Of a stretch of 32,000 nucleotides of DNA, positions 1 to 32,000 are shown piece by piece. The stretch spans positions 210,001 through 242,000 of the forward strand of contig NZ_CP025989.1 in assembly GCF_003072485.1 (NCBI RefSeq), written 5' to 3'. The DNA comes from Candidatus Fokinia solitaria. Its GTDB lineage: Bacteria; Pseudomonadota; Alphaproteobacteria; Rickettsiales; Midichloriaceae. The translations under genes were made by a program, and so were the position numbers. Positions within the stretch are counted from its first letter, which is position 1, and every line of letters begins with the position of its first letter. Under the pieces are notes generated by a model. The model had not been told where the DNA came from. It did not search any database and was given only the letters and a program-made list of their open reading frames with translations.

Positions 1-332
1 ATGTGAGAATCTTCCAGCATATGCTGCGGTAAAGGCATTTGTACTATTATACCGTTTACTTTAGAATTTTCGTTTACCTCAGATATAGTATCGGATAGTT
101 GCTTCAATGAAGCATCTTCTCCAAATTTCAGTATATGAAATTCTATACCAAGTTCTTTTGCTTTAGCTTTTTTTATTCTGACATAAGTATCGCTGCTTGG
201 ATTGTCACCTACCATTATAGCAGTGATGCAAGGTACGATATTAAGTTTTTTGAGATTACGTATTTCCTCTCTCAATAGCGTAAAAATTTCTTCTGCATAA
301 CTAGTACCATTTATAATTTTCGAAGATTGCAT
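1..332 (-). CDS. folD: FolD, bifunctional methylene-THF dehydrogenase / methenyl-THF cyclohydrolase; N-terminal ~110 codons, gene runs off the left edge
   Basis: Absent from the ORF track because there is no stop in the window. Reverse complement from ATG (332-330) reads MQSSKIINGTSYAEEIFTLLREEIRNLKKLNIVPCITAIMVGDNPSSDTYVRIKKAKAKELGIEF...VNGIIVQMPLPQH. This is the classic FolD N-terminus (VGDxPxSxxYVxxKxK...GI...VQxPLP). Confidence 0.85.
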   Translation of the reverse strand, partial: MQSSKIINGTSYAEEIFTLLREEIRNLKKLNIVPCITAIMVGDNPSSDTYVRIKKAKAKELGIEFHILKFGEDASLKQLSDTISEVNENSKVNGIIVQMPLPQHMLEDSH

Positions 333-562
333 GTTAGTAACTTAAATCGTGTAGCATTGTAGAAAGACTTTACGAGAATTATAAAACTGATGATATCGTT
401 ATACAACTGTAAGAGTTTTTGTTAATGTTTCTTTAATCATGAGAAAACTGCAATATCTCTAAAGTTTTGAGTAGCTGAAGTCCTATTATGACGGCTTCCT
501 GGATCTTATTACTGCGTTTATAGAGTATCTATCACCTTCGATGCTCTTTTAGAAGAAAGTGG

Positions 563-3181
563 ATGTATAAGATGTTCAATCGTTTGTTAAATCGCATTAT
601 ACGCGCTACTCTTGGTAAACATGTAGCGATGTTAAAGGCGCGCTTTATAGATCCGCTTATTAGTAATAGCGATAGAGACGATTTCATCCTTAGCTCTTCA
701 TCTTCAAAAAAGTCTTCCGTCAGCTTACCGAAGGAAATAGAAATACCCGTAGTATATGGACGATGTAGAATGCAGTGTCATGTGATTTGGGCTGATAAAG
801 TAGTTAGTATCAGAGATGAGGAGGATAGTAGTGGTTCATCGTACGTTTATGTAAAATCCTTTGCAGTAGGTATATGTAGAGGACCTATCTTTAATATCGG
901 CCACATACTAGTTAACGGACAAAATATTGGTATTCAAAAAAATATAAGAATTAGAGTATACTACGGCACAGAAGACCAAACGGTAGATCCGCTGATAGCG
1001 ATGAGATTGCAGCACCTTTCTACACCTTATAAAGGGCTAGCTTATATTGTTATTCAAAACTTTCCAGCGTCTGACTATAGCCCCTCGATTAAAGTAGAAG
1101 CAGAAATCTCCGGTATATATGACGCAGAATACAGAAGGCGATATGCAATGGATGCTATAAATCTGATCGGTAATGGAGAATTTACATATGATACATTATC
1201 AAACACTCGATACCTTGAATGTCCCGAAGGAGCAGGTACTTGTCAGAGAAGAGATTATTTTCAGATAAATGAATATCATACTGCAGGATCAGCAGATGTA
1301 ATAGTATCTCTTCACGAGCTAAAACGTGCTATGCCAGGCATTAGATGGGTTTGTGTTACAGTATATTGGTTTGCTACTACATATGACATAAAGGATGCAG
1401 ATATAAGACCAGGAGTAGAATTCAGAGGTGATCATACTGCTACTAATCCAGTCACGTGGGTAGTATCTAAGTATACAAGAGATACTGCTGAGCTTATAAA
1501 AAAAGATGCAAATGGTAAATTAATATATACCGGTACAGCAGGTACTATATGCGTTGACAGAATAGTATCAACTTTGAAACAGAGAGGATATAAAGTTATG
1601 CTAAAGCCGATTTTGTTAGTGAATAGAGAAGATAAACCATGGAGTGGAAAGATGGTATGTAATGCATCTGATGTGAGTAATTTTTTTAATAAAGAGGAGG
1701 GTTACAATAACTTTATTACTCATTATGCGAGAGTGCATAGTGGCTTGCTCGACGCCTTTCTTATAGGTTCAGAGCTTGTAAGTCTTACATCATGTCGAGA
1801 TAATGATGGAAATTTTGTCGCAATAAAAGAGCTAAAAAAACTTGCAGATATAGTAAGGGTACTGATACCAGGTAATGTTATGGTGTCGTATGCAGCGCAT
1901 TGGTTAGAATATCATCATACTGATGGTGGATGGTATAATTTAGATCCATTGTGGAGCGACCCAAATATACACTTTATTGGTATAAATAATTACATGCCTC
2001 TGACGGAAGATACAACATCTAGCTATGACATAGAGTATCTTATAAAGTGTTTTGATAGTGGAGAGGGGTACGATTATTTTTACGAATATACAGATTCTGG
2101 TAAAAAAAAGCGTCCTCTTGCGGAAAAATACGCGTGGAAGAATATTGAATGGTGGTGGAGTAATTTGCATTATAATCCCGATGGCGCTGTAACTTCGTGG
2201 ATTCCGGAAAGTAAGAAAATTTGGTTTACGGAATATGGTTTTCCATCGGTGCATTTAGCTACCAACAAGCCAAGTGCATTTTTGCCTTCTGATGAGACTT
2301 CATCTCTTCCAATACACTCTAACGGTAAGTTGGATTTCCGAATGCAAAAAGTTGCTATTTGCGCAATGGAAAAAAGATGGCAGGATTCGAAATGCGTTCA
2401 ACGGAAGTTTTTACAATCCTGGGATGCTAGGCCTTATCCTACTTGGCCTGAGAGGCTTGATGCGTGGAATGATACTGAGATGTGGGAGAAAGGGCATGAT
2501 GTGCAAGGAAAGTTCGATACGTGTTATCTTGCTATAATTATTGAAGATTTGTGTGAGAGAGCGCAGATACCTAAGGACAAAGTAGTAACTTCCGAACTCA
2601 TCGACAAAACAGATGGATTTTTCATCTTACAGAATTCGACGTGCGAAGAGATAATTCAGCAATTGAAGGAAATATTTTTATTCGATATCGTCGAAGATGA
2701 CGGTAAGATACACTTTATTTCTCGTAAAAATGGGAAAAAAGTACCAATACCAGTAGAGCATATTTTACGAGGTGGAGGTAGTTTTAAAGCATCTAAGATA
2801 TGTGAATTTAATGAGATACAGAGGTATGCAATTTCGTTTATTAATACTACATTTACATATGATAAAGACATCATGCAGTATAACAGCGAAAGTAAGACAA
2901 GATCTTTAAGTCTCTTATATGAAGCGAATCTTGTGATAAATCGTGTATGTGGAAAACATCTATTAAAAAAGATAGTAGAGAATTCATTTGCGTACTTAAG
3001 GCAGTATGAGATTTGTATGGGGTTATCACTACATATTATGCCATCCGATATACTGATTGTGAAGATTGGCGGAGGTGAGGTATCACTGAGAGTTATTATG
3101 GCAGTAAGGTATGAACATCACTTATATCTGTTTTGTTATGAAGAAAATATTGTTAAGAATCTTCCCTTTGATGAAGAATAA
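563..3181 (+). CDS. Gene-transfer-agent ORFg15-type protein (GTA TIM-barrel-like glycoside-hydrolase domain plus phage-tail-like domain), shortened version
   Basis: 872-aa ORF. Motif series I recognise from RcGTA g15-type proteins: PVVYGRCR..VIWA, RVYYGTEDQTVDPLI, YKGLAYIVIQNFP, INLIGNGEFTYDT, IRPGVEF, FLIGSELVSLT, SYAAHWLEYHH, LDPLWSDPNIHFIGINNYMPL, WWWSNLHYNP, IWFTEYGFPSV, WDARPYPTWP..WEKGH. A tail-protein-like stretch follows (DGFFILQNSTCEEIIQQLKEIFLFDIVEDDGKIHFISR). An in-frame stop at 521-523 prevents a longer N-terminus. Confidence 0.8.
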   Translation: MYKMFNRLLNRIIRATLGKHVAMLKARFIDPLISNSDRDDFILSSSSSKKSSVSLPKEIEIPVVYGRCRMQCHVIWADKVVSIRDEEDSSGSSYVYVKSFAVGICRGPIFNIGHILVNGQNIGIQKNIRIRVYYGTEDQTVDPLIAMRLQHLSTPYKGLAYIVIQNFPASDYSPSIKVEAEISGIYDAEYRRRYAMDAINLIGNGEFTYDTLSNTRYLECPEGAGTCQRRDYFQINEYHTAGSADVIVSLHELKRAMPGIRWVCVTVYWFATTYDIKDADIRPGVEFRGDHTATNPVTWVVSKYTRDTAELIKKDANGKLIYTGTAGTICVDRIVSTLKQRGYKVMLKPILLVNREDKPWSGKMVCNASDVSNFFNKEEGYNNFITHYARVHSGLLDAFLIGSELVSLTSCRDNDGNFVAIKELKKLADIVRVLIPGNVMVSYAAHWLEYHHTDGGWYNLDPLWSDPNIHFIGINNYMPLTEDTTSSYDIEYLIKCFDSGEGYDYFYEYTDSGKKKRPLAEKYAWKNIEWWWSNLHYNPDGAVTSWIPESKKIWFTEYGFPSVHLATNKPSAFLPSDETSSLPIHSNGKLDFRMQKVAICAMEKRWQDSKCVQRKFLQSWDARPYPTWPERLDAWNDTEMWEKGHDVQGKFDTCYLAIIIEDLCERAQIPKDKVVTSELIDKTDGFFILQNSTCEEIIQQLKEIFLFDIVEDDGKIHFISRKNGKKVPIPVEHILRGGGSFKASKICEFNEIQRYAISFINTTFTYDKDIMQYNSESKTRSLSLLYEANLVINRVCGKHLLKKIVENSFAYLRQYEICMGLSLHIMPSDILIVKIGGGEVSLRVIMAVRYEHHLYLFCYEENIVKNLPFDEE

Positions 3182-3193
3182 TACTTCTTCATC
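3170..3193 (+). terminator. Weak hairpin spanning the stop codon of the g15-like gene (possible leaky terminator or attenuator)
   Basis: GATGAAGAA (3170-3178) / loop TAATAC / TTCTTCATC (3185-3193): a perfect 9-bp stem followed by TTATT. The stem is AT-rich and the U-tract is short, so function is uncertain. Confidence 0.3.
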
Positions 3194-3282
3194 TTATTGG
3201 AAAAAGAAATATTCTGAATTATATATTTTAATCATATAAATATTATGTACAATCTTGATATACAAAGTGAAGTGCAGTTTGG

Positions 3283-6200
3283 ATGAAGTGCTATACGATA
3301 GCGTTTGTTATAGTACTGATTTTGCTATCGAGTGCAGTGCGTTGTGCGTATGCAGAGAATATTAATAAAGCACAAAGAAGCTGCGGAGATTTTAATGGAA
3401 TATACTTTGGTAACTGTAATAGCGATATATTGCCTCTTCATCTTCGTCGATTGACAGGTGGTACGATAGAGGTTACTTCTCCTGATCCGTTTGATGCTTC
3501 GTATCAATTATTGATTTACGAATGCGTTTCGTATAAATCGCCAATATCTCCTACTAAATGCGGCTTCGATGCTCTAAGAAGTAGGAAGACGATTACATTC
3601 AGCCCGTCTCAAGTAAATGATATTAGATCATATTCCGGAGGTTCATTATGTAAAAGTGGTATTTATTACAAAAAAGCAGGAGGTTTGGTTGCTTGTTTGT
3701 ACTCGTATCCTACAGATGGTTTTGATAGCTCTACATTAACATCAGATCAATCTGATGTGTACACTATATTACAGTCTTTCTCGCAAGTATGTGATGCTTC
3801 TACCCCGCTTGGATGTGTGTGTGGAATAGTAGAAGATCATTACCTTCAATTGCACAGTGTATTTCGCACAAAAAATGTAATTGGATGCGTACCAATGATC
3901 ATTCTTCCTCCACCTCCGACTTTTAATCAGATTCTTACTCCTCCAGTAACAATTTTCATTCCAGGACAATCGCCAAATAGTACTTTTGATATGCCTACAG
4001 TACAAGTCCAGTCTTCTCCTGCAAATTCAAATTCTTCTGGCTCAACGATAACATTGCAATATTCTTTCAGCGCAAAAACTCAAACTTGTCAATCTCTACC
4101 ATCTATAATGGGCTCATTTTGTCCATCTATTTCTAGTGATGGTAGCGAAATATGCGTTACTCAGAATTTCTCCAATGGTTGGCCTTCAAATTCGCTAGGT
4201 TGTATACCGCGTCCTAGTATCAGCCAAAGTTCGAACATAGTAATTATACCATACTATGATTATAGCAATACCACTGCGCAGTCAGTTGGAGTTGCGATAC
4301 TACAATCTACAAATGGTCCGATTACGCCAATTTCTGGATTAGTACCAATAGGGTATGATAGTAATGGCGATGTATTATCTCTTGATTCGAATTATAATTT
4401 AGTTGCTACGCCAACCGATAGTACGCAATCTCAGCCTGCAAAATGTAGTCTTGGGACAAATCTTAATCCAAAATTTCCTCTTCCAGCATGTACATTATCC
4501 AGCGGCTATAAGGTATATGGCGCAACTCTTCTTGAAAGTGACAGTGCATCGTCTACAAATAATATAACGGAGTATGTTATTGCTTCTAAGCAGTATGATG
4601 CTGTTAAAACGACGACCGTGTATGAGAAGAAAGGTACTCCTACTATAAAACGATACTATAGTTATACTCAACCTATCGTAGCATTTGAGAATTATGCAAA
4701 TGAGATAGCTACTAACATTTATAATCTGAACATTAAAGCGTTGATTTTAAGTAGTAATGCACAACAGCAGTATATATATCTTACTTCATCAGATGGCGAG
4801 TGTGGTAGAAATTGCGAAATATTTGATACTTTTGACGATAGCAAAGCATCTGCGAAGATCTCAGCATTTGAGTCTAAGGTACAAACGGCGTTAAGCGAAA
4901 TAAAACCAAAAGTAGTGTTTTATGCACAAGAGATAAAACTTGATATAAAAAATAATCCTCAAATCATTACGAGTTCTGAAGTGGAAAAACTCACAAAACT
5001 CTTAGATTCTACAGATCGTGCGAAAGCTAAGGATAATTTTAATAAAGTGAAAAATATCTTAGAAAGTAAGATGTGTCCGCCTAGACATTGTTGGAATTGT
5101 TCATCTTGGAAAGTTGATAACACGGCATCTGATGCGATACCATTTTACATACCTGGTGGCTGGATGAGTAGAAGAGCGGAATATTGCTATTGTGGAGATG
5201 GAAAGAATGAATGTCCTATGGTTGATAACCAAGAGTTACTTGCTCTTGCACAAAGTAATCAGAGTGGAATCGAAAATTTAGAAAGTGAATACAAGCATGA
5301 TAAGAGTAATGCGCAAAATAAAATGATGGAAAATATTTCATCGGATGCGCAGGCGATAGTATCAGAGGATAACTATTGTTCTTGCGCGTTGTGTATGAGA
5401 AATACTACTCAAGAGAAGGCAGATCTGCAAAGTCTTTATAATAAGTACGAGCAACATCTACCTTCGATAAGTGAAATACGTTCTTATTTCAATAAGAATC
5501 AAGGAAATTCTGAAGTGAGTGCGCAAATCTTCATTGATAGAGCTGCTTGTCCAGGTCTTTATAACGGTCCTAATGATCGACATACAAGCATTCCGGATAA
5601 AATGTGCATAATGAGTTCCGGTAATGGATGGGATTTTATATCAGGGAATAATTCGCAAAGTGATGCGGCAAATACTGTTGCATTATTACCTCCTCAGCCT
5701 GTATGTGTCAGTCTTCCGCAGCAATGTACGGTGCCAAGTACAGTTGCAAACGCTACAATACAAAAAGTTATGCCGTTTCCAGTAGAGTTTTATAATGCGG
5801 ATGATCAGCAAGTGAGTGTTGCACAGTTAAAACAAACATCTACATCTTCTTCCAGTAGTGAATCCTCTACTAGTACGACAACACTCCCTTTAAGTGTCAA
5901 TGTAAATACGATGGTTGGTGTTCAGTGTAGCGATGGATATAGTGCAGCGCCTGGTGCTGCTACTTACAGTTTGATTTTACCACCTTTACCTTGCAATAAC
6001 GATACAGCAAGTGCGTCTACTAGTACCACTCAAACAGCGTCATCCACTACAGGCACCGCAACAGATGCTACAACAAGTAGTAATACGATAATAAATGCAT
6101 CATCCATTACCATTCAAACAACAAGTCCTACATCTTCATCAGATATGACAAGTAGTATTACTGTTACAAATACGTCTTCTACTACGTCGACTCTCCCGAT

Positions 6201-8826
6201 CCTTATGCAACAAACTTGTGCTGTGACGGCAGGCTATATAAATGATACCACTGTTGTTCTCACAGCAAATCAAGGCTGCACTTTTTTCCCTAGTAACAAT
6301 GGGGAAGTAACAACGATATACTACTACACAGATTCAACAGGTCAATGTGATACTTGTAGCAGTACCACACCAACTATAAGAGTGGCGTTTTATAGTGATT
6401 TAGTTGTAACTAGTAGTTGCACTGATAGCGGTAGAACATATTATGTTGATATAGCGCCTATCTCTTCGATATATTATAACAATTACGTTTTAGGATTAGC
6501 GTTGCAGCCTCTACCACAGGTCAATATAGTAGACGGTACTGTAATCTTTGCTGGTGGTACTTCATCGCTCTTCTATTCTACATCTTATTCAAGTGTTGTA
6601 GATCAAATCCGAAACAATATGGATCAGTATGGCAATACGTATCAATACGTATTGCCTTGTGATTCGCAGGGGATACTGCCTGGTTACTTTATGCTGTCTT
6701 CTGATTCATATCTTCAGGTGGAAATATCTCAGAGTTTTCAGAATCAGATAACGCAGTATGCTACAAGTAATGCTGGTACTCCACCTTCAGGAGAGCTTAC
6801 TTTTACGTTGTATGGTACAGTAGCAGATACAAATATTGCCAATCTCTCGTCATATATACCTGCTTGGGTAGCAGATCCTACTTGGCCTGCACTTACGGTA
6901 AGCAGCAGTGGTGATCAAATCAGTTCATCTCTTACTGTATCTTCTCCTATCAGTCAAGAAGCTATACCATCTTCTCCAATTCCTCTTATTATGCAGTCTA
7001 CTTGTAACATGACTCAGAATCGCGAGACAATTTCTGTACAAAATTGCGGAGCGTTTCTCAGTAATTCAAATGATTCAAGTACTATTATCTTCGAATATGT
7101 CAATTTCTCGCAAATAGATGGCACCGTACCTGAACTGCGTATAGGGGATAATAATACTGGCACTAATAGTATGCTATCCTTAGTTAATGATACCTCTTTC
7201 TCAGTCTCTGCTCTAAACAATGTAAATGATAGTAACACTACGGTAGCATTTTTATCAGAGTCATTCACTTGGAATGGAAATTCTTACGCTATTGTAATGG
7301 TACCGAGTGCTAGATTTACATTAAAAGAAATAACTTCAACTTCAGCAATATTTGGTGGAGGAGTTTCTGTTGGTGTTATGAATGAAGATGGATATATATA
7401 TGCTACGTATTCTCCACTCAATGCTTGTTTTAGTGATGATTCTGGATGTTTACCGTTCATAGCTCTTTGCGATGGTGTACCATGTGTGACGTTTTCTTCT
7501 GATACTTATTTAGCAATAGAAATGCCGTTAAGTCTTACAAGTAGTTTAGAGAATCAAGATTATACTGGTTCTGGCTCGGTTACCTTTAGTTTGTATGGCG
7601 CTATTAATAGTACTAATATTCCAAATCTTTCATCAATATTACTAGGTAAAGCGAGTAATCTTCCAACACCTACATCTACCACTACTCAAATAAGTACAGC
7701 AGCACAGACATCATCTACTGCTGCAGCTCCTCCGCTTATTATGGAATCTACATGTAATAATGATACAACTCCGTTTGATTATATTGATGGTTATTTTAAC
7801 TTTGGTCAAAGTTGGACAGCGTTTTTCAGTGAGATTGGAGGTATTACCGGTGTAAATATTGATTACTTACCTCCAACATATACTGGTGATTCGATGCCAA
7901 TGCTTACTCTACTTGCTAATGGTACGGTTTTTACTAATTGCAGTGGACAGGTAATTGGTTCGGGTGCTGCAGTCTTTTTGTCTAAGTCATTTTGTTTTGG
8001 AGGAAGTTGTGGATACTACATCATTATGGTACCTAATACTAATATTGTACAAACGAGTACTACATCAAATTCGGCAATATTTACAGGCACAGTTTCTATA
8101 GGTATAGTATCGTATAGTACTTTCTTAGATGGACGTACTATCAACACTTGCGCAACTGATAACACTTTATTCAATAGTTGCGATACGCTTGGATCTTCGT
8201 GCTCGCCATTAACGCCATGCTATAATGGTGGTCCGTATGTAACGTTATCTTCTGACGCGTACTTTCAAGTAGAGATGCCATTAGGTTTAGTTGAAAGCTT
8301 GAATACGTCTACGTCGTCTAGCACTATAAGTCCTTCAGGTACAACTATATTTAGTTTATATGGTACGATAAATACCAATATTCCGAATCTTGCCTCGATA
8401 CTACTTGGTACTGTCAGTAATGCTTCATCAGTAATGTCCAGTACCACTACATCGACACCAGCGTCCAGTACTACTACATCAACGGCGAGTACTACTACAT
8501 CAACGGCGAGTACTACTCAAGCATCAACATCCAATACCGGAAAATGCGATAGTAGTACTGCCGCAGAAAATGCAAAGCGTGAAGGAGCAGTGAAAGAGTT
8601 TCAAGAGCTTGTATCAAAAGCTAAATCAGAAGGGAGAAATGTCGTTATAAGTGATATAGAAAATACACAATATTTAAAGAATTTCAAAAATTATATAAAA
8701 TGTACAGGCGCTGAAATGAAATGCATTGGAGGTATGTTTTATAGTCAAGATGTATGCGTAAAGACCAGCGATCTTCCTACTAATGATTTTTGCATTGCGC
8801 ATACAGTACCGAGTAGTACAGATTAA
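3283..8826 (+). CDS. Giant secreted/surface protein of unrecognised family, rich in Cys and Ser/Thr (1847 aa)
   Basis: Single uninterrupted ORF. Sec-type signal peptide MKCYTIAFVIVLILLSSAVRCAYA/EN. Dozens of Cys spread over the whole length. Pure Ser/Thr tracts and many N-x-S/T triplets. Lys/Glu-rich central segment. Three tandem ~255-aa modules in the C-terminal half. No TM anchor, lipobox, LPXTG, RTX repeats or C-terminal beta-barrel signature seen. Confidence 0.85.
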   Translation: MKCYTIAFVIVLILLSSAVRCAYAENINKAQRSCGDFNGIYFGNCNSDILPLHLRRLTGGTIEVTSPDPFDASYQLLIYECVSYKSPISPTKCGFDALRSRKTITFSPSQVNDIRSYSGGSLCKSGIYYKKAGGLVACLYSYPTDGFDSSTLTSDQSDVYTILQSFSQVCDASTPLGCVCGIVEDHYLQLHSVFRTKNVIGCVPMIILPPPPTFNQILTPPVTIFIPGQSPNSTFDMPTVQVQSSPANSNSSGSTITLQYSFSAKTQTCQSLPSIMGSFCPSISSDGSEICVTQNFSNGWPSNSLGCIPRPSISQSSNIVIIPYYDYSNTTAQSVGVAILQSTNGPITPISGLVPIGYDSNGDVLSLDSNYNLVATPTDSTQSQPAKCSLGTNLNPKFPLPACTLSSGYKVYGATLLESDSASSTNNITEYVIASKQYDAVKTTTVYEKKGTPTIKRYYSYTQPIVAFENYANEIATNIYNLNIKALILSSNAQQQYIYLTSSDGECGRNCEIFDTFDDSKASAKISAFESKVQTALSEIKPKVVFYAQEIKLDIKNNPQIITSSEVEKLTKLLDSTDRAKAKDNFNKVKNILESKMCPPRHCWNCSSWKVDNTASDAIPFYIPGGWMSRRAEYCYCGDGKNECPMVDNQELLALAQSNQSGIENLESEYKHDKSNAQNKMMENISSDAQAIVSEDNYCSCALCMRNTTQEKADLQSLYNKYEQHLPSISEIRSYFNKNQGNSEVSAQIFIDRAACPGLYNGPNDRHTSIPDKMCIMSSGNGWDFISGNNSQSDAANTVALLPPQPVCVSLPQQCTVPSTVANATIQKVMPFPVEFYNADDQQVSVAQLKQTSTSSSSSESSTSTTTLPLSVNVNTMVGVQCSDGYSAAPGAATYSLILPPLPCNNDTASASTSTTQTASSTTGTATDATTSSNTIINASSITIQTTSPTSSSDMTSSITVTNTSSTTSTLPILMQQTCAVTAGYINDTTVVLTANQGCTFFPSNNGEVTTIYYYTDSTGQCDTCSSTTPTIRVAFYSDLVVTSSCTDSGRTYYVDIAPISSIYYNNYVLGLALQPLPQVNIVDGTVIFAGGTSSLFYSTSYSSVVDQIRNNMDQYGNTYQYVLPCDSQGILPGYFMLSSDSYLQVEISQSFQNQITQYATSNAGTPPSGELTFTLYGTVADTNIANLSSYIPAWVADPTWPALTVSSSGDQISSSLTVSSPISQEAIPSSPIPLIMQSTCNMTQNRETISVQNCGAFLSNSNDSSTIIFEYVNFSQIDGTVPELRIGDNNTGTNSMLSLVNDTSFSVSALNNVNDSNTTVAFLSESFTWNGNSYAIVMVPSARFTLKEITSTSAIFGGGVSVGVMNEDGYIYATYSPLNACFSDDSGCLPFIALCDGVPCVTFSSDTYLAIEMPLSLTSSLENQDYTGSGSVTFSLYGAINSTNIPNLSSILLGKASNLPTPTSTTTQISTAAQTSSTAAAPPLIMESTCNNDTTPFDYIDGYFNFGQSWTAFFSEIGGITGVNIDYLPPTYTGDSMPMLTLLANGTVFTNCSGQVIGSGAAVFLSKSFCFGGSCGYYIIMVPNTNIVQTSTTSNSAIFTGTVSIGIVSYSTFLDGRTINTCATDNTLFNSCDTLGSSCSPLTPCYNGGPYVTLSSDAYFQVEMPLGLVESLNTSTSSSTISPSGTTIFSLYGTINTNIPNLASILLGTVSNASSVMSSTTTSTPASSTTTSTASTTTSTASTTQASTSNTGKCDSSTAAENAKREGAVKEFQELVSKAKSEGRNVVISDIENTQYLKNFKNYIKCTGAEMKCIGGMFYSQDVCVKTSDLPTNDFCIAHTVPSSTD
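6196..8409 (+). repeat. Three diverged tandem protein modules (~250-262 aa each) inside the giant gene
   Basis: Each module opens with P(I/L)(L/I)M(Q/E)(Q/S)TC (nt 6196, 6982, 7732). Each closes with (T/S)F(T/S)LYG(T/A)..NI(A/P)NL(S/A)S (around nt 6796, 7579, 8344). Shared internal blocks: SSD(S/T/A)Y(L/F)(Q/A)(V/I)E(I/M), and AFLSESF..YAIVMVP..TSAIFGGGVSVG versus VFLSKSF..YYIIMVP..NSAIFTGTVSIG. Similarity is at protein level; DNA is only moderately similar. Confidence 0.8.
8440..8518 (+). repeat. In-frame 21-nt tandem repeat encoding STTTSTA
   Basis: AGTACTACTACATCAACGGCG occurs exactly twice (8467-8487, 8488-8508). It is flanked by a degenerate 27-nt copy (8440-8466) and a partial copy (8509-~8518). 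Confidence 0.85.
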
Positions 8827-8837
8827 TGTAGTATGTC

Positions 8838-10274
8838 CTATTTGCGAGTGGTAGGCACTTTCCTAGGCTCGGAGGTAAATTCAGTTTTTATTTTATTAAA
8901 TACTTGCTTCAGATTACTGAATCCTTCCACTTCAATAGATGTACGCAATTCTGATTTCGCAACATTTACGAGATTTTCTTTCGGTATGATTGCTTTCTTG
9001 AAGCCTAATTTAGACGCTTCATTTAGTCTGTTATCGATATAAGAGATTGGACGTAATTCACCAAGTAATCCTATTTCTCCTATGAAAACGGTGTCACGCG
9101 TGATTAATATACCGTAATATGCGGATAATAAAGCTACCGCAACGGCTAAATCTATGCCTGTTTCGTTAATTTTCAATCCTCCTACGACATTGAGATATAC
9201 TTCTTTATCCATTAATTTGATACCTATTCTTGAATTTAGTATTGCTATTATCATACCGAGTCTAGGGCTATCCCAGCCGATAGATAATCTTCTCGGATTT
9301 GTGAAAAAAGACTGCGATGTAAGGGCTTGTATTTCTACGATAATACTGCGAGAGCCTTCATGGAAAGCTGCAATACATGAGCCCGCTACCCCTCCATCGT
9401 ATTGTTGTGTAACAAATAATTCAGATGGATTTTTGACTTCCATTAAGCCATCGTTTGACATTGTGAATATCCCTATATCATTTGTAGCACCGTATCGATT
9501 TTTGATAGATCTGATGATTCTATGTTGCTTCATGTTTTCTCCTTCAAATGACAGTACTACATCTACCATATGTTCTAGTAGTTTAGGCCCTGCTATTTGC
9601 CCGTCTTTTGTAACATGTCCTACTATAATGACTACATTTGAAAGCTGTTTTGCGAGTTTTATTAGTTCGAAAGCGCATGCTTTTACTTGACTCATACTAC
9701 CAGGCGTTGCACTGATCTCATCCAGGTATATCGTTTGTATAGAATCTACTATAAGAACGCAGCTTTTTTTATTACTGTTTACAGTGGCTATAATTTCTAG
9801 CAATGAAGTTGTAGTGAGTATTTTTATATCATCTCCTTCAATCTTTAGCCTTTGTGCGCGTATTTTTAGTTGATTAAGTGATTCTTCAGCGCTGATATAT
9901 ATACTCGGTATTCCCTTTAGCGCAAGTTTATTACAGAGTTGCAGCAAAAGTGTCGATTTTCCTATTCCTGGCTCGCCACTCAAGAGAATTGTGGATTGCG
10001 CAACTATTCCTCCTCCAAGTACTCTATTCAGTTCTTCAAATCCAGTATCATATCGTGATAGTAGTTCTGATGCTAAAGCAGTAAGTTCGTTCATTGCTAT
10101 TACTCTTCCTAAAACATCTTTTTTAGAAAGATTTTGAGAAAGTCCACTTATGTTCAGATCCGTTAACTCTTCTAGTATTGTATTCCAAGAGCCGCAGCCA
10201 TCGCATTTACCAACCCATTTAGCATACTGTGTACCGCATGTTTGGCATATGTAAGTGACTTTATTTTTCGACAT
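8838..10274 (-). CDS. radA: DNA repair protein RadA/Sms
   Basis: 478 aa. N-terminal C4 zinc finger CQTCGTQYAKWVGKCDGCGSWNT, Walker A GEPGIGKST, KNRYG motif, C-terminal Lon-protease-like domain. Confidence 0.92.
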   Translation of the reverse strand: MSKNKVTYICQTCGTQYAKWVGKCDGCGSWNTILEELTDLNISGLSQNLSKKDVLGRVIAMNELTALASELLSRYDTGFEELNRVLGGGIVAQSTILLSGEPGIGKSTLLLQLCNKLALKGIPSIYISAEESLNQLKIRAQRLKIEGDDIKILTTTSLLEIIATVNSNKKSCVLIVDSIQTIYLDEISATPGSMSQVKACAFELIKLAKQLSNVVIIVGHVTKDGQIAGPKLLEHMVDVVLSFEGENMKQHRIIRSIKNRYGATNDIGIFTMSNDGLMEVKNPSELFVTQQYDGGVAGSCIAAFHEGSRSIIVEIQALTSQSFFTNPRRLSIGWDSPRLGMIIAILNSRIGIKLMDKEVYLNVVGGLKINETGIDLAVAVALLSAYYGILITRDTVFIGEIGLLGELRPISYIDNRLNEASKLGFKKAIIPKENLVNVAKSELRTSIEVEGFSNLKQVFNKIKTEFTSEPRKVPTTRK

Positions 10275-10383
10275 TTTGCAGTGTTAATTTTCGGCCATTT
10301 TGCACCTGTTTGAAAAATATTTCCACTATACTATAGATGTTTTATCGCTTTATACTCTCTACTCAGCGGGAAATTTGTAAATT

Positions 10384-13300
10384 TCAAAATATTTTATCTC
10401 TGAAATTAAAAGTAAATTTAGGTCGATAATCTTTTCTGTGTATGACTGTAGTTATTGGAAGAAGAAGTATATCTATGAAAGTTTTAAGCATCATCTTTCC
10501 TTTAAATTCTATCTCATTTCTCTGTATATTAGCGTTTCCTTCTCCAATGATTGTGAACATATCACTTTCTATATTGCATCCGATCAAAGATATCTCATTC
10601 GCATTCAGTGCAGTAATATAGCACTTACTGTTCTGTATCCCAATTTGCTGCTGCATGGTGATAATCTTAACAATATTTATCATGCTAGGATATAAAGATA
10701 AAACGCGCAAAGCTGTATTTATCAATTTATTGTTATGGATATCGAGATTCGACACCTGTAGTACATTTTCATCTATGTATTGACTTTGTCCAATTGTTTT
10801 AAAATTTACATCAAGTATCACGTTACCTTTTTTAAATTGTTTAAGGCTAGGAACTTTTTTCACCAATGATGTAACATTTTGTAGACGGATTGATAATTTA
10901 TCATTTGCATAAGCAATTTCGTAACGTCCGGTATTGCCAGTGCTGTTTGTGAGACATGTAAATTTTGTATCTTTGTCATTATTGCCGCGAATGTAGCGCA
11001 GCATAGTATTGTAAAGTTCGATCCTTTCGCCAAGTAATATATTCTCTATATCAAGTAATACTGACATGGTGCGATTGTCTTTTTTACTGCTACGTAAGTT
11101 TAAAAGATCTGTAATAGTCAATCCTGAGAGATTAAGAGTGTTCTGTTTGACATCAATAGATATATTATCCTTACTCTTCTTTATTATCGTTTTTTCTTCC
11201 TTTGAAGTAGCATATGCGGGAGTGATGACAAAGATTTTCTCATCATCTTTATCTTCGATAGCGATGGTGCCATCATACGAAATTGCAGAACTATTTACTA
11301 AGAATTTATAAATACCGTTTAAATTATGCGTTACAATGCTAACATTAGCGATATTTACTGGATTATTGCTTCTATATATCGAAGCGTATTGGCATTTTAT
11401 ACTAGCTGATTTAAGTGCTATTTGATCGTCTATGCTTAGCGCAATTAAAGTGTTGAGTTTATTTCGTGGTACAATTTTTACGTCTTCAAAATACACTGGA
11501 CTATAAATCGACGAAAGAACGACAATTTCGTTCATGCCATTCGATTTTGTGAGTGGCATTTGCTTTACTGCTAGATCTTTTTTCTTAGCGAGTGCTTGTA
11601 CTTTTTCTTTGTATTCGGAAAAGCCAATATTGTTGTTCTTTCTTATTTTTTTTGCGTTTATCTCATAGTTAAGGAAAGCTTGATGTACGTCTTTCGCATT
11701 ACGAAATTCACCATACGCTTGAATGACATTTTCATGCCAAGAAAGTAGTACATTATCGAATTTAACGTTTAATCCTAATAACTGACGTATTTGGTGCGTA
11801 TACGAGGTCTCTTTTAACGATACATTATTTGCGTGTCCGTTTATTTTAAAAACAGGATTGTTGTCTTTTTTAAAAAGATCAAATTTTAGATTCATTAGAA
11901 ATGTTCCTCTCGTATTTTGCACATCAAAGTTATCGTCGATTATATCGATAATGCGTTCTACGGATTTTTGAGTGAAAAATGTCTTTATGACGTCTAAGTA
12001 CGAAATTATTTTACCTTCGGTGTAATACGTAATATCAGCAAAGTTATTGTCGGTACCGAACGTGATATCAGCTTGTCCACTTGATATATATAGCGGATTG
12101 CTTTTTGGCAATTTATGTTTCTCCAGTATTTTAGAGAAATCTGCATATGCGTTTTTAGCGTCTAAATGCACATTTGTTTCTTTATTGGAAAATTCTCCGC
12201 TGACAGCTACATTTTTTCCAAAGATTACTGGAAATTGTAGTGATAGTGGAGCGAATTTGGAATTAAGCGTATTTGCTTTCCACGAGAAATGCTTTACTTC
12301 ATCTTCTGCATATAAAAGTGTAAGTTCACTACCTTCTACTATGCTATCGAAAAATACATTTTCTTGTATAAATTTCTTTGTATTTTTCCCAAATTTCTGA
12401 GGCCAGTATGTGAAAAAGTCATTTCTTGAGATTGGAGAAGTATTTTTTATGGAGCAATTCAGTTGTGGTATTTTATGTTGATATTGTAAATTAAATTTAG
12501 CTGTTACTCCATTATCTGTAGAGATATTGCCATTATTGATATTGAGAGTCTTATTTTGTACGTCGAAATAACCGTGACCAGTAATGATGTCCAACGTTTG
12601 GCTATTATGAGAGAGGATATTTTTTATATATGCGTCGTGAAAATTAAATGATATTTCGAAAAGATGAAGAGCATTTTGATTGATGGAAATTTTGTACTCA
12701 GTTTCGAGAGGAGTGTGTTCTTTGGATAGCGCATATTTTGCGAGAGTGACGTTTATTGCGCTACTTACGTATTTACTGTTATTAAGTTGAGGTTCAATAA
12801 GCGCATTAAGTTTTGCTACATATTGCTGGGCATTATTAATAACTGTACCAACACTCTCTATATCGTATTTTTGATTACTTTTCTTTATGCTTAAAATGAA
12901 TTTTTCGAGGAATACTTGCTTATTTGTCTCGTACTGTAAGGTGATATTTTGCAACTCTATCTTTTGAGGCATTAACTCGAGTGATTTAGAAAGTATTTTG
13001 AAATTACTGTACTTGGAATCAGTAGTTTGTATGTATTGACTCAGTATAGGGAGAGTTTCCTTATCAAGCTTGCAGTCTGACATTGATATGGAATCAATCT
13101 TAAAAAATGACCATGGTAAAAGTGAGAGCGATACTTTTGTATTTGGCAATGTGTATTGAAAATGTGAAGTCGCTTTATCTGCGATAAAAGCAGCGCATTG
13201 AACTTCAACAGAAAATGGTAGATTTTTAAATCTAAGATCTACGTTTTGCAGTATTAGTTCTTTATCATGAGGTAACTTTGTGTATTTTGTTACAATGCTT

Positions 13301-13437
13301 TGTATTAATAGTTTTTGATGCTGTGTAAGTCGAATGTGTAGTAATGTGAGAAGCGATGTGAAAAGTACCATTAATAGCAATGCTATTGCGATACTCTTTA
13401 CTAGAATCCATATGTGATACGCAAAAGTTCTTCTCAT
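10384..13437 (-). CDS. Large inner-membrane-anchored AsmA-family (YhdP/DUF3971-like) protein
   Basis: 1017 aa with one N-terminal TM helix (WILVKSIAIALLLMVLFTSLLTLL) and a long Asn/Lys-rich, beta-looking body. The assignment rests on architecture and a weak C-terminal resemblance, not on strong motifs. A 12-nt gap to rsmG suggests co-transcription. Confidence 0.45.
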   Translation of the reverse strand: MRRTFAYHIWILVKSIAIALLLMVLFTSLLTLLHIRLTQHQKLLIQSIVTKYTKLPHDKELILQNVDLRFKNLPFSVEVQCAAFIADKATSHFQYTLPNTKVSLSLLPWSFFKIDSISMSDCKLDKETLPILSQYIQTTDSKYSNFKILSKSLELMPQKIELQNITLQYETNKQVFLEKFILSIKKSNQKYDIESVGTVINNAQQYVAKLNALIEPQLNNSKYVSSAINVTLAKYALSKEHTPLETEYKISINQNALHLFEISFNFHDAYIKNILSHNSQTLDIITGHGYFDVQNKTLNINNGNISTDNGVTAKFNLQYQHKIPQLNCSIKNTSPISRNDFFTYWPQKFGKNTKKFIQENVFFDSIVEGSELTLLYAEDEVKHFSWKANTLNSKFAPLSLQFPVIFGKNVAVSGEFSNKETNVHLDAKNAYADFSKILEKHKLPKSNPLYISSGQADITFGTDNNFADITYYTEGKIISYLDVIKTFFTQKSVERIIDIIDDNFDVQNTRGTFLMNLKFDLFKKDNNPVFKINGHANNVSLKETSYTHQIRQLLGLNVKFDNVLLSWHENVIQAYGEFRNAKDVHQAFLNYEINAKKIRKNNNIGFSEYKEKVQALAKKKDLAVKQMPLTKSNGMNEIVVLSSIYSPVYFEDVKIVPRNKLNTLIALSIDDQIALKSASIKCQYASIYRSNNPVNIANVSIVTHNLNGIYKFLVNSSAISYDGTIAIEDKDDEKIFVITPAYATSKEEKTIIKKSKDNISIDVKQNTLNLSGLTITDLLNLRSSKKDNRTMSVLLDIENILLGERIELYNTMLRYIRGNNDKDTKFTCLTNSTGNTGRYEIAYANDKLSIRLQNVTSLVKKVPSLKQFKKGNVILDVNFKTIGQSQYIDENVLQVSNLDIHNNKLINTALRVLSLYPSMINIVKIITMQQQIGIQNSKCYITALNANEISLIGCNIESDMFTIIGEGNANIQRNEIEFKGKMMLKTFIDILLLPITTVIHRKDYRPKFTFNFRDKIF

Positions 13438-13449
13438 AGAAAAAGTTAC

Positions 13450-14085
13450 CTATTTTGAAGAAATGTTTTTCAATATCAGTATTGTAGATCTTGCATCATA
13501 AGCGCTATGGATGATACTGCTTTGAAATGTAAACTTTTCAGAAGCTTCATCGATTTCATTTGCTACATTTTCTCCTTTTAATAGAAAAATCTCTATGTTT
13601 GAAAGTTCGAAGCTTTCCATGCATATACTTATTAATTTCTTCACTCTTGAGAATGCTGATGCTGTGATTATGATACGATTGTCTTCATTTGTGCAAACCT
13701 GCATTGTATCTATCTCCTCTATTCTACTATTAATAATCTTAGCATCTAAATGCAACTTTGATACTATCAATGTCAAAAATGCACACTTTTTAATATTAGA
13801 ATCTACCATTATCACTCTAGTGCCAAGAATACCTAATATAATACCAGGTAATCCGTTACCGCTTCCAATATCCAGTATTGTAGAACATTTAGGATGAGAT
13901 TGTAATATAGTGAGATATAATTCTACCGAACGCATTACATATCTCAGAAGTTTATTGAGTGGTAATTTTGAAGAATATAGGTTAACGCAGCTATTTACTT
14001 GTCGCATTATGGTAAGATACTGCATCGCCTGCTCATAAGAGTTGATGCGTATGCTATTCATCAAATCTATATCTGCTGCTTTCAT
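13450..14085 (-). CDS. rsmG: 16S rRNA (guanine527-N7)-methyltransferase RsmG (GidB)
   Basis: 211 aa. SAM-binding motif ILDIGSGNGLPGIILGIL followed by VIMVDSNIKKCAFL, typical of RsmG. Confidence 0.85.
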   Translation of the reverse strand: MKAADIDLMNSIRINSYEQAMQYLTIMRQVNSCVNLYSSKLPLNKLLRYVMRSVELYLTILQSHPKCSTILDIGSGNGLPGIILGILGTRVIMVDSNIKKCAFLTLIVSKLHLDAKIINSRIEEIDTMQVCTNEDNRIIITASAFSRVKKLISICMESFELSNIEIFLLKGENVANEIDEASEKFTFQSSIIHSAYDARSTILILKNISSK

Positions 14086-14144
14086 GCAGGTGTTATATTA
14101 AAAGATACCGATACTGATGAATGAAATTCTAACAGAAAGTACAA

Positions 14145-14969
14145 TTGACAACTAGTAATTTTTACGCTGTAATCCTCGGTGATTTTATTAGTGTAGAGAA
14201 TGCTGATCGTATGCAAGCAGTAGGCGCTTTTTTTGCTCATATTGGAAGATTACCTTCTTTCATCCTTTGCGCAATTGGAATGATGTTCACGAAGAGGATT
14301 TCGATTGTGATGTTGAGAAGCTGTATCTTGGAATTTGGCTTCTTCTCCTTACCTATCATCAGTTTGACTGCTGCATTTACAGGTGCTGTTTTGGCGCTAC
14401 AAAGCTATGCTGGCTTATCATCGATGAATCCGGAAATGCTGCTTAGTACCATGATTGTTGTGTCGATTACTAGAGAATTAGGACCTGTGCTGAGTAGTTT
14501 GATGTTTACGGGGCGAGTAGGGGCTAAGATAGCAGCGGAGATCTCAAGCATGAAGAATAGCGAACAAATAGATGCAATATATACGTTAGGCGTAGATCCG
14601 ATTCGATATCTTGCTATACCACGGATAGTGAGTGGAATGATTTGCATGCCGTTTCTTGTAGTAGTTGCTGATGCAATAGGAATAATAGGAGGAGGAGTCG
14701 TAAGTGTGCTGATTCTTGATTTCAATTATGAGACATACGTTAACAGCTCAATGAATGCACTGAAGTTTGTAGACTTCAGTTCTGGACTCATTAAAGCGGT
14801 ATTTTTCGGACTGATAAGTACTTCTGTATCTTTTTATCAAGGGTTTAATTCTGATTACAGCGCTTCAGGTATAGGAAAAGCTACTACCGAAGCAGTAGTG
14901 TGGTCTTCGGTATTAATCATGTTTGCAAATTATATTTTAACAAACATAATGTTCAACGCTGCTGTATAA
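14145..14969 (+). CDS. mlaE: MlaE-family ABC transporter permease (phospholipid/lipid asymmetry system)
   Basis: ITRELGPVLSSLMFTGRVGAKIAAEISSMKNSEQIDAIYTLGVDPIRYLAIPRI is the MlaE/Ttg2B signature region, with multiple TM segments. The ORF-track start is a TTG; the in-frame ATG at 14211 (MQAVGAFF...) is an equally plausible start. No mlaF or mlaD is adjacent. Confidence 0.85.
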   Translation: MTTSNFYAVILGDFISVENADRMQAVGAFFAHIGRLPSFILCAIGMMFTKRISIVMLRSCILEFGFFSLPIISLTAAFTGAVLALQSYAGLSSMNPEMLLSTMIVVSITRELGPVLSSLMFTGRVGAKIAAEISSMKNSEQIDAIYTLGVDPIRYLAIPRIVSGMICMPFLVVVADAIGIIGGGVVSVLILDFNYETYVNSSMNALKFVDFSSGLIKAVFFGLISTSVSFYQGFNSDYSASGIGKATTEAVVWSSVLIMFANYILTNIMFNAAV

Positions 14970-14985
14970 TCGATAAAGAAAAATC

Positions 14986-16716
14986 ATGTCTCCTTCTTAT
15001 GTAAAAGAAGCAAGTCAGTCTAATAGTTGGGTATTTAAGGAGTCATTTGGTCTACTAAAACACATTGGCAATAGTATTCCTTCAAAAGGATTTGTGCTTT
15101 TTTCAACAGGATATGGTCCATCCGGTTTGCCGCATATAGGTACCTTTGGAGAGGTAGTGCGTACTGTGATGGTACAAGAGGCTTTTAAGAGGATTACGAA
15201 TTTTCCTACGAAATTAATCTGTTTTTCAGATGATAAAGATGCGATGAGAAAAGTACCTGATTTCATCTCCAATATAGAAGAATATCAGAAGTATATAGGG
15301 TTGCCGCTAAGTAATGTGCCTGATCCATTTGGTAAAGAAGCGAGCTATGCAATGGCGATGAATAAAAAATTATGTAAATTTTTGGACGATTTTGGCTTTC
15401 AATACCATTTTATGAGTGCTACAGAATGCTATCGAAGTGGAATGCTAAATAGTGGAATAGTAACTCTACTTCAACGTCATCAAAAAGTGCTAGATCTAAT
15501 GTTACCTACTCTTGGTGAGGAAAGAAAAAAAACGTATAGTCCATTTCTTCCAATATGCAAACGTACCGGCGTGGTGTTACAAGTAAAAATAGAGAAAATA
15601 GACGTAGAAAAAAATACTGTCAGTTATGTAGATCCATTAACTAACGAGATGGTAGAAGTATCAGTTTTAAATGGAGATTGTAAAGTGCAATGGAAGCTTG
15701 ATTTAGCATTGAGATGGAAGGTATTGCAGGTGGATTTTGAGATGTATGGTAAAGATCATCTTGTCAATGGTGCGATATATTCTAAAGGATGTAAGATTAT
15801 TGACGGCATTCCTCCGCGACAGATGTATTATGAACTATTTTTAGATGAAAATGGCGAAAAAATATCAAAAACGAAGGCAAATGGTATTACGGTAGAGCAG
15901 TGGTTAAAATACGGACCTACTGATTCTCTCGCTTATCTGATGTATGTATCTCCTACTTCTGCAAAAAGAATCTCTCTCGGATTAATTGTAAAGTACATAG
16001 ATGAGTATATTAGAGATCTTGGAAAGTACTTTGAGCTTTTAAGAAAAATTGAAAAAGCTAATGATTCTGAAAAAAGTGAGTATGTGAAACTTCTCTTTAT
16101 GAATCCCGTTTTTTACGTGGAGCTTTCAAAGCAAGACGATATACATTTTGGCAAGATAGATAGTTGCCTTGATTGCTTGAAGAGGTACGTGACGAGTGAT
16201 ATTGAAGCTTCCGTGATGTTAAGTTTCTTTGAAGCAAAGATCGATTACTCTATGATTCTCAATTTAATTGATGCATTTCGTTCTTCTTCATATGAGATGA
16301 TTTGCGCTTATGTATTGAAGTACATAATGAAGCATAATCCATCCATCGCTACAAATGTGAATATGCCGCATATGATTGTGCTACTTATAAAAAAAGCACT
16401 CAACTTTTATGAAGATGTATATAAAGTAAATAAGCAATATAGGCAGCCTAGCAGTATTGAAAAAGATGCAATGCTTATATTATGTGGTAAGTTTGAGCAG
16501 ATGATTGATACGGATTTCACTGAAAGTGACATTCAGAATGCGATATACGATTCTGCGAAGATGATGAGTATACTGCCACAGACTTTTTTCGTTGGACTAT
16601 ATGAGACCTTATTAGGTACTGATAGAGGGCCAAGATTAGGTTCTTTCTTTTATATATACGGATTGAGTAATGCAATAAATTTAATAAAGAAATGCTGCGC
16701 TTCAACAGAGCAATGA
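14986..16716 (+). CDS. lysS: Lysine--tRNA ligase, class I type
   Basis: 576 aa. GYGPSGLPHIGTFGEV (HIGH-type motif) and GEKISKTKANG (KMSKS-type), with the overall class I LysRS pattern seen in Rickettsiales, spirochetes and archaea. Confidence 0.88.
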   Translation: MSPSYVKEASQSNSWVFKESFGLLKHIGNSIPSKGFVLFSTGYGPSGLPHIGTFGEVVRTVMVQEAFKRITNFPTKLICFSDDKDAMRKVPDFISNIEEYQKYIGLPLSNVPDPFGKEASYAMAMNKKLCKFLDDFGFQYHFMSATECYRSGMLNSGIVTLLQRHQKVLDLMLPTLGEERKKTYSPFLPICKRTGVVLQVKIEKIDVEKNTVSYVDPLTNEMVEVSVLNGDCKVQWKLDLALRWKVLQVDFEMYGKDHLVNGAIYSKGCKIIDGIPPRQMYYELFLDENGEKISKTKANGITVEQWLKYGPTDSLAYLMYVSPTSAKRISLGLIVKYIDEYIRDLGKYFELLRKIEKANDSEKSEYVKLLFMNPVFYVELSKQDDIHFGKIDSCLDCLKRYVTSDIEASVMLSFFEAKIDYSMILNLIDAFRSSSYEMICAYVLKYIMKHNPSIATNVNMPHMIVLLIKKALNFYEDVYKVNKQYRQPSSIEKDAMLILCGKFEQMIDTDFTESDIQNAIYDSAKMMSILPQTFFVGLYETLLGTDRGPRLGSFFYIYGLSNAINLIKKCCASTEQ

Positions 16717-16727
16717 TATCATTTGGA

Positions 16728-19277
16728 TTAATTTTTGATTATAAAATTTAAGATCTTATTTTTTATAAAAATTACTTTCTGTATTTCTCCTTTGATGTAT
16801 TTTAAAATTCCATGAGAGAATTTAGCTTGTTGTTCTACTTCCTCTTGAGAGCAGTCTAACTTCATTTCAAGAATATCTCTTGTTTTTCCATTTATCTGTA
16901 TAGCTATCTTAGCCGTTTGACTTTGCGAGTACTGTATATCATATTTCGGCCACTCCATTTCTGAGAGAGAGTGTGCTGAATTAGTGATTGTACGCAATAT
17001 CTGATTACATTCTTCTGTAATATGAGGTGCAATTGGATGCAGTAGTCTAATTATTAACCATAAAGTCGCAGCTTTTAATTTTCTTTTTTCTGTAATTAGT
17101 ACGGTATTAGAAAGTTCTCGTATGAAGGCGATTACTTTATGAAAGGAATGTCTTTCATAGCTTTCAGTGACAAGACGAATTGTTGTATGAATACGTCGAA
17201 ACATATCAAGATCGTGACTCGAATCTTCTATATCCAATTCTGCATATCTCATATGTGAATTTTCGTTTAGTGCGTATTCTATGTTCTGAGTGCTGATATT
17301 AATGATTTCGCGGTATATCTTATTGAGATACTTACGTGTACCGTCGATACCTATATGTGACCATTCAATGTCCTTATCCGGGGGAGAATCGGACAGCATA
17401 AACATTCTAACAGCGTCAGCGCCAAACTCTTCAATAGCATCATTTGCATCAATGCCATTCAGCTTTGATTTACTCATCTTCTCCACACCGACAAAATGAA
17501 CTTCTTGTCCATTTCTACAATCTATGTATTTTCCTGTTTCACTTACTTTTTGTACATATTTGATATCTACCCATCTTTTTGCCGCATCTTTATATGCAGC
17601 ATGGCATACCATACCTTGATTTAACAAGGCGATGAACGGTTCTTGAAATTTTATATAACCTAATTGATGTAATGCTTTTGTAAAAAATCTTGAATATATC
17701 AAGTGCATTACTGCATGTTCAGCGCCACCTACGTATTGATCTACCGGAAGCCAGCGAGCAAGTTGATTATGTATTGTCTCATCTTTCCATCTTTTAAATG
17801 GCACATTAGGTAGTATAAATTTTAAAAAATACCATGAAGACTCAACAAACGTATCCAGTGTATCAGTTTCTCTTGTAGCATCGGAATTACAAATGTGGCA
17901 TTTGGTATGTAGCCACTCTGATTTACATAAGTTCTTATCTTTCGGAAGTAATATTGGTAATGATTCTTCATTTGCCGCTATTGTGCCGCACTTTGGACAA
18001 TATATTATTGGTATAGGACATCCCCAATATCTTTGTCTAGAGATACTCCAATCTCTCAATCTAAAATTGACTGCACGATTTCCTATTTTATTATCTTCCA
18101 GATATTTGACAATTGTACTCCTTGCTTCTTCAAGTGAAAGTCCAGTTAAAAAATCTGAATTGACTACTGTTTCGTCTTGTATTACCGAGACGATGCGAAA
18201 ATTATGTATTTTGGCAATTTCAAAGTCTCTTTCATCGTGAGCAGGGCATCCGAAAACAGCATTTGTACCGTATCCATCTATGATGTAATTTACAATGATT
18301 AATGGTATTTTCCCATTATGGATAGGATGTAAAAAATAGAGATCGGTAGTAATACCAGCTTTTTCCTTAGTAGCGTTTTCTGCTTCTATAGTACTGGATT
18401 TTTGCCACTCTTCAAGCATTGCACAGATTTGTGCATCGTTTTGTGCAAGCTTTTTTGCTATAGGATGAGAAGGGCCGATTGCAATGAATGTACAGCCGAA
18501 AATAGTTTCCGGCCTTGTTGTGAAAACGGTTATACTATCTAAATCTTTGTTAGTGACTGTATCTGAAGAAATGTGAAATACTATCTCGGCCCCTTCTGAT
18601 CTTCCAATCCATTTCTCTTGCATCGATTTAATTCGAAGCGGCCATTGATTAAGAGATTTAAGAGAGTGTAATAAATCTTCTGCGAAATTTGTGATCTTAA
18701 AAAACCACTGCGTAAGCATTCTTTTCTCGATAGTAGCGCCAGATCTCCAACCTTTACCATCTATTACTTGTTCATTTGCTAATACTGTTTTATCTATAGG
18801 ATCCCAATTTACTTCACTTTCCTTTTGATATAAAAGTCCATGCTTTAGCATTTCTATAAAGATGTACTGCTGATCTGCGCAATAATCTGAAGAGCATGTC
18901 ATAATTTCTCTACTCCAATCATAAGAAAAACCGCATTTTTCAAGCTGTTTCTTCATTACTTCTATGTTGTCCAATGTCCATTCTTTTGGATGTACATTAT
19001 GCTCTATCGCTGCATTCTCAGCAGGTAATCCAAACGCATCCCACCCTACAGGATGCAGAACGTTATATCCAAATGCGCGTTTAAATCGCGCAATTGCATC
19101 AGATATAGAATAATTTCGTATATGTCCTACATGCAGTTTTCCGGAAGGGTACGGAAACATCGAAAGTATATAGTATTTTTCTTTATTTGTTTCAGTATTT
19201 AGTACTGTGAAAATCTCATTTTCCTTCCAATACTTTTGCCATTTATCGGCAATTTCAGAATGATTGTAGCGTGGCAT
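16728..19277 (-). CDS. leuS: Leucine--tRNA ligase
   Basis: 849 aa. PYPSGKLHVGHIRNY (HIGH), KMSKSK, GWDAFGLPAENAA, and the typical bacterial LeuRS N-terminus YWKENEIF. Confidence 0.95.
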   Translation of the reverse strand: MPRYNHSEIADKWQKYWKENEIFTVLNTETNKEKYYILSMFPYPSGKLHVGHIRNYSISDAIARFKRAFGYNVLHPVGWDAFGLPAENAAIEHNVHPKEWTLDNIEVMKKQLEKCGFSYDWSREIMTCSSDYCADQQYIFIEMLKHGLLYQKESEVNWDPIDKTVLANEQVIDGKGWRSGATIEKRMLTQWFFKITNFAEDLLHSLKSLNQWPLRIKSMQEKWIGRSEGAEIVFHISSDTVTNKDLDSITVFTTRPETIFGCTFIAIGPSHPIAKKLAQNDAQICAMLEEWQKSSTIEAENATKEKAGITTDLYFLHPIHNGKIPLIIVNYIIDGYGTNAVFGCPAHDERDFEIAKIHNFRIVSVIQDETVVNSDFLTGLSLEEARSTIVKYLEDNKIGNRAVNFRLRDWSISRQRYWGCPIPIIYCPKCGTIAANEESLPILLPKDKNLCKSEWLHTKCHICNSDATRETDTLDTFVESSWYFLKFILPNVPFKRWKDETIHNQLARWLPVDQYVGGAEHAVMHLIYSRFFTKALHQLGYIKFQEPFIALLNQGMVCHAAYKDAAKRWVDIKYVQKVSETGKYIDCRNGQEVHFVGVEKMSKSKLNGIDANDAIEEFGADAVRMFMLSDSPPDKDIEWSHIGIDGTRKYLNKIYREIINISTQNIEYALNENSHMRYAELDIEDSSHDLDMFRRIHTTIRLVTESYERHSFHKVIAFIRELSNTVLITEKRKLKAATLWLIIRLLHPIAPHITEECNQILRTITNSAHSLSEMEWPKYDIQYSQSQTAKIAIQINGKTRDILEMKLDCSQEEVEQQAKFSHGILKYIKGEIQKVIFIKNKILNFIIKN

Positions 19278-19381
19278 AATTACTTATAAAACGTCGTATA
19301 TGACGTATGTGAACAATAATAACAATAACTTGCTGTCGCGCAACAATTCTTGCGAAATTTATGCGCGCAAAGCACGTATTT

Positions 19382-20809
19382 TTATATAGCTGGATAGTTT
19401 AGTTGTGTGCTTTGAAATGTTCTCATAACTTCTTCTATTATTTCATTCATGCATGGATAAGAATGGATTAGAAGTGACATATTGTCTATGCTGATACCAT
19501 TTTGCATTGCAAGTACTATTTCTCCAATCAACTCTCCTGCATTCTGACCTACTATTGCTGCACCAAGTATTTTTGAATCTTCTCCTGCAAGTATTTTTAT
19601 AAAGCCTTCATTGGAAGATGAGAGAATCGCTCTGTGATTATCTTTGAAGTATGCTTTTGCGACTTTATAGTTGATTTCCTGCTTTTTTAGTTCTTTTTCA
19701 GATAATCCTACAGAAGCAATTTCTGGCTGAGTGTAAACTACAGAAGGTATTGCACCATATGATATTTTATAATCTTTGTCATCATATATCTTGCTGACAA
19801 CGAATCTACCTTCAGCTGCGGCTTTATGCGCAAGCATTATGCCACATACTACATCTCCTATAGCATACACGTTCTTTACGTTAGTTTGCATGTTACCGTT
19901 CACTGCAATCGCGCCCCTTTCATCGAGTTGTACTTGTGCATTTTGTAACTCAAGAGTATCTACGTTTGGAGTTCTTCCTACCGCTACCAATAGTATATCC
20001 ACATCCGTAAGTTGCGCATGATTATCTGAAGATACATAATCGATGATCAAAAAATTATCATTCGTAACGTCGCTGATTTTTTGTTGCTTACTAATTCCAG
20101 TAATTGAAGCATTAGAAAAAATCTTAATATTTTTAATAGTTTTAAACTGCGTTTGCGCGATTGACACTACATCATCATCCATGTTGTTAAGTATATGATT
20201 GCCATGTTCTAGTATGATAACTTCAGTACCGATTCTTCCAAATGTGATTGCTATTTCAGCGCCTATTACACCACCGCCTAATACAGCTATTTTCTTAGGC
20301 GCAGTTTTGATATTGAGAATCTCCTTAGAAGATATAATAGTACTTCCGTTCATTTTAATGTTACTCATCTCTCTGCTTTTCGAGCCTGTAGCGATTATGA
20401 TGTTTTCTGCTGTTACTTTTTGTCCATTGGTAACTGATATAGTATTTTTATCAATAAAAGAGCCAATGCCTGTTATCTTATCTACTCCGTATTTTCTAAA
20501 AGAATCTTCGATCTTTTTTGAAATGCCAAGGACAATATCATTCTTATGATGGCACATATCATGCATTGAGAATGTGACGTTATTGTATTGTATTCCGTTG
20601 CGAATGTTATGGTGCGTGCTTCGATAGTAATGACTTGTAACGTTTAGAAAGACTTTAGATGGTATACAGCCGTGATTTACATACGTGCCACCAATGCGCT
20701 CTTCGGCATCTATACATACTACTTTTTTACCTAATTTAGCAGCTTCAATGCTTGCTGAGTAACCTCCCGCACCCCCTCCAAGGATTGCTAAGTCGTATTT
20801 AGTATGCAT
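19382..20809 (-). CDS. lpdA: Dihydrolipoyl dehydrogenase (E3)-family flavoprotein with a divergent active site
   Basis: 475 aa. FAD motif ILGGGAGGY, NAD motif VLGGGVIGAEIA, AIGD, and the full-length E3 fold pattern. However, the redox motif reads GGTYVNHGCIPSK (canonical GGxCLNxGCIPSK) and the C-terminal motif reads IHSYPCMNE (canonical xHAHPTxxE). Confidence 0.8.
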   Translation of the reverse strand: MHTKYDLAILGGGAGGYSASIEAAKLGKKVVCIDAEERIGGTYVNHGCIPSKVFLNVTSHYYRSTHHNIRNGIQYNNVTFSMHDMCHHKNDIVLGISKKIEDSFRKYGVDKITGIGSFIDKNTISVTNGQKVTAENIIIATGSKSREMSNIKMNGSTIISSKEILNIKTAPKKIAVLGGGVIGAEIAITFGRIGTEVIILEHGNHILNNMDDDVVSIAQTQFKTIKNIKIFSNASITGISKQQKISDVTNDNFLIIDYVSSDNHAQLTDVDILLVAVGRTPNVDTLELQNAQVQLDERGAIAVNGNMQTNVKNVYAIGDVVCGIMLAHKAAAEGRFVVSKIYDDKDYKISYGAIPSVVYTQPEIASVGLSEKELKKQEINYKVAKAYFKDNHRAILSSSNEGFIKILAGEDSKILGAAIVGQNAGELIGEIVLAMQNGISIDNMSLLIHSYPCMNEIIEEVMRTFQSTQLNYPAI

Positions 20810-20829
20810 AAAAATAAAAAGTTAAAAAG

Positions 20830-21138
20830 TTATTTATAGTTATTTATATATTGGTGATAAAGCGTCACTTTTTTATCATTCGCATTTTCTTCAAGTATCG
20901 AATACTTATACCTGTTCTTAGTGGCAAATTTTATAGCTTTCTCTTTACTGCTAAACTTCAGCTGTACCTGAGAGCGAGGATCTATGCACATAGTCCAGCC
21001 TGTAGCTATGTTTGTTTCTAAATAGTCATCCGGCTCTATATCGAAGCGCATAATCCAGCGTGTTGTCACTACTCCCCTCTGTGGTACAGGTTCTACTTTC
21101 TTAGTTATTACCACATTCATGTTATTCATCATTTGCAC
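20830..21138 (-). CDS. NDUFS4-like / ETC complex I 18-kDa-subunit-like small protein
   Basis: 102 aa. WIMRFD...GWTMCIDPRSQVQLKFSSKEKAIKFATKNRYKYSILE matches the pattern of the small alphaproteobacterial NDUFS4-family proteins. The first-ATG start overlaps the upstream gene by 17 nt; Met7 (start at 21120) removes the overlap. Confidence 0.65.
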   Translation of the reverse strand: MQMMNNMNVVITKKVEPVPQRGVVTTRWIMRFDIEPDDYLETNIATGWTMCIDPRSQVQLKFSSKEKAIKFATKNRYKYSILEENANDKKVTLYHQYINNYK

Positions 21139-21787
21139 CGTAAAAAGTAGGATCTTTGAAATGAAAATCGGATTTTCTTACACCGCGATTCAGTTTTACA
21201 TCACTCAATGCTAGGAGAGAGTGAATCTTTCCAAATTTATAAACTACAATACGTCTGATAGAGAGTATTGTACTCTGTTCGGTACTCTGAAATTCAACTT
21301 TAATTTCAGTATGTTCATAATCTTCAATTTCTTTCCCCATAATGATGCCACTAAGCCATAGCGATGTGACATTTTTATCGACATTGCATCGTTTCATATG
21401 CAATTGCTTGCGTAGATCGACAACATTACCACTTATGATCTTAAGTAAAGCAGTATTACGTATTGGTACATAGCTAGCTTCTTTTAGTTCGAAATCATAG
21501 TGCAACATTACGTCTGCATCTTGCGACAATAGCAGTATTTTCTTAGGGCTGTGATATTCCATCTTTACGTTGGCAGGTTTAAGCCAAGTGATAACGCCTT
21601 TGCCTGTACTGTTGCCAATGTATTCTACAAAATCAGCCTTGATGCTATTGGTAGCGTTTATAGATTGCATAACAAACTGCATATCAGAAAGAGAACAATC
21701 TCTTGCAAAGCATGTGCTGCAGTGCAGTGATGCAAAGCTTAACAATAAAATATAAGAGTAACGAAAAATGTAAGAGAACATACGCAA
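21122..21787 (-). CDS. LolA-like periplasmic (lipo)protein carrier family protein
   Basis: 221 aa with an N-terminal signal sequence. ADFVEYIGNSTGKGVITWLKPANVKMEYHSPKKILLLSQDADVMLHYDFELKEASYVP follows the LolA pattern (F.Q....G.l...kP...r..y..P....iv.dG..l..yd..l). Confidence 0.55.
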   Translation of the reverse strand: MRMFSYIFRYSYILLLSFASLHCSTCFARDCSLSDMQFVMQSINATNSIKADFVEYIGNSTGKGVITWLKPANVKMEYHSPKKILLLSQDADVMLHYDFELKEASYVPIRNTALLKIISGNVVDLRKQLHMKRCNVDKNVTSLWLSGIIMGKEIEDYEHTEIKVEFQSTEQSTILSIRRIVVYKFGKIHSLLALSDVKLNRGVRKSDFHFKDPTFYGANDE

Positions 21788-21788
21788 C

Positions 21789-22466
21789 TTAATAACGATT
21801 ATACCTATTTTCAGTGGAGAAAACTATATCAAATCTATAGATTGCACTACTATCTTCTAGTTTATTTGATAGTGCTGCGGGTATATCGCTCATACTTAGA
21901 GGAGTTGTTAGTAAATGTCTAACGCTTAGTATTCCAAGTTCTCTACTATTGATACTCATATCTATGTATGGAGTTTTATGAATTGTCGCAGGCATTATAG
22001 TAAAGAAGATATACGTTCCATTTTCATCTGTAACAGAAGTGCCACTACCAGTAAAAAATCTATCGCATTCTTTAAACATGCGTGTATATTCTGCATTTGG
22101 ATCTTCTTTAATTAAAGGCGCCTTCACGCTTTCACAATACTGTTGTGATTTACCATGGCAATCCACTTGCCACATTTCCACGATTGCATTTCGTACAGGC
22201 TGGCAATGATTATCTAATACGCGCCCTATGATTGCTATTTTATCTCCTGAAGCTTCTACCTCTGTGTTCTGATAGCGTCGCAAATTGTTTGACTTATATA
22301 TATCTGTAGGCTTTCCATTTAGAACGCTCTTATTATCTACGGTATGTCGGCAATTTTTCACTATATTCAATAGCAATTCAGCTGAATCATTAACGGGTTT
22401 CGCTGCGAGACTCACATTTGATTGCAGTAGCATTATGATGGCTATACATAATGTTCTTATTTTCAT
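21789..22466 (-). CDS. Intradiol dioxygenase (PcaH beta-subunit)-like protein with signal peptide, probably non-catalytic
   Basis: 225 aa. Signal peptide MKIRTLCIAIIMLLQSNVSLAAKP. IIGRVLDNHCQPVRNAIVEMWQVD, FTGSGTSVTDENGTYIFFTIMPA and the C-terminal AIYRFDIVF resemble protocatechuate 3,4-dioxygenase beta chain. Confidence 0.6.
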   Translation of the reverse strand: MKIRTLCIAIIMLLQSNVSLAAKPVNDSAELLLNIVKNCRHTVDNKSVLNGKPTDIYKSNNLRRYQNTEVEASGDKIAIIGRVLDNHCQPVRNAIVEMWQVDCHGKSQQYCESVKAPLIKEDPNAEYTRMFKECDRFFTGSGTSVTDENGTYIFFTIMPATIHKTPYIDMSINSRELGILSVRHLLTTPLSMSDIPAALSNKLEDSSAIYRFDIVFSTENRYNRY

Positions 22467-22504
22467 ACTTAGCTTTGCTCATACTAACAATTTCAGATCA
22501 TATG

Positions 22505-23230
22505 CTAAAAAAAAAACGTGTTCAAGTGCTTTATGAAAAGCATTTCAATGCGCAAGGCAAGAGTAGTACTGTTTTCATTTAAGAAATCTGCCACACATGC
22601 AGTACGACCTCCGATTATTCCGCATGCGTTGATCTTCTCAAGATAGTAGTTACAGTCAGAAATATTGATGGCAATGCCGTGATGCGAGATCTTATTCGAA
22701 AATCGCATGCCTATTGATGCAATCTTCGCTTCTTCATTTATACTATTTTTCACCCATACTCCTCTAGCATCATTTTTTTGAAATGCCGTAATGCCTAGAT
22801 CTCTTAAAGTAAGCACTACGGCATATTCTAACTTATCGATAAAATCTTTTAAGTTAATGTTCTCATATAAGTGAGGAAGAAAAAAAATAGGGTAGAAAAT
22901 TTTTTGCTGAGGGCCATGATAAGTGATTTTTCCGCCGCGATCTGTAGAGTATAGCGGTAAAATCTCATTTTTTATCTCAATATCATCTATCTTTTTACCT
23001 GGAAGTTGCTGACTAGAGACGGTGTAACATGCTTCATGCTGAAGGACTAAGAGTAAGTGAGAGTTATTCTTTTTTACATAATCGCATGATTGTTTCATAA
23101 ATCGTATTATTTCACCGTAAGGAATGCTGTAGTCCGTGGTAATTATGTCCATTTTTGATGATAGTCTACTCATAGAAACTATAATACTCATGATGACAGT
23201 ACTACTTAATTGCGAAAAATTATGATTCAA
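22505..23230 (-). CDS. lipB: Octanoyltransferase LipB
   Basis: LLLVLQHEACYTVS, GGKITYHGPQQKIFYPIF, KIASIGMRFSNKISHHGIAINI and INACGI are LipB motifs. The likely true start is Met27 (ATG at 23152), because the first 26 codons have no counterpart in LipB. Confidence 0.85.
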   Translation of the reverse strand: MNHNFSQLSSTVIMSIIVSMSRLSSKMDIITTDYSIPYGEIIRFMKQSCDYVKKNNSHLLLVLQHEACYTVSSQQLPGKKIDDIEIKNEILPLYSTDRGGKITYHGPQQKIFYPIFFLPHLYENINLKDFIDKLEYAVVLTLRDLGITAFQKNDARGVWVKNSINEEAKIASIGMRFSNKISHHGIAINISDCNYYLEKINACGIIGGRTACVADFLNENSTTLALRIEMLFIKHLNTFFF

Positions 23231-23315
23231 GAGTTTTATCTAAATTTCTCACATATTGTATTAAAAGAATTAGTTATGTATGCTCATCGCGATGTGTATC
23301 TTTTAAAGAAAAGCA

Positions 23316-24872
23316 ATGTTGGATTTGAAGCAAATTATCCAAGCGAAAATCAGTCAGCTTATTCATGAAAATTCTGAAGGTATTCACGAGTATGGAATCG
23401 TGGTAAAAGCTTTCGATGGAATTGCGATAGTATATGGATTACTAGATGTAGGAATGTCAGAGCATGTGACGTTTCAAGATGGAGGATCTGGTATTGTGTT
23501 GTCATTAGAGGATGATGTTGTAGGCATTGCGATGATAGATGTGCTTACAGTGCGTGAAGGTGCGAAAGTTTACAGAACGAAACAAGTGTTACAGATACCT
23601 GTAGGTATGGAATTACTTGGTAGAATAGTGGATCCACTTGGTAATGTTTTAGATGGTTTGGAGCCGTTTCCGCATGACATAAAACGTAGTAATATAGAAC
23701 AAAGTGCGCCCGATATAATGTCAAGAAAGTCTGTTAGCGAGCCGCTACAGACTGGAATACAAGTTATAGATGGTCTAATACCTATAGGAAGAGGGCAGAG
23801 AGAGCTTATTATAGGCGATAAACAGACTGGCAAAACTACCATCGCGATTGATGCGATAATAAGACAAGCAAAGATTAACAGCGAGATCAAAAATAAAGCA
23901 GATAGAGTGTATTGCGTCTACGTTGCAATAGGACAGAAACGATCATCTATTGCGAAAATAGCACAATTACTAAAGAAACATGATGCGATGGATTATACAG
24001 TAATTGTTGCCGCTTCTGCATCAGAAAGTCCTACATTAAAGTTTCTCGCGCCATACTCTGGATCTTCAATAGGAGAGTTCTTCCGTGATAATAAGATGCA
24101 TGCGCTAGTAGTATATGATGATCTAAGTAAGCATGCAGTGGCGTATAGAGAGTTATCACTACTTCTCAAAAAACCATCCGGTAGAGAAGCATATCCAGGT
24201 GATGTGTTTTACATACATTCGAGATTATTAGAAAGAGCTGCAAAACTTTCAGAACAGAAAGGAGGAGGATCTTTGACAGCACTACCTATTATCGAAACTC
24301 AAGGTGGAGATGTATCTGCTTACGTACCTACTAATGTGATATCAATTACTGATGGACAGATCTTTCTTGAGAGTGAGCTTTTTTATAATGGTGTTAGACC
24401 TGCTGTAAATGTCGGACTATCGGTAAGTAGAGTAGGTTCCGCTGCACAGCTTGATGTGATCAAGAAACTAACTGGTATAGTACGTTTAGAGCTTGCGCAA
24501 TATAGAGAGATAGAGTCTTTTTCTCAATTTTCTATGGAATTGGATAAAGCTACGACTGCTTTATTAGAAAGAGGGAAGCGTACTGTAGAGATGCTGAAGC
24601 AGGATCAGCATCAGTTATATGGTACAGAAGAGCAAGCAATATTGATGTTTAGTATTGTAAGAGGGCATTGTGATGATATTCCGGTGCAGTATATTCAGCT
24701 TTTTAAAACGAAATTAGTTGAATATATTAGAGAAAATGGCGATTCTATTTCATCAGAATTTTCCGCAAATTCATATAAGCTTACTGCAGCTTTGGAAGAG
24801 TTCACTTCCGCTTTATTAGTAAAATTTAAGAGATCATTCTCTGATGTATTACGTGCTGCAAGAGAAGTTTAA
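23316..24872 (+). CDS. atpA: F1 ATP synthase alpha subunit
   Basis: 518 aa. Walker A GDKQTGKTT, REAYPGDVFYIHSRLLERAAK, ITDGQIFLE. No atpH upstream and no atpG downstream. Confidence 0.95.
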   Translation: MLDLKQIIQAKISQLIHENSEGIHEYGIVVKAFDGIAIVYGLLDVGMSEHVTFQDGGSGIVLSLEDDVVGIAMIDVLTVREGAKVYRTKQVLQIPVGMELLGRIVDPLGNVLDGLEPFPHDIKRSNIEQSAPDIMSRKSVSEPLQTGIQVIDGLIPIGRGQRELIIGDKQTGKTTIAIDAIIRQAKINSEIKNKADRVYCVYVAIGQKRSSIAKIAQLLKKHDAMDYTVIVAASASESPTLKFLAPYSGSSIGEFFRDNKMHALVVYDDLSKHAVAYRELSLLLKKPSGREAYPGDVFYIHSRLLERAAKLSEQKGGGSLTALPIIETQGGDVSAYVPTNVISITDGQIFLESELFYNGVRPAVNVGLSVSRVGSAAQLDVIKKLTGIVRLELAQYREIESFSQFSMELDKATTALLERGKRTVEMLKQDQHQLYGTEEQAILMFSIVRGHCDDIPVQYIQLFKTKLVEYIRENGDSISSEFSANSYKLTAALEEFTSALLVKFKRSFSDVLRAAREV

Positions 24873-24889
24873 TCTTAATATCTTTCCTC

Positions 24890-27800
24890 ATGTTGGATTT
24901 TTTTACGCAGCATAAGAGAACGACAGTAGTGTTGTTACTCTTTTCTATTTTTGTAGGATATCTATCGTATCTTAAGATACCTAAAGAGAATAATCCGGAT
25001 GTGAAGATACCCGTGATATACATGCTTGTGATGCAGCAAGGAATATCTCCGGAAGATTCAGAGCAACTTATAGTCAAGCCTCTAGAAACTGCATTACGCA
25101 GTATTTCCGGTATTAAGCATATTACATCTCATGCGTATGAGGGCAGCGCTTCAATTATATTGGAATTTAATAGCAATGTAGATCAAGACAAAGCACTTGA
25201 AGATGTACGTAATAAAGTAGATGACACAAAGAATCAGCTTCCGAAAGATGCAGATACTCCAGTGATACAGCAGGTAGATCTTAGCTTATTTCCGGTATTG
25301 AATGTGATTTTATCCGGCGATCTCGATCAGAGAACTCTGATTTCTATAGGAAGAGAGATGAAGAATAGAATTAAAATGATTCCTGAAGTATTGGAAGTGG
25401 ATATCAGTGGAGATAGAGTGCCTCTTGTGGAGATATTGGTTAAGCCGAGTAAATTAGGATTGTATAATCTCAATCCATCGATGGTAGGGGAGTTTATTAG
25501 TAAGAACAATATGCTTATCACGGCGGGAAAAATAGACAATGGAGGAGGTGCGTATCAAATTAAGATAAAGAATCTTATTGAGACATATGAAGAGCTTTTG
25601 GATTTTCCGATAGCGAATTATAATGGCGCGGTAGTAAAGATAAGAGATATAGGAGAAGTTAAATACTCGTTCAAAGATAGTACTACAATAGCTAGGATAA
25701 ACGGAAAGCCGGTAATAGCATTAGCAGTTTCGAAGAGAAATGGTGCAAATATCATCAATACGCTAGAGAAGATAAAGAATCTTGTAGAATCTGCAAAACA
25801 AAATTTACCGAAGAACTTGCATATTACTTACTCAAATGATGAAGCTAATGAGATAAAAGAAACTCTTTCCGATCTAGAAAACGGAATATTATTAGCTGGT
25901 TTATTGGTATTGTTAATAGTGTTTTCCACTATGGGACTCGGCTCTTCTATTCTTGTGGCATTTTCTCTACCAGCTTCATTTTTCGCCACGATACTACTCT
26001 TATACATGTGTGGATATACCTTGAACATAATAGTTTTATTCAGTTTGATCTTATCAATAGGAATGGTGGTAGATGATGCAATTGTTGTTAGTGAATATGC
26101 AGATAGAAAAATTACTGAAGGTGAACTTCCTTCAAAAGCTTTTCTAAATGCCGCAAAGAGGATGTTATGGCCGATAGTAACTTCAACTTTAGTAAAGATA
26201 ATAGTGTTTTTACCGCTTCTATTTTGGCCTGGCGTAGTAGGTAATTTCATGAAATACATGCCAATTACTGTCACTATGATACTTACTTGCTCGTTATTAT
26301 TTGCATTATTCTTTCAACCATCCATTGGCGCAATTCTCATAAAGAAACCGACTAACATAGATAGTAAAAAAGTTAATGAAATATATGCTTCCGAAAATGG
26401 TGCATTATCTGATTTACAAGGAATATATAAGGCTTACTATAACGTACTTATAAAGCTTACTTCTAAACCAAAACGATCAATCATCTTATTATTTGCTGGT
26501 ATAATAGGTATATATGTAGTTTTTGGCTTTTTTAGCAAAGGCTTTGAATTTTTCCCAGATATAGAGCCAAAAAATTCCTTACTTGTGATACGTTCTTCGG
26601 GTAATTTGTCAATGAAGCAAAGAGATCTAATAGCGGCAGAAGTAGAGTCTAAAATTGCACATTTTAAAGAGATTAAACATTTTTATACGAAAATAGTTGC
26701 AGATGCTCGTTCTCAAAATCTCAAGGATGATACAATTGCTACCATAGATATGGAGTTTGTAGACTGGAAAACGAGAAGAAAGGCACAAGTGATTCAAGAA
26801 GATGTCAAAAAAGCTGTGAAGACTGTAAAAGGTATAAAATTTGAAGTACTTTCCGGAGATTCAGGGCCAAAATCCGGAAAACCGATATGGTTCAGTATTA
26901 GAGGAGATGATTGGAATAGTATTAAGAAAGCTACAACTCACATAGTGACACTGATGAAGAAAGACGATAAATTTGTAGATGTGGAGACTTCTGAACCTTC
27001 TGAAGGGTTAGAATATAGAATAAATGTGAATAGAAGATTGGCGGCAAAATATAATATTACCGCGGCTAATGTTGGACAGATTGTGCAAATGGCCACTGGA
27101 GGATTGCTGGTATCTAAGTATATCACCAAGGATTATGACAATGAAATCGATATCGTAGTGAGATTTCCAGAGGAATACAGAAATATAGATTGGATTAAAA
27201 ATGTCAGAATACCTTATGGAAGTGGTAGTGTGCCTCTAGAATGCTTAGCAGAAACTAAAGCTACTCAGAAGCGTTCTGAGATACTGCATGTGGATTGTGT
27301 TAGAGCAATCACAATTCAAAGTGATGTAAAACCTGGAGTAATTCCAGAAAAACAGATTGAGCTGATTCAGCAATGGTTTTCTGAATTAGGAGAACAGCAA
27401 ATGTCGATAATTGTGCATGGAGATCTTGAAAGTCAAAAAGAAAGTGGCAGCTTTCTTGGAAGTGCTTTTTTATCTGCCATTATTATGATGTTTGTTGTAA
27501 TGCTTACGCAATTCAATAGTTTCTATAATGCATTGGTAGTCATGAGTTCTGTTGTACTTTCTACAGGAGGAGTGCTTTTAGGACTTATGCTTTCTAATCA
27601 AGCTTTTGGCGTTGTAATGTGCGGCATTGGTATTATAGCGCTTTCTGGAATAGTATTGAATAATAATATTATATTAATTGATACTTATCAGCATTTACGT
27701 AAATTAGGACATACTATAGAAGATGCAGCAATTAGAGCAGCTGTACAGAGATTTAGGCCTATTACTTTGACTGCTTCTACTGCGATACTTGGTTTGCTGC

Positions 27801-28033
27801 CTTTAGTACTTGGATTAACGATAAATATTATAGATAGAGAAGTGCTATATGATGCGCCATCAAGTCAATGGTGGAAGCAGTTATCGGCTTCAATTGCTGG
27901 AGGATTAACGTTTGCAACCATTCTTACGCTATTTTTCACACCGTGTATGATTCTCTTAGGAAAAAGATTTGAAAAAGAGGATGAGCTACAACCACAAGAC
28001 GAAGAAGTTCAGAAAGAAGGTATTACTTCATGA
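24890..28033 (+). CDS. RND-family efflux transporter (AcrB/AcrD/AcrF-type inner-membrane subunit)
   Basis: 1047 aa. Duplicated 6-TM plus large-loop RND layout, SIGMVVDDAIVVSEY (TM4 Asp pair), and the typical N-terminus FFTQHKRTTVVLLLFSIFVGYLSY. No adjacent periplasmic adaptor or outer-membrane factor. Confidence 0.9.
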   Translation: MLDFFTQHKRTTVVLLLFSIFVGYLSYLKIPKENNPDVKIPVIYMLVMQQGISPEDSEQLIVKPLETALRSISGIKHITSHAYEGSASIILEFNSNVDQDKALEDVRNKVDDTKNQLPKDADTPVIQQVDLSLFPVLNVILSGDLDQRTLISIGREMKNRIKMIPEVLEVDISGDRVPLVEILVKPSKLGLYNLNPSMVGEFISKNNMLITAGKIDNGGGAYQIKIKNLIETYEELLDFPIANYNGAVVKIRDIGEVKYSFKDSTTIARINGKPVIALAVSKRNGANIINTLEKIKNLVESAKQNLPKNLHITYSNDEANEIKETLSDLENGILLAGLLVLLIVFSTMGLGSSILVAFSLPASFFATILLLYMCGYTLNIIVLFSLILSIGMVVDDAIVVSEYADRKITEGELPSKAFLNAAKRMLWPIVTSTLVKIIVFLPLLFWPGVVGNFMKYMPITVTMILTCSLLFALFFQPSIGAILIKKPTNIDSKKVNEIYASENGALSDLQGIYKAYYNVLIKLTSKPKRSIILLFAGIIGIYVVFGFFSKGFEFFPDIEPKNSLLVIRSSGNLSMKQRDLIAAEVESKIAHFKEIKHFYTKIVADARSQNLKDDTIATIDMEFVDWKTRRKAQVIQEDVKKAVKTVKGIKFEVLSGDSGPKSGKPIWFSIRGDDWNSIKKATTHIVTLMKKDDKFVDVETSEPSEGLEYRINVNRRLAAKYNITAANVGQIVQMATGGLLVSKYITKDYDNEIDIVVRFPEEYRNIDWIKNVRIPYGSGSVPLECLAETKATQKRSEILHVDCVRAITIQSDVKPGVIPEKQIELIQQWFSELGEQQMSIIVHGDLESQKESGSFLGSAFLSAIIMMFVVMLTQFNSFYNALVVMSSVVLSTGGVLLGLMLSNQAFGVVMCGIGIIALSGIVLNNNIILIDTYQHLRKLGHTIEDAAIRAAVQRFRPITLTASTAILGLLPLVLGLTINIIDREVLYDAPSSQWWKQLSASIAGGLTFATILTLFFTPCMILLGKRFEKEDELQPQDEEVQKEGITS

Positions 28034-28289
28034 TGCAATTTAGTTAAGCGCATTTTAGTACGATAAAGTGTATTCTGATAGTTGTTACGAATGGTGTGTT
28101 TTTCTCGCGTATTTAGGATGTTTACCTACTTAGATCGAGTAGCGTTTTGCATTTTGTGTGTATGATAAATATTTATATTAGTGCTTCGATATCTTGCCTT
28201 ATACGATAAGTATGTCGTTTATAGTCGAGAAAAGATAAAAGGTATTGCAATATTTCTTCAAAGCACTCGATGCAGATGTAGGCGTTGTA

Positions 28290-28526
28290 GCAGAATATAT
28301 AACGAGCACATAGTCTTCGTTTAAGTATTAAAAGTGCATTTTAGCGATGTTTATAAGGGGATTTTCACCATCTCTCTACATACTACCATCATAAGGTCAT
28401 ATGACTGCAAATACGGCCTTACTTACAAAATTTCCGATACAATCAACTCAACAAAATCCTGTTGCTTGCGTAATTCATTCAATATAATTTCATGAACTTC
28501 ATGTTCAGCTTTTTTATGCCGTTCAT
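28290..28526 (-). pseudogene. glyA: Decayed inverted duplicate of the 5' part of glyA
   Basis: The reverse complement starts ATGAACGGCATAAAAAAGCTGAACATGAAGTTCATGAAATTATATTGAATGAATTACGCAAGCAACAGGATT.... The intact glyA reads ATGAATAGCATAAAAGAAGCCGATCGCGAAGTTTACGAAATTATATTGAATGAATTACACAGACAACAGGATT.... A 1-nt deletion after codon 5 gives a stop after 15 codons, with more indels and stops downstream. Protein-level echoes continue to ~28290 (YDG.., E..LI.IAK..F, VIYSATTP). The left boundary is uncertain. Confidence 0.7.
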
Positions 28527-28608
28527 CTCTTTTCTAAAACTTCCTCTTAATTGCTTTTCTTACACGTTAAGTCAACTTCATTACCAAAGCAACATTTCGA
28601 ACTTTCTG
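28400..28608 (-). repeat. Left arm of inverted repeat (glyA leader plus first ~43 codons, decayed copy)
   Basis: The reverse complement of this interval aligns by eye with 31465-31675 at roughly 80% identity with a few 1-nt indels. The ~80-nt leader includes GAAATGTTGCTTxGGTxATGAAGTTGAxTTAACGTGT...AAGTTTTAGAAAAGAGATGAA. Confidence 0.8.
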
Positions 28609-28617
28609 GCACACATT

Positions 28618-29277
28618 TTACTTGAGATTGCCTTTCTTATTCGTATCACTACCAATAATGATATAGCTTGTAATTTCATTAACAGCCATACGCAACTCAT
28701 CACTTAAATGAAAGGAGCTGATTAGCTTTGAAGATGTAGCGAGTACATTTTCACCATCATTGTGCGCAGTATATAGAGACATTTTCATCATGTCTTGCAG
28801 TATGTGATATACCGAGACGTTATGCGTTATCACAGTGTCGTCATTCTTTGCAATACCACTTCTCAAGCGTAATGAATACGCGAGAAATCTGTTATACTCT
28901 GTGATACCTTCATCAATTTTTAAGTCAGCAATTTTTTGACATTTTACAATTGCTTTTACCGGTTCATAATTTCTTAATATTAATCCTAATTTATAGTTTT
29001 CATACAGTCCAATGTATGCATCGGTCTTATATTGCATATTTTTCCGCTGTAAATCATCTTCGGATGGATTTTCATACAGCATATCAGTGAAGAGAACAGC
29101 GTCAGCTTTGGCGTCACGCGTCTTCTTATAATCATAGAATTGCTTTACACCTATGAAAACAGCAATACATATGAATCCTAATGAAATCACTATACTGGCA
29201 AGTTTCATCACTCTCTGCCACCTTTCTGATATTTCTTCTGCGAGAATATCATCGAATACATCCAGATTTTTGTTCAC
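28618..29277 (-). CDS. YfgM-like single-pass membrane protein with TPR-like C-terminal domain (Rickettsiales DUF-type)
   Basis: 219 aa. Acidic N-terminus, one TM helix (LASIVISLGFICIAVFIGV), then a helical repeat-like domain. This is the same layout as YfgM/UPF0070-type proteins. No strong motif, so the family call is tentative. Confidence 0.4.
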   Translation of the reverse strand: MNKNLDVFDDILAEEISERWQRVMKLASIVISLGFICIAVFIGVKQFYDYKKTRDAKADAVLFTDMLYENPSEDDLQRKNMQYKTDAYIGLYENYKLGLILRNYEPVKAIVKCQKIADLKIDEGITEYNRFLAYSLRLRSGIAKNDDTVITHNVSVYHILQDMMKMSLYTAHNDGENVLATSSKLISSFHLSDELRMAVNEITSYIIIGSDTNKKGNLK

Positions 29278-29342
29278 AAGCTTAAAAAATATTAATTCAC
29301 CTGTTTCTTCACAGGATATAATAGATTTTCTCGATATTCTAG

Positions 29343-29372
29343 TTGCTTTTTAAAAGACTATATACGTATATT
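29343..29372 (+). promoter_or_regulatory. Possible sigma70-type promoter for tlc
   Basis: TTGCTT (29343-29348), 18-nt spacer, TATATT (29367-29372), about 30 nt upstream of the tlc ATG. Such matches arise by chance in AT-rich DNA. Confidence 0.25.
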
Positions 29373-29404
29373 ATTCTCAGTATTAGTGTTAGTTAATATA
29401 AAAA

Positions 29405-30877
29405 ATGAGAAAATCTCTAGAGAAAAACTTATTGCTTACTGTGATGATAGTATTCACTGTCTTTCAGTATAGCATATTAAGGAGTATAAAAGATTCGTTT
29501 GTTGTAGATATAGCACCAGAGTTCTTGAGTGCGATAAAATCCTTTGTGGTGCTTCCAGTAGCAGCATTCGCTATGGTGTTTTACATGCAGATATCGAAAA
29601 AACTCAACAGAGTACATACGTATCACCTCTTCAATCTGATCTTTGGCGCCATCGTAATAGTGTATGGTTTCATAATAAATGATACATATACAGATTATTT
29701 CTTCGATGGCTTAGCAGAGTATCAAGAAAAATTTCCGTCTCTTTACTATCCAATAGGAGTTGTACGTTATTGGGTTGTGTCATTCTATTATCTCACAGCA
29801 GAATTGTACGGTACGTTCATGCTTTCGTTGTTATTTTGGCAAATCGCAAATCAAATTACAGGCACTGATGAAGCGCCTGGACTCTACCCTAAATTAGGTA
29901 TTGCGGCACAAGTTGGATTGTTCGCTTCAGGACAGTTTTCTTCCATCATATCTGTAGCTTCGGTTGGAGAGAATGGAGAGAAAGTGATGAAAAGCTGGGA
30001 TGTTGTATTAGCAAATGTAGGAATAGGATGTGTTGCTTCTACCGCTATCTTAGCATTTTGCATAGAAAGACTGAAAGGTGTGGTAGGTAGTAGCACAATT
30101 AATTTTACAAAAGGATTTAAAGGAGAAAAAATAAAAATGAGTTTTAAGGAAAGTATTTCCTTTATTATGAAAAGTCCAGAAATAGGGTTTTTGGTTCTTT
30201 TTGTTCTCGCATACGGGATAGCTTTTAACACTATAGAAGGAGTGTATAAAAAATACGCAGCTATGGCTTTTGCTGGTAAGACCGCTTACTTTATATTCAG
30301 TTCTCAGGTGCAAATGTGGACCGCAGGTTCTGCGATACTTTTCGGTTTATTCGGCTCTTATATCGGTAAGAAACTGAAATGGCGTACTATAGCATTGATG
30401 ACACCTAGCATCATACTTGGTACTGCAATACTATTCTTTGCTTGTATAAAATTTTCTAGTAGCGTTGAGACGTGGATCGCGACGTATATCGGAATTAAAG
30501 CTGTACAGGTAATAGCGGTGTGTGGTGCAATACAAAACGTTGTAGGAAAAGGAGCTAAATACCCTCTCTTTGATTCATCTTTAGAAAGAGTATATACAGT
30601 ATTAGGAGAAGAGTTGCGGACTAGAGGGAAGGCAGTAGTAAGTGTGCTTGGAGGTAGAACAGGGAAGGGTTTCGGTGGATTATGGCAGCAGTTTCTGCTT
30701 TGGTTATATGTAGTGGTGTATAGTCCAGCTACTGCGCCTAGTATAGTTAATATACAAGATGCGTTGCTATGGACGTCAATATTGATATGTATACCTTGGA
30801 TTATCGCTATTTTCCCTATGTCTGAGAAATTTGAAGAAAGAAGAGCGCAAAAAATTAGCGAAACTGGAGAAGCTTAA
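29405..30877 (+). CDS. tlc: ATP/ADP translocase (Tlc/NTT nucleotide transporter family)
   Basis: 490 aa and highly hydrophobic (about 12 TM). The N-terminal signature FQYSILRSIKDSFVV matches the FxYSxLRxxKDxxVV motif of Rickettsia/Chlamydia Tlc/Npt proteins. The central basic loop KGFKGEKIKMSFKESISFIMKS is also typical. Confidence 0.9.
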   Translation: MRKSLEKNLLLTVMIVFTVFQYSILRSIKDSFVVDIAPEFLSAIKSFVVLPVAAFAMVFYMQISKKLNRVHTYHLFNLIFGAIVIVYGFIINDTYTDYFFDGLAEYQEKFPSLYYPIGVVRYWVVSFYYLTAELYGTFMLSLLFWQIANQITGTDEAPGLYPKLGIAAQVGLFASGQFSSIISVASVGENGEKVMKSWDVVLANVGIGCVASTAILAFCIERLKGVVGSSTINFTKGFKGEKIKMSFKESISFIMKSPEIGFLVLFVLAYGIAFNTIEGVYKKYAAMAFAGKTAYFIFSSQVQMWTAGSAILFGLFGSYIGKKLKWRTIALMTPSIILGTAILFFACIKFSSSVETWIATYIGIKAVQVIAVCGAIQNVVGKGAKYPLFDSSLERVYTVLGEELRTRGKAVVSVLGGRTGKGFGGLWQQFLLWLYVVVYSPATAPSIVNIQDALLWTSILICIPWIIAIFPMSEKFEERRAQKISETGEA

Positions 30878-30895
30878 TTGCTTCAAGCACGAGAT

Positions 30896-30922
30896 GTGTA
30901 GCATACAGTGAGTATGCTGCAC
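30896..30922 (+). terminator. Hairpin 18 nt downstream of the tlc stop (candidate terminator)
   Basis: GTGTAGCATAC / loop AGTGA / GTATGCTGCAC: an 11-bp stem with one G-U pair. The downstream sequence TTCAGTGTAG is not a clean U-tract. The 3' arm overlaps the start of the 186-bp repeat. Confidence 0.35.
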
Positions 30923-31286
30923 TTCAGTGTAGTATCTTATTCTTTCCTCTTTCTTTGGAAGTACTGTAAAAGCGCATAGTAAGGTCTTTTCTATGTGATA
31001 ATTTTCTTCTAAATCTTGCTATATTACTGTTTTCAATTTTTCTCCTTTAAATCCTTTTGTGAATCTAAGCATCTCAAAATAGTAGTCTCTTTGATAAATG
31101 TGCTGCACTGCAGTGTAGTATCTTATTCTTTCCTCTTTCTTGAGAAGTACTGTAAAAGCGCATAGTAAGGTCTTTTCTATGTGATAATTCTTCCTCTAAA
31201 TCTCGCTATATTACCGTTTTTAATTTTCTCCTTTAAATCCTTTTGTGAATCTAAGCATCTCGAAATAGTAGTCTCTTTGATAAATG
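30915..31286. repeat. Intergenic tandem repeat, 2 x 186 bp
   Basis: Unit 1 (30915-31100) and unit 2 (31101-31286) both run TGCTGCAC..CAGTGTAGTATCTTATTCTTTCCTCTTTCTT...GTACTGTAAAAGCGCATAGTAAGGTCTTTTCTATGTGATAATT...CCTTTAAATCCTTTTGTGAATCTAAGCATCTC.AAATAGTAGTCTCTTTGATAAATG. The units have equal length and differ by about a dozen substitutions. Confidence 0.9.
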
Positions 31287-31464
31287 AAGTATTTTTGATA
31301 GTAGATGAAATGCTTTTAATAACGCTTCTGAGGTTAAAAGAAAGAGATAAAGCCTCCTCACATTCTAATAAGATGTTGATATGCGTGTTCCATAATACTC
31401 TTTAGCGATTCTCTTTTTTCTCAATTTCCCTAAATGCTGCGCGATCTAAAGTAGAATGTATATT

Positions 31465-31675
31465 GAGAAGTATTTGAAATGTTGCTTCGGTGATGAAGTT
31501 GATTTAACGTGTGATGAAACAATTAAGATGAAGTTTTAGAAAAGAGATGAATAGCATAAAAGAAGCCGATCGCGAAGTTTACGAAATTATATTGAATGAA
31601 TTACACAGACAACAGGATTCTATTGAATTGATTGCATCGGAAAATTTTGTAAGTAAAGCCGTACTTGCGGCATGT
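31465..31675 (+). repeat. Right arm of inverted repeat (leader and 5' coding part of the intact glyA)
   Basis: Partner of 28400-28608 (see the left-arm entry). Confidence 0.8.
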
Positions 31676-32000
31676 GGTTCTGTGCTGACAAATAAGTATG
31701 CAGAAGGATATCCAAGAAAAAGATATTATGATGGATGCGAGTTCGTAGATGAAGTGGAAGCACTTGCAATTCATAGAGCGAAACTACTCTTTAATTGTAC
31801 TTTTGCGAATGTTCAGCCTCACTCAGGTACTCAAGCAAATCAAGCAATTTTTACGGCTTTATTAAAGCCATACGATAAACTCATGAGTTTATCTTTAGAT
31901 TGTGGTGGACATCTTACACATGGTAGCGATGTTAGTATGTCAGGAAAGTGGTTTAATGTAGTTCATTATAAGCTGAATGCAGAAACACATATGCTAGACT
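31547..32000 (+). CDS. glyA: Serine hydroxymethyltransferase, N-terminal ~151 codons, continues beyond right edge
   Basis: Absent from the ORF track because there is no stop in the window. ATG at 31547 gives [126 protein letters not shown], which is textbook SHMT. Confidence 0.93.

Follow-up and report, generated by a model that had tools for sequence, protein, structure and literature searches.

A trimmed megatron (g15) homologue in Candidatus Fokinia solitaria, probably a member of a dispersed and reduced gene transfer agent set

The g15 locus and its neighbourhood

The stretch of DNA analysed here (the window) covers 32 kb of the genome of Candidatus Fokinia solitaria. Its translation yields an intact open reading frame (ORF) of 872 aa without internal stops (Table 1), which is a homologue of the large baseplate protein g15, or megatron, of gene transfer agents (GTAs). 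The Pfam domain GTA_TIM (PF13547) is matched at aa 380-629 with an E-value of 1.6e-53 and 182 bits (cutoff 27), and a profile search of the whole genome places it at 211700-212449 of the contig. The NCBIfam profile NF048004 (GTA_megatron) gives 545 bits (3.7e-163) and aligns aa 15-844 with its positions 23-951 of 1299; the score stays under the equivalog cutoff of 800 bits because the C-terminus is absent and about 350 profile positions are left unmatched. PHROG 4271 (tail protein) matches at 1.9e-116, and sequence searches recover the megatron of phage R4C (8gtc_M, 2e-62) as well as the RcGTA g15 chain 6tba_8A (PDB 6TBA/6TEH; HMMER, 1.3e-72), the latter in two colinear stretches. The likeness to RcGTA g15 is therefore colinear across several domains, as in the proteins that NF048004 describes, and the g15-type assignment proposed in a sequence-only reading of the window is borne out.

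A GTA megatron gene would be expected beside g12-g13-g14, closing a head-tail cluster; the Fokinia gene instead has folD on one side and a giant ORF on the other. folD, also the neighbour of g15 in the sister genome, does not belong to the GTA set. The giant ORF encodes a signal peptide, 25% Ser + Thr and Cys-rich internal repeats; it has no Pfam, NCBIfam or PHROG match, and no tie to the GTA set was found. It adjoins g15 in the sister species only and not in three other genera. The possibility that it stands in for a fibre, or supplies the C-terminus that the megatron lacks, was considered and is unsupported, given the absence of a family match and of proximity to g15 in other genera. The remaining window ORFs with matches (Pfam, NCBIfam) are all housekeeping genes, in agreement with the earlier statement that the window contains no other phage gene. 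Three further genera of the family likewise have a lone g15 amid housekeeping genes. There are no tRNAs in the 32-kb window, a scan for promoters and terminators was uninformative (14 promoter-like sites versus 15 expected, no terminators), and no integrase, repeat boundary or compositional anomaly was found at the g15 locus.

Table 1. Features of the g15 locus (window coordinates, shown with two dots) and other GTA genes of F. solitaria (genome coordinates).
Feature	Coordinates	Strand	Evidence or remark
folD, 5' part, divergent upstream neighbour	3..332	-	Pfam THF_DHG_CYH, 1.7e-27
g15/megatron homologue, short form	563..3181	+	Pfam, NCBIfam, PHROG and RcGTA chain matches
N-terminal segment, aa 1-58, basic, helical	563..736	+	AF2 pLDDT < 50 for aa 1-58
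Beta-rich region, RcGTA 'adhesin-like' domain, aa ~59-200	737..1162	+	HMMER; strands in model
GTA_TIM/GH113-like TIM-barrel core of peripheral domain, aa 380-629	1700..2449	+	Pfam, Foldseek, invariant columns
Central hub-like (gp27/VgrG-type) domain, aa ~692-843	2636..3091	+	NF048004 alignment, fold matches
Giant ORF, 1847 aa, downstream of g15	3283..8826	+	Sequence features; no family match
HK97 capsid	2,306-3,385		Beside dnaA
gp6-type adaptor	3,382-3,888		Beside dnaA
Prohead protease	beside dnaA		Two pieces in the F. solitaria record
Large terminase TerL	135,850-137,328		Relative's TerL protein, then PHROG 38
Portal	154,482-155,690	-	Intact gene
g12 distal-tail protein and g13 hub	about 301-303 kb (~301.4-302.8 kb)		~90 kb from g15

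Domain organization of the short megatron

Read against the domain map of the RcGTA megatron (PMC7296036), the Fokinia protein is colinear with RcGTA g15 (Rcc01698; 6TBA, 6TEH) through the adhesin-like domain, the TIM barrel of the peripheral domain and the central domain, and both share the motifs G-S/T-E, W-S-E-Y and F-T-E-x-G. The adhesin-like region aligns with residues 28-369 of 6tba_8A (HMMER) and includes the N-terminal YGR.R motif named in the sequence-only reading, here YGRCR at aa 65-69. The best structural match of the predicted fold, which had been suggested as a check, is the megatron of roseophage vB_DshS-R4C (8GTC chain M; Foldseek E 1e-38) with the same domain order. Unlike Fokinia g15, that protein belongs to the virion of a replicating siphophage and measures 1447 aa, with extra insertions and an additional C-terminal part.

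The differences from RcGTA g15 are concentrated at the two ends. A comparison of 16 homologues indicated that the hydrophobic, glycine-zipper-rich N-terminus of the long forms, including the glycine-rich N-terminus of RcGTA, is not kept in Fokinia, and no N-terminal signal peptide was seen on inspection by eye. At the other end, the stop codon follows 29 aa after the central domain, and the fibre-binding domain (residues 985-1304 in RcGTA) is missing. The C-terminal shortening that had been noted, 872 versus 1304 aa, corresponds to the loss of Rcc01698_C (PF23666). This domain is absent from the ORF and from the entire F. solitaria genome, as well as genome-wide from the sister species and several related genera, whereas Rickettsiales homologues of ~1220 aa do carry it.

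The phage-tail-like segment is also supported, if not by the Pfam model suggested for it. Of the two models, GTA_TIM matched strongly, while Phage-tail_3 by itself reached 19.4 bits (cutoff 23) and gave no match in the sister-species orthologue. The same region nevertheless aligns inside NF048004, up to profile position 951, and inside PHROG 4271, and its model resembles gp27/gp44/VgrG-type hubs (8hqz, 1wru, 3cdd and 7q5p; Foldseek). [quoted passage not shown]

The TIM barrel and its likeness to glycoside hydrolases

A (beta/alpha)8 barrel fold is supported by Foldseek matches to 5ylh, 7dv7, 3civ and 4cd6 (E 1e-8 to 4e-10). These include GH113 beta-mannanases of clan GH-A (AaManA, 3CIV/4CD6; BaMan113A, 7DV7), on which the barrel (aa ~260-630) superposes with a TM-score on target of 0.63-0.71. 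Pfam GH113 gives the ORF a partial match of 31 bits. The identity with the Fokinia barrel is only 12-15%, and the family profile searched against PDB sequences did not reach the GH113 structures. In clan GH-A, including GH113, the catalytic acid/base is a Glu after strand 4 and the nucleophile a Glu after strand 7. Three glutamates are invariant among 30 homologues, namely E404 (nt 1772-1774), E449 (nt 1907-1909) and E557 (nt 2231-2233), together with H451 and H452. As in GH113, glutamates are found at strand ends: in the AF2 model, E449 comes after the strand 440-445 and E557 closes the strand 553-558, which, on the strand numbering derived from the model, may be comparable positions. The function of the megatron TIM barrel has not been established even in RcGTA, and none of these barrels has a known activity (preprint 10.64898/2026.07.19.739414).

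GTA genes elsewhere in the genome

The claim that g15 had been retained alone does not hold at the scale of the genome. A search of its 837,348 bp found further GTA genes at five loci apart from g15: these comprise TerL, portal, protease, HK97 capsid and adaptor for the head and for packaging, along with g12 and g13. TerL was missed by the Pfam model Terminase_6N and came to light only with a relative's protein, after which PHROG 38 confirmed it; one failed Pfam search thus does not prove that a gene is absent. The partners contacted by the central domain of the RcGTA megatron, g13 and g12, are exactly those retained in F. solitaria.

The rest of the tail is less complete. The tail tube, tail chaperone, tape measure and g14 all went undetected, both with Pfam and NCBIfam models and in phmmer searches with cluster proteins from relatives of the same family (clusters of five relatives). 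The tail tube model PF06199 had no match in F. solitaria (G000) or in G185, and the g14 peptidase model TIGR02219 had no credible match in the F. solitaria genome. A 12.5-bit match to TIGR02219 was rejected, and a weak match at G000:759,644-760,138 is a DUF2335 membrane protein and not g14. Consequently, a canonical tail could not be built from the detectable genes. Two small conserved ORFs after g6 (3,912-4,256 and 4,249-4,683) occupy the places expected for g7 and g8 and show no significant similarity to anything. The sequence-only reading had foreseen that a complete head-tail cluster elsewhere without its own g15 would make the gene a relocated cluster member. The other loci do lack a g15 of their own, but together they amount to a scattered and reduced complement that falls short of a complete cluster.

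Conservation and selection

The orthologue of the sister species Fokinia crypta has 870 aa, is 53% identical and occupies the same position between folD and the giant ORF. Homologue searches returned F. crypta and other Rickettsiales as the nearest relatives, and the family is present in 157 of 201 genomes of the order and in 107 of the 128 genera sampled. Between the two Fokinia species, the dN/dS of g15 is ~0.29 overall, lowest in the barrel (~0.18) and ~0.23 in the central domain, values that are rough since dS (~1.0-1.5) is near saturation. The ORF, noted earlier as intact, is thus under purifying selection and has nearly the same length in both species. At the same time, nonsynonymous change in g15 is ~7 times faster than in radA (92.5% identical between the two species), and Fokinia g15 sits on a long branch in a quick IQ-TREE analysis, which together indicate that the constraint is relaxed. 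In some relatives, g15 is pseudogenised or fragmented (G148 with two stops, G208 and G100 in pieces).

Origin and possible function

Taken with the published RcGTA and Rickettsiales work, these observations make it probable that the F. solitaria ORF is a trimmed g15 from a Rickettsiales RcGTA-type set that has been dispersed and reduced; it may still assemble with g12 and g13. Genome rearrangement would have scattered the set over six or more loci, leaving TerL, the portal, protease-capsid-adaptor, g12-g13 and g15. The trimmed megatron would have lost its C-terminal fibre-binding domain and glycine-zipper N-terminus and kept the adhesin-like, peripheral GH113-like TIM-barrel and central hub-like domains. 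By analogy with RcGTA, the central domain may join g13 (hub) and g12 (distal-tail protein), both retained, in a three-fold baseplate-like complex, with the barrel displayed at its periphery as a putative glycan-binding or glycan-cleaving module. Counting against this explanation are the undetected tail genes, the protease in two pieces, the fast evolution of g15 and the report by George et al. that no particles were seen by TEM in other endosymbionts (PMC9254644).

The isolation of g15 in the window had been taken to suggest a new cellular function. Lone placement is the norm in the family and in Rickettsiales, where GTA 'small clusters/singletons' were described by Shakya et al. in 2017 (PMC5721377), and repurposing therefore does not follow from it; in F. 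solitaria, moreover, head, packaging and g12/g13 genes are kept in the same genome. A protein repurposed to act alone, or with g12/g13 only, as a glycan hydrolase or adhesin directed at the envelope or the host is still conceivable, if unlikely. Repurposing is among the possibilities left open by George et al. (PMC9254644), and it would agree with the joint absence of tail tube, tape measure, g14, fibre-binding domain and hydrophobic N-terminus and with the barrel being the most constrained part of g15. Intact TerL, portal, capsid and adaptor genes in a genome of 837 kb would nonetheless be hard to explain if particles were obsolete; the central domain, whose sole known role is baseplate assembly, has been kept, and the protein has no visible signal peptide. 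A related reading, about equally doubtful, is that Fokinia and possibly related short-form lineages carry a tail-tube-less GTA derivative, in which g12-g13-g15 would be docked under the head-neck or form a free envelope-associated glycan-hydrolase complex. The correlated loss of tube, tape measure, g14 and fibre-binding domain would then reflect a role shifted away from DNA delivery inside the Paramecium host.

High amino-acid divergence on a long branch, broken copies in relatives and the loss of two terminal domains could also be read as signs of a decaying relic heading for loss, with a frame that is open only temporarily. We consider this improbable, as a frame of 870-872 aa has stayed open in two species at a dS above 1 and, in F. 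solitaria, a GC content of 35%, with a dN/dS well below 1 and invariant motif residues. Least probable is an unrelated prophage remnant or a recent horizontal gain of a phage tail gene outside the vertical GTA set. Megatron-type proteins do occur in true phages such as R4C, the best fold match, but the locus has none of the usual marks of insertion (integrase, tRNA, repeat boundary, anomalous composition), synteny is kept with F. crypta, and both the nearest relatives and the broad distribution of the family point to the Rickettsiales.

Relation to known systems

Dispersed GTA genes, baseplate genes among them, have already been described in Rickettsiales (George 2022, PMC9254644; Shakya 2017, PMC5721377), and F. 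solitaria does not represent a new kind of system. Rickettsiales keep capsid/portal and distal-tail/hub/megatron genes under purifying selection (PMC9254644), and the published sets show the same retained components, spread over several loci with tail parts missing, and among the tail domains the strongest purifying selection on the megatron TIM barrel. Fokinia is alike in each respect, and no essential difference was found. Added here are a map of the six GTA loci of F. solitaria, the absence of the fibre-binding domain from the megatron across a group of related genera, the conservation in F. crypta of the ~870-aa form and its position, and the three invariant glutamates of the GH113-like barrel. 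The literature already asks why selection maintains GTA head and baseplate genes in the smallest genomes of the Rickettsiales, and these additions could guide the choice of a tractable system in which to study the role of a reduced GTA in an endosymbiont. They also illustrate that a phage-like gene seemingly orphaned in a 32-kb window can belong to a set dispersed over the whole genome.

Identity and Domain Content of the g15 Homologue

The 872-aa ORF is uninterrupted and belongs, as the sequence-only reading had proposed, to the g15 (megatron) family of gene transfer agents (GTAs). It matches NCBIfam NF048004 ("baseplate multidomain protein megatron") with 545 bits, aa 15–844 corresponding to profile positions 23–951 of 1299, and PHROG 4271 ("tail protein") at 1.9e-116. 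Among sequences of solved structures, the RcGTA g15 chain (1304 aa; 6TBA/6TEH) is matched at 1.3e-72 over two colinear segments, and 8GTC_M, the megatron of roseophage R4C, at 2e-62. Of the two Pfam domains expected by that reading, GTA_TIM was found (182 bits, cutoff 27, aa 380–629), together with a partial match to GH113, and Phage-tail_3 stayed under its cutoff (19.4 bits against 23).

The protein was modelled with AlphaFold2 from 30 homologues (mean pLDDT 75.4, pTM 0.69; low-quality prediction limited to aa 1–58 and the final 10 residues), and Foldseek was used to compare the model with known structures. The R4C megatron ranked first (1e-38) and RcGTA g15, the comparison originally suggested, second (3e-14), followed by GH113 beta-mannanases (TM-score on target 0.63–0.71) and, on the C-terminal part, by T5 pb3 and gp27/gp44/VgrG-type hubs. 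Seven residues do not vary across 30 homologues (E404, E449, E557, H451, H452, D621, and R623), and the three glutamate motifs are common to Fokinia g15, RcGTA, and R4C. By analogy, following the clan GH-A rule, we infer that E449 would be the acid/base and E557 the nucleophile; according to a 2026 preprint, no megatron barrel has a known activity.

The RcGTA megatron has five domains, including the peripheral (230–744), central (745–984), and fibre-binding (985–1304) domains (Bárdy et al., PMC7296036). Fokinia g15 aligns with it through the central domain, where the alignment ends; unlike it, Fokinia g15 has no fibre-binding domain. The domain Rcc01698_C (PF23666), located at about aa 980–1075 in Rickettsiales homologues of ~1220 aa, was not found in the forms of ~870–890 aa, so the predicted absence of most of the C-terminal region holds. 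PF23666 is missing genome-wide in both Fokinia species and in eight other relatives (G026, G100, G161, G173, G201, G202, G206, and G209), which indicates that the domain was lost and not moved to a gene of its own. A quick tree places all six short forms together on the same side of one branch (SH-aLRT 88), with a long stem leading to the Fokinia pair; the short forms may derive from one loss. Long forms have a glycine-zipper-rich N-terminus that Fokinia g15 also lacks; the role of this N-terminus is uncertain because the "iris" helices of RcGTA are assigned to the tape measure instead in the 2026 preprint.

A Dispersed Set of GTA Genes

The claim that g15 had been retained alone did not survive a search of the single 837,348-bp contig, in which the window spans G000:C1:210001–242000. 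Head and packaging genes, g12, and g13 were found elsewhere in the genome, and the tail tube, g14 peptidase, tail chaperone, and tape measure were not, even when cluster proteins from five relatives (two belonging to the same family) served as queries. Pfam Terminase_6N had no match in the whole genome; its large terminase was found with the TerL of a relative instead. With the portal and the head module, g15 makes up one dispersed set.

GTA genes in the Ca. Fokinia solitaria genome (G000:C1 unless stated)
Feature	Position	Strand	Remarks
g15 (megatron)	window 563–3181	+	872 aa
Large terminase (TerL)	135,850–137,328		relative's cluster TerL, 2.3e-79; PHROG 38, 2.2e-80
Portal	154,482–155,690	-	whole-genome search; single, flanked by nrdA and secB
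Prohead-protease pieces	837,152–837,346 and 1,901–2,149		whole-genome search
HK97 capsid	2,306–3,385		whole-genome search; beside dnaA
gp6-type adaptor	3,382–3,888		directly after capsid, beside dnaA; followed by two small unassigned ORFs
g12 (DUF2460) and g13 (hub; Gp84_N + BR0599)	about 301.4–302.8 kb		between serS and an OmpA/Pal-like gene

This pattern is of a kind already described, in a genome already analyzed. In Rickettsiales, RcGTA homologues were reported in small clusters only, and "most are singletons" (Shakya et al. 2017, PMC5721377). George et al. (PMC9254644) cite the F. solitaria genome and describe multiple GTA clusters dispersed through the genome with tail parts missing; they report dN/dS values below 1 and count the TIM barrel of the megatron among the tail domains under stronger constraint. 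In our own survey, NF048004 was matched in 157 of 201 genomes and 107 of 128 genera of the order, and g15 is likewise solitary, surrounded by unrelated housekeeping genes, in three more genera of the family. A same-family genome of only about 786 kb (G204) has, in colinear order, genes for portal, protease, capsid, adaptor, and candidate tube as well as g12 and g13 (L050, G204:C1:574,000–592,000), and a long-form g15 lies about 2.7 kb further downstream; a small genome is therefore not in itself enough to explain why the Fokinia set is scattered and trimmed.

In two relatives' GTA clusters, a DUF2335 membrane protein is encoded between g13 and g14/g15 (L039:17708–18211, L050:15184–15669). F. 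solitaria has a homologue beside rpsL (G000:C1:759,644–760,138, minus strand; phmmer 1.5e-8), and the protein may represent an unrecognised GTA-associated gene.

Outside the window, at G000:C1:835,482–837,348 and 1–2,149, two adjacent blocks stand in swapped order compared with the sister genome (L006, L009, L047). One holds dnaA and ~116 initial codons of the ORF after it; the second holds what is left of that ORF, two further genes, and codons 1–66 of the protease. The swap parts dnaA from its own upstream region and cuts the g4 prohead protease, intact in the sister species (135 aa), into two complementary pieces. One breakpoint is the dnaA ATG, i.e., record position 1, which was placed by hand by the authors of the genome (PMC5905368), and ATG-type microhomology is the only feature common to the three junctions. 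The swap is either a real rearrangement or a record artefact.

Selection and Probable Function

The nearest g15 homologue carries the name Ca. Fokinia crypta. In the sister genome (G185, 815,586 bp), the g15 orthologue has 870 aa, and the order folD(-)/g15/giant ORF/radA(-)/~1020-aa ORF is common to both species. By the Nei–Gojobori method, dN/dS between the two is 0.29 for the whole of g15 (53% aa identity), 0.18 for the TIM barrel (64.9%), 0.23 for the central domain (52.3%), and 0.37–0.54 for the N-terminal parts (41.7–49.7%), versus 0.044 for radA (92.5%), all values being rough because dS is about 1.0–1.5, near saturation. These values point to purifying selection, relaxed relative to housekeeping genes and within the range given for Rickettsiales tail genes in PMC9254644.

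It is very probable that g15 belongs to the GTA set of Rickettsiales as one of its dispersed members. The RcGTA central domain contacts the hub and distal-tail proteins (PMC7296036), and exactly these two partners, g13 and g12, are kept in F. solitaria; a baseplate complex is the most economical reading. Through its central domain, g15 would join g12 and g13 in a baseplate-type complex that presents a glycan-directed barrel and forms part of a reduced, dispersed GTA, a structural mechanism that we favor by a modest degree. This complex may be attached to a head filled with DNA, with no tube detectable, or serve another purpose.

The new cellular function proposed earlier would make g15 a repurposed stand-alone enzyme. 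The low dN/dS of the barrel would suit such an enzyme, and George et al. leave repurposing as an open alternative, but head and packaging genes are also kept in this genome, and we regard it as unlikely. The observation behind that proposal was confirmed, and its interpretation is supported only in part, the GTA genes being dispersed across the genome. Decay into a relic would fit the high divergence of g15, its long stem in the tree, and the loss of two terminal domains, but the ORF is intact in both Fokinia species and its dN/dS is well below 1; we consider decay improbable. Least probable is an unrelated prophage remnant: the R4C match is to a phage protein, and the family is found across most genera of the order.

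Genomic Surroundings

Ca. Fokinia solitaria is an endosymbiont of Paramecium (PMC5905368). The neighborhood of g15 is otherwise phage-free, as first described: the rest of the window holds housekeeping genes (folD, radA-like, rsmG, mlaE, lysS, leuS, lpdA-like, lolA, lipB, atpA, acrB, TLC ATP/ADP translocase, and glyA) and three ORFs without a family. Base composition is flat across the window, and no tRNA was found in these 32 kb. A 219-aa ORF without a Pfam match (28618–29277, minus strand) lies between acrB and the translocase gene. The 1017-aa ORF at 10384–13437 (minus strand) has no Pfam, NCBIfam, or PHROG match; its sister-species counterpart has 1020 aa (61% identity, dN/dS about 0.15). 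The giant ORF downstream of g15 (3283–8826, plus strand, 1847 aa), likewise without a match in these three collections, encodes a Cys-rich product with a signal peptide, 25% Ser+Thr, and three to four repeat modules within it. This protein, which has an orthologue of 1593 aa in the sister species (51% identity, dN/dS about 0.35), appears to be secreted or surface-located and to evolve rapidly.

Follow-up and report, generated by a model that had tools for sequence, protein, structure and literature searches.

A short-form GTA megatron gene beside the gene of a giant cysteine-rich exported protein in Candidatus Fokinia solitaria

Do a GTA baseplate gene and the giant gene that follows it belong together functionally, or are they merely neighbours? 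This question is raised by a locus of Candidatus Fokinia solitaria (Midichloriaceae, Rickettsiales). The window, i.e. the whole 32-kb stretch of DNA that was analyzed, holds two co-oriented ORFs 101 nt apart, as had already been described in a sequence-only reading (Table 1). The same reading had proposed that the first, a g15-like gene, and the second, which encodes a fibre- or adhesin-like protein, form a functional module. Such a GTA-plus-fibre device would, if true, be a striking example of an endosymbiont that has domesticated phage parts. However, the evidence points away from it, because synteny, the coupling of related genes to virB4, the domain loss and a mismatch in protein export leave the module unsupported, and there is no sign that the two proteins work together. 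We consider it fairly probable that the two genes are functionally independent and were made neighbours in the Fokinia lineage by genome shrinkage and rearrangement.

Between folD and the g15-like gene no ORF was found (332-562), and the folD orthologue of F. crypta bears the Pfam THF_DHG_CYH domains. The window contains neither tRNA genes nor Rfam elements, and exact-sequence look-ups of both proteins returned no match. The earlier description of the pair as the only clearly non-housekeeping block of the window is roughly right, but the window also holds a 1017-aa ORF without Pfam match (10384-13437, minus strand).

Table 1. Coordinates of the features at the locus within the window
Feature	Position	Strand	Basis or remark
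folD, 5' part	1..331	-	Reading of the window sequence; context gene, divergent from the g15-like gene
Short-form GTA megatron gene (g15-like), 872 aa	563..3181	+	NCBIfam, Pfam, PDB sequence match, BLASTP
Perfect 9-bp hairpin with 6-nt loop, over the TAA stop	3170..3193	+	GATGAAGAA / TTCTTCATC; fold computation
Spacer, 101 nt	3182..3282	+	Alignment; mostly conserved between both Fokinia species
Invariant block TACAATCTTGATATA	3248-3262	+	Spacer alignment of the two Fokinia species
Giant ORF, 1847 aa	3283-8826	+	
Sec-type signal peptide, aa 1-24, MKCYTIAFVIVLILLSSAVRCAYA followed by EN	3283..3354	+	Hydrophobicity and sequence reading
Core of the Cys-rich exported family, aa 25-905	3355..5997	+	Exhaustive profile search, family alignments, family HMM, AF2
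Inserted module 1, aa 970-1200	6190..6882	+	BLASTP self-comparison
Inserted module 2, aa 1230-1460	6970..7662	+	BLASTP self-comparison
Inserted module 3, aa 1483-1712	7729..8418	+	BLASTP; predicted mainly beta-strand
Perfect 21-nt tandem repeat, 2.4 copies	8467..8517	+	Encodes part of the last Ser/Thr linker
C-terminal family domain and stop codon	8539..8826	+	Alignment of family C-termini; conserved in F. crypta

The giant protein and its exported family

The giant ORF indeed encodes a signal-peptide protein with repeated modules and flexible linkers, as had been noticed from the sequence. Its single N-terminal hydrophobic segment ends with AYA in front of EN, further membrane-spanning or hydrophobic segments were not found past the signal peptide, and the mature protein contains 58 Cys. 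The three tandem modules of ~230 aa are related to each other (pairwise BLASTP E values from 4e-28 to 1e-9) and are specific for Fokinia, with three copies in F. solitaria versus two in F. crypta. The Ser/Thr-rich linkers reach up to 62% S+T per 50 aa, and the C-terminal domain consists of a helical stretch followed by a KCIGGxFY..C motif. Structure prediction with AF2 was confident for a beta-rich region of the core (aa 25-435), and module 3 was modelled with pLDDT 65 and pTM 0.70.

The whole protein obtained nothing credible from Pfam, NCBIfam or PHROGs (0 matches in the latter), and Pfam searches with seven separate segments stayed without match even at E<=10. PDB matches were found neither by sequence nor by Foldseek, and Foldseek against BFVD returned no match with E<1e-3 and only TM scores <0.2. 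Hence, no similarity to phage or GTA tail fibres, tailspikes or receptor-binding proteins was found in PHROGs, BFVD or PDB. A classical adhesin (autotransporter, two-partner secretion or RTX/Bap-like), defined by a translocator beta-barrel, a TPS domain or known repeats (Ig-like, cadherin, RTX), is not supported either, because Pfam and NCBIfam gave no match and hydrophobic segments are missing past the signal peptide. Finally, the giant gene does not represent the lost C-terminus of the megatron: an HMM built from 103 megatron C-termini scores negative, and neither the giant protein nor any of the six translated frames of the window yields a match.

The first ~900 and the last ~100 residues of the giant protein belong to an unannotated Cys-rich exported family of ~600-1000 aa, which occurs in Midichloriaceae and related MAGs (P0123-P0144, a 588-aa ORF of Jidaibacter, a 913-aa ORF of Anadelfobacter). 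Word-indexed homologue searches with the giant protein, and likewise with the family profile, recovered F. crypta only, while the exhaustive HMMER profile search identified 18 remote homologues, with profile E values down to 2.6e-28; the family HMM matches the window ORF with E 1.7e-143. The giant protein shares with the family a signal peptide and a conserved cysteine framework over ~800 aa, including the motifs GCVP..PPxFN, LGCxPRP, CPGxYxG, WDFIxG and CIGGxY; its core also shows a C..GY CCP-like start. In contrast to the other members, the Fokinia proteins are ~2x as long owing to two helical inserts in the core (roughly aa 500-600 and 650-745), the Ser/Thr linkers and the two or three extra modules. 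A motif scan of species genomes gave four plausible and four probably chance matches and did not return F. solitaria, though the window fits the pattern. Among 334 pattern matches in a metagenome scan none was confirmed, and a scan with a degenerate motif yielded a single 1.5-kb metagenomic locus.

The giant protein is probably located in the envelope or at the cell surface. In the case of two independent genes, the Sec-exported, disulfide-rich family scaffold would have been lengthened in Fokinia: Ser/Thr-rich linkers and beta-rich modules, two in F. crypta and three in F. solitaria, would have been inserted behind the core and in front of the C-terminal CIGG domain, giving rise to an extended envelope or surface protein. 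With models of moderate quality (pLDDT 62-65) and no fold match, it is the architecture that suggests a surface location and a role as stalk or adhesin.

Linkage of the family to virB4

In four independent lineages (L017, L011, L003, L020), the family gene and an upstream virB4 paralogue overlap at the stop codon of the latter. These four VirB4 proteins have no Walker A motif and resemble RvhB4-II. The lineages span the deepest split of the family, across which the VirB4s share only 27% identity, and this makes a chance origin of the overlaps hard to accept. The ancestral place of the family gene was probably directly downstream of such a virB4 paralogue with overlapping stop and start codons, and the family appears to have been tied in function to the rvh T4SS ancestrally. 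In contrast to these relatives, the Fokinia gene is not adjacent to virB4, which is absent from the window as well as from the F. crypta locus.

In the canonical virB operon, virB5 comes after virB4, and the F-type TraN is a large Cys-rich outer-membrane mating-pair protein. The position of the family gene behind virB4 resembles that of virB5, and the giant protein is, like TraN, large, Sec-exported and cysteine-rich. These are analogies only, because no sequence or fold similarity to VirB5 or TraN was found with Pfam, NCBIfam, PDB sequence or Foldseek searches, and the giant protein is far larger than VirB5. According to a published description, the rvh system has no VirB5 analogue (PMC11077975). 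It can be suggested with much caution that the family is an unrecognised exported component of the rvh T4SS, which is co-expressed with an ATPase-dead RvhB4-II and possibly fills the missing VirB5-type surface or adhesin role; the Fokinia version would then be a long mucin-like stalk, uncoupled from virB4 and built by the inserted linkers and beta modules. The role of RvhB4-II and the missing VirB5-like subunit are long-standing questions on the rvh system. With the gene of this unannotated Cys-rich exported family, the puzzling duplicate virB4 of Rickettsiales has a conserved, translationally coupled partner, which offers a concrete and testable candidate.

A comparably modest chance is given to the view that the giant protein is independent of the type IV system and acts as a secreted effector or as an adhesin directed at the host, so that the linkage to virB4 reflects only shared regulation or chance. 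Only ~10 independent family contexts were available, and six of them show no adjacent virB4. Furthermore, the signal of the giant protein is of the Sec and not of the T4SS type, and its mucin-like linkers and species-variable number of repeats are typical of host-exposed proteins. However, this view has to account for start/stop overlaps with virB4 that recur across the deepest family split despite the strong divergence of the VirB4 proteins.

The short megatron

The first gene encodes a shortened homologue of the g15 protein, i.e. of the megatron, which bears out the initial assignment. The NCBIfam profile NF048004 matches the ORF with E 3.7e-163 at profile positions 23-951 of 1299; its score of 545 falls short of the equivalog cut-off of 800 and the match is not full-length. 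Pfam detected GTA_TIM (PF13547; E 1.6e-53, residues 380-629), whereas Phage-tail_3 (PF13550; E 0.001), the central domain responsible for docking to the distal tail protein, stayed at 19.4 bits and thus below the cut-off of 23. The g15 protein of RcGTA (Rcc01698; PDB 6tba/6teh) was found by PDB sequence match (6tba, E 1.3e-72). The ORF aligns at ~15-844 with the RcGTA and Jidaibacter megatrons, the BLASTP alignment with the latter running through residue 844, and this range probably takes in the central domain in addition to the adhesin-like and the peripheral (TIM-barrel) ones. In contrast to RcGTA, the C-terminal fibre-binding domain of ~350 aa (PF23666) is absent from the ORF according to Pfam, NCBIfam and BLASTP. 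In the RcGTA megatron, the tail fibre is held by the corresponding domain, residues 985-1304 (PMC7296036). The start codon at 563 is backed by the sequence MYK(M/I)FNR, which is conserved in F. crypta. At NCBI, the protein is named [quoted passage not shown].

Among 103 full-length megatron homologues, 223 columns are >=95% conserved, and 137 of these are kept in the Fokinia ORF, including G402-S403-E404 and T556-E557. The TIM-barrel core with both conserved glutamates is retained, whereas many conserved residues of the N-terminal adhesin-like part are gone. Unlike in RcGTA, the gene is not located beside g12-g14; such GTA genes are absent from the window, where folD on the opposite strand and a non-GTA gene are the neighbours. 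In relatives, a g14-sized ORF is found directly upstream of the g15 homologue.

Short megatrons of ~886 aa were also detected in uncultured Rickettsiales-like genomes (P0079 at L005, P0104 at L006/L007). With GH113/GTA_TIM and Phage-tail_3 but without Rcc01698_C, they resemble the Fokinia protein, in which the Phage-tail_3 match is sub-threshold, and are nearly equal in length, but the identity is only 36-43%. Other genes are found downstream of them: one is followed by a 99-aa ORF, the other by a 152-aa ORF and a phage lysozyme. At L006, genes for capsid, head completion, g12 and g13 are still found near the short megatron. That this form recurs, in one case beside a reduced GTA cluster with head and tail genes, speaks against a random truncation and in favour of a viable variant. 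This recurrent megatron form without fibre-binding domain can now be described cleanly at the domain level, and it bears on the open question of which role reduced GTAs play in endosymbionts.

It has been reported that in Rickettsiales the genes for capsid/portal, distal tail/hub and megatron are conserved at scattered loci and that the tail genes show relaxed selection and pseudogenisation (PMC9254644). In line with the latter, the g15-like gene could be regarded as a decaying, functionless relic of a lost GTA, whose place beside the giant gene would be meaningless. The lost fibre-binding domain, the missing g12-g14, the eroded N-terminal part and the rate of evolution fit to this idea: no other gene of the region has diverged as quickly as the g15-like one (52% aa identity between F. 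solitaria and F. crypta), whose dN/dS is ~0.30 compared to ~0.28 for the core of the giant protein and 0.05-0.15 for neighbouring genes, all at saturated dS. However, the ORF is intact at 870-872 aa in both species with their ~0.8-Mb genomes despite this synonymous divergence, the TIM-barrel core is kept, and equivalents of similar length recur in other lineages. We regard the relic as unlikely, slightly more so than an effector without ties to the type IV system. The gene is best explained as fast-evolving, yet intact under some purifying selection. As one of two independent genes, it would be a member of the vertically inherited, scattered Rickettsiales GTA gene set, encoding a megatron baseplate protein in its naturally recurring short form with the TIM-barrel (glycoside-hydrolase-like) and central domains preserved.

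Adjacency of the two genes

The linkage of the g15-like and the giant gene is not conserved beyond Fokinia. Apart from F. solitaria, only F. crypta was found to have the two genes side by side, and since its whole ~20-kb region is collinear, the neighbourhood of the pair says nothing on function. In Midichloriaceae bacterium Vederia_01, the homologues are located ~207 kb apart. No g15 was found near the family gene at L011, L014, L015 and L020 (about 6.7-18 kb each) or within the 10-kb flanks at L018 and L017. In Jidaibacter, the g15 and family homologues are 2.8 kb apart but convergent with ftsZ between them, and it is the virB4-family pair that lies at this distance from g15. The linkage of folD and g15 is common to Jidaibacter and Fokinia; together with the proximity in Jidaibacter, this would fit an old neighbourhood that has collapsed.

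The giant protein is marked as Sec-exported by its hydrophobicity profile. The megatron, in contrast, carries no signal peptide, and the assembly of GTA baseplates takes place in the cytoplasm. That both act jointly, e.g. in a tail-derived device for envelope or host interaction in which the giant protein would be the receptor-binding part in place of the lost fibre-binding domain and tail fibre, is highly improbable: the co-orientation with a conserved 101-nt spacer in two species, the domain loss exactly where a fibre-like gene follows, the shared elevated evolutionary rate and the short distance in Jidaibacter speak for it, but they are set against region-wide collinearity in Fokinia, the wide separation in Vederia_01, short megatrons elsewhere without such a downstream gene, the coupling of the family gene to virB4 in four lineages, a giant protein without similarity to the fibre-binding domain, PHROGs families or viral folds, and the mismatch in export.

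If the two genes are independent, they are presumably also transcribed independently. The hairpin that had been noticed at the end of the g15-like gene does exist and is unusually stable in its 51-nt context (-13.9 kcal/mol, z = -3.9; 0/200 shuffles as stable). It was not called in the terminator scan, and the T-tract after the stem is poor. The hairpin may act as a weak terminator or affect RNA stability. At the equivalent place, another stem, of 5 bp and with T7 behind it, is found in F. crypta. In the spacer, the invariant block is a candidate -10 region that might belong to a separate promoter of the giant gene; promoter and terminator scans give background-level signals in this AT-rich DNA. 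Since the pair is kept co-oriented with a conserved spacer in both Fokinia species and the hairpin is a poor terminator, the two genes could still be co-transcribed.

Relation between the g15-like gene and its giant neighbour

Candidatus Fokinia solitaria is a Midichloriaceae endosymbiont of Paramecium with a genome of 837 kb (PMC5905368). The sequence-only reading placed its g15-like gene and the giant gene in the same orientation with a gap of 101 nt, which the ORF coordinates confirm (table); the giant ORF is 100% identical to Fsol_00208 of this species. The functional pairing proposed from this adjacency, a tail-derived baseplate protein working with a fibre- or adhesin-like protein, was not supported. 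We rather favour two unrelated genes that genome reduction brought side by side, because the linkage is not conserved outside the genus, virB4 is a different, conserved partner of the giant protein's family, the sole domain known to hold a fibre is gone from the megatron, and different compartments are predicted for the two products.

Features of the two genes, the giant protein and its family (window positions unless stated otherwise)
Feature	Position	Strand	Length	Remark
g15-like ORF	563-3181	+	872 aa	
Giant ORF	3283-8826	+	1847 aa	
Hairpin	3170-3193			perfect 9-bp stem overlapping TAA stop of g15-like gene
Giant protein, conserved region	about aa 25-905			
Giant protein, Ser/Thr-rich linker				after conserved region, before modules
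Giant protein, module 1	aa 970-1200			
Giant protein, module 2	aa 1230-1460			
Giant protein, module 3	aa 1483-1712			
Giant protein, C-terminal domain	protein end		~95 aa	
virB4 paralogue and family gene	L017:7722-12520			
virB4 paralogue and family gene	L011:451-5396			
virB4 paralogue and family gene	L003:16539-20584			Jidaibacter
virB4 paralogue and family gene	L020:5842-10310			
Family member, Jidaibacter acanthamoeba			588 aa	family HMM
Family member, Anadelfobacter sociabilis			913 aa	family HMM
Family member, Midichloriaceae bacterium Vederia_01				family HMM
Family member, uncultured alphaproteobacterium				family HMM

Upstream of the g15-like gene lies folD on the opposite strand, and neither tRNA genes nor Rfam elements were found in the window. 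The hairpin at the end of the g15-like gene (-13.9 kcal/mol, z = -3.9) has a poor T-tract and was not called by the terminator scan; consensus scans for promoters and terminators ran at background level in this AT-rich DNA. At the same position F. crypta has a 5-bp stem and T7 instead. The spacer is well conserved in the alignment of both species, and the TACAATCTTGATATA block, 21-35 nt 5' of the giant-gene ATG, is invariant and could represent a -10 region. It is possible that the giant gene is transcribed from its own promoter behind a weak terminator, and read-through is possible as well. Only two terminator-like calls were made in 300-9000, one of them a perfect palindrome with an 11-bp stem within the giant ORF (GGCAATACGTATCAATACGTATTGCC, 6631-6656).

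For the g15-like gene, NCBI gives a protein of 869 aa that begins at the second Met (window 563-574). A start at 563 is favoured, because the second Met codon is Ile in F. crypta while the upstream MYK start is conserved. The F. crypta giant gene probably starts 5 codons upstream of the annotated Met (start region at L001 8926-8955), since MKCY(T/I)(I/M)AF is conserved.

A shortened, fast-evolving megatron

The identification of the first gene as a shortened g15 homologue was borne out by matches to NCBIfam GTA_megatron (E 3.7e-163, under the equivalog cut-off), Pfam GTA_TIM (1.6e-53, besides a partial GH113 and a weak Phage-tail_3 match), tail-protein families of PHROGs and the solved RcGTA g15 (6tba, E 1.3e-72). 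Compared with full-length megatrons it lacks about 350 C-terminal aa, because only profile positions 23-951 of 1299 are covered and BLASTP aligns residues 15-844 with 29-880 of the 1232-aa Jidaibacter protein. The RcGTA megatron consists of iris/penetration (1-46), adhesin-like (47-229), peripheral (230-744), central (745-984) and fibre-binding (985-1304) domains (PMC7296036). The absent section corresponds to the fibre-binding domain, PF23666, which is present in nearly all of the homologues of ~1220 aa.

Among 223 columns that are at least 95% conserved across 103 full-length homologues, 137 are kept, including G402-S403-E404 and T556-E557 of the TIM barrel; E404 and E557 are inferred to be the two catalytic glutamates of a clan GH-A fold. 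The proteins of F. solitaria and F. crypta share 52% identity, compared to 62-92% for neighbouring housekeeping genes, and dN/dS of the gene is about 0.30 vs 0.05-0.15 for neighbours at saturated dS. These values match a report of relaxed yet purifying selection on GTA tail genes in Rickettsiales, and the gene fits the broad retention of capsid/portal, distal tail/hub and megatron genes at scattered loci in this order (PMC9254644).

Short megatrons of 881-887 aa were also found in other lineages; one adjoins a GTA cluster in reduced form (prohead protease, capsid, head-completion, g12, g13), and another is surrounded by housekeeping genes. These forms without the fibre-binding domain (~886 aa; L005:10001-12661, L006:10001-12664) thus come from no fewer than two further uncultured lineages. 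The L006 gene lies alongside the compact GTA cluster, and downstream of it are a 152-aa ORF and a gene for a phage lysozyme.

An exported cysteine-rich family and its link to virB4

The giant protein had been described as a signal-peptide protein with repeated modules and flexible linkers, and this architecture holds. A single N-terminal hydrophobic segment ends AYA|EN with no further membrane segment, the mature chain contains 58 cysteines, and Ser/Thr linkers separate three significantly related modules (BLASTP E 4e-28, 1.5e-10, 1.3e-9). Among all sequences handled here, these modules occur solely in the two Fokinia proteins, three in F. solitaria and two in F. crypta. AF2 modelled module 3 as mostly beta-strand (pLDDT 65, pTM 0.70), and the model had no match in the PDB. 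In the DNA for the last linker a 21-nt unit is perfectly repeated in tandem; at 8467-8517, 2.4 copies of AGTACTACTACATCAACGGCG encode STTTSTA units, and slippage probably alters the length here.

Word-indexed searches returned F. crypta alone. When a profile of aa 25-850 was searched exhaustively, 18 more proteins came up, with lengths of 242-1012 aa, mostly 600-1000 aa (best E 2.6e-28), and a family HMM found members in four further genomes. A degenerate motif that matches window 3883-3927 was also run against the species genomes; F. solitaria itself was not among the genomes hit. Nearly all full-length members have a hydrophobic, signal-peptide-like N-terminus and a common cysteine framework, with the motifs GCVP..PPxFN, LGCxPRP, CPGxYxG, WDFIxG and a C-terminal C(I/F)GGxY..C. 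By these shared features the Fokinia giant is the scaffold of the family into which linkers and modules were inserted ahead of the C-terminal domain; its core also carries two helical inserts. Pfam, NCBIfam and PDB gave no match for any family protein. The AF2 model of the giant core is confident at aa 25-435 only, where it is beta-rich, and Foldseek found no match in PDB and BFVD.

At four loci (L017, L011, L003 of Jidaibacter, and L020, which is deeply divergent) the family gene starts inside the virB4 stop codon (ATGA, GTGA, TAATG and a 1-nt overlap, respectively), a signature of translational coupling. The upstream protein of L020 has no Pfam annotation on record; along its full length it shares 27% identity with the L017 VirB4 (E 5e-66). 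These VirB4s fit the RvhB4-II/VirB4b duplicate of Rickettsiales, which is described with altered NTP-binding residues and a position apart from other vir genes (PMC2653234), because the canonical Walker A motif is absent in all three proteins examined for it and no virB3 precedes virB4 at L017 and L003, the two loci with upstream genes identified. The rvh system has also been described as one that lacks a VirB5 analogue (PMC11077975). No virB4 was found in the window or the F. crypta locus. The next gene downstream of the L020 pair encodes a Ppx/GppA homologue; a gene of this type has been reported within Rickettsia vir operons (PMC2653234).

The literature searched contained no description of the Cys-rich exported family. 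Its recognition as an unannotated family tied to RvhB4-II, with the Fokinia giant as an expanded, mucin-like variant, is the most useful by-product of our analysis.

Gene order in relatives

F. crypta shares its gene order with the window (folD / g15-like / giant / radA / 1020-aa ORF / rsmG / mlaE / lysS), hence the adjacency there reflects genus-level collinearity. Beyond the genus the linkage is not kept. In Vederia_01, g15 (~591.7-595.3 kb) adjoins a GTA cluster, and the family gene lies about 207 kb away on the same contig, between ppdK and acpS (~381.7-384.1 kb). Downstream of the Jidaibacter g15 come a 174-aa ORF, ftsZ and, on the opposite strand, the family gene preceded by virB4; g15 and the family gene are convergent and 2.8 kb apart. 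Upstream of this g15, folD is 5 kb away, compared to directly upstream in Fokinia. No g15 was found at the remaining family loci in 6.7-22 kb of DNA per locus, and other genes follow the megatron in strain Ac37b and both short-megatron lineages.

At the Anadelfobacter sociabilis locus (L015), the family gene (1089-3830) is divergently adjacent to a gene (70-942, -) for a protein of 290 aa that gives a borderline match to SLT (lytic transglycosylase) and is in the same size class as proposed for rickettsial VirB1. In the window, a 1017-aa ORF (10384-13437, -) with an N-terminal hydrophobic segment and no Pfam match has a conserved counterpart in F. crypta (61% identity, dN/dS ~0.15) and probably encodes another uncharacterised, envelope-associated protein.

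Follow-up and report, generated by a model that had tools for sequence, protein, structure and literature searches.

Sequence comparison points to Fsol_00208 of Candidatus Fokinia solitaria as an expanded member of an undescribed Rickettsiales protein family and a candidate accessory of the rvh type IV secretion system

Profile comparison indicates that Fsol_00208, a very large exported protein of the Paramecium endosymbiont Ca. Fokinia solitaria (Midichloriaceae, Rickettsiales), belongs in expanded form to an undescribed family of Rickettsiales proteins. As the best explanation of its role we tentatively propose, from gene linkage alone, that it could well serve the rvh type IV secretion system (T4SS) outside the cytoplasm as a disulfide-stabilised accessory or adhesin.

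An intact and cysteine-rich exported protein

The window, that is, the whole 32,000-nt stretch of DNA that was analysed, contains the following features of the gene.

3182..3282, +, intergenic stretch of 101 nt 5' of Fsol_00208 (by-eye comparison with F. crypta)
3283..8826, +, complete Fsol_00208 open reading frame, 1847 aa plus stop (ORF call and translation)
3283..3354, +, predicted Sec-type signal peptide, residues 1-24, MKCYTIAFVIVLILLSSAVRCAYA/EN (hydrophobic segment and A-x-A)
3355..4524, +, conserved beta-rich N-terminal core, residues 25-414 (profile matches, alignment, AF2)
4525..5997, +, central region, residues 415-905 (family alignment, Cys columns, AF2)
5998..6198, +, Ser/Thr-rich linker, residues 906-972 (S+T composition, absent from other members)
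6199..6882, +, repeat R1, residues 973-1200, ILMQQTC ... FTLYG..TNIANLSS (self-comparison)
6979..7662, +, repeat R2, residues 1233-1460, LIMQSTC ... FSLYG..TNIPNLSS (self-comparison)
7732..8427, +, repeat R3, residues 1484-1715, LIMESTC ... FSLYG..TNIPNLAS (self-comparison, AF2)
8428..8541, +, last Ser/Thr linker, residues 1716-1753 (composition, tandem-repeat scan)
8542..8823, +, C-terminal domain, residues 1754-1847 (F. crypta comparison, family motif)

A single reading frame runs from 3283 to 8826 (+) without interruption, and its product is 100% identical to the NCBI entry 'hypothetical protein Fsol_00208', so the 1847-aa ORF described in an earlier sequence-only reading is real and intact. 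It takes up 0.66% of the 837-kb Fokinia genome, and its composition is native, with GC and GC3 values in line with those of the adjacent genes. Comparison with the F. crypta orthologue gives dN/dS values of ~0.25 for the N-terminal and C-terminal parts vs ~0.5 for the repeats, with 50 of 54 aligned cysteines kept at an overall identity of 50% (P = 2e-11); Fsol_00208 is under purifying selection. Because the ORF is intact in two species and shows these dN/dS values, Fsol_00208 is not a pseudogene, and the concern raised in the sequence-only reading that the ORF might be interrupted, an assembly artefact or a pseudogene is ruled out. The intergenic stretch at 3182-3282 holds blocks common to F. 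solitaria and F. crypta, for example ACAATCTTGATATA ... TTTGGATGAAGTGCTAT (by eye), from which we infer that it likely carries the gene's own promoter. Sigma-70-like matches found at 3153-3182 and 3198-3227 in a promoter scan upstream of the gene were weak and no more than chance, and promoter and terminator scans around Fsol_00208 gave nothing above chance.

The predicted Sec signal, already proposed from the translation, shows an n-region lysine, a core of high hydropathy (Kyte-Doolittle 2.15) and A-x-A preceding the cut proposed in MKCYTIAFVIVLILLSSAVRCAYA/EN, and this N-terminus is kept in F. crypta after shifting the F. crypta start 15 nt upstream (MKCYIMAF...). A hydropathy scan beyond the N-terminus detected no second TM-like segment, in agreement with the earlier view that there is no TM anchor. 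A lipoprotein reading was ruled out, as the cysteines near the cleavage site (AVRC, DLAC) are unlike a lipobox.

The dozens of cysteines noted previously come to 60, or 3.2% of residues vs 1.36% across the 16 remaining ORFs of the window (P = 2e-9), and the motifs quoted at the time were all found. Serine and threonine together make up 25.4% vs 13.1%, reaching 47% in residues 901-1000, and the long Ser/Thr tracts that had been pointed out were located at residues 852-867 and 1728-1745. The "very many" N-x-S/T triplets of the same reading proved to be at chance level, with 30 observed and 30.7 expected from composition.

A conserved core with Fokinia-specific insertions

Residues 25-414 contain the motifs CxxF/WxxxxxxCN, DPFxxSY, IGCVPxxxLPPPPTFN (200-216), STFDxP (233-238) and LGCIPRP (305-311). 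AF2 models this segment chiefly as strands with a pLDDT of about 75, and no PDB fold match was obtained for the model; here and elsewhere the AF2 models are of moderate confidence only. The profile match of P0003, the closest non-Fokinia relative, to Fsol_00208 is aligned over positions 5-495. The central region holds further conserved sites (C606, C635, C704, VCPGxYxGP at 755-763, PDKxCIMS at 771-778, WDFISG at 783-788, C808 and GxC882xxGY), and these conserved Cys motifs alternate with Lys/Glu-rich inserts that are gaps in the 16 non-Fokinia members of the alignment. Helices are predicted by AF2 in the Lys/Glu-rich part (~500-760), as had been suggested for a helical middle of the protein, but at low confidence (pLDDT below 50) and within Fokinia-specific inserts.

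A Fokinia-specific insertion of ~850 aa begins at the 906-972 linker. It comprises tandem repeats of ~230-250 aa with Ser/Thr linkers between them, three in F. solitaria vs two in F. crypta, where R1 has no counterpart. R2 and R3 match each other at E = 8e-25 and R1 and R2 at E = 1e-9; the tandem repeats had been overlooked in the sequence-only reading. R3 is modelled by AF2 as an all-beta domain (pTM 0.77, mean pLDDT 70) with neither a fold nor a sequence match in PDB or BFVD, and the ~230-aa beta domain of the repeats is novel. As hhalign shows no relation between the repeats and the family core, an origin of the repeats by duplication of a core domain was rejected. The Ser/Thr tracts, to judge from their composition and distribution, are linkers within the insertion and no feature of the family: they are short, at most ~70 aa, separate folded domains and evolve fastest (28-43% identity to F. 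crypta). The last linker includes a perfect tandem repeat of 21 nt (8467-8517, 2.4 copies) coding STTTSTA units, the sole such repeat. The small Cys-containing C-terminal domain recognised earlier is present, consisting of a helical stretch followed by KCIGGMFYSQDVC; it is 63% identical to its F. crypta counterpart (dN/dS about 0.23) and homologous to the C-terminus of shorter family members. Its KCIGGxY...C-type motif occurs in most family members, with C1825 kept in 20/21 sequences and C1837 in 17/21.

In order to place the protein among known families, Fsol_00208 was searched whole and as eight segments, at E-values up to 10, against Pfam, NCBIfam and PHROGs, and nothing credible was returned, the best PHROG match being no better than E = 0.03. 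Pfam searches with 18 family members (E <= 0.1) gave no match, and PDB sequence profile searches gave nothing. An autotransporter barrel, RTX or LPXTG motif, reported as missing in the sequence-only reading, was likewise absent from the Pfam, NCBIfam and PHROGs results, as was the profile match to a known adhesin or autotransporter family that had been named there as counter-evidence. Among the matches listed, word-index searches with the full protein and with the family profile gave the F. crypta orthologue as sole relative; a search with the repeat profile gave no relatives and likewise left the repeat's own parent proteins unrecovered. The lists for the full protein and the family profile were probably swamped by low-complexity Ser/Thr words.

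The family was revealed only by an exhaustive HMMER profile search of 1.84 billion representative proteins, which yielded 17 relatives of about 600-1000 aa (E = 4e-28 to 6e-4). The earlier statement that no family could be recognised thus stands for named families, none of which matches, and fails for an unnamed one. A survey of relatives had been recommended, and the profile search adds these 17 distant homologues, which the sequence-only reading had overlooked, to the F. crypta orthologue. Similarity extends across the core, the family HMM matches the window ORF at E = 1.4e-158, and alignment and reciprocal BLAST agree. The family as compared here comprises P0003-P0023 plus the members at L007-L009, L015 and L016. 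Shared motifs are IGCVPxPxxPPPxFN, STF[DE]xP, LGC[IV]PRP, [VA]CPGxYxG, WDFI[SG]G and CIGGxY...C, and 19 Cys columns are kept in at least 15/21 sequences at about 20-26% identity. Full-length members have 25-45 cysteines and an N-terminal hydrophobic, signal-like segment (read from the N-termini), which in three of them falls under the hydropathy threshold applied. There are essentially no TM-like segments elsewhere in the family, with two members having one weak internal hydrophobic stretch. Fsol_00208 itself shows the same predicted combination of a signal peptide, no other TM segment and ~19 conserved cysteines. Every homologue found is bacterial, and the sole named genome records carrying the family are three Midichloriaceae MAGs; motif-restricted scans found 3 genome loci and 2 metagenome loci, so that the taxonomic range of the family is under-sampled.

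Linkage to VirB4 and the possible roles of the protein

VirB4 is an ATPase of the cytoplasm or inner membrane. In 7 of the 14 sampled contexts, the family gene comes directly 3' of a divergent VirB4 paralogue, with gaps of -8 to +10 nt. A PF03135 VirB4 gene is found upstream on the same strand in L002, L007, L008, L010, L011 and L012 (gaps of -4, +10, +1, +9, -7 and -8 nt, respectively), and a VirB4 gene also abuts the family member in L015. These linked members, P0003 among them, come from at least four flanking contexts and three subfamilies that are mutually just 20-30% identical. The other 7/14 contexts, both Fokinia genomes included, have no VirB4 within the sampled flanks. Direct adjacency is thus frequent in the family and not universal, the window gene and that of F. 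crypta both lying apart from VirB4. Its absence beside the Fokinia gene and in six other contexts means that the linkage is dispensable, and that the link between the Fokinia protein and VirB4 is drawn by homology only.

The linked VirB4 proteins are P-type (PF03135, PF27097), with no VirB3 or VirB6 among the called neighbours, and their Walker A motif is degenerate in 4/6 and retained in 2/6. A degenerate Walker A has been published for RvhB4-II (PMC4676284, PMC11077975). RvhB4-II is a VirB4 homologue whose ATPase motifs are defective and whose gene lies away from rvhB3 and rvhB6. RvhB4-II is a candidate label for the linked paralogues, not a proven one, given that two retain Walker A. In the literature, 'no VirB5 analog' is part of the definition of the rvh T4SS, and what the Rvh-II paralogues do is treated as an open question (PMC4676284, PMC11077975).

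Because the family gene is so often right behind virB4, its product may well be a cell-envelope part or adhesin of that T4SS. In the likely ancestral arrangement, the family gene would have been co-encoded, and probably translationally coupled, with the divergent rvh VirB4 paralogue. The protein would be exported by Sec, and periplasmic oxidation would form roughly 9-10 conserved disulfides in the core of about 750-1000 aa. It would then serve as an extracytoplasmic T4SS accessory, either spanning the periplasm or exposed at the surface, for example as an adhesin or a component of the tip, filling a gap in a system that has no recognised protein for this role and no VirB5 analogue. The Fokinia gene would have moved off virB4 to its present place behind a GTA 'megatron'-like gene and doubled in size via lineage-specific inserts, namely helical segments rich in Lys/Glu and a stalk of ~850 aa in which Ser/Thr linkers carry three novel beta domains, or two in F. 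crypta. Such a stalk would hold the conserved C-terminal domain at a distance from the cell surface or the remainder of the protein. The functional evidence for Fsol_00208 consists of gene adjacency only; searches of Pfam with the whole protein, its segments and 18 family members, and of PDB by fold and sequence profiles, showed no similarity to any T4SS component. It is not evident how a VirB4 ATPase would partner directly with a protein of the periplasm or surface, which speaks against a T4SS accessory. For Fsol_00208, the analysis found no path through the outer membrane. Fokinia lies naked in the reducing cytoplasm of its host (PMC4701390), an odd setting for a disulfide-dependent surface protein, which argues for a periplasmic location. 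The earlier suggestion of an adhesin, invasion factor or effector holds in so far as an exported, Cys-rich protein is a good candidate for surface or host contact, but the VirB4 neighbourhood more specifically suggests a T4SS accessory.

The less likely but still serious alternative is an envelope protein independent of the T4SS, either a disulfide cross-linked structural protein of the periplasm or outer membrane or a general adhesin, with a role like that of the Cys-rich OmcB of Chlamydia, for which the VirB4 adjacency would be inherited gene order. The seven contexts that lack a nearby VirB4, both Fokinia genomes among them, are consistent with this, as are the neighbours in several loci: MlaC, or MlaE/F, is divergently upstream in L005 and L004, LpxB is directly downstream in L013, and an MlaE gene lies 5 kb from Fsol_00208 in the window. 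The numerous conserved cysteines would also suit a cross-linked structural role. However, reading frames overlap or abut VirB4 in lineages that are 20-30% identical and have differing flanks, a persistence that is hard to explain unless co-expression is selected, and Pfam shows no similarity to OmcB or a known envelope family. The signal peptide and conserved cysteines alongside T4SS gene linkage could instead mark a two-step substrate, which Sec would export, which would fold and be oxidised in the periplasm, and which rvh would then release across the outer membrane into the host, as pertussis toxin is released by the Ptl system. The long, fast-evolving Fokinia inserts and the change in repeat number between species would fit a host-facing molecule of this kind. 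This explanation is improbable, as the linked VirB4 would be the ATPase-dead paralogue, not the one competent for secretion, the host cytosol would destabilise a disulfide-rich protein, Pfam finds no toxin or enzyme domain, and the effectors known for rvh are believed to come from the cytoplasm (PMC11077975).

Two further explanations turn on the genomic neighbour and on the composition of the protein. In both Fokinia species, Fsol_00208 follows, on the same strand and ~100 nt apart, a gene (563-3181) whose product matches GTA_TIM at E = 1.6e-53 and NCBIfam GTA_megatron at E = 3.7e-163, the latter under the curated cut-off, and linker-borne modular beta repeats are common among fibres. A tail-fibre-like or receptor-binding partner of this baseplate gene, in a GTA or phage tail remnant, is nevertheless very unlikely: a GTA gene is beside no other family member, neither PHROGs (none better than E = 0.03) nor BFVD folds give a match, and Fsol_00208 has a predicted signal peptide, whereas Sec export is not known for structural proteins of phages and GTAs. 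The eukaryote-like, mucin-mimicking effector towards which the sequence-only reading leaned, which would have been acquired from a host, has a superficially mucin-like composition in its favour, with Ser/Thr-rich tracts and many cysteines, and is largely refuted. GC and GC3 are native, the homologues are all bacterial and free of Ser/Thr tracts, and Pfam detects no eukaryotic domain. Neither sequon enrichment nor bulk PTS arrays were found, the short, fastest-evolving tracts acting as inter-domain linkers confined to Fokinia.

A more speculative, and on balance doubtful, extension of the T4SS accessory reading would make the family the extracytoplasmic partner that the enigmatic Rvh-II set (RvhB4-II, RvhB8-II, RvhB9-II) lacks. 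Set and family would then form a further surface structure, one that does not translocate, with the Cys-rich protein as a VirB5/TraN-like adhesin and the Fokinia form stalk-extended for the Paramecium cortex. The rvh T4SS is the central host-interaction machine of Rickettsiales, and two long-standing puzzles surround it, the missing VirB5-type surface component and the conserved, ATPase-dead RvhB4-II (PMC4676284, PMC11077975). A conserved, exported Cys-rich protein whose gene overlaps the end of a VirB4 paralogue is a concrete candidate partner. Its share of the genome, the purifying selection on it and its three vs two repeats make Fsol_00208 a prime candidate for contact with the Paramecium cortex. 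In addition, an unannotated family and a novel beta domain are added to sequence space.

Comparison with known systems

The C-terminal pattern C...GxCxxGY...CxxGxY...C bears what we take to be a superficial resemblance to Sushi/CCP (PF00084), and Pfam gave no Sushi match in family members. OmcB and OmcA are Cys-rich proteins of the chlamydial envelope, where disulfides are believed to cross-link them. Like them, Fsol_00208 is a large exported Cys-rich protein of an obligate intracellular bacterium, but there is no homology, the phylum is another one, and no T4SS linkage is known in Chlamydia. The rickettsial Sca autotransporters are also very large, modular, repeat-bearing exported proteins and candidates for host contact. 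Sca proteins are not known to be Cys-rich, and unlike them Fsol_00208 has no C-terminal beta-barrel (PF03797) or passenger-domain match, its C-terminal 94 aa being a predicted helix plus CIGGxY..C.

Closer parallels lie among T4SS components. VirB5 is a helical, Cys-poor protein of about 220 aa encoded directly after virB4 in canonical virB operons. With VirB5/TrbJ/CagL, minor pilins and tip adhesins of P-type T4SSs (PF07996), the family would share Sec export and an extracytoplasmic setting, and in 7/14 contexts its gene likewise follows virB4. It differs in its length of 750-1850 aa (Fsol_00208 is 8 times larger than VirB5), in a beta-rich N-terminal half (AF2) and in its 25-64 cysteines; there is no Pfam, PDB sequence or fold match, and the Fokinia gene is not beside virB4. 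TraN (PF06986) is the mating-pair stabilisation protein of F-type T4SSs, an outer-membrane protein that binds a surface protein of the partner cell. Both TraN and the Fsol_00208 family are Sec-exported proteins of several hundred residues that have numerous conserved cysteines and whose genes accompany T4SS genes, and both would combine a conserved scaffold with a variable insert facing the partner cell and have no TM anchor or autotransporter barrel. In contrast to TraN, the family shows no PF06986 match (target segments at E <= 10, 18 members at E <= 0.1), and its neighbours are P-type VirB4 or housekeeping genes, with no F-type TraC, TraU, TraW, TraH or TraF nearby. Finally, the surface structure that Rvh-II and the family might form would have a functional counterpart in the adhesive Trw pili of Bartonella, with a non-homologous Cys-rich protein in the place of the VirB5 or TraN adhesin.

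Gene structure, conservation and neighbourhood

The source organism, "Candidatus Fokinia solitaria", belongs to the Midichloriaceae (Rickettsiales) and lives in the cytoplasm of Paramecium as an obligate endosymbiont. The target gene and other features of the window discussed here are as follows.

563-3181, + strand, 872-aa GTA-like protein with a PF13547 GTA TIM-barrel (E = 1.6e-53)
3283-8826, + strand, Fsol_00208, uninterrupted ORF of 1847 aa, 100% identical to the NCBI 'hypothetical protein Fsol_00208'
8467-8517, + strand, perfect 21-nt tandem repeat, 2.4 copies of AGTACTACTACATCAACGGCG, encoding STTTSTA units of the last Ser/Thr linker
10384-13437, - strand, second large orphan, 1017 aa, N-terminal TM helix, Lys/Asn-rich, Cys 0.7%
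28618-29277, - strand, 219-aa ORF between an acrB-like gene and a TLC ATP/ADP translocase gene, no Pfam match

The N-terminus of Fsol_00208, MKCYTIAFVIVLILLSSAVRCAYA/EN, has the parts of a Sec signal peptide and forms the sole TM-like segment, as the sequence-only reading had it. The cysteine and Ser/Thr richness described there was also borne out against the 16 other ORFs of the window, with 60 cysteines (3.2% versus 1.36%, P = 2e-9) and a Ser+Thr content of 25.4% versus 13.1%. The "very many" N-x-S/T triplets, in contrast, amount to 30 observed where 30.7 are expected, which is no enrichment. In GC and GC3 Fsol_00208 resembles its neighbours, and by this measure it appears native. The 21-nt repeat is in frame and by appearance a recent expansion, and slippage there could produce length variation.

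The only homologue among the word-index matches listed was that of Ca. F. crypta, called at 1588 aa. An in-frame ATG lies 15 nt upstream of the called start (8926-8940 of the F. crypta locus, L001) and gives MKCYIMAF..., compared with MKCYTIAF... in F. solitaria, restoring a Lys to the signal-peptide n-region; judged from this alignment, the orthologue has probably been called 5 codons too short. With the start corrected it measures 1593 aa and the N-terminus is kept. The two Fokinia genomes share the order folD(-), GTA-TIM gene(+), target(+), radA(-), ~1020-aa orphan(-), rsmG, mlaE, lysS and leuS. Nei-Gojobori dN/dS between the two species comes to about 0.25 over residues 25-520 and over the C-terminal domain, to about 0.3 over the middle region and to about 0.5 over repeats plus linkers, compared with 0.05 for radA and 0.30 for the adjacent GTA-like gene. 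Cysteine is kept at 50 of 54 aligned positions, at an overall identity of 50% (P = 2e-11). The gene is functional, and the orthologue, its dN/dS and the conserved cysteines led us to reject a pseudogene or assembly artefact, which the sequence-only reading had considered.

The GTA-like protein matches NCBIfam GTA_megatron (E = 3.7e-163; profile positions 23-951 of 1299) at 545 bits, below the 800-bit cut-off. It is a solitary baseplate-like gene retained in an 837-kb endosymbiont genome, with no further GTA genes adjacent, and is kept in F. crypta at 53% identity. The second orphan, which had no Pfam, NCBIfam or PHROG matches, is syntenic and conserved there (1020 aa, 61% identity, dN/dS about 0.15); its predicted N-terminal anchor and long soluble part recall the architecture of AsmA/TamB-like envelope proteins.

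A family of cysteine-rich secreted proteins

Searches of Pfam, NCBIfam and PHROGs with the whole of Fsol_00208 or eight separate segments returned zero matches, and to this extent the earlier statement that the protein has no recognisable family holds. As Ser/Thr tracts probably swamp word-based searches, an exhaustive HMMER search was run, its profile built on residues 25-860 of the two Fokinia proteins. This added 17 relatives with lengths of about 600-1012 aa and one 242-aa fragment (E 4e-28 to 6e-4), none with a name or Pfam domain; on sequence grounds, Fsol_00208 is thus an expanded member of a new, unannotated protein family. Shared motifs run from the N-terminus (CxxWxxxxxxCN, DPFxxxY, IGCVPxPxxPPPxFN, STF[DE]xP, LGC[IV]PRP) through [VA]CPGxYxG, PDKIC, WDFI[SG]G, CxxxPxxC and GxCxxGY to a C-terminal CIGGxY...C, and at 19 of the Fokinia Cys columns the residue is conserved in 15 or more of the 21 family sequences despite 20-26% identity. 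Full-length members have a hydrophobic signal-like N-terminal segment, 25-45 Cys and essentially no further TM-like segment. A motif scan found three named genome records, all Midichloriaceae MAGs. We found no mention of the family in the literature, and its profile found no relative among PDB sequences. An AF2 model from an 18-sequence alignment reached moderate confidence for residues 25-414 only (pLDDT about 75, mostly strands) and had no credible fold match in the PDB.

To a family core of ~750 aa, the Fokinia protein adds Lys/Glu-rich, probably helical segments amid the central Cys motifs and an ~850-aa block (residues about 906-1753) of Ser/Thr linkers and beta repeats. The insertion of this block separates the GxC882xxGY module from the conserved C-terminal domain. 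What the sequence-only reading missed is that the C-terminal half holds three repeats in tandem, each about 230-250 aa long:

residues about 973-1200, R1
residues about 1233-1460, R2
residues about 1484-1715, R3

Each begins with [IL][IL]M[QE]xTC and ends with F[ST]LYG..TNIxNL[SA]S, and Ser/Thr-rich linkers separate them (R1 versus R2, E = 1e-9; R2 versus R3, E = 8e-25). F. crypta has two copies. Modelled with AF2 from an alignment of five copies, R3 folds as an all-beta domain (pTM 0.77, mean pLDDT 70) without a Foldseek match in PDB or BFVD; the repeat matched no PDB sequence and is unrelated to the remainder of the protein by hhalign. Within the R1 coding sequence, a terminator scan picked up an inverted repeat with an 11-bp stem (GGCAATACGTATCAATACGTATTGCC, 6631-6656, + strand) and no proper T-run.

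One relative, P0008 (L005 8001-11039), carries the ~60-aa C-terminal module (C...GWAxW...GxCxxGY...CxGGxYTNFRxAC) three times in tandem, which marks this module as an independently duplicating 4-Cys unit. Its spacing resembles Sushi/CCP by eye, but there is no Pfam match. Two MAGs titled 'Candidatus Fokinia solitaria' (L007, L009) carry members only 50% identical to each other, the true F. solitaria protein has neither of them among its nearest relatives, and gene order in L007 also differs; the species label of these MAGs looks far too narrow.

Linkage to VirB4

Among 14 informative genomic contexts, seven (L002, L007, L008, L010, L011, L012, L015) have a VirB4 homologue (PF03135, with or without PF27097) directly upstream on the same strand, and the genes overlap or abut at all six junctions measured (-4, +10, +1, +9, -7 and -8 nt). 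These seven contexts comprise at least four distinct flanking gene sets, and their family members fall into three subfamilies with proteins only 20-30% identical. P0003, the nearest non-Fokinia relative of the target, is VirB4-linked. The linked VirB4 proteins are highly divergent (22-60% identity), and Walker A is lost in four of the six checked and intact in two:

L011 575-2842, GPVGSGKT
L012 3702-6008, GPSNTGKS

From their sequences, these two may be either a still-active RvhB4-II or cases in which the partner gene is linked to another VirB4 copy. RvhB4-II, of the Rickettsiales type IV secretion system (rvh T4SS), is described in published work as a VirB4 paralogue of unexplained role that is conserved, evolves fast, has defective ATPase sites and is encoded away from other rvh loci; a hallmark of the rvh T4SS is 'no VirB5 analog' (PMC4676284, PMC11077975).

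VirB4 is absent from the sampled flanks of the other seven contexts, both Fokinia genomes included. Neighbours there include mlaC, mlaE/F, lpxB, ppdK and rsmE and, in Fokinia, the GTA 'megatron'-like gene. In F. crypta, genes for VirB9/CagX, VirB10/TrbI and a second CagX-like protein (L001 23-2053 and 4083-4874) sit 4-9 kb upstream of the orthologue; the equivalent F. solitaria region is outside the window. This proximity could be due to chance (rough estimate, about 10%), given a ~0.8-Mb genome with several rvh islets.

Possible function

We tentatively favour, at somewhat short of an even chance, the view that Fsol_00208 serves the rvh T4SS as an accessory outside the cytoplasm. Its most plausible form would be an adhesin or a tip-like component that either spans the periplasm or is exposed on the surface. 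The dense, deeply conserved Cys pattern points to folding in an oxidising compartment, either the periplasm or outside the cell. Any surface-exposed model sits uneasily with the naked position of Fokinia in the host cytoplasm, a reducing milieu (PMC4701390), so a periplasmic location may be likelier than full exposure. A T4SS-independent envelope protein or adhesin, cross-linked by disulfides, is the main rival and a less probable one; it draws support from the half of the contexts that lacks the VirB4 link and from the nearby envelope-lipid genes.

A substrate exported in two steps through the T4SS, like pertussis toxin, seems unlikely, and partnership with the neighbouring GTA-like gene more unlikely still. 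The host-mimicking, eukaryote-like mucin proposed by the sequence-only reading is the least probable of all: it is contradicted by sequons at chance level, a native composition, homologues from bacteria only and Ser/Thr tracts that act as linkers. That reading's observation was largely correct and its interpretation partly right; the interest lies in a new family with a tie to the rvh T4SS and not in a eukaryote-like oddity.

As an rvh accessory, the protein would have its reach extended in Fokinia by a stalk of Ser/Thr linkers and beta domains, a lineage-specific modular expansion whose repeat copy number is unequal between the two species. Its role would be analogous to that of VirB5 or the Cys-rich TraN of F-type systems, although it is homologous to neither.
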